From an uncultured Nitrospiraceae bacterium (GTDB lineage: Bacteria; Nitrospirota; Thermodesulfovibrionia; Thermodesulfovibrionales; Dissulfurispiraceae), in assembly GCA_947085205.1 (NCBI GenBank), contig CAMTVO010000062.1:1-39201 (forward strand): 39,201 nucleotides of DNA, read 5' to 3'. Below, piece by piece: positions 1-39,201 of this stretch. The notes beneath the pieces were generated by a model. The model ran no database searches and had not been told where the DNA came from. It worked only from the letters and a program-made list of their open reading frames with translations. The number at the start of each line of letters is the position of its first letter. Position 1 is the stretch's first letter. Made by a program: the position numbers and the translations under genes.

Positions 1-129
1 AATGAAGTTGAGCGCGTTGCTCCGGAAGAGTGCAGTCTTATCGGGATAATTGATATTGCAAAAGATTGTTATGATATTGACCTTTCCTTCCATCATGACA
101 AATACCTGTACGGCGAGGTTCCGGGTTGA
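1..129 (+). CDS. 3' end of putative VapB-type antitoxin (partial)
   Basis: Frame 1 open from the window start, ending ...DLSFHHDKYLYGEVPG*. The DLSxxHDxYLYG ending is typical of antitoxins preceding PIN toxins; TGA overlaps the TTG start of the PIN gene. Confidence 0.7.
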   Translation, partial: NEVERVAPEECSLIGIIDIAKDCYDIDLSFHHDKYLYGEVPG

Positions 130-539
130 AGGTTTTTATTGATACCAGCGCTTTTTGCGCCTTTGCTATTCCTAAAGACCAGAATAATTCCAATGCCAAA
201 GCCATCCATACTAAGCTTCAAGAACAAAAGGCAATTATCTATACTTCCGATTATGTTTTGGATGAAAGCTATACGCTCCTTAAAATGAGAGGTAGTCACA
301 CTACTTCCGTCAAATTTATGGACGAGATAGGCAGGAGCCATATAAATATCTTGAGAATCAATGGGGACATTGAAACTACTGCTAAGGCAATATTCAGAAA
401 GTTTGAAGATAAAAGATTGAGTTTTACAGATTGCACCAGCTTTGTCCTGATAGACCGGTTTGCTATTGAAGCAGTTTTTGCCTTTGACGAACATTTCAGA
501 TACCATCCTTACCCTCATTCTGTAAAGATATTTGGATAA
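126..539 (+). CDS. vapC: PIN-domain VapC-type toxin
   Basis: VFIDTSAF, YVLDE, SFTDC and FAFDEHF PIN motifs. Confidence 0.9.
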   Translation: MKVFIDTSAFCAFAIPKDQNNSNAKAIHTKLQEQKAIIYTSDYVLDESYTLLKMRGSHTTSVKFMDEIGRSHINILRINGDIETTAKAIFRKFEDKRLSFTDCTSFVLIDRFAIEAVFAFDEHFRYHPYPHSVKIFG

Positions 540-577
540 AGCCATTAAAAATCACTTAGTTGTTGAACAGTCTCCAC

Positions 578-730
578 TTAATCTTTTGCCGCTATAACCT
601 TTATCTCCCTCTCCACCGCCTCAAAAAACTTTTTGTAAAACTCCTCGTCCTCAACGGTTTTTTCTTCCTGCGAGCCGCCACAGGCAGAAGGGGAAATTAA
701 AATTACGAACAAAGAAGCAATTATTTTCAT
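578..730 (-). CDS. small 50-aa putative lipoprotein or remnant
   Basis: Hand translation MKIIASLFVILISPSACGGSQEEKTVEDEEFYKKFFEAVEREIKVIAAKD; hydrophobic N-terminus followed by Cys; below the ORF-track cutoff. Confidence 0.45.
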   Translation of the reverse strand: MKIIASLFVILISPSACGGSQEEKTVEDEEFYKKFFEAVEREIKVIAAKD

Positions 731-791
731 GATACCCACTGTAACTAAAAAGGGGATAGCTTAATATCAAAACTATCCCCCCGAAAGTTAT

Positions 792-824
792 GAAGAACCC
801 CACGGCAAGACCGCAGGGTTCTTC
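792..824 (-). terminator. hairpin terminator after the adhesin gene
   Basis: GAAGAACCC...GGGTTCTTC inverted repeat just past the adhesin stop. Confidence 0.55.
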
Positions 825-831
825 GCTCGCA

Positions 832-2829
832 TTACCAGCTGAATCCAACGCCTGCATTCACAGTTGCATTGTCACTGCTATACCCTACACCGAGTGTAGC
901 GGTAATATTGTTTGTAACTGCAGCTTTAACGCCAATAGCTATGGCATCTTGTCCTTTAAAGTGGCCGTAACCCGCGCCCAATGAAAAATTCTTACCATGA
1001 GCCGGACTTGGGATCGCCGCCAATGCTGCTACAGAAGCAATACCTGAATAAGCCTTTTTCTCAACTTTTTTGAGTGTGCGGTAGTTTACTGCATCAAAGT
1101 CACCTTGAGGGTCTGCTATTCCAGTAACTCTTGCTGGTCCACCTGTGGCAACATCTCTGAAGGTTGCACCGCTGTCATCCAACCTAAGTTCAGTGGTACC
1201 TGTTCCACCCCGTATAACTGTGTAGGTAGGAGTAGCTTCAACACCATTTACACTGCCGCCTGCGTTAGTAACGCCTATAATAGCACTGTTGTTGCTCACA
1301 CTCAGCCTGCCTGTACCGGCGGTAACGGTCGTTGCGCCGGTGATGCTGGTGTTAGCCACAATCGCAACATTGCCAGTGGTTACACTTAGCTCAGTGGGTC
1401 CACCGCCCGAGTTTACGGTTAGGGTGTTATTGACGGTCGTTGCGCCGTTCAGGGTCGCCGCGCCAGTCACGCCCAAGGTGCCGCCGATGCTGGCGTTACC
1501 GGTAGCAGTAAGGTTACCAGTGATGCCAGTGTTTCCGGTAATGGTGGTAGCACCGGTGATGTTGGCACCGCCGCTGGTGACCGTCAGACCATTACTCACA
1601 GTTGCACTGCCAGTAATACTCGTATTGCCGGTGATGCTGACGCCCGTGTTGTTTACTGTTACACTGCTTGAGCCACCTTGGATGGTTGTGGTGTCCGTCA
1701 GACCGGTATTACCCAAAGTGACGCTCATCGCGCTGCTATCAGCTGCGGTCGTAATCCGAAGTGCATCGCGTTCAGCACCCGCACTACCCCCAACGGTCAG
1801 GCTGGTGCCGCCCGGTGCATCACCGTCTTGCAAGGTCAACGTTGAGCTGTTGGTGCCGCCTGACAGGGTGGTGACGACTCCTCCTGTCCCTGTATCACTG
1901 ATGATCAAGCCGTGGTCGATGCCGTTGCTGCCACGGTACAATACCACTGCTCCCGAACCACCATCCACAGCGATAACGCCGTTGTTGGGGTTGTCCGCCA
2001 TGCTGCTTGTCATGCCAACATTGTTGGGCCCATCAATACCCATGCCAGCACCACTGCCGCCAAATGTGCCGACCATTATGCCAGCAATACCGTTTGTCGC
2101 GTCAATACCCATGGTCACACTAGGGCCTAGGGCCGTCGTGCTCATGATAACACCGCTTCCGTTTACAGTAAGGGTATTCGTGCCGTCGGTGATGGTGTTG
2201 GTAGCGCCGGTGATGTTGGCACCGCCGCTGGTAACCGTCAGACCGGTACCTACAGTTGCACTGCCGGTGGTGTTCAGCGTGGCGGTGTCAATGTTGCCGG
2301 TATTGACTATAGTGCCGGAGTTCACCGTTGTGGCTCCCAAGGTGGTGATCGTTCCAGTTGCACCCAGGATGTTAGCGGTGCTGCTACCCAAAGCACCGGA
2401 GATGTTTGCTGATGCGCCTGTGATTGCAGCGGTGCCGCTACCAAGGTTGCCGGATACGTCTGCATTCACTACGCCGGACAGACTGCCACCAGTCATGGTC
2501 GCCGTCCCGTCTGTTACAGATGCGCCGGTGATGGTGCCGCTGGCGTCGATATTCGTTGCGTCGGAGATTGCGCCACCGGTAATGCTCGCCGTGCCGTCAG
2601 TTAAAGTGCCGCCGCTGATGGTGCCTGTGGTGGTAAGGTTGTTGGTCGAGATCATGTCGCCGGTAAGAGCGTCGATATCCCAGTCGCCTGCGTTGCCGGT
2701 GACGCCGTCGGTGGTGATCTCGACGGCAAAGGCCGGCCCGCTCAACGCCGCAAAAGCCAATACAGTAAAAATGGTGATGAGTAGCAGACTGATGTTGCTA
2801 CTGAGTCTGCCGTTGCATTTTTGCTTCAT
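832..2829 (-). CDS. YadA-like trimeric autotransporter adhesin
   Basis: Signal peptide, G/T/N/S-rich repetitive passenger, neck motif (RVTGIADPQGDFDAVNY), C-terminal anchor GIASVAALAAIP...GAGYG...NAGVGFSW. Confidence 0.9.
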   Translation of the reverse strand: MKQKCNGRLSSNISLLLITIFTVLAFAALSGPAFAVEITTDGVTGNAGDWDIDALTGDMISTNNLTTTGTISGGTLTDGTASITGGAISDATNIDASGTITGASVTDGTATMTGGSLSGVVNADVSGNLGSGTAAITGASANISGALGSSTANILGATGTITTLGATTVNSGTIVNTGNIDTATLNTTGSATVGTGLTVTSGGANITGATNTITDGTNTLTVNGSGVIMSTTALGPSVTMGIDATNGIAGIMVGTFGGSGAGMGIDGPNNVGMTSSMADNPNNGVIAVDGGSGAVVLYRGSNGIDHGLIISDTGTGGVVTTLSGGTNSSTLTLQDGDAPGGTSLTVGGSAGAERDALRITTAADSSAMSVTLGNTGLTDTTTIQGGSSSVTVNNTGVSITGNTSITGSATVSNGLTVTSGGANITGATTITGNTGITGNLTATGNASIGGTLGVTGAATLNGATTVNNTLTVNSGGGPTELSVTTGNVAIVANTSITGATTVTAGTGRLSVSNNSAIIGVTNAGGSVNGVEATPTYTVIRGGTGTTELRLDDSGATFRDVATGGPARVTGIADPQGDFDAVNYRTLKKVEKKAYSGIASVAALAAIPSPAHGKNFSLGAGYGHFKGQDAIAIGVKAAVTNNITATLGVGYSSDNATVNAGVGFSW

Positions 2830-2896
2830 TTTTTACCCCCTTTAAAAATTTTTGACCTGTTAAAACTTCCCCTTTTGTTAAGAAGTCACCTTGCTT

Positions 2897-3544
2897 TCAT
2901 TGCACCACCTCCTTTTTTATAGATATGCACCCCGCTCCGGCTGGCATGAGAAAAATCTTCATGGCTGGCCCTCCGTCAAGGATTGTTATGGACGGAGCGC
3001 GTGCGGCTGACGGCGCACTCTGCTTGGTGTCAATGCGCTTCAACCCGCCAAAATTCTGGTTTGCGACCTTATCGCATCCCTGTGCCCAGTACACAACGGT
3101 TTCGTACATCCCGCCGCAGCCGTTTGCTTGATTAGGGGCAAAACTGGCGCTGGCATACGCAAGCGGCACATTTTTTGACTGTATTTCAAGAGATACCGAA
3201 ACAATCTGCTGGTCCGGGTTGGCAGATGGTACAAATATAAGCGCGTTAGACCACTGGCTGCCCGCAGTCAGAAAGTTTGTAATCTGATTGATGCGGCCGA
3301 CGCACGACAGAACCCCTGCCTGCACTGCGGCCTGCGTGACGGCATTAACCGATGGAGTGGCAGCCTGTATTGTTTGCTGTGTTGCAGGAGGTTGTCCCGG
3401 CTTTTCTTGCGCAAACACAAACGGCTCAAACATAAGCAGAGTGAGCAGAATAAAGGCGCTGAGAATGGCGGTTATGCGGGTCTCAATTACAAAAATATTT
3501 TTTAAGGATGTTAAGTACTTTGCTTTGAATTTTTTGTATGCCAT
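2897..3544 (-). CDS. exported/membrane-anchored hypothetical protein with 4 Cys
   Basis: Hydrophobic segment ending VFA-Q, Q/P/A linker, globular domain with four Cys; co-oriented directly upstream of the adhesin. Confidence 0.75.
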   Translation of the reverse strand: MAYKKFKAKYLTSLKNIFVIETRITAILSAFILLTLLMFEPFVFAQEKPGQPPATQQTIQAATPSVNAVTQAAVQAGVLSCVGRINQITNFLTAGSQWSNALIFVPSANPDQQIVSVSLEIQSKNVPLAYASASFAPNQANGCGGMYETVVYWAQGCDKVANQNFGGLKRIDTKQSAPSAARAPSITILDGGPAMKIFLMPAGAGCISIKKEVVQ

Positions 3545-3787
3545 AAAAAGTGTCTCCTATTCAGTAGTGTTTATGCTGAAAAAAATATGACTCTTGCTTT
3601 TTGCCCTTAGACCCATATAGCCACATACTACTTGTGCGTGGTGCGTGACCGTAGGACTTGAAGCAAAAGCAGACCGAAAAACTACAATTTTATCTTTTTA
3701 TACACTTTTTACATTGTATTGTCAAGAAGAATTTTTACAATCTAAAACATTGTAGTAAGCAGAAGGTGAGGGTTGTTATAGTGGTTT

Positions 3788-4153
3788 ATGCAGAAAAAGA
3801 AGCTAAAAACGAGCAGGGAGATCGGTGAGAAGATTAAAAGAAGGAGGAGGGAACTCGGGATTTCACAGGAAGGCCTTGCTGAAATATTGGGCGTTACATA
3901 TCAACAGGTTCAAAGGTATGAGAATGGGACGAATAAACTCAATGTGGAAAACATCCAGATGGTTGCAGATGCCATAAATGTGCCTGTTTCTTATTTCTTT
4001 GAAGGTGAAAAGCCATTAATGGTTGCTGAAAAGTCAGCGCCTTATCTGCCATCCGATGAAATCAAGCTTTTAAGGCATTTCAGAAAAATCAAAAGCAGCG
4101 CTTCTAAAAATACAGTCATTCAGGTTGCCAGAATTGCAGCAAAGGCAGATTGA
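3788..4153 (+). CDS. XRE-family HTH transcriptional regulator
   Basis: GISQEGLAEILGVTYQQVQRYENG HTH_3 motif. Confidence 0.9.
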   Translation: MQKKKLKTSREIGEKIKRRRRELGISQEGLAEILGVTYQQVQRYENGTNKLNVENIQMVADAINVPVSYFFEGEKPLMVAEKSAPYLPSDEIKLLRHFRKIKSSASKNTVIQVARIAAKAD

Positions 4154-4166
4154 TGTTTTTGAACAG

Positions 4167-4952
4167 CTAAAGTTCAGCGTCCTTTAGCGTGTCTTTGCAG
4201 GGGCAGCTTCGGGATGATGGAATGTTTATGACTGCTTCTTTGATTAGCGCTTTTATGCGATCTGTGGAGTTTTTCATTGTCTCAACAACTTCTGTGGTTG
4301 TGAGTTTGCGTTCTGAGATTCCTGCAGCGTAATTGGTCACAACAGATATTCCTGAAATGCATATCTCAAGCTCTCTTGCAAGTGCTGCCTCTGGCATTGC
4401 TGTCATGCCAACAACATCAGCGCCTATTAAAGAAAAGAACTGTATCTCCTTTGCTGTCTCGAGCCTCGGGCCATTGACACATATATAGGTTCCTGTAGAT
4501 TTTATCGGAAGCCCGATATTCTGAGAGGACTTGAAGATGAAGTCCCTCATTTCAGGACAGTATGGATTAGTGAAGTCAATATGAACTACCTTATCTTTGT
4601 CGTAAAATGTGGATTCTCTCACTCCATAGGTCATGTCTATTATCTGGTCAAGGAGAACAATGTCACCTGGAGAGAGGTCTTTGTTTATTCCGCCAACTGC
4701 ACTTACCGAGATGATTCGCTCGATACCTAATGATTTGAAACCCCAGATGTTTGCCCTGTAATTTATCTTATGGGGTGGTATGCTGTGCGGTATGCCATGC
4801 CTCGGCAGGAATACTATCTCTTTGTCACCAATCGTTCCTATTTTGTAAACAGATGAAGGCTCTCCGTAAGGGGTGGATATGGAGATCTCTTTTGTTATCT
4901 CCAGCCCTTCAATCTCATAAAGTCCGCTTCCGCCTATTAAACCTATTGTCAT
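4167..4952 (-). CDS. mtnP: S-methyl-5'-thioadenosine phosphorylase
   Basis: IGGSG, FLPRHG, PPHKINYRAN, GPRLET and VVGMT motifs. Confidence 0.9.
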   Translation of the reverse strand: MTIGLIGGSGLYEIEGLEITKEISISTPYGEPSSVYKIGTIGDKEIVFLPRHGIPHSIPPHKINYRANIWGFKSLGIERIISVSAVGGINKDLSPGDIVLLDQIIDMTYGVRESTFYDKDKVVHIDFTNPYCPEMRDFIFKSSQNIGLPIKSTGTYICVNGPRLETAKEIQFFSLIGADVVGMTAMPEAALARELEICISGISVVTNYAAGISERKLTTTEVVETMKNSTDRIKALIKEAVINIPSSRSCPCKDTLKDAEL

Positions 4953-5045
4953 GGGGATATTTTATGGTATTGGATATTTTGAGTGCAAGGGAAAAGCATC
5001 AAGGGTTATGGTATTATAATGATGATTTTATAACGGAGGATTTTG

Positions 5046-6431
5046 ATGATGGATGATGCAATTCTGCAAAGACTTATAAAAAAGGTGCTTTCCAACGGCG
5101 GGGAATATGCTGATATATTTGTTGAACAGAGGAGAACAAGCGCTATCCAGCTTGAGGATGACAAGATAGAGAAGGTTATTACCGGTTCGAATGCGGGAGT
5201 CGGCATCAGGCTTATATACAACGGCAAAACCGCTTATGCGTTTAGCAATGATTTTTCCGAAGGCGTCCTAATGGAACTTGCGGCTGCTGTGAGCAAGGCT
5301 GCATCCGGTTCGGCAGTGGATACTGTTATTGATATGAAAAAGAGAAATCCCGAGGTAACTTTCACTATTAAAAAAGCGCCTGAGACAGTTCCCATGTCAC
5401 AAAAGATTGACCTTGTAAAACTCGGCAATGACACTGCCCGGAAGTTCGACAGGAGGATTAAGCAGGTCAATATAATCTATAGGGACTCCTTGCAGAAGGT
5501 TAAGGTTTATACTTCGGAAGGTTTTTTGTCCGAGGACGAGAGGGTTTATACATTAGGAGTTGTTCAGGTAGTTGCCATAGACGGTGGGGTTATTCAGACA
5601 GGTTATGAGCCAGTGGGTGGACTGATAGGTTTTGAGCTTTTTGATGACAATCTTATGGATGCGGTTGCGCTTAAGGCTGCGCAGAGGGCTGTAATGATGC
5701 TTAACGCAAAGAGGGCTCCGGGTGGAAGGATGCCTGTGGTTATTTCTTCGGAGGCCGGCGGGACAATGATACATGAGGCAATAGGGCATGGTCTTGAGGC
5801 TGACCTCGCACAGCAGGGATTGTCTGTTTATTCTAAAAAGATAGGCCGGCAGGTGGCATCTCCTGCAATTACGGTTATAGATGATGCAACACTTCCGAAC
5901 AAAAGGGGGTCTTTCTCTTTTGATGATGAAGGGACTCCATCAAAAAGAAATGTGCTTGTGAAAGACGGGATTCTTCTTGGATACATGTATGACAGGTATA
6001 CAGCTATGGTTGACGATACTTCATCCACAGGCAACGGCAGAAGAGAATCATATGAACACAAGCCTGTGCCGAGAATGACAAATACATTCATAGCTCAGGG
6101 CATTCTTTCTTCAGATGAGGTTGTAAAATCTGTTCCGAAAGGACTGATTGTTAAAAAGATGGGAGGAGGACAGGTAAACACAGTGACAGGTGATTTTGTT
6201 TTTGAGGTTCAGGAGGGGTACATTATAGAAAATGGCGAGACAGGCGAGCCTATAAGAGGTGCTACCCTCATCGGAAACGGCCCTGAGGTATTAAAGTCCA
6301 TAGATATGGTCGCTTCAGACCTCGGCTTTTCAATCGGTACATGCGGCAAGGACGGGCAGGGTGTGCCTGTATCGGATGCCATGCCTACCTTGAGAATTCC
6401 GGAGATAGTAGTCGGCGGCGAAGTCGGTTAG
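5046..6431 (+). CDS. tldD: TldD/PmbA family metalloprotease (TldD type)
   Basis: HEAIGHGLEAD, FDDEG, PRMTNT, CGKDGQ; RBS GGAGGA at 5035-5040. Confidence 0.92.
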   Translation: MMDDAILQRLIKKVLSNGGEYADIFVEQRRTSAIQLEDDKIEKVITGSNAGVGIRLIYNGKTAYAFSNDFSEGVLMELAAAVSKAASGSAVDTVIDMKKRNPEVTFTIKKAPETVPMSQKIDLVKLGNDTARKFDRRIKQVNIIYRDSLQKVKVYTSEGFLSEDERVYTLGVVQVVAIDGGVIQTGYEPVGGLIGFELFDDNLMDAVALKAAQRAVMMLNAKRAPGGRMPVVISSEAGGTMIHEAIGHGLEADLAQQGLSVYSKKIGRQVASPAITVIDDATLPNKRGSFSFDDEGTPSKRNVLVKDGILLGYMYDRYTAMVDDTSSTGNGRRESYEHKPVPRMTNTFIAQGILSSDEVVKSVPKGLIVKKMGGGQVNTVTGDFVFEVQEGYIIENGETGEPIRGATLIGNGPEVLKSIDMVASDLGFSIGTCGKDGQGVPVSDAMPTLRIPEIVVGGEVG

Positions 6432-6515
6432 ATTTAGTGTGGTAAATATTACACAACTTCGAAATTAATCAACACTTACCTATTTTTATCTTATTGATTT
6501 ATCTGAATTTTATAA

Positions 6516-6531
6516 TGGCATGTTATTTGCT
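6516..6531 (+). promoter_or_regulatory. sigma54 -24/-12 promoter of lpxC
   Basis: TGGCATGTTATTTGCT, GG-N10-GC spacing. Confidence 0.65.
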
Positions 6532-6546
6532 TGCTCTATTACCCTG

Positions 6547-7443
6547 ATGAGATTACAGAGAACAATTAAAAAAGAGGTTACCTTTCAGGGCATAGGCCTG
6601 CACACGGGGAAGTACGCGACCGTGAAACTGAAGCCTGCCTCGAGGGATACCGGCATGGTTTTTTACAGGATAGACAAAGGCGCTATAATAAGGGCAAATA
6701 TAACCTCTGTTGTCGACACCGCCTTTGCTACCACGCTCGGTTTTGTCAGCGGCACAGACATAGCGAAGGTAAAGACTGTTGAACACCTGCTTGCTGCCGC
6801 AGCAGGGCTCGGTATCGACAATTTAATAGTTGAGGTTGACGGTCCGGAAATCCCCATACTTGATGGAAGCTCCACGAGGCTGGTAAGCATTATGCTTGAA
6901 GCGGGTATAGCAAAACAGGGCAAAAAGATGCCGTTCATAAAGATTATCAGGCCGGTTGTTTATGAGGATGCCCATTCAAGGATAGTTGCGCTTCCTTACG
7001 ACGGCGCACGTATATCTTACTATATAAATTTCGGTAACCACATGCTCGGGCAGCAGGAACTCTCGCTGGATATAAATGAAGAGAGCTTTGTTAAGGAAAT
7101 AGCCCCTGCGAGGACATTCGGTTTTCTCAGCGATGTCGAAAAACTGAGAGCAAATGGCCTTGCAAAAGGCGGCTCGCTCGATAATGCGGTAATTGTGGGC
7201 GATGACGGCGTTTTAAATGCGGCAGGACTTAGGTTCGAAGACGAATTTGTAAGGCATAAGATACTCGATTCGATAGGAGATTTGTCGTTAATCGGATTTC
7301 CGATACATGGTCATATCATGCTTGAGAAGGCAGGACATACCGCAAATATAAACTTTTTGAAGAAGCTTGCCTTATCAGTTAACTCATACAGCCTCATCTC
7401 AGGTGTTGACCATTTACCCCGCCAAGTTTTAAACTATAGCTAA
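6547..7443 (+). CDS. lpxC: UDP-3-O-acyl-GlcNAc deacetylase
   Basis: QRTI..GIGLHTG, TVEHLL, EIPILDGS, ARTFGF and HKILD motifs; start moved to ATG 6547. Confidence 0.95.
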   Translation: MRLQRTIKKEVTFQGIGLHTGKYATVKLKPASRDTGMVFYRIDKGAIIRANITSVVDTAFATTLGFVSGTDIAKVKTVEHLLAAAAGLGIDNLIVEVDGPEIPILDGSSTRLVSIMLEAGIAKQGKKMPFIKIIRPVVYEDAHSRIVALPYDGARISYYINFGNHMLGQQELSLDINEESFVKEIAPARTFGFLSDVEKLRANGLAKGGSLDNAVIVGDDGVLNAAGLRFEDEFVRHKILDSIGDLSLIGFPIHGHIMLEKAGHTANINFLKKLALSVNSYSLISGVDHLPRQVLNYS

Positions 7444-7451
7444 TAAAAAAG

Positions 7452-7510
7452 AGGGAATACCCAAAATTTCGGTTTCTCGGAATACAAAATTATCGTTTTG
7501 GGTATTCCCT
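7452..7510. terminator. long-stem inverted repeat between convergent genes
   Basis: AGGGAATACCCAAAA (7452-7466) and TTTTGGGTATTCCCT (7496-7510) form a perfect 15-bp stem. Confidence 0.65.
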
Positions 7511-7534
7511 AATTCTTTCCTCTCCAGACTGTTG

Positions 7535-7600
7535 TTATTTCTTCTTTGCGGTCTTCTTTGCCGGAGCCTTTTTTGCTGGAGCCTTTTTTGCTGTTGCCAT
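7535..7600 (-). CDS. 21-aa Lys/Ala/Pro-rich histone-H1-like mini-protein MATAKKAPAKKAPAKKTAKKK
   Basis: Strong RBS AGGAGGTGA 5 nt before the ATG; PAKK repeats; clean TAA. Confidence 0.75.
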   Translation of the reverse strand: MATAKKAPAKKAPAKKTAKKK

Positions 7601-7645
7601 TCCATTCACCTCCTTTCGCTCGTTAAAATGTCTTAAGAGCGGTTG

Positions 7646-7699
7646 TTATTTCTTCTTTGCCGGAGCCTTCTTTGCTGCTGCTTTCTTCTTTGCTGCCAT
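7646..7699 (-). CDS. 17-aa Lys/Ala-rich mini-protein MAAKKKAAAKKAPAKKK
   Basis: RBS GGTGGTGA before the ATG; paralogous to 7535-7600; both stops followed by CAAC. Confidence 0.72.
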   Translation of the reverse strand: MAAKKKAAAKKAPAKKK

Positions 7700-7768
7700 T
7701 CTATTCACCACCCTTCCCGTCCCTCAAAGACTTTTCAATGAAAGTTATTTGAGGGAGCTTTTAAAAGC

Positions 7769-8314
7769 CTAAACCCTTCCCAGTAAGGTAATCCTTTTTT
7801 CTGCAAGGATGCGTTTCAATGCCGCATCCTTCTGCTTCTTCTGTTTGTATTCCGCCTCTTCAATGACCGTGCAATTTATTTTTTTGCCGAATTTCTTTTC
7901 GATATCGTGCAAACCGACCAAGAGCGCAGAGGTGAACGAGCCGATTACCATCAGGTCAACGGTCGGGGTGTCTTCTCCTTCGGCGTATGGACCGTAGATA
8001 AATGCCGACTTTATCTCATTTGCCCTTAAGAGGCTTTTTAAACCTCCGGGAAGTCCGAGGGATTTTGCAATGAGGTCTTTCAATTCTGAAAACAGGGGAG
8101 AGTTTTTATTGGCCTGGAAGTATTTGAGGTTTGCAACCTTTTCGCTGAATACGAGTTCCATTTTTTCTAACTTGTCGAGTTCTCTTTTTACTCCGGATGG
8201 GTTTTTCCTAATGAGCCTCGCTATCTCTCTGACATAAAACTTTTCATCAGGGCTGTTCAGCAGCAGCGCCAGGACATCGGCTCTTATTGATGATGAGAAT
8301 AAGCTTTTAAGCAT
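7769..8314 (-). CDS. winged-HTH plus minimal nucleotidyltransferase-like domain protein (degenerate active site)
   Basis: N-terminal LFSSSIR..FYVREIARL..VKRELDKL wHTH; C-terminal FIYGPYAEG..TVDLMVIG resembles the MNT GSxA..DxD motif. Confidence 0.8.
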   Translation of the reverse strand: MLKSLFSSSIRADVLALLLNSPDEKFYVREIARLIRKNPSGVKRELDKLEKMELVFSEKVANLKYFQANKNSPLFSELKDLIAKSLGLPGGLKSLLRANEIKSAFIYGPYAEGEDTPTVDLMVIGSFTSALLVGLHDIEKKFGKKINCTVIEEAEYKQKKQKDAALKRILAEKRITLLGRV

Positions 8315-8483
8315 TCTTTTCTCCTTTAGGAAAAAATATACACGATAATTTTCTTTTTGTCAACAAAAAAATTAATTTTTAAAACAAAAGTTGTTTTTTA
8401 TAGAACATTCTATTTTTGAGAACGATTGTTCAAGAAAGTAATCTTTTTTGTTTTGGGAATGCAAAATGGCTTTAATAAAGGAT

Positions 8484-9089
8484 TTATAAGGCGGTGATTT
8501 CTACTGCGCCTTTTCTGATTATCTTTATCGTGTTGCCTGTGGCATCAACTATTGTAGACGGCAATCCACCCTTTGTTTTGCCGCCGTCAATTATCAGGTC
8601 TATGCTGCCGTCGAAATAATCCAAAACCATCTTGGCGCTGTCGGCAGGAGGCATGCCCGAAATGTTTGCGCTTGTTGCGGTTATGGGAAATCCTGATACT
8701 TTTGCGAGCTTAAGGGCGAATGATTCTCCGGGAATCCTAAGAGCCGCTTTATTCAGGGACACGATATATTCGGTAAGATCCGGGAGTGCATTAAAAAGGA
8801 CGGTCAATGGTCCAGGCCAGAAACGGTCTATGAGTTCTTCGGTAGAGGCATTTATTGAATCCGTTATCAGTGATAGTTCTTTTTTATCGCCTATAATCAG
8901 CGGCATGGCTTTTTCCTCAGGCCTCTGTTTTATTTCATACAGCCTTTTCAGGGCGGAGTCTATGTCGTATTTAGCTCCGAGCCCGTAAAATGTCTCTGTG
9001 GGATATGCGATTATACCGCCGTTTTTGAGAATCGATATTGCGGCGCTTATTACTTCATCAATGTTTTTATCGGTAAGTTTCAGTATCAT
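8484..9089 (-). CDS. tsaC: L-threonylcarbamoyladenylate synthase (Sua5/YrdC)
   Basis: YPTETFYGLG, KQRP, FWPGPLT, TSANISG. Confidence 0.93.
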   Translation of the reverse strand: MILKLTDKNIDEVISAAISILKNGGIIAYPTETFYGLGAKYDIDSALKRLYEIKQRPEEKAMPLIIGDKKELSLITDSINASTEELIDRFWPGPLTVLFNALPDLTEYIVSLNKAALRIPGESFALKLAKVSGFPITATSANISGMPPADSAKMVLDYFDGSIDLIIDGGKTKGGLPSTIVDATGNTIKIIRKGAVEITAL

Positions 9090-9183
9090 ACTTTATTAGT
9101 TTAACAGTATTTGAAAAAAATAAAACATGTCAATCAGTCATGCCTCCGTTGACACCCGTTGGCAGCTTTTGTTAGGTTTAAAC

Positions 9184-10287
9184 ATGTCAGGTTCAACTAA
9201 AAGGTTTTTTGGCTGTGTCGAAATCCCCCTTCAAAGGGTTCACATCGAGCTTACAAATGTCTGCGACTTCAACTGCGTGTTCTGTCCAAAATCCGAGATG
9301 AAAAGGAAATACGGCTATATGGATACCGGCCTTGCCAAAAGGATAATTTCCGAACTCAAGGAAAACAATATATGCGAAAAAATCACATTCCATGTAATGG
9401 GAGAACCTACGCTGCATCCTGATTTCTTTGACATCCTTTCCCATGCCCAGAATAAATGCATAAAAGTCGGACTTACAACCAATGGAGGAGGACTTGGCAG
9501 AGAGACCGGAAGACGCTTGCTGGACTATGACCTCTACCAGATTGATATTTCTCTTCAGACGCCTGATGTGATGTCATTTGAACTCAGAAAGGCAAGGGCG
9601 CTGAACTTTGAAGAATACCTTAAAGGTATAATTGAGTTTTTTTATTCTTATCACGCAAGGCATAACGATACGATATTCAAGTTTCGCTTTTTGAACACAA
9701 GATTTCGTAAAAAAGATATGGAAAAGAGAAGAGGAGCTATAAAAGTTATTTCATCCACTAATGAGTTTCGCGATACCTTTAAGTACTGGGCAGGACGCAT
9801 TTATGACATGCTCGGCGTAGAACAGCGCAAAAGGGATGCAGCGATGAAACGCATAGAAAAGCTTGTGTCCTATAAGTGGAATGTGGTAGAGATTTATCCA
9901 AATGTGTTTTTTGAGACTTATGTATTGGAAGACTGGGGGCATGCATTCGATGATGAAAGTATCCGAGGCGCATGGGCGGGATACTGTTTTGGGATGAGAG
10001 ACCACTTTAGCATACTTTATAACGGCGATGTAACATTATGCTGCGTGGATTTCGATGGCAGTACGAAGATAGGCAATCTCCACGAATCATCTCTGAAGGA
10101 AGTGCTTTTTTCGAATGAACTCGGCAGGATTATTGACGGCTTTAAAAAATTCAAGGTTGTTCATCCCTACTGCAAGAAATGCCTTGGGAGCAAATCAATG
10201 GCATCTTGGATATTCAAACCTCTCGTCTCTGTAATGGCGCTCAAGACCCTTAAGCCTTTTTTCTATTCAAAGACCAAACTCTACTAA
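9184..10287 (+). CDS. radical SAM protein with SPASM/twitch domain
   Basis: ELTNVCDFNCVFC CxxxCxxC, GEPTLHP, C-terminal C...NGDVTLCC...CKKC; start at 9184 or 9127. Confidence 0.88.
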   Translation: MSGSTKRFFGCVEIPLQRVHIELTNVCDFNCVFCPKSEMKRKYGYMDTGLAKRIISELKENNICEKITFHVMGEPTLHPDFFDILSHAQNKCIKVGLTTNGGGLGRETGRRLLDYDLYQIDISLQTPDVMSFELRKARALNFEEYLKGIIEFFYSYHARHNDTIFKFRFLNTRFRKKDMEKRRGAIKVISSTNEFRDTFKYWAGRIYDMLGVEQRKRDAAMKRIEKLVSYKWNVVEIYPNVFFETYVLEDWGHAFDDESIRGAWAGYCFGMRDHFSILYNGDVTLCCVDFDGSTKIGNLHESSLKEVLFSNELGRIIDGFKKFKVVHPYCKKCLGSKSMASWIFKPLVSVMALKTLKPFFYSKTKLY

Positions 10288-10377
10288 TAAAGAAAAATCC
10301 GTCCTTGACAATAATCTGTAGCCAAACTTGCCATGTCTGCTAATTATCAGCCCTGTTTTTGATTACGGCTTATGGCC

Positions 10378-10406
10378 TTGACAATATATTCAAATATTAT
10401 TATATT
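10378..10406 (+). promoter_or_regulatory. sigma70 promoter with overlapping AT-rich imperfect palindrome (probable ArsR operator)
   Basis: TTGACA at 10378 followed by ATATATTCAAATATTATTATATT. Confidence 0.5.
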
Positions 10407-10439
10407 TTTATCAAAACATGCGGCATGGAGGTGTGTTTA

Positions 10440-10781
10440 ATGCGTTCATTGGGGAAAAGAATAGAGCTTCTTAAGATAGTAGCCCATCCAGTGAGAATAA
10501 AGATACTGGATGAACTTGTGAAAGGAGTAAAATGCGTCACTGATTTCGAGGAATTTCTCGATATAAGTCAGCCGAATGTTTCTCAGCATCTGTCACTTTT
10601 AAGAAGATACGGAGTGATAGACTATTATATGGATGGACGGCTCAGGTGCTATTTCCTCAGGGATCCGATAATACCGGATATTTTAGAATTGCTAAAGAAG
10701 GATTACATCGAGGAAATGCCTGCGCCTGCATGCTGTCCTGTAACAAAAAAGGGGAAATATCCTGGTAAAAGGAGGGGATAA
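10440..10781 (+). CDS. ArsR/SmtB-family regulator with C-terminal CC motif
   Basis: AHPVRIKIL, CV, ISQPNVSQHLSLLR, tail PACCP; RBS GGAGGTG before ATG 10440. Confidence 0.9.
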   Translation: MRSLGKRIELLKIVAHPVRIKILDELVKGVKCVTDFEEFLDISQPNVSQHLSLLRRYGVIDYYMDGRLRCYFLRDPIIPDILELLKKDYIEEMPAPACCPVTKKGKYPGKRRG

Positions 10782-10784
10782 AAA

Positions 10785-11129
10785 ATGCAAAAAGAGATTG
10801 TGATGTTTCTTTCGACAACGCCTTATAGCTTTGAAAATTCGCATACAATTTTCAAACTTGCTGATGCTGCGATGAGTAAGGGGCATAAGGTCAGGCTCAT
10901 AGCATCCGGAGACGGTGTGTTCTCAATTGTAAAAGGACAGCTTCCGCCGTCATTATCAGCCCTTGATGACCTTGTCGGCAGAGGTCTTAAAGTGGATATA
11001 TGAACAGGCTGCATGCAGACCCGCGGTCTTGCGGCAGAGGACTCTGTTGGAAGGGGAGAGATGAGTTCTTTAAAAGGGCTTTTTAATGTAATCAAGACAA
11101 ATCCGATTTTCTTGAATTTCGGAGTATAG
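10785..11129 (+). CDS. DsrE/TusD-family sulfurtransferase, probable selenoprotein (UGA 11001-11003, UxxC)
   Basis: TTPYS and GDGV DsrE motifs; the frame continues 41 codons past the TGA (VDI-U-TGCMQTRG...FLNFGV*) to give a full-length 114-aa DsrE that ends at the RBS of the next gene. Confidence 0.85.
11009..11037 (+). promoter_or_regulatory. candidate bacterial SECIS element
   Basis: CTGC-AT-GCAGACC-CGC-GGTCTTGC-G-GCAG hairpin; G-containing apical loop about 18 nt after the UGA. Confidence 0.6.
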
Positions 11130-11138
11130 GGGGAGCAC

Positions 11139-11495
11139 ATGGGCAGTATAAGCATCATTTTAAGAAGGCCGCCTTATGGAACAATTGATGCATCTGAAGC
11201 AATAAGGCATGCTCTTGGCGGAGTAATCGAGGACATGGCAGTAAAATTGATACTTGTGGACGGCGGTGTGGCTGCTGCTAAGAAAGAACAGGACACATCA
11301 AATACCGAATATTTAAGCATAGAATCTGGAATCAAGGATTGCACTGATATGGGCGCTGATGTATATGCAGATAAAAATTCCATAAAAGAGGAGCATCTTG
11401 ATAAAGACGAAATCATAGAGGGAGGAGTGATTATTGCAAACGGCTTGGAGATTGCGGAGATTATAAAAGAATCTGATGTAACAATGATTTTTTAG
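11139..11495 (+). CDS. DsrF/TusC-family protein
   Basis: LRRPPYGT..SEAIR, LVDGGV; second gene of a DsrEFH-like trio. Confidence 0.8.
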   Translation: MGSISIILRRPPYGTIDASEAIRHALGGVIEDMAVKLILVDGGVAAAKKEQDTSNTEYLSIESGIKDCTDMGADVYADKNSIKEEHLDKDEIIEGGVIIANGLEIAEIIKESDVTMIF

Positions 11496-11506
11496 GGGGA
11501 GGAGTT

Positions 11507-11788
11507 ATGCTTGTGATCATAAAAAGTTCGCCGGATACTTCTGAAGGCAAGAGGGGTGTTAAGCTTGCAAGGGATATGGCTGCCGATATTTGCCTCATAC
11601 AGAATGCCGTATATTTTGCCCAAAAGGAAAGACTCGAGGGCTTTTGCGGGACAGCATACATCCTTGGCGAGGATGCAAGACTGAGGGGATTAAGCGAAGA
11701 GGATATGGGAAAGGGGATAAGGGAAATAGATTACGAAGGCCTTGTGGATTTGATGGTGAAAGAGGATAAGGTGGTGGGAGCTTTCTAA
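11507..11788 (+). CDS. DsrH/TusB-family protein
   Basis: LIQNAV, EDARLRG, IDYEGLVDL. Confidence 0.85.
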   Translation: MLVIIKSSPDTSEGKRGVKLARDMAADICLIQNAVYFAQKERLEGFCGTAYILGEDARLRGLSEEDMGKGIREIDYEGLVDLMVKEDKVVGAF

Positions 11789-11959
11789 ATTGTAGTATAT
11801 TATAAACACAATCCACTCATTTGCCTGAAATAATCTCTCATCATCAGAAAATCTTTGCCTCTACTGCTTTCTTTTTCTTTTCATCCCTTGCCTGTGTTAC
11901 AAGTATCTCCACTGCCATAATCCCTGATGTCAGAACCCACATCTCATTAGAGAAAAAAC

Positions 11960-12036
11960 TGGCGGGGCGGACGGGGCTCGAACCCGCGACCTCCTGCGTG
12001 ACAGGCAGGCGTTCTAACCAACTGAACTACCGCCCC
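11960..12036 (-). tRNA. tRNA-Asp(GTC)
   Basis: Cloverleaf GGGGCGG...CTGTCAC...GGTTCGAG...CCGCCCCGCCA. Confidence 0.97.
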
Positions 12037-12038
12037 AG

Positions 12039-12167
12039 CAAAAATCTGCACAGCAGATTTTTGAGTTAGGAGTTATGAGTTAAGAGTTTTTAGTAAAGAA
12101 GAATTTTTTGCACTTTTCACTTATCACTCTTGACTCTTTACTCCGATTTTGCCTCTGGCAAAATCGG
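12039..12167. repeat. composite spacer: hairpin, inverted heptamer arrays, hairpin
   Basis: CAAAAATCTGC-aca-GCAGATTTTTG; (GAGTTAN)x3.7 at 12063-12088; (NACTYWT)x4.7 at 12111-12143; CCGATTTTGCC-tct-GGCAAAATCGG. Confidence 0.8.
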
Positions 12168-12169
12168 CT

Positions 12170-12245
12170 TGGTAGGCGGAACAGGGATCGAACCTGTGAC
12201 CCCAGCCTTGTAAGGGCTGTGCTCTCCCAGCTGAGCTATCCGCCC
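12170..12245 (-). tRNA. tRNA-Val(TAC)
   Basis: Cloverleaf GGGCGGA...CTTACAA...GGTTCGAT...CCTACCA. Confidence 0.97.
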
Positions 12246-12372
12246 GAAAGCGACTTATATTAAACTACATAATGTTGGTTTTTGTCAATTTCCAAAACAA
12301 GCTTTATGGTGGCGCCATGCTGTTTGATAGCAATTGCTTGAATTTGGCTGTATGTATCTATTATTATTCAGC

Positions 12373-13281
12373 ATGAGGTTTTTGAAGGTTATCTTTTCGC
12401 TTCTTATTTTTTCTGTCATAGCATTCTCATCAGCCTCTGCCGAGGTCTATTCCTACAGCAAAGACAATACGGTAATCGGCTCGATGAAGACACATCAAGT
12501 TAACGGCAATGAGTCTCTTATCGAAATAGCGAGAAACTTCAGCGTAGGATATAATGAAATTGTAGATGCAAACCCTTCCCTCGACCCTTTTCTTCCGGGA
12601 AACAATGCCGATGTCAGGATACCTACTGCATGGATACTGCCGGATGTAAATTCGTATGAAGGCATTGTGATAAATCTTTCGGAGATGAGGCTTTATTATT
12701 TTTTAAAGCAGAAGAAATCGCTTTTAGTAAGGACATTTCCGATAGGAATAGGAGACGAGGGGAATGATACGCCGGTTGGAAACTTCAAGATAATAGAAAA
12801 AATAGAAAATCCGAGCTGGCATGTGCCTGAGTCTATAAAAAAAGAAAGGCCTGAGTTGCCTAACGTCGTGCCGCCAGGGCCTGATAATCCACTCGGCTCT
12901 CATGCATTGAGACTTTCCCTCGGCAGTTATCTGATACATGGAACGAACAGACCGTGGGCTGTTGGAAGGAAGGTTACACATGGGTGCATAAGATTATATC
13001 CGGAAGATATTCCGAAGCTTTTTACAATAGCGCCTAAAAGTACAAAGGTCGCTATTGTAAGACAGCCTGTAAAGGTTGGCGTAAGGGACGGCAGTGTTTA
13101 TATAGAAGTGCACAGGGATGATTATGAGAAGAACTTAAATTATTTCAACGAGGCTGTGGGACTGTTGAAAAAGAAGGGTTTGATTAAAAAAGTCAATACC
13201 GAGAAGCTGTATCACGCAATAAGGGGAAAGAGCGGAATTCCTGTAGAGATTTCAGGTTTTAAAAAGGACCTCCCGCAATGA
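12373..13281 (+). CDS. L,D-transpeptidase, ErfK/YbiS/YcfS type with LysM-like N-domain
   Basis: Signal peptide, INLSEMRLY, PPGPDNPLG, catalytic motif LIHGTN...HGCIRL. Confidence 0.93.
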   Translation: MRFLKVIFSLLIFSVIAFSSASAEVYSYSKDNTVIGSMKTHQVNGNESLIEIARNFSVGYNEIVDANPSLDPFLPGNNADVRIPTAWILPDVNSYEGIVINLSEMRLYYFLKQKKSLLVRTFPIGIGDEGNDTPVGNFKIIEKIENPSWHVPESIKKERPELPNVVPPGPDNPLGSHALRLSLGSYLIHGTNRPWAVGRKVTHGCIRLYPEDIPKLFTIAPKSTKVAIVRQPVKVGVRDGSVYIEVHRDDYEKNLNYFNEAVGLLKKKGLIKKVNTEKLYHAIRGKSGIPVEISGFKKDLPQ

Positions 13282-13283
13282 AT

Positions 13284-13326
13284 ACCCCCCTTAATTCCCC
13301 CCTTACTAAGGGGGGAGAAGGGGGGT
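13284..13326. repeat. poly-C/poly-G REP-like hairpin, possible bidirectional terminator
   Basis: ACCCCCCTT-aat-TCCCCCCTTA-c-TAAGGGGGGA-g-AAGGGGGGT between convergent genes. Confidence 0.7.
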
Positions 13327-13340
13327 GCGGGAGTATGAAT

Positions 13341-13733
13341 TTACTTCTTCTGCTGCAGCTCAAATGCCTTTTTAGCTTTTGCGAATGCAGCCTCAGCTCT
13401 GTCGGCAGCAGCCTCGGCCCTCTTTGCAGAGGACTCAGCCCTGTCGGCAGACTCTTTTGCAACCCTCATTGCCTCCTGAGCAAGCGACTTAGCTTCTGCA
13501 GCATCCTTTTTTGCTGCATCCACATCAGATGAAAGTTTGCCGACCCTACCCTCAAGTGCGCCGACCTTGCCTTCAAGTGTGCCGACCTTGCTTTCAATGG
13601 CTGAAACCCTTGCCTCCAGCTTGCTTATCCTGTCTACCAGCGGGTCGATTTGCTGTTTTACGTAGTCTTTTGTCGCACACCCGAAGGAGAAGAGAAATAA
13701 TACTGACAGTGCCAATAGAATTGTCTTTTTCAT
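13341..13733 (-). CDS. Lpp/OprI-like alanine-zipper lipoprotein
   Basis: Lipobox SFGC, heptad coiled coil (KVGTLEG/KVGALEG), Ala zipper, C-terminal KK. Confidence 0.85.
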   Translation of the reverse strand: MKKTILLALSVLFLFSFGCATKDYVKQQIDPLVDRISKLEARVSAIESKVGTLEGKVGALEGRVGKLSSDVDAAKKDAAEAKSLAQEAMRVAKESADRAESSAKRAEAAADRAEAAFAKAKKAFELQQKK

Positions 13734-13836
13734 TTTATTTCACCCCCTTTCCGATAAAATATTTTTAATTCTTAAAACAAAGATACACTTAAATGCATAA
13801 AATTTCAAGCACTATTTAAGACCCTATTTAAAAATA

Positions 13837-14643
13837 TCATATCTTCAGTCGTGTCTTGTAAAAAAATGCGATGAAGAATATAAGCGAAAGCATGAGGACT
13901 ATCGAGCCTCCGGGTGCGAGGTTGAAGCGGTAGGAGATTGCGATTCCCGATATTGTCGAAAAAAGCGATATAAGGCATGAAAGGAATACCATCCTGTGGA
14001 ATCTTTTTGTAAGCATCTGTGCGGCAGCCCCAGGTATTACTAAAAGCGCAGAAATGAGAATAATCCCGACCAACTTTATGCCCACTACTATTGCGATTGC
14101 CATGGACAGAAGGAATACGGATTTTATGAGCCTTATCTTTATACCGCTTACAAAGGCCAATTCCTCGTTGAATGTGATGAAATAAAGTTCTTTCATTATT
14201 ACGAATATAACAGCCGTAAGAAATAGGGTTGTGAGCAGTGCTGTCATTGCATCCTCGTTTGTTATCGCAAGTATGCTGCCGAAGAGGTATCCGAAAAGGT
14301 CGATATTATAGCTTGAGGATAGACCGATAAGCACGATTCCGAGTGCCATGGAACTGGAAAAGAATATTCCTATGGCTGTATCCTCTGCAAGCCTTCCCCT
14401 TGAGCTTATCTGTTCTATTCCGAACGCAACGACAATGGAATATACAAAGGCGGCGAGAAGCGGATTGATACCCAGTAAAAAACCTATAGATACGCCTCCG
14501 AATGCGGCATGCGAGATGCCTGAGCCTAAGAACGCCACCCTTCTTAGGACGATAAATACCGATATTATCCCGCAAAATATCGAGAGCGCCATGCCTGTCA
14601 GCAGCGCCCTCTGCATAAATCCATATGAAAAAATCTCAAACAT
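13837..14643 (-). CDS. znuB: Zn/Mn ABC transporter permease
   Basis: GISHAAFGG, YLFGSIL, VGIILISALLVIP. Confidence 0.88.
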   Translation of the reverse strand: MFEIFSYGFMQRALLTGMALSIFCGIISVFIVLRRVAFLGSGISHAAFGGVSIGFLLGINPLLAAFVYSIVVAFGIEQISSRGRLAEDTAIGIFFSSSMALGIVLIGLSSSYNIDLFGYLFGSILAITNEDAMTALLTTLFLTAVIFVIMKELYFITFNEELAFVSGIKIRLIKSVFLLSMAIAIVVGIKLVGIILISALLVIPGAAAQMLTKRFHRMVFLSCLISLFSTISGIAISYRFNLAPGGSIVLMLSLIFFIAFFYKTRLKI

Positions 14644-14647
14644 TATA

Positions 14648-15430
14648 TCAATGCCTTTGCTTGCTGTGAAGCCTCTCGCATTTCTCGCAGAGTTCGGTGT
14701 GCATCATTATATCGACATGCTTGCCGTAAAGCTCTTTTATCACGGCATCGTTTAGAGCTCCGACAGGGCTGCCGTGATAGTGAAGGATTTTATTCAGGCA
14801 TGCAATCTCATCTACATATGATGTTACCGTGCCTATGTCATGCGAGACCATTATGATAGTGAGGTTTAATTTTTTCTGTAGTCCTTTCAGCAGATGGTAA
14901 AAATCTTCCTGTCCCACCACATCTATGCCGGTGCTCGGCTCGTCGAGGATTAATAGCTTGGGGTTGTTTATAAGCGCCCTCGCAATGGATACCCGCTGCT
15001 GCTGCCCTCCGGAGAGGTTCCCGAACGGTTCATTTTCATATCCTGACATTCCTATCATGGATAACATTTCTCCGGCTATAGTTATGTCTTTTCTTGACGG
15101 CCACCTGAATAAACCGAGTCTCGAATAGATCCCCATTAAAACCACATCGATTGCCCTTGCCGGGAAATTAATCTCTATTTTCTGGCTCTGGGGGAGGTAT
15201 CCAAAGATATTTTTGTTTATGGCCCCGATGGGCGAGGTTTCGAATATCTTTACAGAGCCCGATGTCGGTTTGATTATTCCTATTATGGCCCTGAGGATGG
15301 TTGTCTTTCCGCTGCCGTTCGGACCGACAATGCCCAAAAATCTCCCCTCCTCAAGATGGAGGTTTATGTCCTTCAGTATCTCCCTGCCGTTAATGGCGAC
15401 AGTGAGGTTTTCTATTTCGGCGGCCCTCAT
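14648..15430 (-). CDS. znuC: Zn/Mn ABC transporter ATPase
   Basis: GPNGSGKT, LSGGQQQR, LILDEP, VSHD. Confidence 0.88.
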   Translation of the reverse strand: MRAAEIENLTVAINGREILKDINLHLEEGRFLGIVGPNGSGKTTILRAIIGIIKPTSGSVKIFETSPIGAINKNIFGYLPQSQKIEINFPARAIDVVLMGIYSRLGLFRWPSRKDITIAGEMLSMIGMSGYENEPFGNLSGGQQQRVSIARALINNPKLLILDEPSTGIDVVGQEDFYHLLKGLQKKLNLTIIMVSHDIGTVTSYVDEIACLNKILHYHGSPVGALNDAVIKELYGKHVDIMMHTELCEKCERLHSKQRH

Positions 15431-16338
15431 TTCATGGCCCTTTCCATCTGGGATATATTGTATCGCATGAGTTTTAGATAGGTATCCCTGTCCGGCGCAT
15501 TGGATGCGCCGATGGGGTCGAGGAATAAAACCCTTGCTCCGGCCTCTTTTGCTATCGCCTCAGCGATCTTCGGATTAAACTGAGGTTCTGCGAAGACTAC
15601 CTTTGAATTTAATCTCTGTAGCTCCTTTATGATTTTCGCAATATTTGCAGGGCTCGGCTCTCTGCCAGGCGCTTCCATAATGACCCCTACAACTTTAAGT
15701 CCATAACGTCTGGAAAAGTAGTTCCATGCCGAATGGAATGTGACATATTCCCTTGTCTTAAACTTACCGGCTGCAGCCGATATCTCCTCATGGAGTTTGT
15801 CCAGTTCTCTTTTGTATTGTCCTGCATTTGAAGCATAGAAATTTTTATTTGAAGGGTCTATTTTTATAAGGGTATCTGCAATCCTGTCCGCAATCTTTTT
15901 TGCCAGTACAGGATCGAGCCAGAAGTGCGGGTCCGCTGTCTCCTCTTTGTGTCTTTGCCTGCCTTTGCGGTCATGCTTATGCTCATGCTCATGAGCGCCG
16001 CGTATAAGCGGCATGCCTTCTGAAAGGTCGACAACTATGAGGTTTTCATTGGAGACTGCTTTTACAAATCTTTCCGCCCAGAATTCAAGGCCTGCTCCGA
16101 TTTTAATGAACGCCTTAGCATCATGGAGCTCCATCATTTGCTTTGGAGTCGGTTCATAGGTATGCTCCGATGCTGCAGGCGGCAGCAATGTCTTTACGAT
16201 GACCTTATCCTTCCCTATCTGTTTTGCTATGTCGTAAAGAGGATGTATTGAAACAATGATTTTCAAAGACTGGGCAAACACGACTTCTGCTGAAAATAAG
16301 AAGATGGAGAGAACGAGAAAAATGATATGTTTTTTCAT
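15427..16338 (-). CDS. znuA: Zn ABC transporter substrate-binding protein
   Basis: HTYEPTP, His-rich loop, DPHFWLDP; start moved to MKKH. Confidence 0.88.
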   Translation of the reverse strand: MKKHIIFLVLSIFLFSAEVVFAQSLKIIVSIHPLYDIAKQIGKDKVIVKTLLPPAASEHTYEPTPKQMMELHDAKAFIKIGAGLEFWAERFVKAVSNENLIVVDLSEGMPLIRGAHEHEHKHDRKGRQRHKEETADPHFWLDPVLAKKIADRIADTLIKIDPSNKNFYASNAGQYKRELDKLHEEISAAAGKFKTREYVTFHSAWNYFSRRYGLKVVGVIMEAPGREPSPANIAKIIKELQRLNSKVVFAEPQFNPKIAEAIAKEAGARVLFLDPIGASNAPDRDTYLKLMRYNISQMERAMK

Positions 16339-16379
16339 TTGAAGCCTCCGAAATAAGCTCACTACTGATATAATAACAC

Positions 16380-17600
16380 ATGGAGAACGGACAGAGATTT
16401 TCGGCTTTATACGTAAGGGACTTCAGGCTCTTCTGGTTTGGACAGATATTTTCCCTTTCAGGAACATGGATGCATTCTGTCGCGCAGAGCTGGCTTGTAT
16501 ATTCGCTTACAAAGTCTCCCCTGCACCTCGGAATTGTTGCATCGCTCTCTTCTCTGCCGATTCTGCTTTTTACGCTTTTCGGAGGAATGATTGCGGACAG
16601 GTATCCAAAGAGAAACATCCTTATTATCACCCAGATAATGTCGGTGATACCTGCACTCACAGTTGCCGTTCTTGCGGATAAAGACATAATCACTGTGTGG
16701 CATGTCGGAGTTGTAGCCATCTTTTTGGGAACGGTCAATGCATTTGATGTGCCTGCGAGACAGGCATTTCTTGCAGAGGTTGTAGGCAAGGCAGACATAA
16801 CGAATGCCATTGCCCTGAATTCAGCGGCCTTTAACGGCGCAAGGATTGTAGGGCCGGTAACAGCAGGATTCATAATATCGAGCATAGGCATCCCTGCATG
16901 TTTTTATCTCAATGCAGTAAGTTTTATTCCTGTAATTTTTGCACTGTCTAAAATAAAGGCGAAAGGAACGATTAAGGCTTATGAGAACAATATCTGGACA
17001 GGCATAGCAGACGGCTGGAGATTCATAATAATGGGAAAGCCGGTTTTATATATAATGGCCATGATTTCGGTGTTCAGCCTTTTCGGTATACCATACATCA
17101 CGCTTTTGCCTGTGCTTGCCGGAGAAATATTGCATGTTGGAGCCAAGGGTCTCAGCTTTCTTGTGGCTTCCGCAGGCGCAGGCTCTTTCATTGCAGCGAT
17201 GATGATAGCCTTTAAGGGGGAGGTAAGGCGGAAGGATATATACATGCCTCTGTCTGCTATTGTTTTTTCATTGGCCATCTTAGGAATATCGTTCTCAAAG
17301 AATTTCAATCTTTCGATGCTTTTCATCTTCTTTGCGGGCTGGGGTATTGTGAGTTTCCTTGCAACAAGTAACAGCTTTATACAGCATGCAGTGCCTGATT
17401 CTTTAAGGGGCAGGGTTATGAGCCTTTATACGCTCGTATTTTTGGGGTTTGCGCCTGTGGGCAATTCCATCATAGGGCTTGCGGCGCATTCATTAGGCAC
17501 GATTGCTTCGCTGAAGATCTTTGCACTGCTGTGTATTGTTGGGAGTATAATATTTGCTAAAAAGTTCAGGAGTTCGAGAGTGCAGGAGGTGAGGAGTTGA
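16380..17600 (+). CDS. MFS transporter (MFS_3/EntS-like)
   Basis: FRLFWFGQ..SLSGTWM, GGMIADRYPKR, AFDVPARQ, 12 TM segments. Confidence 0.9.
   Translation: MENGQRFSALYVRDFRLFWFGQIFSLSGTWMHSVAQSWLVYSLTKSPLHLGIVASLSSLPILLFTLFGGMIADRYPKRNILIITQIMSVIPALTVAVLADKDIITVWHVGVVAIFLGTVNAFDVPARQAFLAEVVGKADITNAIALNSAAFNGARIVGPVTAGFIISSIGIPACFYLNAVSFIPVIFALSKIKAKGTIKAYENNIWTGIADGWRFIIMGKPVLYIMAMISVFSLFGIPYITLLPVLAGEILHVGAKGLSFLVASAGAGSFIAAMMIAFKGEVRRKDIYMPLSAIVFSLAILGISFSKNFNLSMLFIFFAGWGIVSFLATSNSFIQHAVPDSLRGRVMSLYTLVFLGFAPVGNSIIGLAAHSLGTIASLKIFALLCIVGSIIFAKKFRSSRVQEVRS
17563..17600 (+). repeat. degenerate 8-mer array forming the MFS C-terminus
   Basis: AGTTCAGG AGTTCGAG AGTGCAGG AGGTGAGG AGTTGA. Confidence 0.65.
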
Positions 17601-18277
17601 AACTCCTTGCAATAGAGACATCAACCGTATTGGGCGGCGTGGCGATAATGGAAGATGATACCCTTATCGCCGAATCGCGAATAAATGTAAAGGTAACCCA
17701 TTCCGAGCGCATAATGGGAGCTATAGATCATGCGCTGTTACAGTCGGGCATCAAAATAGACGACATCGATGTTTTTGCTGCCGCCGTCGGCCCCGGCTCA
17801 TTTACAGGGCTGAGGGTCGGACTCAGCGCTGTAAAAGGTCTCGTGTATGCCACTGGAAAGAAGCTTGTTTCTGTGCCTACCCTCGAAGCATTTGCATGGA
17901 ACCTGCCTTTCAGCATGTATCAGGTTTGCCCGCTTCTTGATGCGCGAAAAAAAGAGGTTTATGCAGGCATATTCAGATGGACCTGCAATGGTTTTACAAG
18001 AGTTGTGAATGAGCAGGTCATAAAAATAGATAACCTGCTTTTGCAAATAAACGAGCCTACGATTTTTTTAGGTGAGGGCGCTTTTATTTATAAAGGCAGT
18101 ATCGAGGCAAAACTTGGCGATAAAGCTATTTTTGCATGCCCTCATGAGATGGTTCCTTCCCCGTCGAATGCTGCATATTTAAGTATGATGAAGGCTAAGA
18201 GGGGAGAATTCGAAGACCCGATAAAGCTTGTGCCGATGTATCTCAGGAAGTCGGAGGCAGAGATAAGAATAGGGTGA
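17597..18277 (+). CDS. tsaB: t6A biosynthesis protein TsaB
   Basis: LAIETS, GPGSFTGLRVG, DARKKEVY, PMYLRKSEAE. Confidence 0.95.
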   Translation: MKLLAIETSTVLGGVAIMEDDTLIAESRINVKVTHSERIMGAIDHALLQSGIKIDDIDVFAAAVGPGSFTGLRVGLSAVKGLVYATGKKLVSVPTLEAFAWNLPFSMYQVCPLLDARKKEVYAGIFRWTCNGFTRVVNEQVIKIDNLLLQINEPTIFLGEGAFIYKGSIEAKLGDKAIFACPHEMVPSPSNAAYLSMMKAKRGEFEDPIKLVPMYLRKSEAEIRIG

Positions 18278-18717
18278 ATGCCGTATATATCCGTGAAATG
18301 TATCCGGAGGACATCCCTGATGTCTCAGAGATTGAAAGGCAGTCTTTTACTACACCTTGGTCAGAGACATCTTTCCGCAGCGAACTTTACAGCAGATATT
18401 CCATAACAAGGGTTGCTGAACTCAACGGAATCGTTGTCGGATATATTTGTGTCAGGCATATAGCCGATGAGTGTTATCTGCTTGATTTAGCTGTCCATCC
18501 TGATTACAGAAGGCGCGGCATTGCAAAGATGCTCATGGATAATGTAATTCAGGAAATGAGGATAGAGGGCTGCAGGTTTTTTTACCTTGAAGTAAGGGGA
18601 TCCAATTACGCCGCAAGAAAACTCTATGAGGGATTCGGGTTCAGGACAACGGGTACAAGGAAGGGGTATTATGTTAATCCGATAGAAGATGCGGTCATTA
18701 TGATGCTGGAGCTTTAA
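18274..18717 (+). CDS. rimI: ribosomal-protein-alanine N-acetyltransferase
   Basis: LAVHPDYRRRG, LEVR, RKGYY..EDA; follows tsaB. Confidence 0.92.
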   Translation: MNAVYIREMYPEDIPDVSEIERQSFTTPWSETSFRSELYSRYSITRVAELNGIVVGYICVRHIADECYLLDLAVHPDYRRRGIAKMLMDNVIQEMRIEGCRFFYLEVRGSNYAARKLYEGFGFRTTGTRKGYYVNPIEDAVIMMLEL

Positions 18718-18719
18718 TT

Positions 18720-19070
18720 TTATCTTGCCATTGCCTTTACAAGCTCGAGAATGGTTTTCTTCAGTTTTTTATCTTTTATCGACCTGAAAAGCTGTAGTAG
18801 ATACTGTTCATCATCTGCCATTTTTCCGTAGACAGCGGGAGTTTCGGATACCATTAATTTTTCGGATGAGAAGAATTTACTTATAGGAACATCGAGGGCA
18901 TTTGCTATCTGTTTAAGCCTGTCGACACTTATTCTGTTAGCCCCTTTCTCGTATTTCTGCACCTGTTGATACGAGACTCCTATAATCTCCGCCAACTCCA
19001 TTTGAGATATGCCTTTTGTCTTCCGGTATTCCTTTACAAGCTGCCCTGTCGTCTTTTTATATCTCTTCAT
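18720..19070 (-). CDS. XRE-family HTH regulator, paralogue of 3788-4153
   Basis: GISQMELAEIIGVSYQQVQKYEKG. Confidence 0.9.
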   Translation of the reverse strand: MKRYKKTTGQLVKEYRKTKGISQMELAEIIGVSYQQVQKYEKGANRISVDRLKQIANALDVPISKFFSSEKLMVSETPAVYGKMADDEQYLLQLFRSIKDKKLKKTILELVKAMAR

Positions 19071-19228
19071 TTAACCTGCCTGAAGGGAATTGATAAGAAA
19101 AGTCTATAGATACGACTGATACAAAGTCTATAAATCTGAGGTTGTAAGAAATGGTAAAAATATTGACAAATACAATCTATAGTTGTATATTCTATGAACT
19201 CTTTATGAGGTTTTTGGGGCTGTTGTGT

Positions 19229-19582
19229 ATGGGAAAACAAAAGACAATTCTTATTGTTGACGACGATGAAATGGTCAGAAGACTCCTCTTTGAGGTTTTT
19301 CGCTTCTACGGATTTAATGTTCAGACCGTCAATGATGGTATCGCTGCTCTCGATATTCTGAAAAAAGAGGACTTTGACATAATTATTACCGACTATTCCA
19401 TGCCCGGAATGGATGGAATCGAACTTGCAAAGATTCTGCGACTCCAATATCCGCATTCTCTCATAATAGGCATAAGCGCCGATTGCGATGAACGCAATTT
19501 TTTAAGCGCCGGGGCGGATGTCTTTTTGCATAAGCCATTCAGTCTTCAAGAACTCTTATCCATAATTCAGCAAAAATCTTGA
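19229..19582 (+). CDS. single-domain response regulator (CheY-like)
   Basis: ILIVDDD, TDYSMPGMDG, KPF; start uncertain. Confidence 0.9.
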   Translation: MGKQKTILIVDDDEMVRRLLFEVFRFYGFNVQTVNDGIAALDILKKEDFDIIITDYSMPGMDGIELAKILRLQYPHSLIIGISADCDERNFLSAGADVFLHKPFSLQELLSIIQQKS

Positions 19583-19672
19583 TATGATTAAAATACAGCC
19601 AAATTTTGGATTTGACTTTGGTTGTATTAATATGCAATTATTAAACAATAGATTTTCGGGAGGTGTTTTTAT

Positions 19673-19879
19673 ATGCCTATCTATGAATATTCCTGCACTA
19701 AATGCAAAGAGGTATTCTCGGTATTTCAGAGCGTTAATGCGAGCGAAAAAGATACAAAATGCCCTAAATGCAACTCCAATGATGTAAAGAAGAAGGTCTC
19801 TTCCTTCAGTTGCTGCTCATTCGGTGGCGGTAGTGTGTCGTCCTTTGGTTCTTCAGGATTTGGCGGCTTCGGCAGCTGA
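19673..19879 (+). CDS. FmdB-family zinc-ribbon protein
   Basis: MPIYEYxCxxC...CPKC, G/S tail, RBS GGAGGTG. Confidence 0.92.
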   Translation: MPIYEYSCTKCKEVFSVFQSVNASEKDTKCPKCNSNDVKKKVSSFSCCSFGGGSVSSFGSSGFGGFGS

Positions 19880-19903
19880 GGCCCTTCCTGCTAAACCGTT
19901 GGT

Positions 19904-20647
19904 TTAGCGAACACTTATAATATTTATCTTATGTGCAAGACATCCAGCGCCAAAACCGTTGTCTATGTTTACAACTGCTATTCCCGGCACGCATGAATTT
20001 AGCATCGCAAAGAGCGCCGTCAGCCCGTTTAAGCTTGTTCCGTAACCGACAGATGTAGGCACTGCTATTAAAGGCTTATCCGTCAACCCTCCCACTACCG
20101 AAGGCAGCGCCCCTTCCATTCCTGCGACAACCACAATGACCCTTGTCTTCTGCATCAATTTTCTGTGGCTAAGCAGCCTATGGATTCCTGCAACACCCAC
20201 GTCATAAAGCCTCTCTGTCCTGCTTCCTAAAAAAGAGGCTGTTACCTCCGCCTCTTCTGCGACCGGTATATCGGATGTGCCAGCGGATATTATAAGTATA
20301 TGTCCTTTTTTGTTTTTAGTTTCACCATAGGAAATAACGCCTGATGTCTCATGGAATTTAGCCTTTTTCAGTTTAAGCGCTTTGTATATCTCATTTGATG
20401 CCTTTGTGATAAGGAACTTCCCGCTCTTTTTCAGCATTGCATTTGCTATGGCTACTACTTCATCGGTTTTTTTATTCTGGGCAAATATTACCTCTGGGAT
20501 GCCGTTTCTCAGCCCCCTGTGGTGGTCGATTTTTGCAAAGTCGATATCCTCGTAAGGCAGATTTTTGAGCGTATCGAGCGCCGTGTCCACTGATATTTTG
20601 CCTTTACTCACATCGCTGAGAAGTAACTTTATTTTTCGAGTATCCAT
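19904..20647 (-). CDS. larB: nickel-pincer cofactor biosynthesis protein LarB
   Basis: AGTSDIPVAEEA, DVGVAGIHR, AGMEGALPS, PTSVGYG, VNIDNGFGA. Confidence 0.93.
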   Translation of the reverse strand: MDTRKIKLLLSDVSKGKISVDTALDTLKNLPYEDIDFAKIDHHRGLRNGIPEVIFAQNKKTDEVVAIANAMLKKSGKFLITKASNEIYKALKLKKAKFHETSGVISYGETKNKKGHILIISAGTSDIPVAEEAEVTASFLGSRTERLYDVGVAGIHRLLSHRKLMQKTRVIVVVAGMEGALPSVVGGLTDKPLIAVPTSVGYGTSLNGLTALFAMLNSCVPGIAVVNIDNGFGAGCLAHKINIISVR

Positions 20648-20648
20648 T

Positions 20649-21647
20649 TTAATAGCCGTAAAATTCAGACTTCAGGGTGCGATTCATAAGATCCTTAACC
20701 GTCTCTTTAGGCGATTTTTCTTTGTACAGGGTTAGATAGACCTGTTCTGTTATCGGCATATCTATATCATATTTTTTCGAAAGGTCATATGCAGAATGTG
20801 TGGTAGTTATCCCTTCTGCTACAGACCTTGTCTGGTTTATTATGTCTGACAGCTTCATTCCCTGTCCGAGCTTGTATCCTACCGTATAATTTCTCGAAAG
20901 CGGGCCGGTGCAGGTAAGCACAAGGTCGCCGAGTCCGCTTAGTCCTGAAAATGTAACTTCCTTTGCGTTCATGCTGAGGCCGAGCCTTGCTATCTCAGAG
21001 AGCCCCCTTGTTATTAAGGCTGCCCTTGAATTATGCCCGAGACCGAGCCCAACACAGATGCCTGATGCAATGGCTATGACATTCTTCAGCGCACCTCCTA
21101 TCTCAACGCCTATGATGTCGTCATGCGTGTAAACCCTGAAATAGTCTGTGTTGAATATCTCCTGCAGCAGCAGTCCTGTTTTTTTGTCCTCTGTTGCGAG
21201 GGTGACTGCTGTCGGCATCTTTGCTATGACCTCCTTTGCAAAGCTCGGCCCTGAAAGTGCAGCAACAGGCCTGTTGAGAATTTCCTTTAATATCATGGAT
21301 GGGGTCAACAACGTATCGATCTCTATACCTTTTGAAGCGCTTATTATTGTGGCTTCATCCCTGATATACGATATGAGCGGGCTGAATACCGGCCTTATAT
21401 ACTGCGTCGGGACGACATTCAGTATGTAGCGGGACTTTGCTACTGCTTCCACAATATCATTTGTAGCCCTCAAGCCGGCAGGAAGGGTCATGTCCGGCAG
21501 ATAAATATTATTTATTCTTTGTTCATTGATATGACCTGCAAGTTCTTTTTCATGTGTCCACAATGTGACATCGTAACCCTTTTCCGACAAAAGGGATGCG
21601 AGGGTGGTGCCCCAGCTTCCTGCGCCTATAACTGATATATAACTCAT
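20649..21647 (-). CDS. gpsA: NAD(P)H-dependent glycerol-3-phosphate dehydrogenase
   Basis: GAGSWGT, SGPSFA, GGALKN, GLGDLVLTC, SRN. Confidence 0.95.
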   Translation of the reverse strand: MSYISVIGAGSWGTTLASLLSEKGYDVTLWTHEKELAGHINEQRINNIYLPDMTLPAGLRATNDIVEAVAKSRYILNVVPTQYIRPVFSPLISYIRDEATIISASKGIEIDTLLTPSMILKEILNRPVAALSGPSFAKEVIAKMPTAVTLATEDKKTGLLLQEIFNTDYFRVYTHDDIIGVEIGGALKNVIAIASGICVGLGLGHNSRAALITRGLSEIARLGLSMNAKEVTFSGLSGLGDLVLTCTGPLSRNYTVGYKLGQGMKLSDIINQTRSVAEGITTTHSAYDLSKKYDIDMPITEQVYLTLYKEKSPKETVKDLMNRTLKSEFYGY

Positions 21648-21717
21648 GGCTTTAATCTTCAGCAAGGAAATATAACAGAAACCATCTTATTTGGCAAATT
21701 AATTTATCCGGTTTAGC

Positions 21718-22905
21718 TTAATCCAGTCGTGCTTTTGAAAGAACTTCAAGCAGTAGCTTTATGTCCTCCTCTGTATGTGCGGCTGTAACAGTAACCCTTA
21801 TTCTCGGTATATTAACAGTCGGCGGTCTTATGGCAGGTGCATAGATGTGTCGGCTCATGAGATGCTCTGAAAACTCCATCGTTGTTTCAACATCGCCTAC
21901 AACTATCGGTATTATTGGCGTCTCGCTGTTTAATGTATCAAACCCCCAATCTATGACGCCCTTAAAAAACCTTTCCCTGTTTTGCCATAATTTCTTGACC
22001 AATTCTGGTTTATCCTGCAAGATTTGCAATGCTGCTATTGATGCTGCGATTACACATGAAGGCAACGCTGTGGAATAGATGAAACCCCTGCCTGTGTTTA
22101 TAAGCCAGTCTATTATATTTCTGCTTGCAGCAATGAACGCTCCGTAAGAGCCGAGGGCTTTAGAAAATGTGCCCATTTGGATTATAAAAGGTTCAGGCTT
22201 GATTTTTAAATGCGCCAAAGCGCCTTTACCGTTTCCGAGTACGCCTGTTCCGTGCGCGTCGTCTATGTATAAGAGTACAGAGTTAGGGGTTTGGAGTTCT
22301 GAGTTTAGAGAATAACAGAGTCCGTATATATCCTTCAATGGAGCTATATCGCCGTCCATGCTGAATACTGTGTCGGTAATGACTATTTTTCTTTTTCCCT
22401 CTTCTTTTTTTATCAATTCCGAAAGATGCTCTATGTCCGCATGCCTGTAAATTACTTTTTTTGCCTTGCTCAGCCTGCATCCGTCGATGATGCTTGCGTG
22501 GTTTAACTCATCGCTGAAAATGACATCTCCTTGTCCTGCAATGGAAGGAATAGCGCTTATGTTTGCAGTGTATCCCGAATTGAAAATCAATGCAGCCTCT
22601 GTCCCTTTAAATTCAGCCATCATCCTTTCCAGTTCCCTGTGCAATTCAGTTCCGCCCGATAAAAGCCTCGACGCGCCCGCGCCGAAGCCGTATTTGTCCA
22701 TTGTATTTTTTGCAGCCTCGACGAGGGATGGGTTTGCAGACAATCCGAGATAATCATTGGATGAGAAATTTATATACTCAATACCATCAATACATATTCG
22801 TAAACTTTCTTTTAACTCATTACGCATTACGCATGCCGCTTCACGGTCTTTTATGCTCCTCAGGAGATTATCACACCGCAGACGGTCTAATTCTTCTAAA
22901 AACAT
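21718..22905 (-). CDS. bioF: 8-amino-7-oxononanoate synthase
   Basis: SSNDYLGL, SGYTAN, DELNHASIIDG, VFSMDGD, DDAHG, GTFSKA, IRPPTV. Confidence 0.92.
   Translation of the reverse strand: MFLEELDRLRCDNLLRSIKDREAACVMRNELKESLRICIDGIEYINFSSNDYLGLSANPSLVEAAKNTMDKYGFGAGASRLLSGGTELHRELERMMAEFKGTEAALIFNSGYTANISAIPSIAGQGDVIFSDELNHASIIDGCRLSKAKKVIYRHADIEHLSELIKKEEGKRKIVITDTVFSMDGDIAPLKDIYGLCYSLNSELQTPNSVLLYIDDAHGTGVLGNGKGALAHLKIKPEPFIIQMGTFSKALGSYGAFIAASRNIIDWLINTGRGFIYSTALPSCVIAASIAALQILQDKPELVKKLWQNRERFFKGVIDWGFDTLNSETPIIPIVVGDVETTMEFSEHLMSRHIYAPAIRPPTVNIPRIRVTVTAAHTEEDIKLLLEVLSKARLD
22280..22310. repeat. heptamer array inside bioF
   Basis: GAGTTAG GGGTTTG GAGTTCT GAGTTTA GAG; encodes SLNSELQTPNS. 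Confidence 0.75.
22811..22838. repeat. degenerate heptamer array near the bioF 5' end
   Basis: TTTAACT CATTACG CATTACG CATGCCG; encodes ACVMRNELK. Confidence 0.55.
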
Positions 22906-23031
22906 CTTATTCTCCAGTTAGATAGCCCTATATGTAGTATTGCTATGAGAACGATACCACATAATATGGAAAAGTGTAAAAAATATATTTTTCCTCTTGA
23001 CAATCAATATGTTTTCAAAATATCATTTCAT

Positions 23032-23058
23032 TGTGGTAAAAAGTGGTATAAAGTGGAG
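23032..23058 (+). promoter_or_regulatory. MraZ-binding direct repeats
   Basis: GTGG at 23033, 23043 and 23053 (10-nt period) upstream of mraZ; TTGACA at about 22997. Confidence 0.8.
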
Positions 23059-23070
23059 GGTAAAGGGATA

Positions 23071-23526
23071 ATGACATCGTTCTTGGGTAAATACTATTAC
23101 ACATTAGACCCAAAGGGGAGAATCATCATCCCTGCTCCTCTCCGCGAGATAATTTCCAAAAAATACAATAATTCAAAACTATATACCACAAATGCCGTAT
23201 TTGACAAGTGCCTGCATATATATCCTCTTGAGGAGTGGAACAAGCTGGAGGAGAAGATAAGGTCTATGCCCAAAATGGAAGAGGCTGTGAAATATTTCTT
23301 AAGGCGTGTTATTGCATCCGCTACCGAGTGCGAAATGGACAAGCAGGGAAGGATACTGATTCCATACGAGCACAGGCAGGATGCTGGAATAAATTCAGAT
23401 GTAGTTATTGTAGGGCAGTTAGACAAGATAGAGATATGGGATAAGGGATCTTGGAGCGATGTAACGGATCCCAAGAAGGTTGACGCAAAGGCTTATGAAT
23501 CGGTGCTTGCAGGCTATGGGCTTTAA
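23071..23526 (+). CDS. mraZ: transcriptional regulator MraZ
   Basis: LDPKGR and MDKQGRILIP repeats; start moved to ATG 23071. Confidence 0.95.
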   Translation: MTSFLGKYYYTLDPKGRIIIPAPLREIISKKYNNSKLYTTNAVFDKCLHIYPLEEWNKLEEKIRSMPKMEEAVKYFLRRVIASATECEMDKQGRILIPYEHRQDAGINSDVVIVGQLDKIEIWDKGSWSDVTDPKKVDAKAYESVLAGYGL

Positions 23527-23599
23527 TCGGAACACAAAACGCCGGATGCAGATTATGAAAGGCCGCATCCGGTTTTCCTTTAAGAAAGGAGGGAGCGTT

Positions 23600-23776
23600 A
23601 TGTTGACGGTTGAGGAGGTAAAGGAAGCCGTAAAGACATCGCCTTTCTATGACAAATGGGGAAGCGACAAAGATGTCGAAGAAATAATCGACAGGATAAA
23701 GGCGCATATAGACCCGTTCTCTCTTTACAATCACAATATCACGGGCGAGGTGGGAGAGGTCTATGCCGGATGGTGA
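23600..23776 (+). CDS. 58-aa hypothetical protein within the dcw cluster
   Basis: RBS AGGAGGGAG; MLTVEEVKEAVKTSPFYDKW...GEVGEVYAGW; stop abuts rsmH. Confidence 0.7.
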   Translation: MLTVEEVKEAVKTSPFYDKWGSDKDVEEIIDRIKAHIDPFSLYNHNITGEVGEVYAGW

Positions 23777-23782
23777 TTGTTA

Positions 23783-24685
23783 ATGCATATTCCGGTTCTG
23801 GTAAAGGAGATTTTGGAAATGCTTGATGTTAAGGCAAATGGAACATATGTCGATGCCACAGTGGGGCTCGGAGGACATGCCGAGGCTGTGCTCTCGATGC
23901 TCGGCGCCGAAGGCAGGCTGTTGGGTATAGACAGGGACGCCGACGCCCTTGAACAAGCACGGCAGAGGCTCGAAGACGGGAGGGTTTCTCTTAGGAAGGG
24001 AGCATTTTCACAGATGGAAGACATACTGCTTTCAATGAATATAAAAGAGGTTGACGGAGTATTGTTTGATCTCGGAGTCTCTATGCTCCAGTTGAAGGAG
24101 TTAAGACGCGGGTTTAGTTTTCTTTCGGATGAAAGGCTTGATATGAGGATGGACGCATCACAGTGGTTAACAGCATGGAATGTTGTCAACAAATATCCGG
24201 AAAAGGAGATAGAAAGGATAATTAGGGAATATGGAGAGGAGCCGTTTGCGAGAAGGATAGCAAAGGCAATAGTAATGCAGAGAAAGAGGTCGCCAATAGA
24301 TGCATGCAAAGAGCTGGCGGATATTGTTATGAGGGTCTATGGAGGTAGAGGTAAGACGCATCCTGCTACGAGGACATTTCAGGCATTGAGAATCGAGGTT
24401 AATAAGGAACTTGATGAATTGAAAAAGGGCCTTTCATCGGCAGTGAATTTATTAAAGGCAGGCGGGAGGCTTTGCGTTGTCTCTTATCACTCCCTTGAAG
24501 ACAGGATAGTAAAGAACTTTATAAGGGAGAGCGGCAGGGAAGGCGCTTTGAAGGTATTAACAAAAAAGCCTGTAACTCCCGCTATTGAAGAGATAAAGGC
24601 CAATCCATCATCAAGGAGCGCAAAGCTCAGGGGGGCGGAGAGAATCGGAGTGATGGAGTATTGGAGTAATGGGTTGAGGGAATAA
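23783..24685 (+). CDS. rsmH: 16S rRNA m4C1402 methyltransferase
   Basis: HIPVL, DATVGLGGH, DLGVS, HPATRTFQALRIEVN, SYHSLEDR. Confidence 0.96.
   Translation: MHIPVLVKEILEMLDVKANGTYVDATVGLGGHAEAVLSMLGAEGRLLGIDRDADALEQARQRLEDGRVSLRKGAFSQMEDILLSMNIKEVDGVLFDLGVSMLQLKELRRGFSFLSDERLDMRMDASQWLTAWNVVNKYPEKEIERIIREYGEEPFARRIAKAIVMQRKRSPIDACKELADIVMRVYGGRGKTHPATRTFQALRIEVNKELDELKKGLSSAVNLLKAGGRLCVVSYHSLEDRIVKNFIRESGREGALKVLTKKPVTPAIEEIKANPSSRSAKLRGAERIGVMEYWSNGLRE
24647..24673 (+). repeat. 8-mer array forming the RsmH C-terminal tail
   Basis: GGAGTGAT GGAGTATT GGAGTAAT GGG; encodes GVMEYWSNG. Confidence 0.75.
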
Positions 24686-24689
24686 CGAT

Positions 24690-25010
24690 ATGGTTTACAG
24701 GAGAAATAAAGTAATTTTTATACTGAAAACTTTTTCCATAATATTGCTTCTTGTTTCGGTTTTTACAATAGTGTGGCTGAGGTCGAGCTTTGTTTCCATC
24801 GAATACAGCATCAGCAGCCTCGAAAAGAAAAAGACCTCACTGATGAGGGACCGGAAGGCGCTTGCAGCGGAGAGGGCGAGCCTTTTGTCCGTAGAGAGGT
24901 TTGAAAAGGTTGCTGGGAGCGGGTTTTCATTTCCGAACAGGGTAAAGGTTGTTTATGTGAAAAAGGAAAAAGACAAAGAGCCTTACAGGGCGTCTTTTAT
25001 TGAGAGATAA
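24690..25010 (+). CDS. ftsL: cell division protein FtsL-like
   Basis: Single TM plus coiled coil between rsmH and ftsI; call is mainly positional. Confidence 0.7.
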   Translation: MVYRRNKVIFILKTFSIILLLVSVFTIVWLRSSFVSIEYSISSLEKKKTSLMRDRKALAAERASLLSVERFEKVAGSGFSFPNRVKVVYVKKEKDKEPYRASFIER

Positions 25011-25022
25011 AAGGAGAGAAGC

Positions 25023-25160
25023 ATGAAGAGGACGTGAGCGGCAGACAATGCCATCCGGGTGGATGAAGATGAAGATGCAGGATTTCTGGAATATTTTGTA
25101 ATAGCTGCTCTTTTAGGAATTGTAATCTGGATGGCGGCTGCATGGTCGCTCACGCGGTAA
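25023..25160 (+). other. small single-TM ORF interrupted by an in-frame TGA at codon 5
   Basis: RBS AAGGAGA; MKRT*AADNAIRVDEDEDAGFLEYFVIAALLGIVIWMAAAWSLTR*. Confidence 0.4.
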
Positions 25161-25224
25161 CCGTGAAAGCTTATCATCCGAAGGGGGATTTGAAGGACAG
25201 AAAACTTTGTATGGCTGATGGGAT

Positions 25225-26928
25225 ATGAAAAAAAGGGCAATCATACTGAGCACCGCCATCGCTTTCGGTTTTATTGCCGTTATTTTCCGGCTGGTGGATA
25301 TTATGCTCTTCAACCATGAATGGTTCTCGGCCAAGGCTAAGTTTCAGCAGATTAGAAAAGAAGTCATTCCTGTCAAAAGGGGAATCATTTTTGACAGAAG
25401 GGGCAGGGAGCTTGCCATAAATCTGGATACGGAATCAATTTATGCCGACCCCTCCGAAGTAGCGTCTCCGGACAAAGTCGCAAACGCCTTATCCGAAAGA
25501 ATCAATCAGAGGCCGGATATTATATTGGCAAAGTTGAACACCGACAAGAAGTTCAACTGGATAGAGAGAAAGCTCGGCACAGAGTATATTCAGGGCATAA
25601 AAGAGTTGAAGCTGAGGGGGATAGGATTTGTTTCTGAGACGAAGAGGTATTATCCCAAGGGAAACCTTGCATCGCACATCATAGGTTTCGTTAATATCGA
25701 CAATAACGGACTTGAAGGAGTAGAACAGAAATACGACAAACACCTCGTATCTCGGAGCGAGAAGGCTTATGTATTCAGGGATGCAAAGGGTAATGTGCTT
25801 TCTGACGGCCAGACATTAAACAGAGAGATAAAAGGCAATAATTTAGTCCTCACAATCGATGAAGTCCTGCAGTACACCCTCGAAAAGAATCTTGACGAGG
25901 CGTTTTTGCATTGGAGGGCTGCTTCAGCCACAGCAATAATGATGGACCCATACACAGGCGAAATACTGGCGATGGCAAACAGGCCCACTTTTGATGCTAA
26001 TAACCCCGCGGATGTGACAGCGGCGCAGAGAAGGAACAGGGCTGTTACGGATTGCTATGAGCCGGGCTCAACATTTAAAATAATAGCCGGAACCGCAGCG
26101 CTTGAAGAAGGTGTCGTGAAGCCTGATACAAAGTTCGACTGCAGCGCGGGCTACATAGAAGTAGGAGGTAAAAAGATAAAGGATGCCCATAAGCACGGCG
26201 TGCTTTCATTCAAGGAAGTGATACAGAAGTCTTCCAATGTCGGCATTATAAAGATAGGGCTCAGTTTGGGCAGGGAAAGATTATATGAGTATATCAAAAG
26301 TTTTGGTTTCGGTGAAAATACGGGGATAGACCTTTCGGGTGAAGTTTCATGCTGGGTGCGTACTCCGGAGAGGTGGTCGGGGACGTCGATAGGAGCTGTT
26401 TCGATAGGTCAGGAGGTTGCGGTTACGCCTCTTCAGGTCTTAAGGGCATATGCGGTTATTGCCAACGGAGGATTTCTTGTCAAGCCTTATGTGGTTTCAG
26501 AGGTAAGGTCCCCTGAAGGAAATGTTATTCATAAAACTACCCCTGAAGCTGGCAGAATCCTTTCCGAAAAGACCGTTAATGTTTTCAGGGAAATACTTAA
26601 GACAGTCACAGAAGAGGGCGGCACAGCGATAGAGGCTGCTGTAGACGGCAATCAAGTTGCGGGCAAGACAGGAACTGCGCAATTGATAGACCCTAAGACA
26701 AAGAGGTATTCTAAGGAAAAATACGTAAGCTCTTTTGTCGGATTTGTACCTGCCGATAAGCCCAAGATAGCGATGATAGTCGTCATTCACGAGCCTAAAG
26801 GGCAGATATACGGCGGTGTCGTTGCCGGACCTGCCTTCAGAAAGATAGCCGATGAATCACTATCGTATCTCAGCGTACCGAGAGACGATTCAGGCGAAAA
26901 GGGCTTACTGACGGTCTCGAATAAATGA
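25225..26928 (+). CDS. ftsI: class B PBP FtsI
   Basis: RGIIFDR, YEPGSTFK, SSN, GKTGTAQ. Confidence 0.95.
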   Translation: MKKRAIILSTAIAFGFIAVIFRLVDIMLFNHEWFSAKAKFQQIRKEVIPVKRGIIFDRRGRELAINLDTESIYADPSEVASPDKVANALSERINQRPDIILAKLNTDKKFNWIERKLGTEYIQGIKELKLRGIGFVSETKRYYPKGNLASHIIGFVNIDNNGLEGVEQKYDKHLVSRSEKAYVFRDAKGNVLSDGQTLNREIKGNNLVLTIDEVLQYTLEKNLDEAFLHWRAASATAIMMDPYTGEILAMANRPTFDANNPADVTAAQRRNRAVTDCYEPGSTFKIIAGTAALEEGVVKPDTKFDCSAGYIEVGGKKIKDAHKHGVLSFKEVIQKSSNVGIIKIGLSLGRERLYEYIKSFGFGENTGIDLSGEVSCWVRTPERWSGTSIGAVSIGQEVAVTPLQVLRAYAVIANGGFLVKPYVVSEVRSPEGNVIHKTTPEAGRILSEKTVNVFREILKTVTEEGGTAIEAAVDGNQVAGKTGTAQLIDPKTKRYSKEKYVSSFVGFVPADKPKIAMIVVIHEPKGQIYGGVVAGPAFRKIADESLSYLSVPRDDSGEKGLLTVSNK

Positions 26929-26936
26929 GGAAGGGT

Positions 26937-28625
26937 ATGAAGATAAAGGACATTTTGATGAAGGATTTCGCTGTAAAAGGCGATGTCGATAAAAGCATCT
27001 TCGGAGTATCTTACGACTCCAGAAAGGTTCAGAAAGACTATCTCTTTGTCGCTGTAAAAGGCGAAAAGTTTGACGGCCATAATTTTATCGAGGACGCGAT
27101 TAAAAAAGGCGCATCGGCTATCGTGTATGAAGAAAAGGCAATAGGCAATAGGCAAGAGGCAGTAGGTGATTTTATAAAAAAATATCCGGATATAATATGG
27201 ATTGGGGTAAAAGATTGCAGGGATACGCTTGCAGCTGTATCGAATAAATTTTACGGAATGCCGTCGGAAGACGTTACTGTTGTCGGCATTACGGGCACAA
27301 ACGGCAAGACGACTACATCGTATCTCATTAAATCCATCATCGAAAAATGGGATAAAGATGTCGGTCTTATAGGCACAATCACTTATCTGATAAAGGATAT
27401 CGCCTATAATGCGCCTCACACCACGCCTGAGGCCTCTGATTTCCAGTCTCTGCTGAGGGAGATGGCCGATAAGGGATGCAGTCATGTGGTCACAGAGGTT
27501 TCATCGCACGCGCTCTCGCAGAAGAGGGTTGACTACACACGATTTAAAGTTGCAGTGTTTACAAATCTTACAAGGGATCATCTCGATTTCCACCAGACAA
27601 TGGAAGATTATTTTAAGGCAAAGGAGAGGCTTTTCACAGAGCTTCTATCAGAAGACGGCACTGCAGTTATTAACATTGACGACCCTTATGGTGTAAGGAT
27701 CGTTAATGATTTAAAGAGTCAAGAGTCAAAGGTCAAGGGTCAAGGGAAAAAGGTGTTAACATACGCAATAGATAATCCGAACGCAGACATTATTGCTTAT
27801 GACATAAAGACGACATTCAAAGGCACATCATTTAAAATAACCCAACACTCCAATACTCCATCACTCCAACACTCCATCACCTCACCTTTTGTTGGAATAA
27901 CAAATGTATATAACATGCTTTCTGCCGTATGCGCGGCATTTTCATTGGATATACCGATTAAGATAATAAAGGAGGGAATTGCCATGACAGGATTAGTTAA
28001 GGGAAGATTTGAAAAGGTCGACATCGGGCAGGACTTCCTCGCTGTTGTGGATTATGCCCACACAGAGGATGCCCTTGAGAGGCTTTTGCTCACTGCCCGC
28101 CAGTTATTGGAGGCCTATCGTTTTACAGAAAAGACAGAGAAGATGATGAAGGCAAAGAGAAAGGAGTATTTTATGCCGGCCATGCCGGAAAAGCCCGATG
28201 TCGGCGAAAAGAAGGGAAAAATTATCACGGTCTTCGGCTGCGGCGGCGATAGGGACAAGGGTAAGCGTTTAAAGATGGGAGAGATTGCAGTAAAGCTCAG
28301 CGATTTTGTAATAATAACCTCTGATAATCCGAGGAGCGAAAACCCGCGAGGCATTATAAGGGACATAGAAAGAGGGATAGATGGAGACAACTATATCGTC
28401 ATTCCAGATAGAAATGTTGCCATAAGCATGGCGGTCGAGTTGGCTTGTTCTGGCGATATAGTCCTTGTGGCAGGAAAAGGGCACGAAGATTATCAGGAGA
28501 TTCAGGGAAAACGTTACAGCTTCAGCGACAGGATATCGCTCGAGAATGCAATCAAGCGTACGATAAACAGACCGTCTTTCGGAGGCGACACCAATTACAA
28601 AGGGGCAGAGATTATTAGATGCTGA
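26937..28625 (+). CDS. murE: UDP-MurNAc-tripeptide synthetase
   Basis: GITGTNGKTT, EVSSH, NLTRDHLDFH, VDYAHT, TSDNPR (mDAP type), AGKGHE; start at 26925 or 26937. Confidence 0.96.
   Translation: MKIKDILMKDFAVKGDVDKSIFGVSYDSRKVQKDYLFVAVKGEKFDGHNFIEDAIKKGASAIVYEEKAIGNRQEAVGDFIKKYPDIIWIGVKDCRDTLAAVSNKFYGMPSEDVTVVGITGTNGKTTTSYLIKSIIEKWDKDVGLIGTITYLIKDIAYNAPHTTPEASDFQSLLREMADKGCSHVVTEVSSHALSQKRVDYTRFKVAVFTNLTRDHLDFHQTMEDYFKAKERLFTELLSEDGTAVINIDDPYGVRIVNDLKSQESKVKGQGKKVLTYAIDNPNADIIAYDIKTTFKGTSFKITQHSNTPSLQHSITSPFVGITNVYNMLSAVCAAFSLDIPIKIIKEGIAMTGLVKGRFEKVDIGQDFLAVVDYAHTEDALERLLLTARQLLEAYRFTEKTEKMMKAKRKEYFMPAMPEKPDVGEKKGKIITVFGCGGDRDKGKRLKMGEIAVKLSDFVIITSDNPRSENPRGIIRDIERGIDGDNYIVIPDRNVAISMAVELACSGDIVLVAGKGHEDYQEIQGKRYSFSDRISLENAIKRTINRPSFGGDTNYKGAEIIRC
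27136..27166 (+). repeat. heptamer array in murE
   Basis: AGGCAAT x2, AGGCAAG, AGGCAGT, AGG; encodes KAIGNRQEAVG. Confidence 0.85.
27714..27746 (+). repeat. heptamer array in murE
   Basis: AAGAGTC x2, AAAGGTC, AAGGGTC, AAGGG; encodes KSQESKVKGQG. Confidence 0.85.
27842..27880 (+). repeat. 8-mer array in murE
   Basis: CCAACACT CCAATACT CCATCACT CCAACACT CCATCAC; encodes QHSNTPSLQHSIT. Confidence 0.85.
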
Positions 28626-30052
28626 ATGTTAAAGATGTAATTAAAGCTACAGGCGGGGTTATTGCAAATTCGGAATTCGGAATTCGAAATTCGAATTTTA
28701 CAGGTGTGTCCATAGACTCCAGGACAATAAAGAGCGGTGAACTGTTCATTGCATTAAAGGGAGACAGGTTCGACGGCCATGATTTTCTGCACGATGCTTT
28801 AAAGGCAGGCAGCGGAGCGATTGTTAGTTCACAGTTCGCAGTTCACGGTTCAGAGTTTAAAAATAAAATCATAATATTTGCAGACAACACATTGTTTGCC
28901 CTGCATAATCTGGCAAGGTATATAAGAAAAAAATTCAAAAGACATGTGATAGGCATAGTTGGAAGCAACGGCAAGACGACGACAAAGGAACTCACTGCAT
29001 CCATTCTCAGCACGAAGCTTAATGTGCTTAAGGCTATGGGAAACCTGAACAATCATATCGGTATGCCGCTTTCGATTACCAAGATGGATAAAGATACCGA
29101 AGTAATGGTTCTCGAAATGGGAACAAACAGGCCGGGCGATGTCGATGAGCTTTGCAGTATTGCGTTTCCCGATGTCGGTGTTATTACGAACATAGGATAC
29201 GAGCATCTTCAGGGCTTCGGCTCGCTGCAAAAAGTCAGAGACTCTGAACTCGAGATAATTCCATACGTAAAAAAGCTGGTTGTAAATGCAGATGATTCGT
29301 TTCTTATGGAAGGCGTTAGAAACAGAATACAGAAAAAAAAAGACAGAAAACAGATAGAGCTTATAACCTTCGGTGTGGAAACAGAGGATGCAGATATAAC
29401 TGTCAAGGATATTGTTTTTTTTGAAAACGGTACAAGATTTCTTCTATGTGCAAATAACGAGCATGTAGATATAAATCTGAAAATACCCGGCCGCTTTAAT
29501 GTGTACAACTCCCTTGCAGCAGCCTCTGCTACATATGCCGCTGGATTCAATCTTCATAATATAAAGGAAGGTCTGGAATCTTTTACAGGCATCAATATGC
29601 GGTTCGAGATAAAGAGACATAGAGACGTTACATTTTTAAACGATGTTTATAACGCAAACCCATCGTCAATGGGGGAGTCTGTAAATGAACTTATGAGATT
29701 TTTCGGGTCAGGCCGATATAAAAGGGCTATTGTGGTTTTAGGCGATATGCTTGATCTCGGCGACTACGGCGTTGCGGAGCACAAAAAGCTTGGACAGAGG
29801 CTTTCAGGCCTTTTAGTTGACATCTTTATAGGCGTAGGCCCTTTAATGTCACTTGCTGTCTCTGAATTTCAGGGGAAGGGCATATGCGCGGATACATCCG
29901 AGGACGCCGGCAGAGAACTCGGCAGGGTAATTGCAAACGGCGATATTATCTTGATAAAAGGGTCAAGGGGAATGAGGATGGAAAAGGTAATGGATGCGAT
30001 AGAGCGGGGCTCTGAAGAACTGATGAGTCTTGCAGGACATGATAGGGGCTGA
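28619..30052 (+). CDS. murF: UDP-MurNAc-pentapeptide synthetase
   Basis: SIDSR, GSNGKTTTKE, NNHIG, LEMG, DVYNANPSS, KGSRG. Confidence 0.96.
   Translation: MLNVKDVIKATGGVIANSEFGIRNSNFTGVSIDSRTIKSGELFIALKGDRFDGHDFLHDALKAGSGAIVSSQFAVHGSEFKNKIIIFADNTLFALHNLARYIRKKFKRHVIGIVGSNGKTTTKELTASILSTKLNVLKAMGNLNNHIGMPLSITKMDKDTEVMVLEMGTNRPGDVDELCSIAFPDVGVITNIGYEHLQGFGSLQKVRDSELEIIPYVKKLVVNADDSFLMEGVRNRIQKKKDRKQIELITFGVETEDADITVKDIVFFENGTRFLLCANNEHVDINLKIPGRFNVYNSLAAASATYAAGFNLHNIKEGLESFTGINMRFEIKRHRDVTFLNDVYNANPSSMGESVNELMRFFGSGRYKRAIVVLGDMLDLGDYGVAEHKKLGQRLSGLLVDIFIGVGPLMSLAVSEFQGKGICADTSEDAGRELGRVIANGDIILIKGSRGMRMEKVMDAIERGSEELMSLAGHDRG
28667..28697 (+). repeat. heptamer array in murF
   Basis: AATTCGG x2, AATTCGA x2; encodes NSEFGIRNSN. 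Confidence 0.85.
28826..28858 (+). repeat. heptamer array in murF
   Basis: AGTTCAC AGTTCGC AGTTCAC GGTTCAG AGTTT; encodes SSQFAVHGSEF. Confidence 0.85.
29322..29356 (+). repeat. degenerate heptamer array in murF
   Basis: ACAGAAT ACAGAAA AAAAAAG ACAGAAA ACAGATA; encodes NRIQKKKDRKQI. Confidence 0.65.
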
Positions 30053-30056
30053 TATT

Positions 30057-31139
30057 ATGCTTTACGAATTGCTCTATAGCCTCCATACGGAATTCTCTCC
30101 GTTTAATGTATTCAGATACATAACGTTCAGGACATCTCTGGCTGCCATGACTGCCCTGATAGTCACATTTATTATTGCGCCTCCGATAATCAGGTGGCTT
30201 AGAAAAATCAGCATGACGCAGCAGATAAGGGATGACGGACCGAAGACCCATTATTCGAAAGCCGGAACGCCGACGATGGGCGGCATTATTATACTCACAT
30301 CAATTACTCTCTCTATGCTGATGTGGGGGAATTTCAAAAATATTTATATGTGGGTAATTATGTTCTCACTCTTGAGTTTTGGCGCTGTTGGACTTTGGGA
30401 TGATTATCTAAAGACTGTAAAGAGAAACCCAAAAGGTTTGAGGGCATGTTATAAGTTTGGCGCCCAGATGTCCATTGCCTTTGCAATAGGTATTTTTCTT
30501 TATGCAAATCCTCAAGATCCGTATACTACTATCTTGAGCGTGCCGTTTTTCAAGAAATGGTTATTTGATATTGGTATGTTCTATATCCCGTTTTCTGTCA
30601 TTGTAATCGTAGGTTCTTCCAATGCTGTGAACCTTACAGATGGCATAGATGGCCTTGCCATAGGGCTTGTTGCTATTGCTGTTCTTGCCAACGGCGCACT
30701 TGTTTATTTGTCAGGACATAAAGGATTTGCTCAGTACCTTCATGTTCTTTATCTTCCTGGAATCGGAGAATTGACCGTATTCTGCGGCGCTATGCTTGGC
30801 GCTGCATTGGGATTTCTCTGGTATAACTCGCATCCCGCTGAGGTCTTTATGGGAGATGTCGGCTCCCTTTCGCTTGGAGGCGCGCTCGGAACGCTTGCGG
30901 TTATAACAAAGCATGAGATAGTTCTTGCCGTTGTAGGAGGTATATTCGTTATAGAGACTATCTCAGTTGCAATGCAGGTCATGTCGTTTAAGCTTACAGG
31001 CAGGCGGATATTCAAGATGGCTCCCATACACCACCATTTTGAGCTTAAGGGATGGCCGGAGCCGAAAATAATAGTGAGATTCTGGGTTGTAGGAATAATC
31101 CTTGCATTATTCAGTCTTGCAACATTAAAATTGAGGTGA
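30057..31139 (+). CDS. mraY: phospho-MurNAc-pentapeptide transferase
   Basis: KAGTPTMGG, NAVNLTDGIDGL, FMGDVGS, MAPIHHHFE; start moved to ATG 30057. Confidence 0.97.
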   Translation: MLYELLYSLHTEFSPFNVFRYITFRTSLAAMTALIVTFIIAPPIIRWLRKISMTQQIRDDGPKTHYSKAGTPTMGGIIILTSITLSMLMWGNFKNIYMWVIMFSLLSFGAVGLWDDYLKTVKRNPKGLRACYKFGAQMSIAFAIGIFLYANPQDPYTTILSVPFFKKWLFDIGMFYIPFSVIVIVGSSNAVNLTDGIDGLAIGLVAIAVLANGALVYLSGHKGFAQYLHVLYLPGIGELTVFCGAMLGAALGFLWYNSHPAEVFMGDVGSLSLGGALGTLAVITKHEIVLAVVGGIFVIETISVAMQVMSFKLTGRRIFKMAPIHHHFELKGWPEPKIIVRFWVVGIILALFSLATLKLR

Positions 31140-31143
31140 GAAT

Positions 31144-32259
31144 ATGAAAAACAGAAGCCAGAAGTCAGAGAAAATGCAGTCCTCCATCACTCCATTACTC
31201 CTATGTTTTATACTGCTTACTGTCTGCTGTCTACTGCCTACTTTTTCTTATGCCGATGAGATTTCTGCAAGGGCTGCTGTTGTCATCGACAGTGCAAGCG
31301 AAAAAATACTCTATGCGAAAAATCCCGGTCTTAAACAGCCTCCTGCAAGCACAACAAAACTCGTTACCGCAATGGTCGCTCTCGACAGGCTCAATCCGGA
31401 CACCATAGTCACCATAAGCGAACATGCAGCCAATACACCAACTGTCAGCCCGCATTTAAAGACAGGCGAAAAGTTCAGCGTTAGGGATCTCTTGTACCTT
31501 TCGCTTATGAGGTCTGTAAACAGCGCTGCTGTTGCGCTTGCAGAGGCTGCTGCAGGCTCGGAGGATGCCTTTGTAGAGATGATGAATGAAAAGGCGGACC
31601 GTTTAGGCGCCGAGAATACGAGGTTTGCAAATTCCTCAGGACTTCCCGGTTCCGACCAATACATAACAGCCTTTGATCTCGCCAGGTTGATGAAGGAGTC
31701 CATAAAATACCCGTTAATCATAGAGATAGTTAATACGCGTGCAAAAGAGATTTACTCCGAGAGCGGAAGACGTATCTTTATTAAAAATACCAATCAACTT
31801 CTCTGGACAGACGACGACAACCTTGGAGGCAAGACAGGTTATACGAGGGCGGCAAGACACTGCTTTGTATCTGCCGCAAAAAGAGGGCAGAATACATTAA
31901 TAGCGGCTGTACTGGGAGAGCCGGAAAGGGATAATCTCTGGGAGAATTCCATACTGCTTTTGTCAAAGGGCTACGATGTTTTAAACCAAAGGGCAGAACC
32001 GATGATTTACTTCAGCAACGTTGATAAAAGGCCGGTGGTTTTTGCGGCATACAAAGCCAATAAAAAATATAAGAACGCAAAATACAAAAATACTAAGAAG
32101 ACCAAAGTAATTGCAAAAAAGCATAAATACAAGAAAGACAAGATAGCGGATAAATCGAATAAAAAGAGTTACGGAGTTAAAGCAGCCAAAAAGAAGACAA
32201 AGAAGTCTTCCTCTAAGGAGCTTTCTGTCTATAGGCAGGTATCAGCGAGTAAGTTTTAA
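31144..32259 (+). CDS. D-Ala-D-Ala carboxypeptidase (peptidase S11) with Lys-rich C-terminal tail
   Basis: ASTTK (SxxK), SVN (SxN), GKTGYT. Confidence 0.92.
   Translation: MKNRSQKSEKMQSSITPLLLCFILLTVCCLLPTFSYADEISARAAVVIDSASEKILYAKNPGLKQPPASTTKLVTAMVALDRLNPDTIVTISEHAANTPTVSPHLKTGEKFSVRDLLYLSLMRSVNSAAVALAEAAAGSEDAFVEMMNEKADRLGAENTRFANSSGLPGSDQYITAFDLARLMKESIKYPLIIEIVNTRAKEIYSESGRRIFIKNTNQLLWTDDDNLGGKTGYTRAARHCFVSAAKRGQNTLIAAVLGEPERDNLWENSILLLSKGYDVLNQRAEPMIYFSNVDKRPVVFAAYKANKKYKNAKYKNTKKTKVIAKKHKYKKDKIADKSNKKSYGVKAAKKKTKKSSSKELSVYRQVSASKF
31152..31242 (+). repeat. three adjacent 7-/8-mer arrays encoding the signal peptide
   Basis: CAGAAGC CAGAAGT CAGAG; CTCCATCA CTCCATTA CTCC; TACTGCT TACTGTC TGCTGTC TACTGCC TACT. 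Confidence 0.75.
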
Positions 32260-32307
32260 TTTTGACATTGCCGTGAGTTCTGGAGACAGCGAGGTTGAAC
32301 ATAAGCA

Positions 32308-33765
32308 GTGATAGACTTAAAGGACAAGAGGGTTACTATCGTAGGCCTTGCGAGAAGCGGAGTAGGCGCTGCAAATCTTCTTTACGGGCTCGGAGCTGAT
32401 GTTACCGTAACAGACAAAAAAGGCCCTCAGGAACTTGAAGCATTTCTCAAAAAACTGAATCCAGGCATCAAACTTGAACTTTGTAATCATCCTGCCGGCG
32501 TGTTCGAGAAGGCAGACCTTATTGTTATAAGCCCCGGAGTTCCTCTGAATACTCTCACATTAAAAACAGCATCTGAAAAAGGAATTAAAATAATCGGCGA
32601 ATTGGAGCTGGCATATCAGATAATCAAGGGTCAAGAGCCTGCCCTGAGCTTATCGAAGGGGTCAAGGGTCGAGGGTCAAGGGGAGGGAACATCTTGCCCT
32701 TCTTTTTTAGCAATAACAGGGACCAATGGGAAATCGACAACCACTACTCTTGTATACGAAATGCTTAAAAACGGAGGATTTAATACCATTCTCGGCGGTA
32801 ACATAGGCAATGCGCTTACTGAAGAAATACAGAAAGCTATCAGCTATCAGTTATCAGCTATCAGCTACATAGTTGCCGAGGTCTCGAGTTTTCAACTCGA
32901 ATCCATAGATGAATTCTGGCCTAAAGGTGCGGCGATATTAAACATAACACCTGACCATTTGGACAGATACCCATCTATGAATGAATATATCTATGCCAAA
33001 TGCAGGATATTCTTGAATCAGGGAGAGGGAGATTTTCTCGTGTTGAATGCCGATGATCCAACAACGAAAATAGTTGAAAGTGAAAAGTTAAAAGTTAAAA
33101 GTGAAAGACCAAGAGTTTTTTATTTCAGTCGTCAAAAAGAAGTGGAAGGCGCTTATTATAGAGATGGGATTATTTATTTTAATATTCCTGAATTTAACCT
33201 TCAGCCTTCAATCTTTAACCTTCAACCTTCAACCTTTAAAATAAAGGGTGTCCATAATATCGAAAACGCAATGGCGGCGTCATTGATGGCATTATTATCC
33301 GGCTGCAGCCCGGATGCTGTTATGCACACGATGCAGACATTTCCGGGCCTTGAGCACAGGCTTGAATTTGTGAGGGAGATAGACGGAGTGAAGTTTATCA
33401 ATGATTCAAAGGGAACAAATGTGGGCGCTGTTATAAAGTCCCTTGAGAGTTTTAACGAGCCTGTAATACTTATCGCAGGCGGAAGGGACAAAGACAGCGA
33501 TTTTACAATTTTAAGGCCGCTTATAAAAGAAAAGGTGAAGTCCCTTATCCTTATCGGAGAGGCAAAAGATAAGATAGGAAAGGCGGTTGGAGATGTTACA
33601 GAAGTCTTTATGGAGGATGACCTTAAATCTGCCGTATTAAGGGCAAAAAACGAAGCCTCTGCCGGCAATGTGGTTCTACTTTCGCCTGCATGCGCAAGCT
33701 TCGACATGTTCAGGGATTTTGAGGACAGGGGAAGGCAGTTTAAAAAGGCGGTGATGGAGCTGTGA
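32308..33765 (+). CDS. murD: UDP-MurNAc-L-Ala:D-Glu ligase
   Basis: GLARSG, ITGTNGKSTTT, EVSSFQL, NITPDHLDRY, NDSKGTN, LSPACASFD. Confidence 0.96.
   Translation: MIDLKDKRVTIVGLARSGVGAANLLYGLGADVTVTDKKGPQELEAFLKKLNPGIKLELCNHPAGVFEKADLIVISPGVPLNTLTLKTASEKGIKIIGELELAYQIIKGQEPALSLSKGSRVEGQGEGTSCPSFLAITGTNGKSTTTTLVYEMLKNGGFNTILGGNIGNALTEEIQKAISYQLSAISYIVAEVSSFQLESIDEFWPKGAAILNITPDHLDRYPSMNEYIYAKCRIFLNQGEGDFLVLNADDPTTKIVESEKLKVKSERPRVFYFSRQKEVEGAYYRDGIIYFNIPEFNLQPSIFNLQPSTFKIKGVHNIENAMAASLMALLSGCSPDAVMHTMQTFPGLEHRLEFVREIDGVKFINDSKGTNVGAVIKSLESFNEPVILIAGGRDKDSDFTILRPLIKEKVKSLILIGEAKDKIGKAVGDVTEVFMEDDLKSAVLRAKNEASAGNVVLLSPACASFDMFRDFEDRGRQFKKAVMEL
32624..32687 (+). repeat. heptamer array in murD with a nested REP-like unit
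   Basis: TCAAGGG TCAAGAG [CCTGCCCTGAGCTTATCGAAGGG] G TCAAGGG TCGAGGG TCAAGGG. Confidence 0.8.
32835..32867 (+). repeat. heptamer array in murD
   Basis: AGCTATC x2, AGTTATC, AGCTATC, AGCTA; encodes AISYQLSAISY. Confidence 0.88.
33072..33106 (+). repeat. heptamer array in murD
   Basis: AGTTGAA AGTGAAA AGTTAAA AGTTAAA AGTGAAA; encodes VESEKLKVKSE. Confidence 0.85.
33193..33239 (+). repeat. heptamer array in murD
   Basis: TTTAACC TTCAGCC TTCAATC TTTAACC TTCAACC TTCAACC TTTAA; encodes FNLQPSIFNLQPSTFK. Confidence 0.88.
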
Positions 33766-35030
33766 AGCAGCAGTATGACAGATGGATATTGTTCATAGTG
33801 CTTCTGCTTATACTCATCGGACTTATGGCTGTTTATAGTTCTACTTCGATTATGTCGCCCGACATGGTCGAGAAGTATCGTAAGAAAGGTATGGCAATAA
33901 GCCAGTTTGGTTTTCTCAAAAAGCAACTCTTTACTGTACTGTTAGGCATAATCGCCATGTTTATTGCCTACAAAATTCCTCTAAAATATCTGAAAAAAAT
34001 GGTCATACCTCTACTCGTAATATCTCTGGTCTGTCTGGTGATGGTTTTTACGAATTTCGGCATCGCTGCAGGCGGTGCGAGGAGATGGATAAGGATATGG
34101 CCATCAGCCTTTCAGCCTTCGGAGCTTGTGAAGCTTTCGATGGTCGTATTCCTCTCGTGGTATATGAGCCAGGCAAGTTATAAAAAAGACAAATTCTTGT
34201 CGTTTGCCGTTCCTGTAGGCATAATGGGCGTTTTTCAAGTAATATTCCTTAAACAGCCCGACTTCGGCGCTGTCATAAGTCTCGGCCTTCTTACAATGTC
34301 CCTTCTGTTTTTATCCGGCATAAGGCTTAGATACATATTTTCGCTGGGTATTATAGCAGTGCCTGTAATCATCAAGTTTGTATCAGAGCCTTACAGATGG
34401 AGGAGAGTAGAGGCGTTTTTTGACCCTTGGAAGGATGCGCAGGGCAGTGGGTTCCAGCTTGTCCAGTCATTTATAGCCCTCGGAAGCGGTGGACTTAATG
34501 GGGTAGGGTTGGGAGAAGGAAAGCAAAAGCTCTCGTTCCTTCCGGAAGTGCATACAGACTTCATCTTTTCATTGATAGGAGAGGAGTTAGGCTTTATCGG
34601 CGTGGCTTTCGTGGTCTTTTTATTCTTTATCATGTTCCTTAAGGGCATTGCAATTGCAAGAAGGGCGTCTGACCCATTCGCTTACTATCTTGCCTTCGGA
34701 ATATCCATAATGATAGCTGTTCAGGCTGTTATCAATTTTGCCGTTGTCACAGGAATGGTGCCAACAAAAGGTCTTCCACTACCGTTTATAAGCTATGGAG
34801 GCTCGTCGCTTCTTGTCAACATGACCGCCATAGGTTTGCTCCTGAATGTATCAAAGCTACAGTCTGTTAGAGGTTTGGCAGACTCCAAAGCTCACAATAC
34901 AAGCTCTTCAATCCCGGATTCGGCCATTCGGAAACCCGCGCCTGCCGGGTATAAGCTGTCAGTTAATTACCGCCTGAAATGGCAGAGAGGACATGGATAC
35001 AAGAGATATAGTAAAATTAAAAGGACATAA
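33762..35030 (+). CDS. ftsW: SEDS peptidoglycan polymerase FtsW
   Basis: GARRW, FQPSELVK, QPDFG, LPEVHTDF, PTKGLPLPFISYGGSS. Confidence 0.96.
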   Translation: MKQQYDRWILFIVLLLILIGLMAVYSSTSIMSPDMVEKYRKKGMAISQFGFLKKQLFTVLLGIIAMFIAYKIPLKYLKKMVIPLLVISLVCLVMVFTNFGIAAGGARRWIRIWPSAFQPSELVKLSMVVFLSWYMSQASYKKDKFLSFAVPVGIMGVFQVIFLKQPDFGAVISLGLLTMSLLFLSGIRLRYIFSLGIIAVPVIIKFVSEPYRWRRVEAFFDPWKDAQGSGFQLVQSFIALGSGGLNGVGLGEGKQKLSFLPEVHTDFIFSLIGEELGFIGVAFVVFLFFIMFLKGIAIARRASDPFAYYLAFGISIMIAVQAVINFAVVTGMVPTKGLPLPFISYGGSSLLVNMTAIGLLLNVSKLQSVRGLADSKAHNTSSSIPDSAIRKPAPAGYKLSVNYRLKWQRGHGYKRYSKIKRT

Positions 35031-35065
35031 TTTCCCATTATTTTACTTATTTTTCAGGGTGAACT

Positions 35066-36223
35066 ATGAAAATAATAATTGCAGGCGGAGGCACTGGAGG
35101 ACATCTCTATCCGGGCATAGCGGTAGCCGAGGAGTTCCTTAACAGGAGTCGGGAGTCGGGAGTCAGGAGTCAGGAGTCGGGAGTCAGGAGTCAGGAGTCA
35201 AAAGACAGAATACAAAAAACTGACATAGTCTTTGTCGGTACAGAGCATGGAATAGAGGCCCGCGTTATCCCCAGAGAGGGTTATCCCATAATGTTTTTAA
35301 AAGCAGAGGGATTAGTCGGAAAATCTTTGTTGAAAAAGATTAAGGCGTTTATTGCATTTGTCATTTCGATTGTAGGAGCTTACCGGATACTGAGATCCGT
35401 CAGGCCGGATGTAGTAATAGGCGTGGGAGGCTATGCGTCGGTCGGGATGGTTCTAACAGCGCATTTAAAAGGGATTCCGACAATAATACTTGAGCAGAAC
35501 TCTGTGCCGGGGTTTGCAAATAAATTTCTTGCCAAATTTGTTGATGCAATCGCTTTGACTTATCAGGAGAGCATGTCATTTTTCCCGCATGACATATCCT
35601 ATTTGACCGGAAATCCTATAAGAAAGCGGATACTTGAGAGAGATGAAAAAAAGGCCTATTCATTATTCCCTCTTGAAACCGGCAAGTTTACAGTATTTGT
35701 ATTCGGCGGAAGCAGGGGCGCAAGAAGCATAAACCGGTCCATGATAGAGGCGTTGAATTACCTTCTTGATTTAAGGCAAAATATTCAATTTCTCCATCAG
35801 ACAGGGGAAACCGACTGCGAAAAAGTGAGGGATACTTACAGGAGGCTCGGTTTCAACGGCATTGTTGTGCCTTTTGTATACCAGATGGCAGAGGCTTATA
35901 CAGTCGCGGATATTGTGGTATGCAGGGCGGGCGCAACTACGTTATCGGAGATTACAGCCATAGGGAAGGCAGCCATATTGATACCATATCCGCATGCGGC
36001 ATCGAACCATCAGGAATTCAATGCGAGAAAGCTCGAAGATATGGGAGCAGCGAAGATGATACTCGACAGGGAGTTAAACGGAGAGACGCTTTCTGATGCC
36101 ATAAGGGAGCTTTATTCGGAAGAAAAGGCAAGGGAAGAGATGCAAAAAGCCGCTGCTGCATTTGGCAGGATAGATGCGGCAGAGAGGATTGTTGATATAG
36201 CAATGAGTTTGGTAAAGAAATAA
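35066..36223 (+). CDS. murG: lipid II GlcNAc transferase
   Basis: GGGTGGH, GGYAS, EQN, GNPIR, GGSRGA, RAGA. Confidence 0.96.
   Translation: MKIIIAGGGTGGHLYPGIAVAEEFLNRSRESGVRSQESGVRSQESKDRIQKTDIVFVGTEHGIEARVIPREGYPIMFLKAEGLVGKSLLKKIKAFIAFVISIVGAYRILRSVRPDVVIGVGGYASVGMVLTAHLKGIPTIILEQNSVPGFANKFLAKFVDAIALTYQESMSFFPHDISYLTGNPIRKRILERDEKKAYSLFPLETGKFTVFVFGGSRGARSINRSMIEALNYLLDLRQNIQFLHQTGETDCEKVRDTYRRLGFNGIVVPFVYQMAEAYTVADIVVCRAGATTLSEITAIGKAAILIPYPHAASNHQEFNARKLEDMGAAKMILDRELNGETLSDAIRELYSEEKAREEMQKAAAAFGRIDAAERIVDIAMSLVKK
35144..35220 (+). repeat. longest heptamer array, in murG
   Basis: (RGGAGTC)x8 at 35144-35199 plus degenerate AAAAGAC AGAATAC AAAAAAC; encodes RSRESGVRSQESGVRSQESKDRIQK. Confidence 0.92.
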
Positions 36224-36243
36224 TAGAGTATTGGAGTATTGGG
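36221..36243 (+). repeat. 8-mer array at the murG/murC junction
   Basis: TAATAGAG TATTGGAG TATTGGG, same family as the rsmH tail array. Confidence 0.65.
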
Positions 36244-36260
36244 TTTATTTGGAGGCAACA

Positions 36261-37649
36261 TTGTTTAATAAATATAGAATCATTCACTTTGTCGGTATCG
36301 GCGGTATAGGAATGAGCGGCATAGCAGAGGTGCTGCATAATTTAGGATATGAGGTTACAGGCTCTGACATAAAGGAATCAGAGACGACCAACAGACTGAA
36401 AGGCCTTGGTATAAAGATATTCATCGGGCATAATGCTGAAAATATCGACCATGCCCACGTAGTCGTTATATCCTCCGCGATTTCTCAGGCAAATCCCGAG
36501 GTTGCCGAAGCGAAACAAAGGTCTATTCCCGTTATTCCGAGGGCGGAGATGCTCGCGGAGCTCGGAAGGCTTAAATACGGAATTCTTGTCGCAGGAGCGC
36601 ACGGCAAGACGACCACCACATCTTTAGTAGCTACGGTGCTCGGAGAAGGAGGGCTTGATCCGACTGTTGTCATAGGCGGAAAGCTGAATTCCATGGGAAG
36701 CAACGCAAAGCTGGGGCAGGGAGATTATCTTGTCGCGGAGGCCGATGAAAGCGACGGCTCCTTCCTGAAATTGAATCCTACTGTTGCCGTTATAACTAAT
36801 ATCGACAAAGAGCATATGGATTTCTTCAAAGATATAGAACTGCTGAAGCACGCATTTCTTGCGTTCATAAACAAAATCCCGTTTTATGGAATAGCCGTAG
36901 TCTGCATGGAAAACGAATATCTGCGCGAGATAATCCCTCTTATACAGAGAAAGTTTATGACATATGGATTATCCGAAAATGCAGATATTTATGCTAAGGA
37001 CATAAAAAATTCGGGCACAAAAATGAGCTTTGAGGCAGTGTATAAAGGCAGGTCGCTCGGAATATTTACGCTGCCGGTACCCGGAAAACATAATGTGCTG
37101 AACAGTCTGGCTGCAATAGCTGTTGCCGTAGAGCTTCAAATTCCGGTGGATGTTATTGCAAAGGCATTAAGTAATTTCAGCGGAATACACCGCAGATTCG
37201 AATTTAAGGGCGAAGCAGGGGACATCAAGGTTTTTGATGATTACGGACACCACCCGTCAGAGGTGAAGGCTACGCTGAAGGCAGCGAGGGAATGTTTTAA
37301 CGGCAGCAGGCTGTTTGTATTATTCCAACCGCATAGATTTACGAGGACGAGGGATTTGATGGACGAATTTGCGGCGAGCTTTGCCACAAGTTTAGATAAT
37401 TCAGACAGGTTGTTTCTCATGGACATATACCCTGCAGGTGAAAAGCCGATAGAAGGAATAAATTCCGCACAGCTTTCCGACAGGATAGTGAAAGCAGGAT
37501 TTAAAAATTTAAGCCATATCCCTGACAGAAAGGAAATGGCCGAAACGATAATTTCAGAGCTTAAATCGGGGAATGTGCTTATAACTCTCGGAGCTGGGGA
37601 CGTGTATAAGATGGGAGAAGATATATTGAAAAAGTTAAACCTAAGTTGA
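36261..37649 (+). CDS. murC: UDP-MurNAc:L-Ala ligase
   Basis: HFVGIGGIGMSG, AGAHGKTTT, EADESDGSF, DDYGHHP, FQPHR; TTG start after RBS GGAGG. Confidence 0.96.
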   Translation: MFNKYRIIHFVGIGGIGMSGIAEVLHNLGYEVTGSDIKESETTNRLKGLGIKIFIGHNAENIDHAHVVVISSAISQANPEVAEAKQRSIPVIPRAEMLAELGRLKYGILVAGAHGKTTTTSLVATVLGEGGLDPTVVIGGKLNSMGSNAKLGQGDYLVAEADESDGSFLKLNPTVAVITNIDKEHMDFFKDIELLKHAFLAFINKIPFYGIAVVCMENEYLREIIPLIQRKFMTYGLSENADIYAKDIKNSGTKMSFEAVYKGRSLGIFTLPVPGKHNVLNSLAAIAVAVELQIPVDVIAKALSNFSGIHRRFEFKGEAGDIKVFDDYGHHPSEVKATLKAARECFNGSRLFVLFQPHRFTRTRDLMDEFAASFATSLDNSDRLFLMDIYPAGEKPIEGINSAQLSDRIVKAGFKNLSHIPDRKEMAETIISELKSGNVLITLGAGDVYKMGEDILKKLNLS

Positions 37650-37658
37650 GCTATTATC

Positions 37659-37820
37659 TAAGTCAGGCACGGCTCAAGGACTTTAAAAAGTGTTGTTTCA
37701 AGTGCAGCTATAAGATAATATATGCATTACTCAAAAAGTATTCAATGTTGTAGTATACGAATACAAGATAAATGTTTTTACAAGTGCGGAGTTTAAAGTC
37801 TTTTCGCCGCACCTGACTTA
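37659..37820. mobile_element. MITE-like element with 29-bp imperfect terminal inverted repeats
   Basis: TAAGTCAGGCACGGCTCAAGGACTTTAAA versus reverse complement of right end TAAGTCAGGTGCGGCGAAAAGACTTTAAA (24/29 identical); AT-rich non-coding core. Confidence 0.7.
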
Positions 37821-37852
37821 TATTTTTAAACTTATAATTGCTCAATTTGGGT

Positions 37853-38779
37853 ATGAACTATGAACTATTGAGGGATTTTTGTATTTCACGAGGCATCGAC
37901 ATCAGGTTCGATGAGCCGATGTCGATGCACACCTCTCTGAAAATAGGCGGCCCTGCCGATATTGCATTATTCCCTGATGAACCCTTCCTGCCTGAACTCA
38001 TAAAAATTCTTGCTAAAGAAAAAATCCCGTGTATTGGTATTGGCGGCGGTACAAATATACTCGTAAAAGACAGAGGTATCGAGGGCGCAGTTATTTTTAC
38101 ATCAAAGATGAATAACATAAAAAGTCAGCAGTCAGCAGTCAGCAGTCGGCAGTCCGACGAAGAATTTATTTTTGTTCAGTCAGGATGTTCTCTTAAAAAA
38201 GTTATCAATTTATGTATTGAGCATGGACTTTCTGGAATGGAAGGACTTGCAGGAATTCCGGGTTCTATGGGTGGCGCAATTGCAGGAAACGCAGGCTCCT
38301 TCGGTTGCGAGATAAAGGATGTAGTTAAATCAGTTAATTTATTAATGCCTGATGGGAGCATAAAAGAATTATCCGCAAGCGATATGAGCTTTCAGTATAG
38401 AAGTGCAAATATCCCTTCGGATTCTATTATTCTCAGCGCCGTTTTATCGCTTAAAAAAGACGAACCTTTTGAAATTAAAAAAAGGGTCACAGAATTTATC
38501 AATGAAAAGAAATCGAAGCAGCCTGTATCAAAGGCGTCGGCAGGATGCGTTTTCAAAAACCATAAGGATACAGCCGCAGGCAAGCTCATAGACGATGCAG
38601 GATGCAAGGGCATGAGGATCGGACACATAGAGGTCAGCGCGATGCACGCGAATTTTTTTGTCAATGCGGGGAATGGAACCTGCGATGATTTTCTGAGACT
38701 TATGGATATAGTGAGCAATAAAGTGAAAGAAAAGTTCGGCATCATACTTGAGCCGGAAATAAGGATTTTAGGAAGATAA
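37853..38779 (+). CDS. murB: UDP-N-acetylmuramate dehydrogenase
   Basis: IGGPA, GGGTNIL, GIPGSMGG..NAG, SAGCVFKN, HANFFVN, LEPE. Confidence 0.96.
   Translation: MNYELLRDFCISRGIDIRFDEPMSMHTSLKIGGPADIALFPDEPFLPELIKILAKEKIPCIGIGGGTNILVKDRGIEGAVIFTSKMNNIKSQQSAVSSRQSDEEFIFVQSGCSLKKVINLCIEHGLSGMEGLAGIPGSMGGAIAGNAGSFGCEIKDVVKSVNLLMPDGSIKELSASDMSFQYRSANIPSDSIILSAVLSLKKDEPFEIKKRVTEFINEKKSKQPVSKASAGCVFKNHKDTAAGKLIDDAGCKGMRIGHIEVSAMHANFFVNAGNGTCDDFLRLMDIVSNKVKEKFGIILEPEIRILGR
38123..38154 (+). repeat. heptamer array in murB
   Basis: AGTCAGC x3, AGTCGGC, AGTC; encodes SQQSAVSSRQS. Confidence 0.88.
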
Positions 38780-38820
38780 AATCATGAACATGTTTGCTAT
38801 AATATGAACATGGAGGTGGT

Positions 38821-38943
38821 ATGATGCACACAACGACTGTAAAGGACAAACATCTCAAGCTTGATCAGAGGAAGATCGACAGGGTTAAAAAAATCCATCA
38901 AAGATTTGCTGGCAACAGATTTAATAACGCTTGCCGATGCTGA
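38821..38943 (+). pseudogene. truncated antitoxin-like (RHH/VapB) ORF
   Basis: Strong RBS GGAGGTGG; KHLKLDQRKIDRVKKI then unrelated sequence and an early stop; upstream ATGAACATG direct repeat. Confidence 0.4.
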
Positions 38944-39135
38944 ACTTATCCCGCCCGCCGGATTTATTTAAAGATGTCTGGATAACCTCCGGCATCTTTT
39001 CAAGCCATTATCTCTTGGAACGATTGCAAATCACTGGTTAAAGGGTTTGATATTGAGGGAAAAATTGAGGGTGGAAGCGCCCCTTTATTTTAGCAGTAGC
39101 TTTTCGAATGAATTTTTTCAATTGCATGAGGTTGC

Positions 39136-39201
39136 ATGAAAAATTTTATTACCAACAGCGAGTCGAAGAATCTGAAAACACGCCTGCTTGAGTTAATCCA
39201 A
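39136..39201 (+). CDS. 5' end of a gene, possibly a PLD/SNF2-type helicase of a restriction system (partial)
   Basis: RBS GAGG; MKNFITNSESKNLKTRLLELIQ runs off the window; family call rests only on resemblance of the FITN N-terminus. Confidence 0.4.
   Translation, partial: MKNFITNSESKNLKTRLLELIQ

What the first reader, a model, noticed from the sequence alone, without database searches (positions are those of the whole stretch)
10440..11788. Hidden selenoprotein: ArsR-controlled DsrE(Sec)-DsrF-DsrH sulfur/selenium relay operon
Seen: the ORF track stops DsrE at 72 aa, but TGA 11001-11003 is followed by 41 in-frame codons (U-TGC-MQTRG...) that complete a 114-aa protein ending just before the dsrF RBS, and a hairpin (11009-11037) with a G-containing loop lies about 18 nt downstream. 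Known: in TusD/DsrE the persulfide-carrying Cys78 lies in the context hydrophobic-C-x(5)-RRG, matching the UGA position here; DsrE-like selenoproteins have been reported. Inference: a complete DsrEFH/TusBCD-like heteromer with a UxxC catalytic site, stand-alone (no dsrABC, tusA/E or mnmA nearby) and led by a Cys-rich ArsR (tail ACCP), suggests an inducible sulfane-sulfur, selenium or metalloid handling module.
Basis: partly seen in the sequence, partly recalled or inferred. Interest (0 to 1): 0.8.

Follow-up and report, generated by a model that had tools for sequence, protein, structure and literature searches.

The report
Selenocysteine DsrEFH trio, SQR-operon remnant
A small sulfur-carrier-type gene that gene callers cut short at a stop codon very likely encodes selenocysteine there, and with its two partner genes and repressor it is the intact front half of a conserved Nitrospirota operon whose sulfide-oxidase-like gene is missing at this site, so it likely moves reactive sulfur, or possibly selenium.

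Summary
Observation confirmed. UGA 11001-11003 reads through to a 114-aa DsrE (U-T-G-C). The genome has selA, selB, selC and selD. UxxC DsrE-like selenoproteins have been listed since 2005.

'Stand-alone' is misleading. In relatives the operon usually continues into a type I sulfide:quinone oxidoreductase (48 of 80 loci), often with MMPL, LolA-like and barrel genes. Among 61 genomes this SQR occurs only in the 37 with the Sec trio (23 of 37; 0 of 24). At this same site relatives show intact or decayed sqr; here it is gone while the trio stays under purifying selection. The genome also has a separate Cys-type dsrHEF-tusA beside dsrABC.

Best reading (0.55): an ArsR-repressed carrier of sulfane sulfur. 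Main rival (0.22): selenium delivery to SelD, since the only selD sits in this operon in two relatives. I found no paper on this operon, but this scan reported it before on other DNA. New variant of a known kind.

The parts
10378..10406 (+). sigma-70-type promoter, TTGACA-17-TATATT
   Evidence: 11 of 12 consensus match, best of 8 sites in the region; TTGAC lies 9-12 nt before the palindrome in 42 of the 49 upstream regions scored for this
10388..10411 (.). predicted ArsR operator, 10-4-10 inverted repeat overlapping the spacer and -10 box
   Evidence: 18 of 20 match to a consensus read by eye from the same upstream regions; 46 of 56 regions score 16 or more versus 3 of 1120 shuffles; best site in the own genome. 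Binding not tested
10440..10781 (+). ArsR/SmtB-family repressor, 113 aa, Cys32, Cys70, Cys98-Cys99
   Evidence: PF01022, NF033788 over cut-off; the four Cys kept in 58, 59, 58, 58 of 59 homologues
10785..11129 (+). DsrE-like selenoprotein, 114 aa, U73-x-x-C76
   Evidence: DsrE/YchN fold by Foldseek on a model of mean pLDDT 74
11001..11003 (+). in-frame UGA, predicted selenocysteine, column of A. vinosum DsrE Cys78
   Evidence: 80 of 80 loci TGA; profile alignment to 2HY5_A, weak E 0.025, and to YchN CxxC, E 6.9e-06
11021..11034 (+). predicted bacterial SECIS: stem CCGC/GCGG, loop GGUCUU
   Evidence: synonymous freeze at codons +7 to +10 (59/61, 61/61, 56/61, 57/58 one codon, versus 0.30-0.62 at four-fold sites upstream); GU at +23/+24 in 79 of 80; compensatory C-G to U-A in 2 of 80 at the closing pair
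11139..11495 (+). DsrF-like protein, 118 aa, Cys68
   Evidence: profile hit to 2HY5_B DsrF, E 2.8e-14; Cys in 70 of 78
11507..11788 (+). DsrH-like protein, 93 aa
   Evidence: PF04077; TIGR03011 48.8 bits versus cut-off 49.2; TM0979 and 2HY5_C hits
11789..11959 (.). 171-nt gap before tRNA-Asp where relatives carry sqr-mmpL-lolA-like-barrel genes
   Evidence: L103 intact and G008 (L051) decayed pieces between dsrH and the same tRNA region

Best explanation
The locus encodes an ArsR repressor and a DsrE-DsrF-DsrH trio whose DsrE very likely carries selenocysteine at the column of the sulfur-binding cysteine, and the trio likely works as an inducible cytoplasmic carrier of sulfane (zero-valent) sulfur, left over from a longer operon that in relatives also encodes a type I sulfide:quinone oxidoreductase. 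Shown: genes, UGA, conserved hairpin, Sec machinery, operon order in relatives, loss of the sqr half at this site. Inferred, in order: (1) SelB reads the hairpin and inserts Sec73 (about 0.97); (2) the three proteins form a DsrEFH-like heteromer (about 0.8); (3) the ArsR dimer binds the palindrome over the promoter and lets go when its cysteines are modified, most likely by polysulfide or persulfide (autorepression about 0.85, inducer about 0.5); (4) Sec73 takes sulfane sulfur, from SQR products in the full operon and from TusA, rhodanese or desulfurase persulfides in genomes such as this one, and either hands it on or releases it by closing a Se-S bond with Cys76 (about 0.55). It is not the housekeeping Dsr relay: a Cys-type dsrHEF-tusA beside dsrC does that job by position.
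For: Gene after dsrH in 80 loci: SQR 48, NifS-like 7, SelD 1, other or none 18, contig too short or no dsrH 6. The SQR is closest to Aquifex SQR 3HYV (E 1.7e-100) and keeps its cysteines (40, 42, 42 of 42). In 61 genomes the SQR was found in 23 of 37 with the Sec-DsrE and 0 of 24 without, 22 of the 23 within about 1.5 kb of it. Further neighbours are sulfur-transfer families: DsrE2-like 13, YeeE 4, rhodanese 3, plus MMPL 29, LolA-like 19, barrel 17 of 80. Cys-type sister trios from metagenomes also sit beside SQR-like genes (3 of 15 adjacent). Known DsrEFH carry persulfide on this cysteine (PMC13293266). 55 of 61 genomes have dsrA, so sulfide and sulfane sulfur are daily substrates.
Against: This genome has no such SQR (tblastn, genome search and profile search negative with positive controls; assembly 89.7% complete), and 14 of 37 trio genomes lack it, so the trio is kept for something that does not need SQR. 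The ArsR lacks the alpha2 Cys of BigR/SqrR persulfide sensors (Asp24 at that place) and has an alpha3 Cys and a C-terminal Cys pair, more like metalloid sensors. SelD, TsoY and YedF neighbours point to selenium. The genomes are kin and the 80 loci overlap the 61 genomes, so counts are not independent. No activity was measured.
Confidence: 0.55

Rival explanations
1. The trio is a selenium carrier: it takes Se from a NifS-like lyase or from SQR-oxidised selenide and delivers it to SelD, sorting Se from S in a sulfide-rich cell, with the ArsR sensing selenium.
For: selD lies within 8 kb on the same strand in 7 of 80 loci; in G058 it lies between arsR and dsrE and in G005 directly after dsrH, and it is the only selD found in each. 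NifS-like gene directly after dsrH in 7 of 80; selenoprotein TsoY after dsrH in L111. Cys-type sister trios, which need no Sec, follow selD directly in 3 of 15 loci (two are the same proteins), one with a LysR just under the selenium-LysR cut-off. Mammalian SQOR oxidises selenide (10.1101/2023.04.13.535674, start of abstract only).
Against: SQR follows dsrH six times as often as NifS and SelD together; selD is far away in this genome (C19); 59 of 61 genomes have selA but only 37 have the trio, so it is not needed to make Sec; the NifS-like protein scores far higher on NifS/IscS models than on the Sec lyase model; co-expressing selD could simply supply the Sec-DsrE.
Confidence: 0.22
2. A second, inducible isoform of the Dsr-linked DsrEFH that feeds DsrC, letting these sulfate-reducer-type cells oxidise sulfide (SQR to DsrEFH to DsrC to reversed DsrAB) or disproportionate sulfur.
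For: dsrA in 55 of 61 genomes; this route is proposed for DsrEFH type II with SQR in cable bacteria (PMC13293266).
Against: 54 of 61 genomes already have the Cys-type DsrE found beside dsr genes here; the Sec clade does not group with it in a poorly resolved quick tree (35% identity over 71 aa); no tusA hit in any of 80 loci; G006, G015 and G054 have the trio without a dsrA match.
Confidence: 0.1
3. A TusBCD-like relay for tRNA 2-thiouridine or cofactor sulfur.
For: Same fold family; mnmA in 5 of 5 relatives tested; NifS-like neighbours in 7 of 80.
Against: Far below TusD/TusC cut-offs (17.5 vs 89, 27 vs 94 bits); missing in 24 of 61 genomes although the modification is a housekeeping one (own knowledge); repressor control and sqr linkage do not fit.
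Confidence: 0.05
4. An arsenic or heavy-metal response module, with Sec as a soft-metal ligand.
For: ArsR cysteine layout; several selenoproteins are tied to metalloid resistance (PMC13188914); an ArsM-like gene lies near one Cys-type sister locus.
Against: No ars or mer family among the recurrent neighbour clusters of 39 loci.
Confidence: 0.05
5. The UGA is a true stop or a private error, and dsrE is a pseudogene.
For: Databases hold the 72-aa form: none of the best 120 hits covers more than 63% of the query; G006 has the UGA gene but no selA match.
Against: 80 of 80 TGA and never TAA/TAG; purifying selection after the UGA; G006 has selB.
Confidence: 0.01

Closest known systems
'DsrE-like protein' prokaryotic selenoprotein family (PF02635, UxxC; PMC1088965, PMC1794560, PMC13188914)
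   Same: Pfam family, UxxC motif, in-frame UGA with bacterial SECIS.
   Different: The passages seen list it as a rare entry (2 Sargasso sequences, 1 genome, Desulfovibrio vulgaris) with no function or operon; here it is the E subunit of an E-F-H trio in 37 of 61 genomes of one order. No NCBIfam model over cut-off. Orthology to the D. vulgaris protein was not tested.
DsrEFH type I of Allochromatium vinosum (PDB 2HY5) and TusBCD of E. coli (2D1P)
   Same: Three paralogues in E-F-H order, each matching its counterpart chain; reactive residue at the Cys78 column.
   Different: Sec instead of Cys, a second Cys three residues on, below TIGR cut-offs, no rdsr or tusA/tusE neighbours, own ArsR.
DsrEFH type II / YTD cluster (PMC13293266)
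   Same: Divergent DsrEFH in organisms with reductive-type Dsr, common in Nitrospirota; SQR invoked upstream in the model.
   Different: Type II has Cys in 99.3% and lies with tusA and yeeE; the own-genome dsrH-E-F-tusA on C10 fits that description (my inference; their HMMs were not available). The Sec trio is a separate lineage; 'selen' does not occur in that paper's main text.
Persulfide-sensing operons (SqrR/BigR with sqr, rhodanese, YeeE; PMC10054925)
   Same: ArsR repressor ahead of sqr and sulfurtransferases.
   Different: The regulator lacks the alpha2/alpha5 Cys pair; a DsrEFH trio and MMPL-LolA-like-barrel genes are present in the passages' place of a rhodanese alone.

Membership tests
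DsrE-like selenoprotein (PF02635, UxxC) | PF02635 domain over gathering score | tested here: met
   48.9 bits vs 22.7
DsrE-like selenoprotein (PF02635, UxxC) | in-frame UGA at a column that is Cys in homologues, UxxC | tested here: met
   Cys at the column in 120 of 150 representatives, gap or truncated in 20, other in 10; TGA in 80 of 80 close loci
DsrE-like selenoprotein (PF02635, UxxC) | bacterial SECIS: loop 3-9 nt with G in first two places, stem 4 bp or more, 16-37 nt from UGA (model as given in PMC13188914) | tested here: met
   6-nt loop GGUCUU, 4-bp stem, 21 nt; conserved; bSECISearch itself not run; fold not better than shuffles
DsrE-like selenoprotein (PF02635, UxxC) | selA, selB, selC, selD in the genome | tested here: met
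   all four over cut-off; SelD has its own TGA
DsrE-like selenoprotein (PF02635, UxxC) | Se incorporation in the protein | not testable with these tools
   needs 75Se or mass spectrometry
DsrEFH type I / TusBCD | score over TIGR03012/03010/03011 cut-offs | tested here: not met
   17.5/89.25, 27.3/94.15, 48.8/49.2
DsrEFH type I / TusBCD | three syntenic subunits homologous to E, F and H | tested here: met
   F and H each in 78 of 80 loci
DsrEFH type I / TusBCD | linkage to oxidative dsr genes or to tusA/tusE | tested here: not met
   no TusA hit in 80 loci; no dsr genes among recurrent neighbours
DsrEFH type I / TusBCD | stable heterotrimer or hexamer; persulfide transfer | not testable with these tools
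   needs co-purification and transfer assays
DsrEFH type II (YTD) | score over 80 bits with the authors' three HMMs | not testable with these tools
   no HMMs or sequences in the supplement listing seen
DsrEFH type II (YTD) | synteny with tusA and yeeE; conserved Cys | tested here: not met
   tusA 0, yeeE 4 of 80 loci; residue is UGA-encoded
SqrR/BigR persulfide sensors (ArsR cluster 4) | Cys pair in helices alpha2 and alpha5 | tested here: not met
   BigR alpha2 Cys aligns with Asp24 (definition from PMC10054925)

The most novel reading that the evidence does not exclude
A third DsrEFH lineage that uses its own selenocysteine to sort chalcogens: SQR oxidises sulfide and selenide, the Sec-DsrEFH picks up the zero-valent product and routes selenium to SelD, and the MMPL-LolA-like-barrel genes move zero-valent sulfur or selenium across the envelope, all under an ArsR with a new four-cysteine sensing site.
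Probability: 0.18. Interest if true: 0.8.

Novelty: new variant of a known kind. Interest (0 to 1): 0.48.

Why it matters
DsrEFH and SQR are used as markers of sulfur oxidation, and a 2026 paper argues that divergent DsrEFH lets sulfate reducers run their pathway backwards. A Sec-containing DsrEFH tied to the only type I SQR found in these Thermodesulfovibrionales is invisible to protein-based surveys because its DsrE is filed as a 72-aa fragment. It may contribute to the published remark that most Thermodesulfovibrionia have 'dsrFH, but no dsrE' (PMC11033732), though truncation cannot be the whole reason, since the full protein also fails the TIGR03012 cut-off. It gives a concrete system in which to ask what selenocysteine adds to a persulfide carrier. 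This copy adds one point: the trio is kept after sqr is lost, so it has an SQR-independent use.

Tried and rejected
Complex prediction of DsrF with DsrH: no answer, score 0.01; not used either way; DsrE was not in the job. Single-sequence PDB search returned designed PPR repeats on top, an artefact. The own SelD hairpin sits at another spacing, so it gave no shared SECIS pattern; my G23-U24 pattern, made after seeing the homologues, matches 63 of 67,473 TGA triplets in the genome. The upstream radical SAM gene is not part of the operon: a promoter lies between, and it was beside arsR in 1 of 80 loci. RNA run X4 has contigs over parts of arsR, dsrE and dsrF but also over intergenic DNA, so expression is not shown. 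The tree is the quick method, 70 of 130 inner branches open; it shows the Sec clades together (93, not starred) and allows no order of events. The six-frame profile search printed nothing and had no control; it was redone with controls. mnmA was not found in this genome but is in 5 of 5 relatives, so I read that as an assembly gap. Literature: DsrE+selenoprotein, DsrEFH+Nitrospirota (34), DsrEFH+selenocysteine (35; 1 unrelated paper), SQR/Thermodesulfovibrionia/DsrE (61), sqr/MMPL/DsrE/ArsR (62), TsoY (78), Tso operon (93), dsrE/UGA/Thermodesulfovibrionales (104; swamped by DsRed) showed no description of this operon; the library lacks most subscription papers, and the Tso paper of Haft and Tolstoy was not held.

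Full report
Observation. The frame from ATG 10785 has one TGA at 11001-11003 and closes at TAG 11127-11129; read with TGA=U it gives 114 aa with U73-T-G-C76-M-Q-T-R-G. Pfam PF02635 spans residues 5-104, across the UGA. ArsR (10440-10781), DsrF-like (11139-11495) and DsrH-like (11507-11788) genes flank it on the same strand with gaps of 3, 9 and 11 nt. Named homologues are Nitrospirota, Thermodesulfovibrionales or Dissulfurispiraceae.

The UGA is selenocysteine, as far as sequence can show. The genome has selA, selB, selD and tRNA-Sec over their cut-offs; selA was found in 59 of 61 related genomes. The best 80 of 132 genome loci all have exactly one TGA, at this column, in two clades (61 and 19 loci). 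Among the best 150 of 341 distant representatives the column is Cys in 120 (94 of them CxxC), a gap or truncation in 20, other in 10. A profile of 16 read-through proteins aligns the column with the CxxC of YchN (E 6.9e-06) and, weakly, with Cys78 of A. vinosum DsrE (E 0.025; residue counted from the printed alignment). The model has the DsrE/YchN fold. The part after the UGA is under purifying selection (pN/pS 0.14-0.23). One genome, G006, has the UGA gene and selB but no selA match.

SECIS. A shorter hairpin is: stem 11021-24/11031-34, loop GGUCUU. Synonymous positions are frozen over codons +7 to +10 only, in both clades, and G+23/U+24 is kept in 79 of 80; 91.5% of cells pair against 34-57% for slid controls (47 of the 73 distinct related sequences plus the window counted together as 47 rows; relatedness inflates the shuffle control). 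It meets the published bacterial model (PMC13188914, passages).

Subunits and regulator. Profiles of the second and third proteins hit DsrF (2HY5_B, E 2.8e-14) and TM0979/DsrH, so the trio is E-F-H by homology, though all three fall under the TIGR cut-offs. A TTGACA-17-TATATT promoter at 10378-10406 is overlapped by a 10-4-10 palindrome at 10388-10411 that recurs upstream of arsR in 46 of 56 regions against 3 of 1120 shuffles, and has no better copy in the genome: the layout of an autorepressed operon. The ArsR keeps four cysteines but not the alpha2 cysteine of BigR-type persulfide sensors, so its inducer is open.

Context changes the reading. In the 80 loci the gene after dsrH is an SQR in 48, NifS-like in 7, SelD in 1, something else or nothing in 18, and unknown in 6. 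The SQR is type I by its nearest structure (Aquifex 3HYV, E 1.7e-100). MMPL/HAE3 (29), LolA-like (19), an outer-membrane barrel-like protein (17; label by position and a sub-cut-off Pfam hit only), DsrE2-like (13), a second ArsR (14), YeeE (4) and rhodanese (3) follow. Of 61 genomes, 37 have the Sec-type DsrE at E below 1e-15 (one hit is cut by a contig end before the UGA); the SQR was found in 23 of those and none of the other 24. At the window's own chromosomal site, L103 has intact sqr-mmpL-lolA-barrel before the same tRNA region, the single-contig genome G008 has only fragments of those four genes there, and the window has 171 nt. No SQR was found anywhere in this genome (89.7% complete). 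So this is most simply a deletion derivative that kept arsR-dsrEFH intact; direction of change is inferred from the fragments in G008, not from a rooted tree.

A second trio. Contig C10 carries dsrH-dsrE(Cys, CxxC)-dsrF-tusA next to dsrK/M-like, dsrC and dsrAB genes; its DsrE type was found in 54 of 61 genomes. It fits the Nitrospirota-rich DsrEFH type II of PMC13293266 (parts 1-4 of 7 read, supplement part 1 and a word search). The Sec trio is 23-35% identical to it and apart from it in a weak tree.

Selenium thread. selD lies in the locus in 7 of 80 cases, and in G005 and G058 the operon holds the only selD found (the other three genomes tested have it elsewhere). TsoY follows dsrH in L111. 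The nearest Cys-type relatives, 15 metagenome loci picked by a Cys pattern, are again E-F-H trios (F in 12) beside SQR-like (3 adjacent), selD (3, two identical) or NifS-like genes (3). The same three neighbours in a lineage that needs no Sec make selenium handling a real rival.

Mechanism. Most likely the ArsR holds the operon off until sulfane sulfur builds up; the Sec-DsrEFH then binds it at U73 and passes it on or releases it through the UxxC pair; in full operons SQR makes the load and the envelope genes may move it. Every step after gene content is inferred. Odds: sulfane-sulfur carrier 0.55, selenium carrier 0.22, DsrC-feeding isoform 0.10, tRNA or cofactor relay 0.05, metalloid response 0.05, dead gene 0.01.

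Known and new. UxxC DsrE-like selenoproteins are listed in PMC1088965, PMC1794560 and PMC13188914 (table passages). SaoD and YedF are other DsrE-like proteins of selenium neighbourhoods and are not selenoproteins at this site in the passages seen. PMC10591310 (passages) treats DsrEFH as mostly absent from reducers; PMC11033732 (passages) notes dsrFH without dsrE in Thermodesulfovibrionia. Eight word searches found no account of a Sec-DsrEFH-SQR operon; supplements of most of these papers were not seen and could list such genes. I reached the SQR link; earlier notes of this scan, seen, report the same operon in other genomes and are not independent support. Verdict: real, a new variant of known kinds, here in a shortened form; interest 0.48.

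Noticed in passing
G000:C10:39625-40995 (L087:7126-8495): Cys-type dsrH-dsrE-dsrF-tusA cluster beside dsrK/M-like, dsrC and dsrAB; probably DsrEFH type II.
   Followed up: partly
L085:6978-7337 (G004): The Dsr-linked DsrE has TGA at the second Cys of its CxxC; the hairpin behind it has no G in the loop, so nonsense or error is likelier than Sec.
   Followed up: partly
G000:C8:8523 (- strand): A TGA with the same G23-U24 hairpin pattern inside a short Cys/His-rich frame; possible further selenoprotein, unverified.
   Followed up: no
P0146, P0174, P0179: Other DsrE clusters end exactly before the Cys column (75-98 aa), so further hidden Sec-DsrE families are likely.
   Followed up: no
P0126, P0123, P0128: Members nested in Sec clade 2 with Cys, or with the motif degraded, suggesting Sec-to-Cys change and loss.
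   Followed up: partly
G000:C16:71-1306: A 60% identical homologue of the operon's barrel-like gene at a contig start, followed by a binding protein and a two-component pair; upstream DNA not assembled.
   Followed up: partly
L111:9102-10715: Selenoprotein TsoY and a DsrE2-like gene replace sqr after dsrH.
   Followed up: partly
G000:C58:16871-17200: Homologue (70%) of the operon's second ArsR lies directly upstream of rnf-like genes (rnf label by eye).
   Followed up: no
window 9127-10287: Radical SAM/SPASM protein with no NCBIfam family over cut-off among the 25 shown; not part of the operon.
   Followed up: partly
G005, G028: Each has two copies of the Sec-DsrE; in G005 one from each clade, one before selD and one before sqr.
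   Followed up: partly
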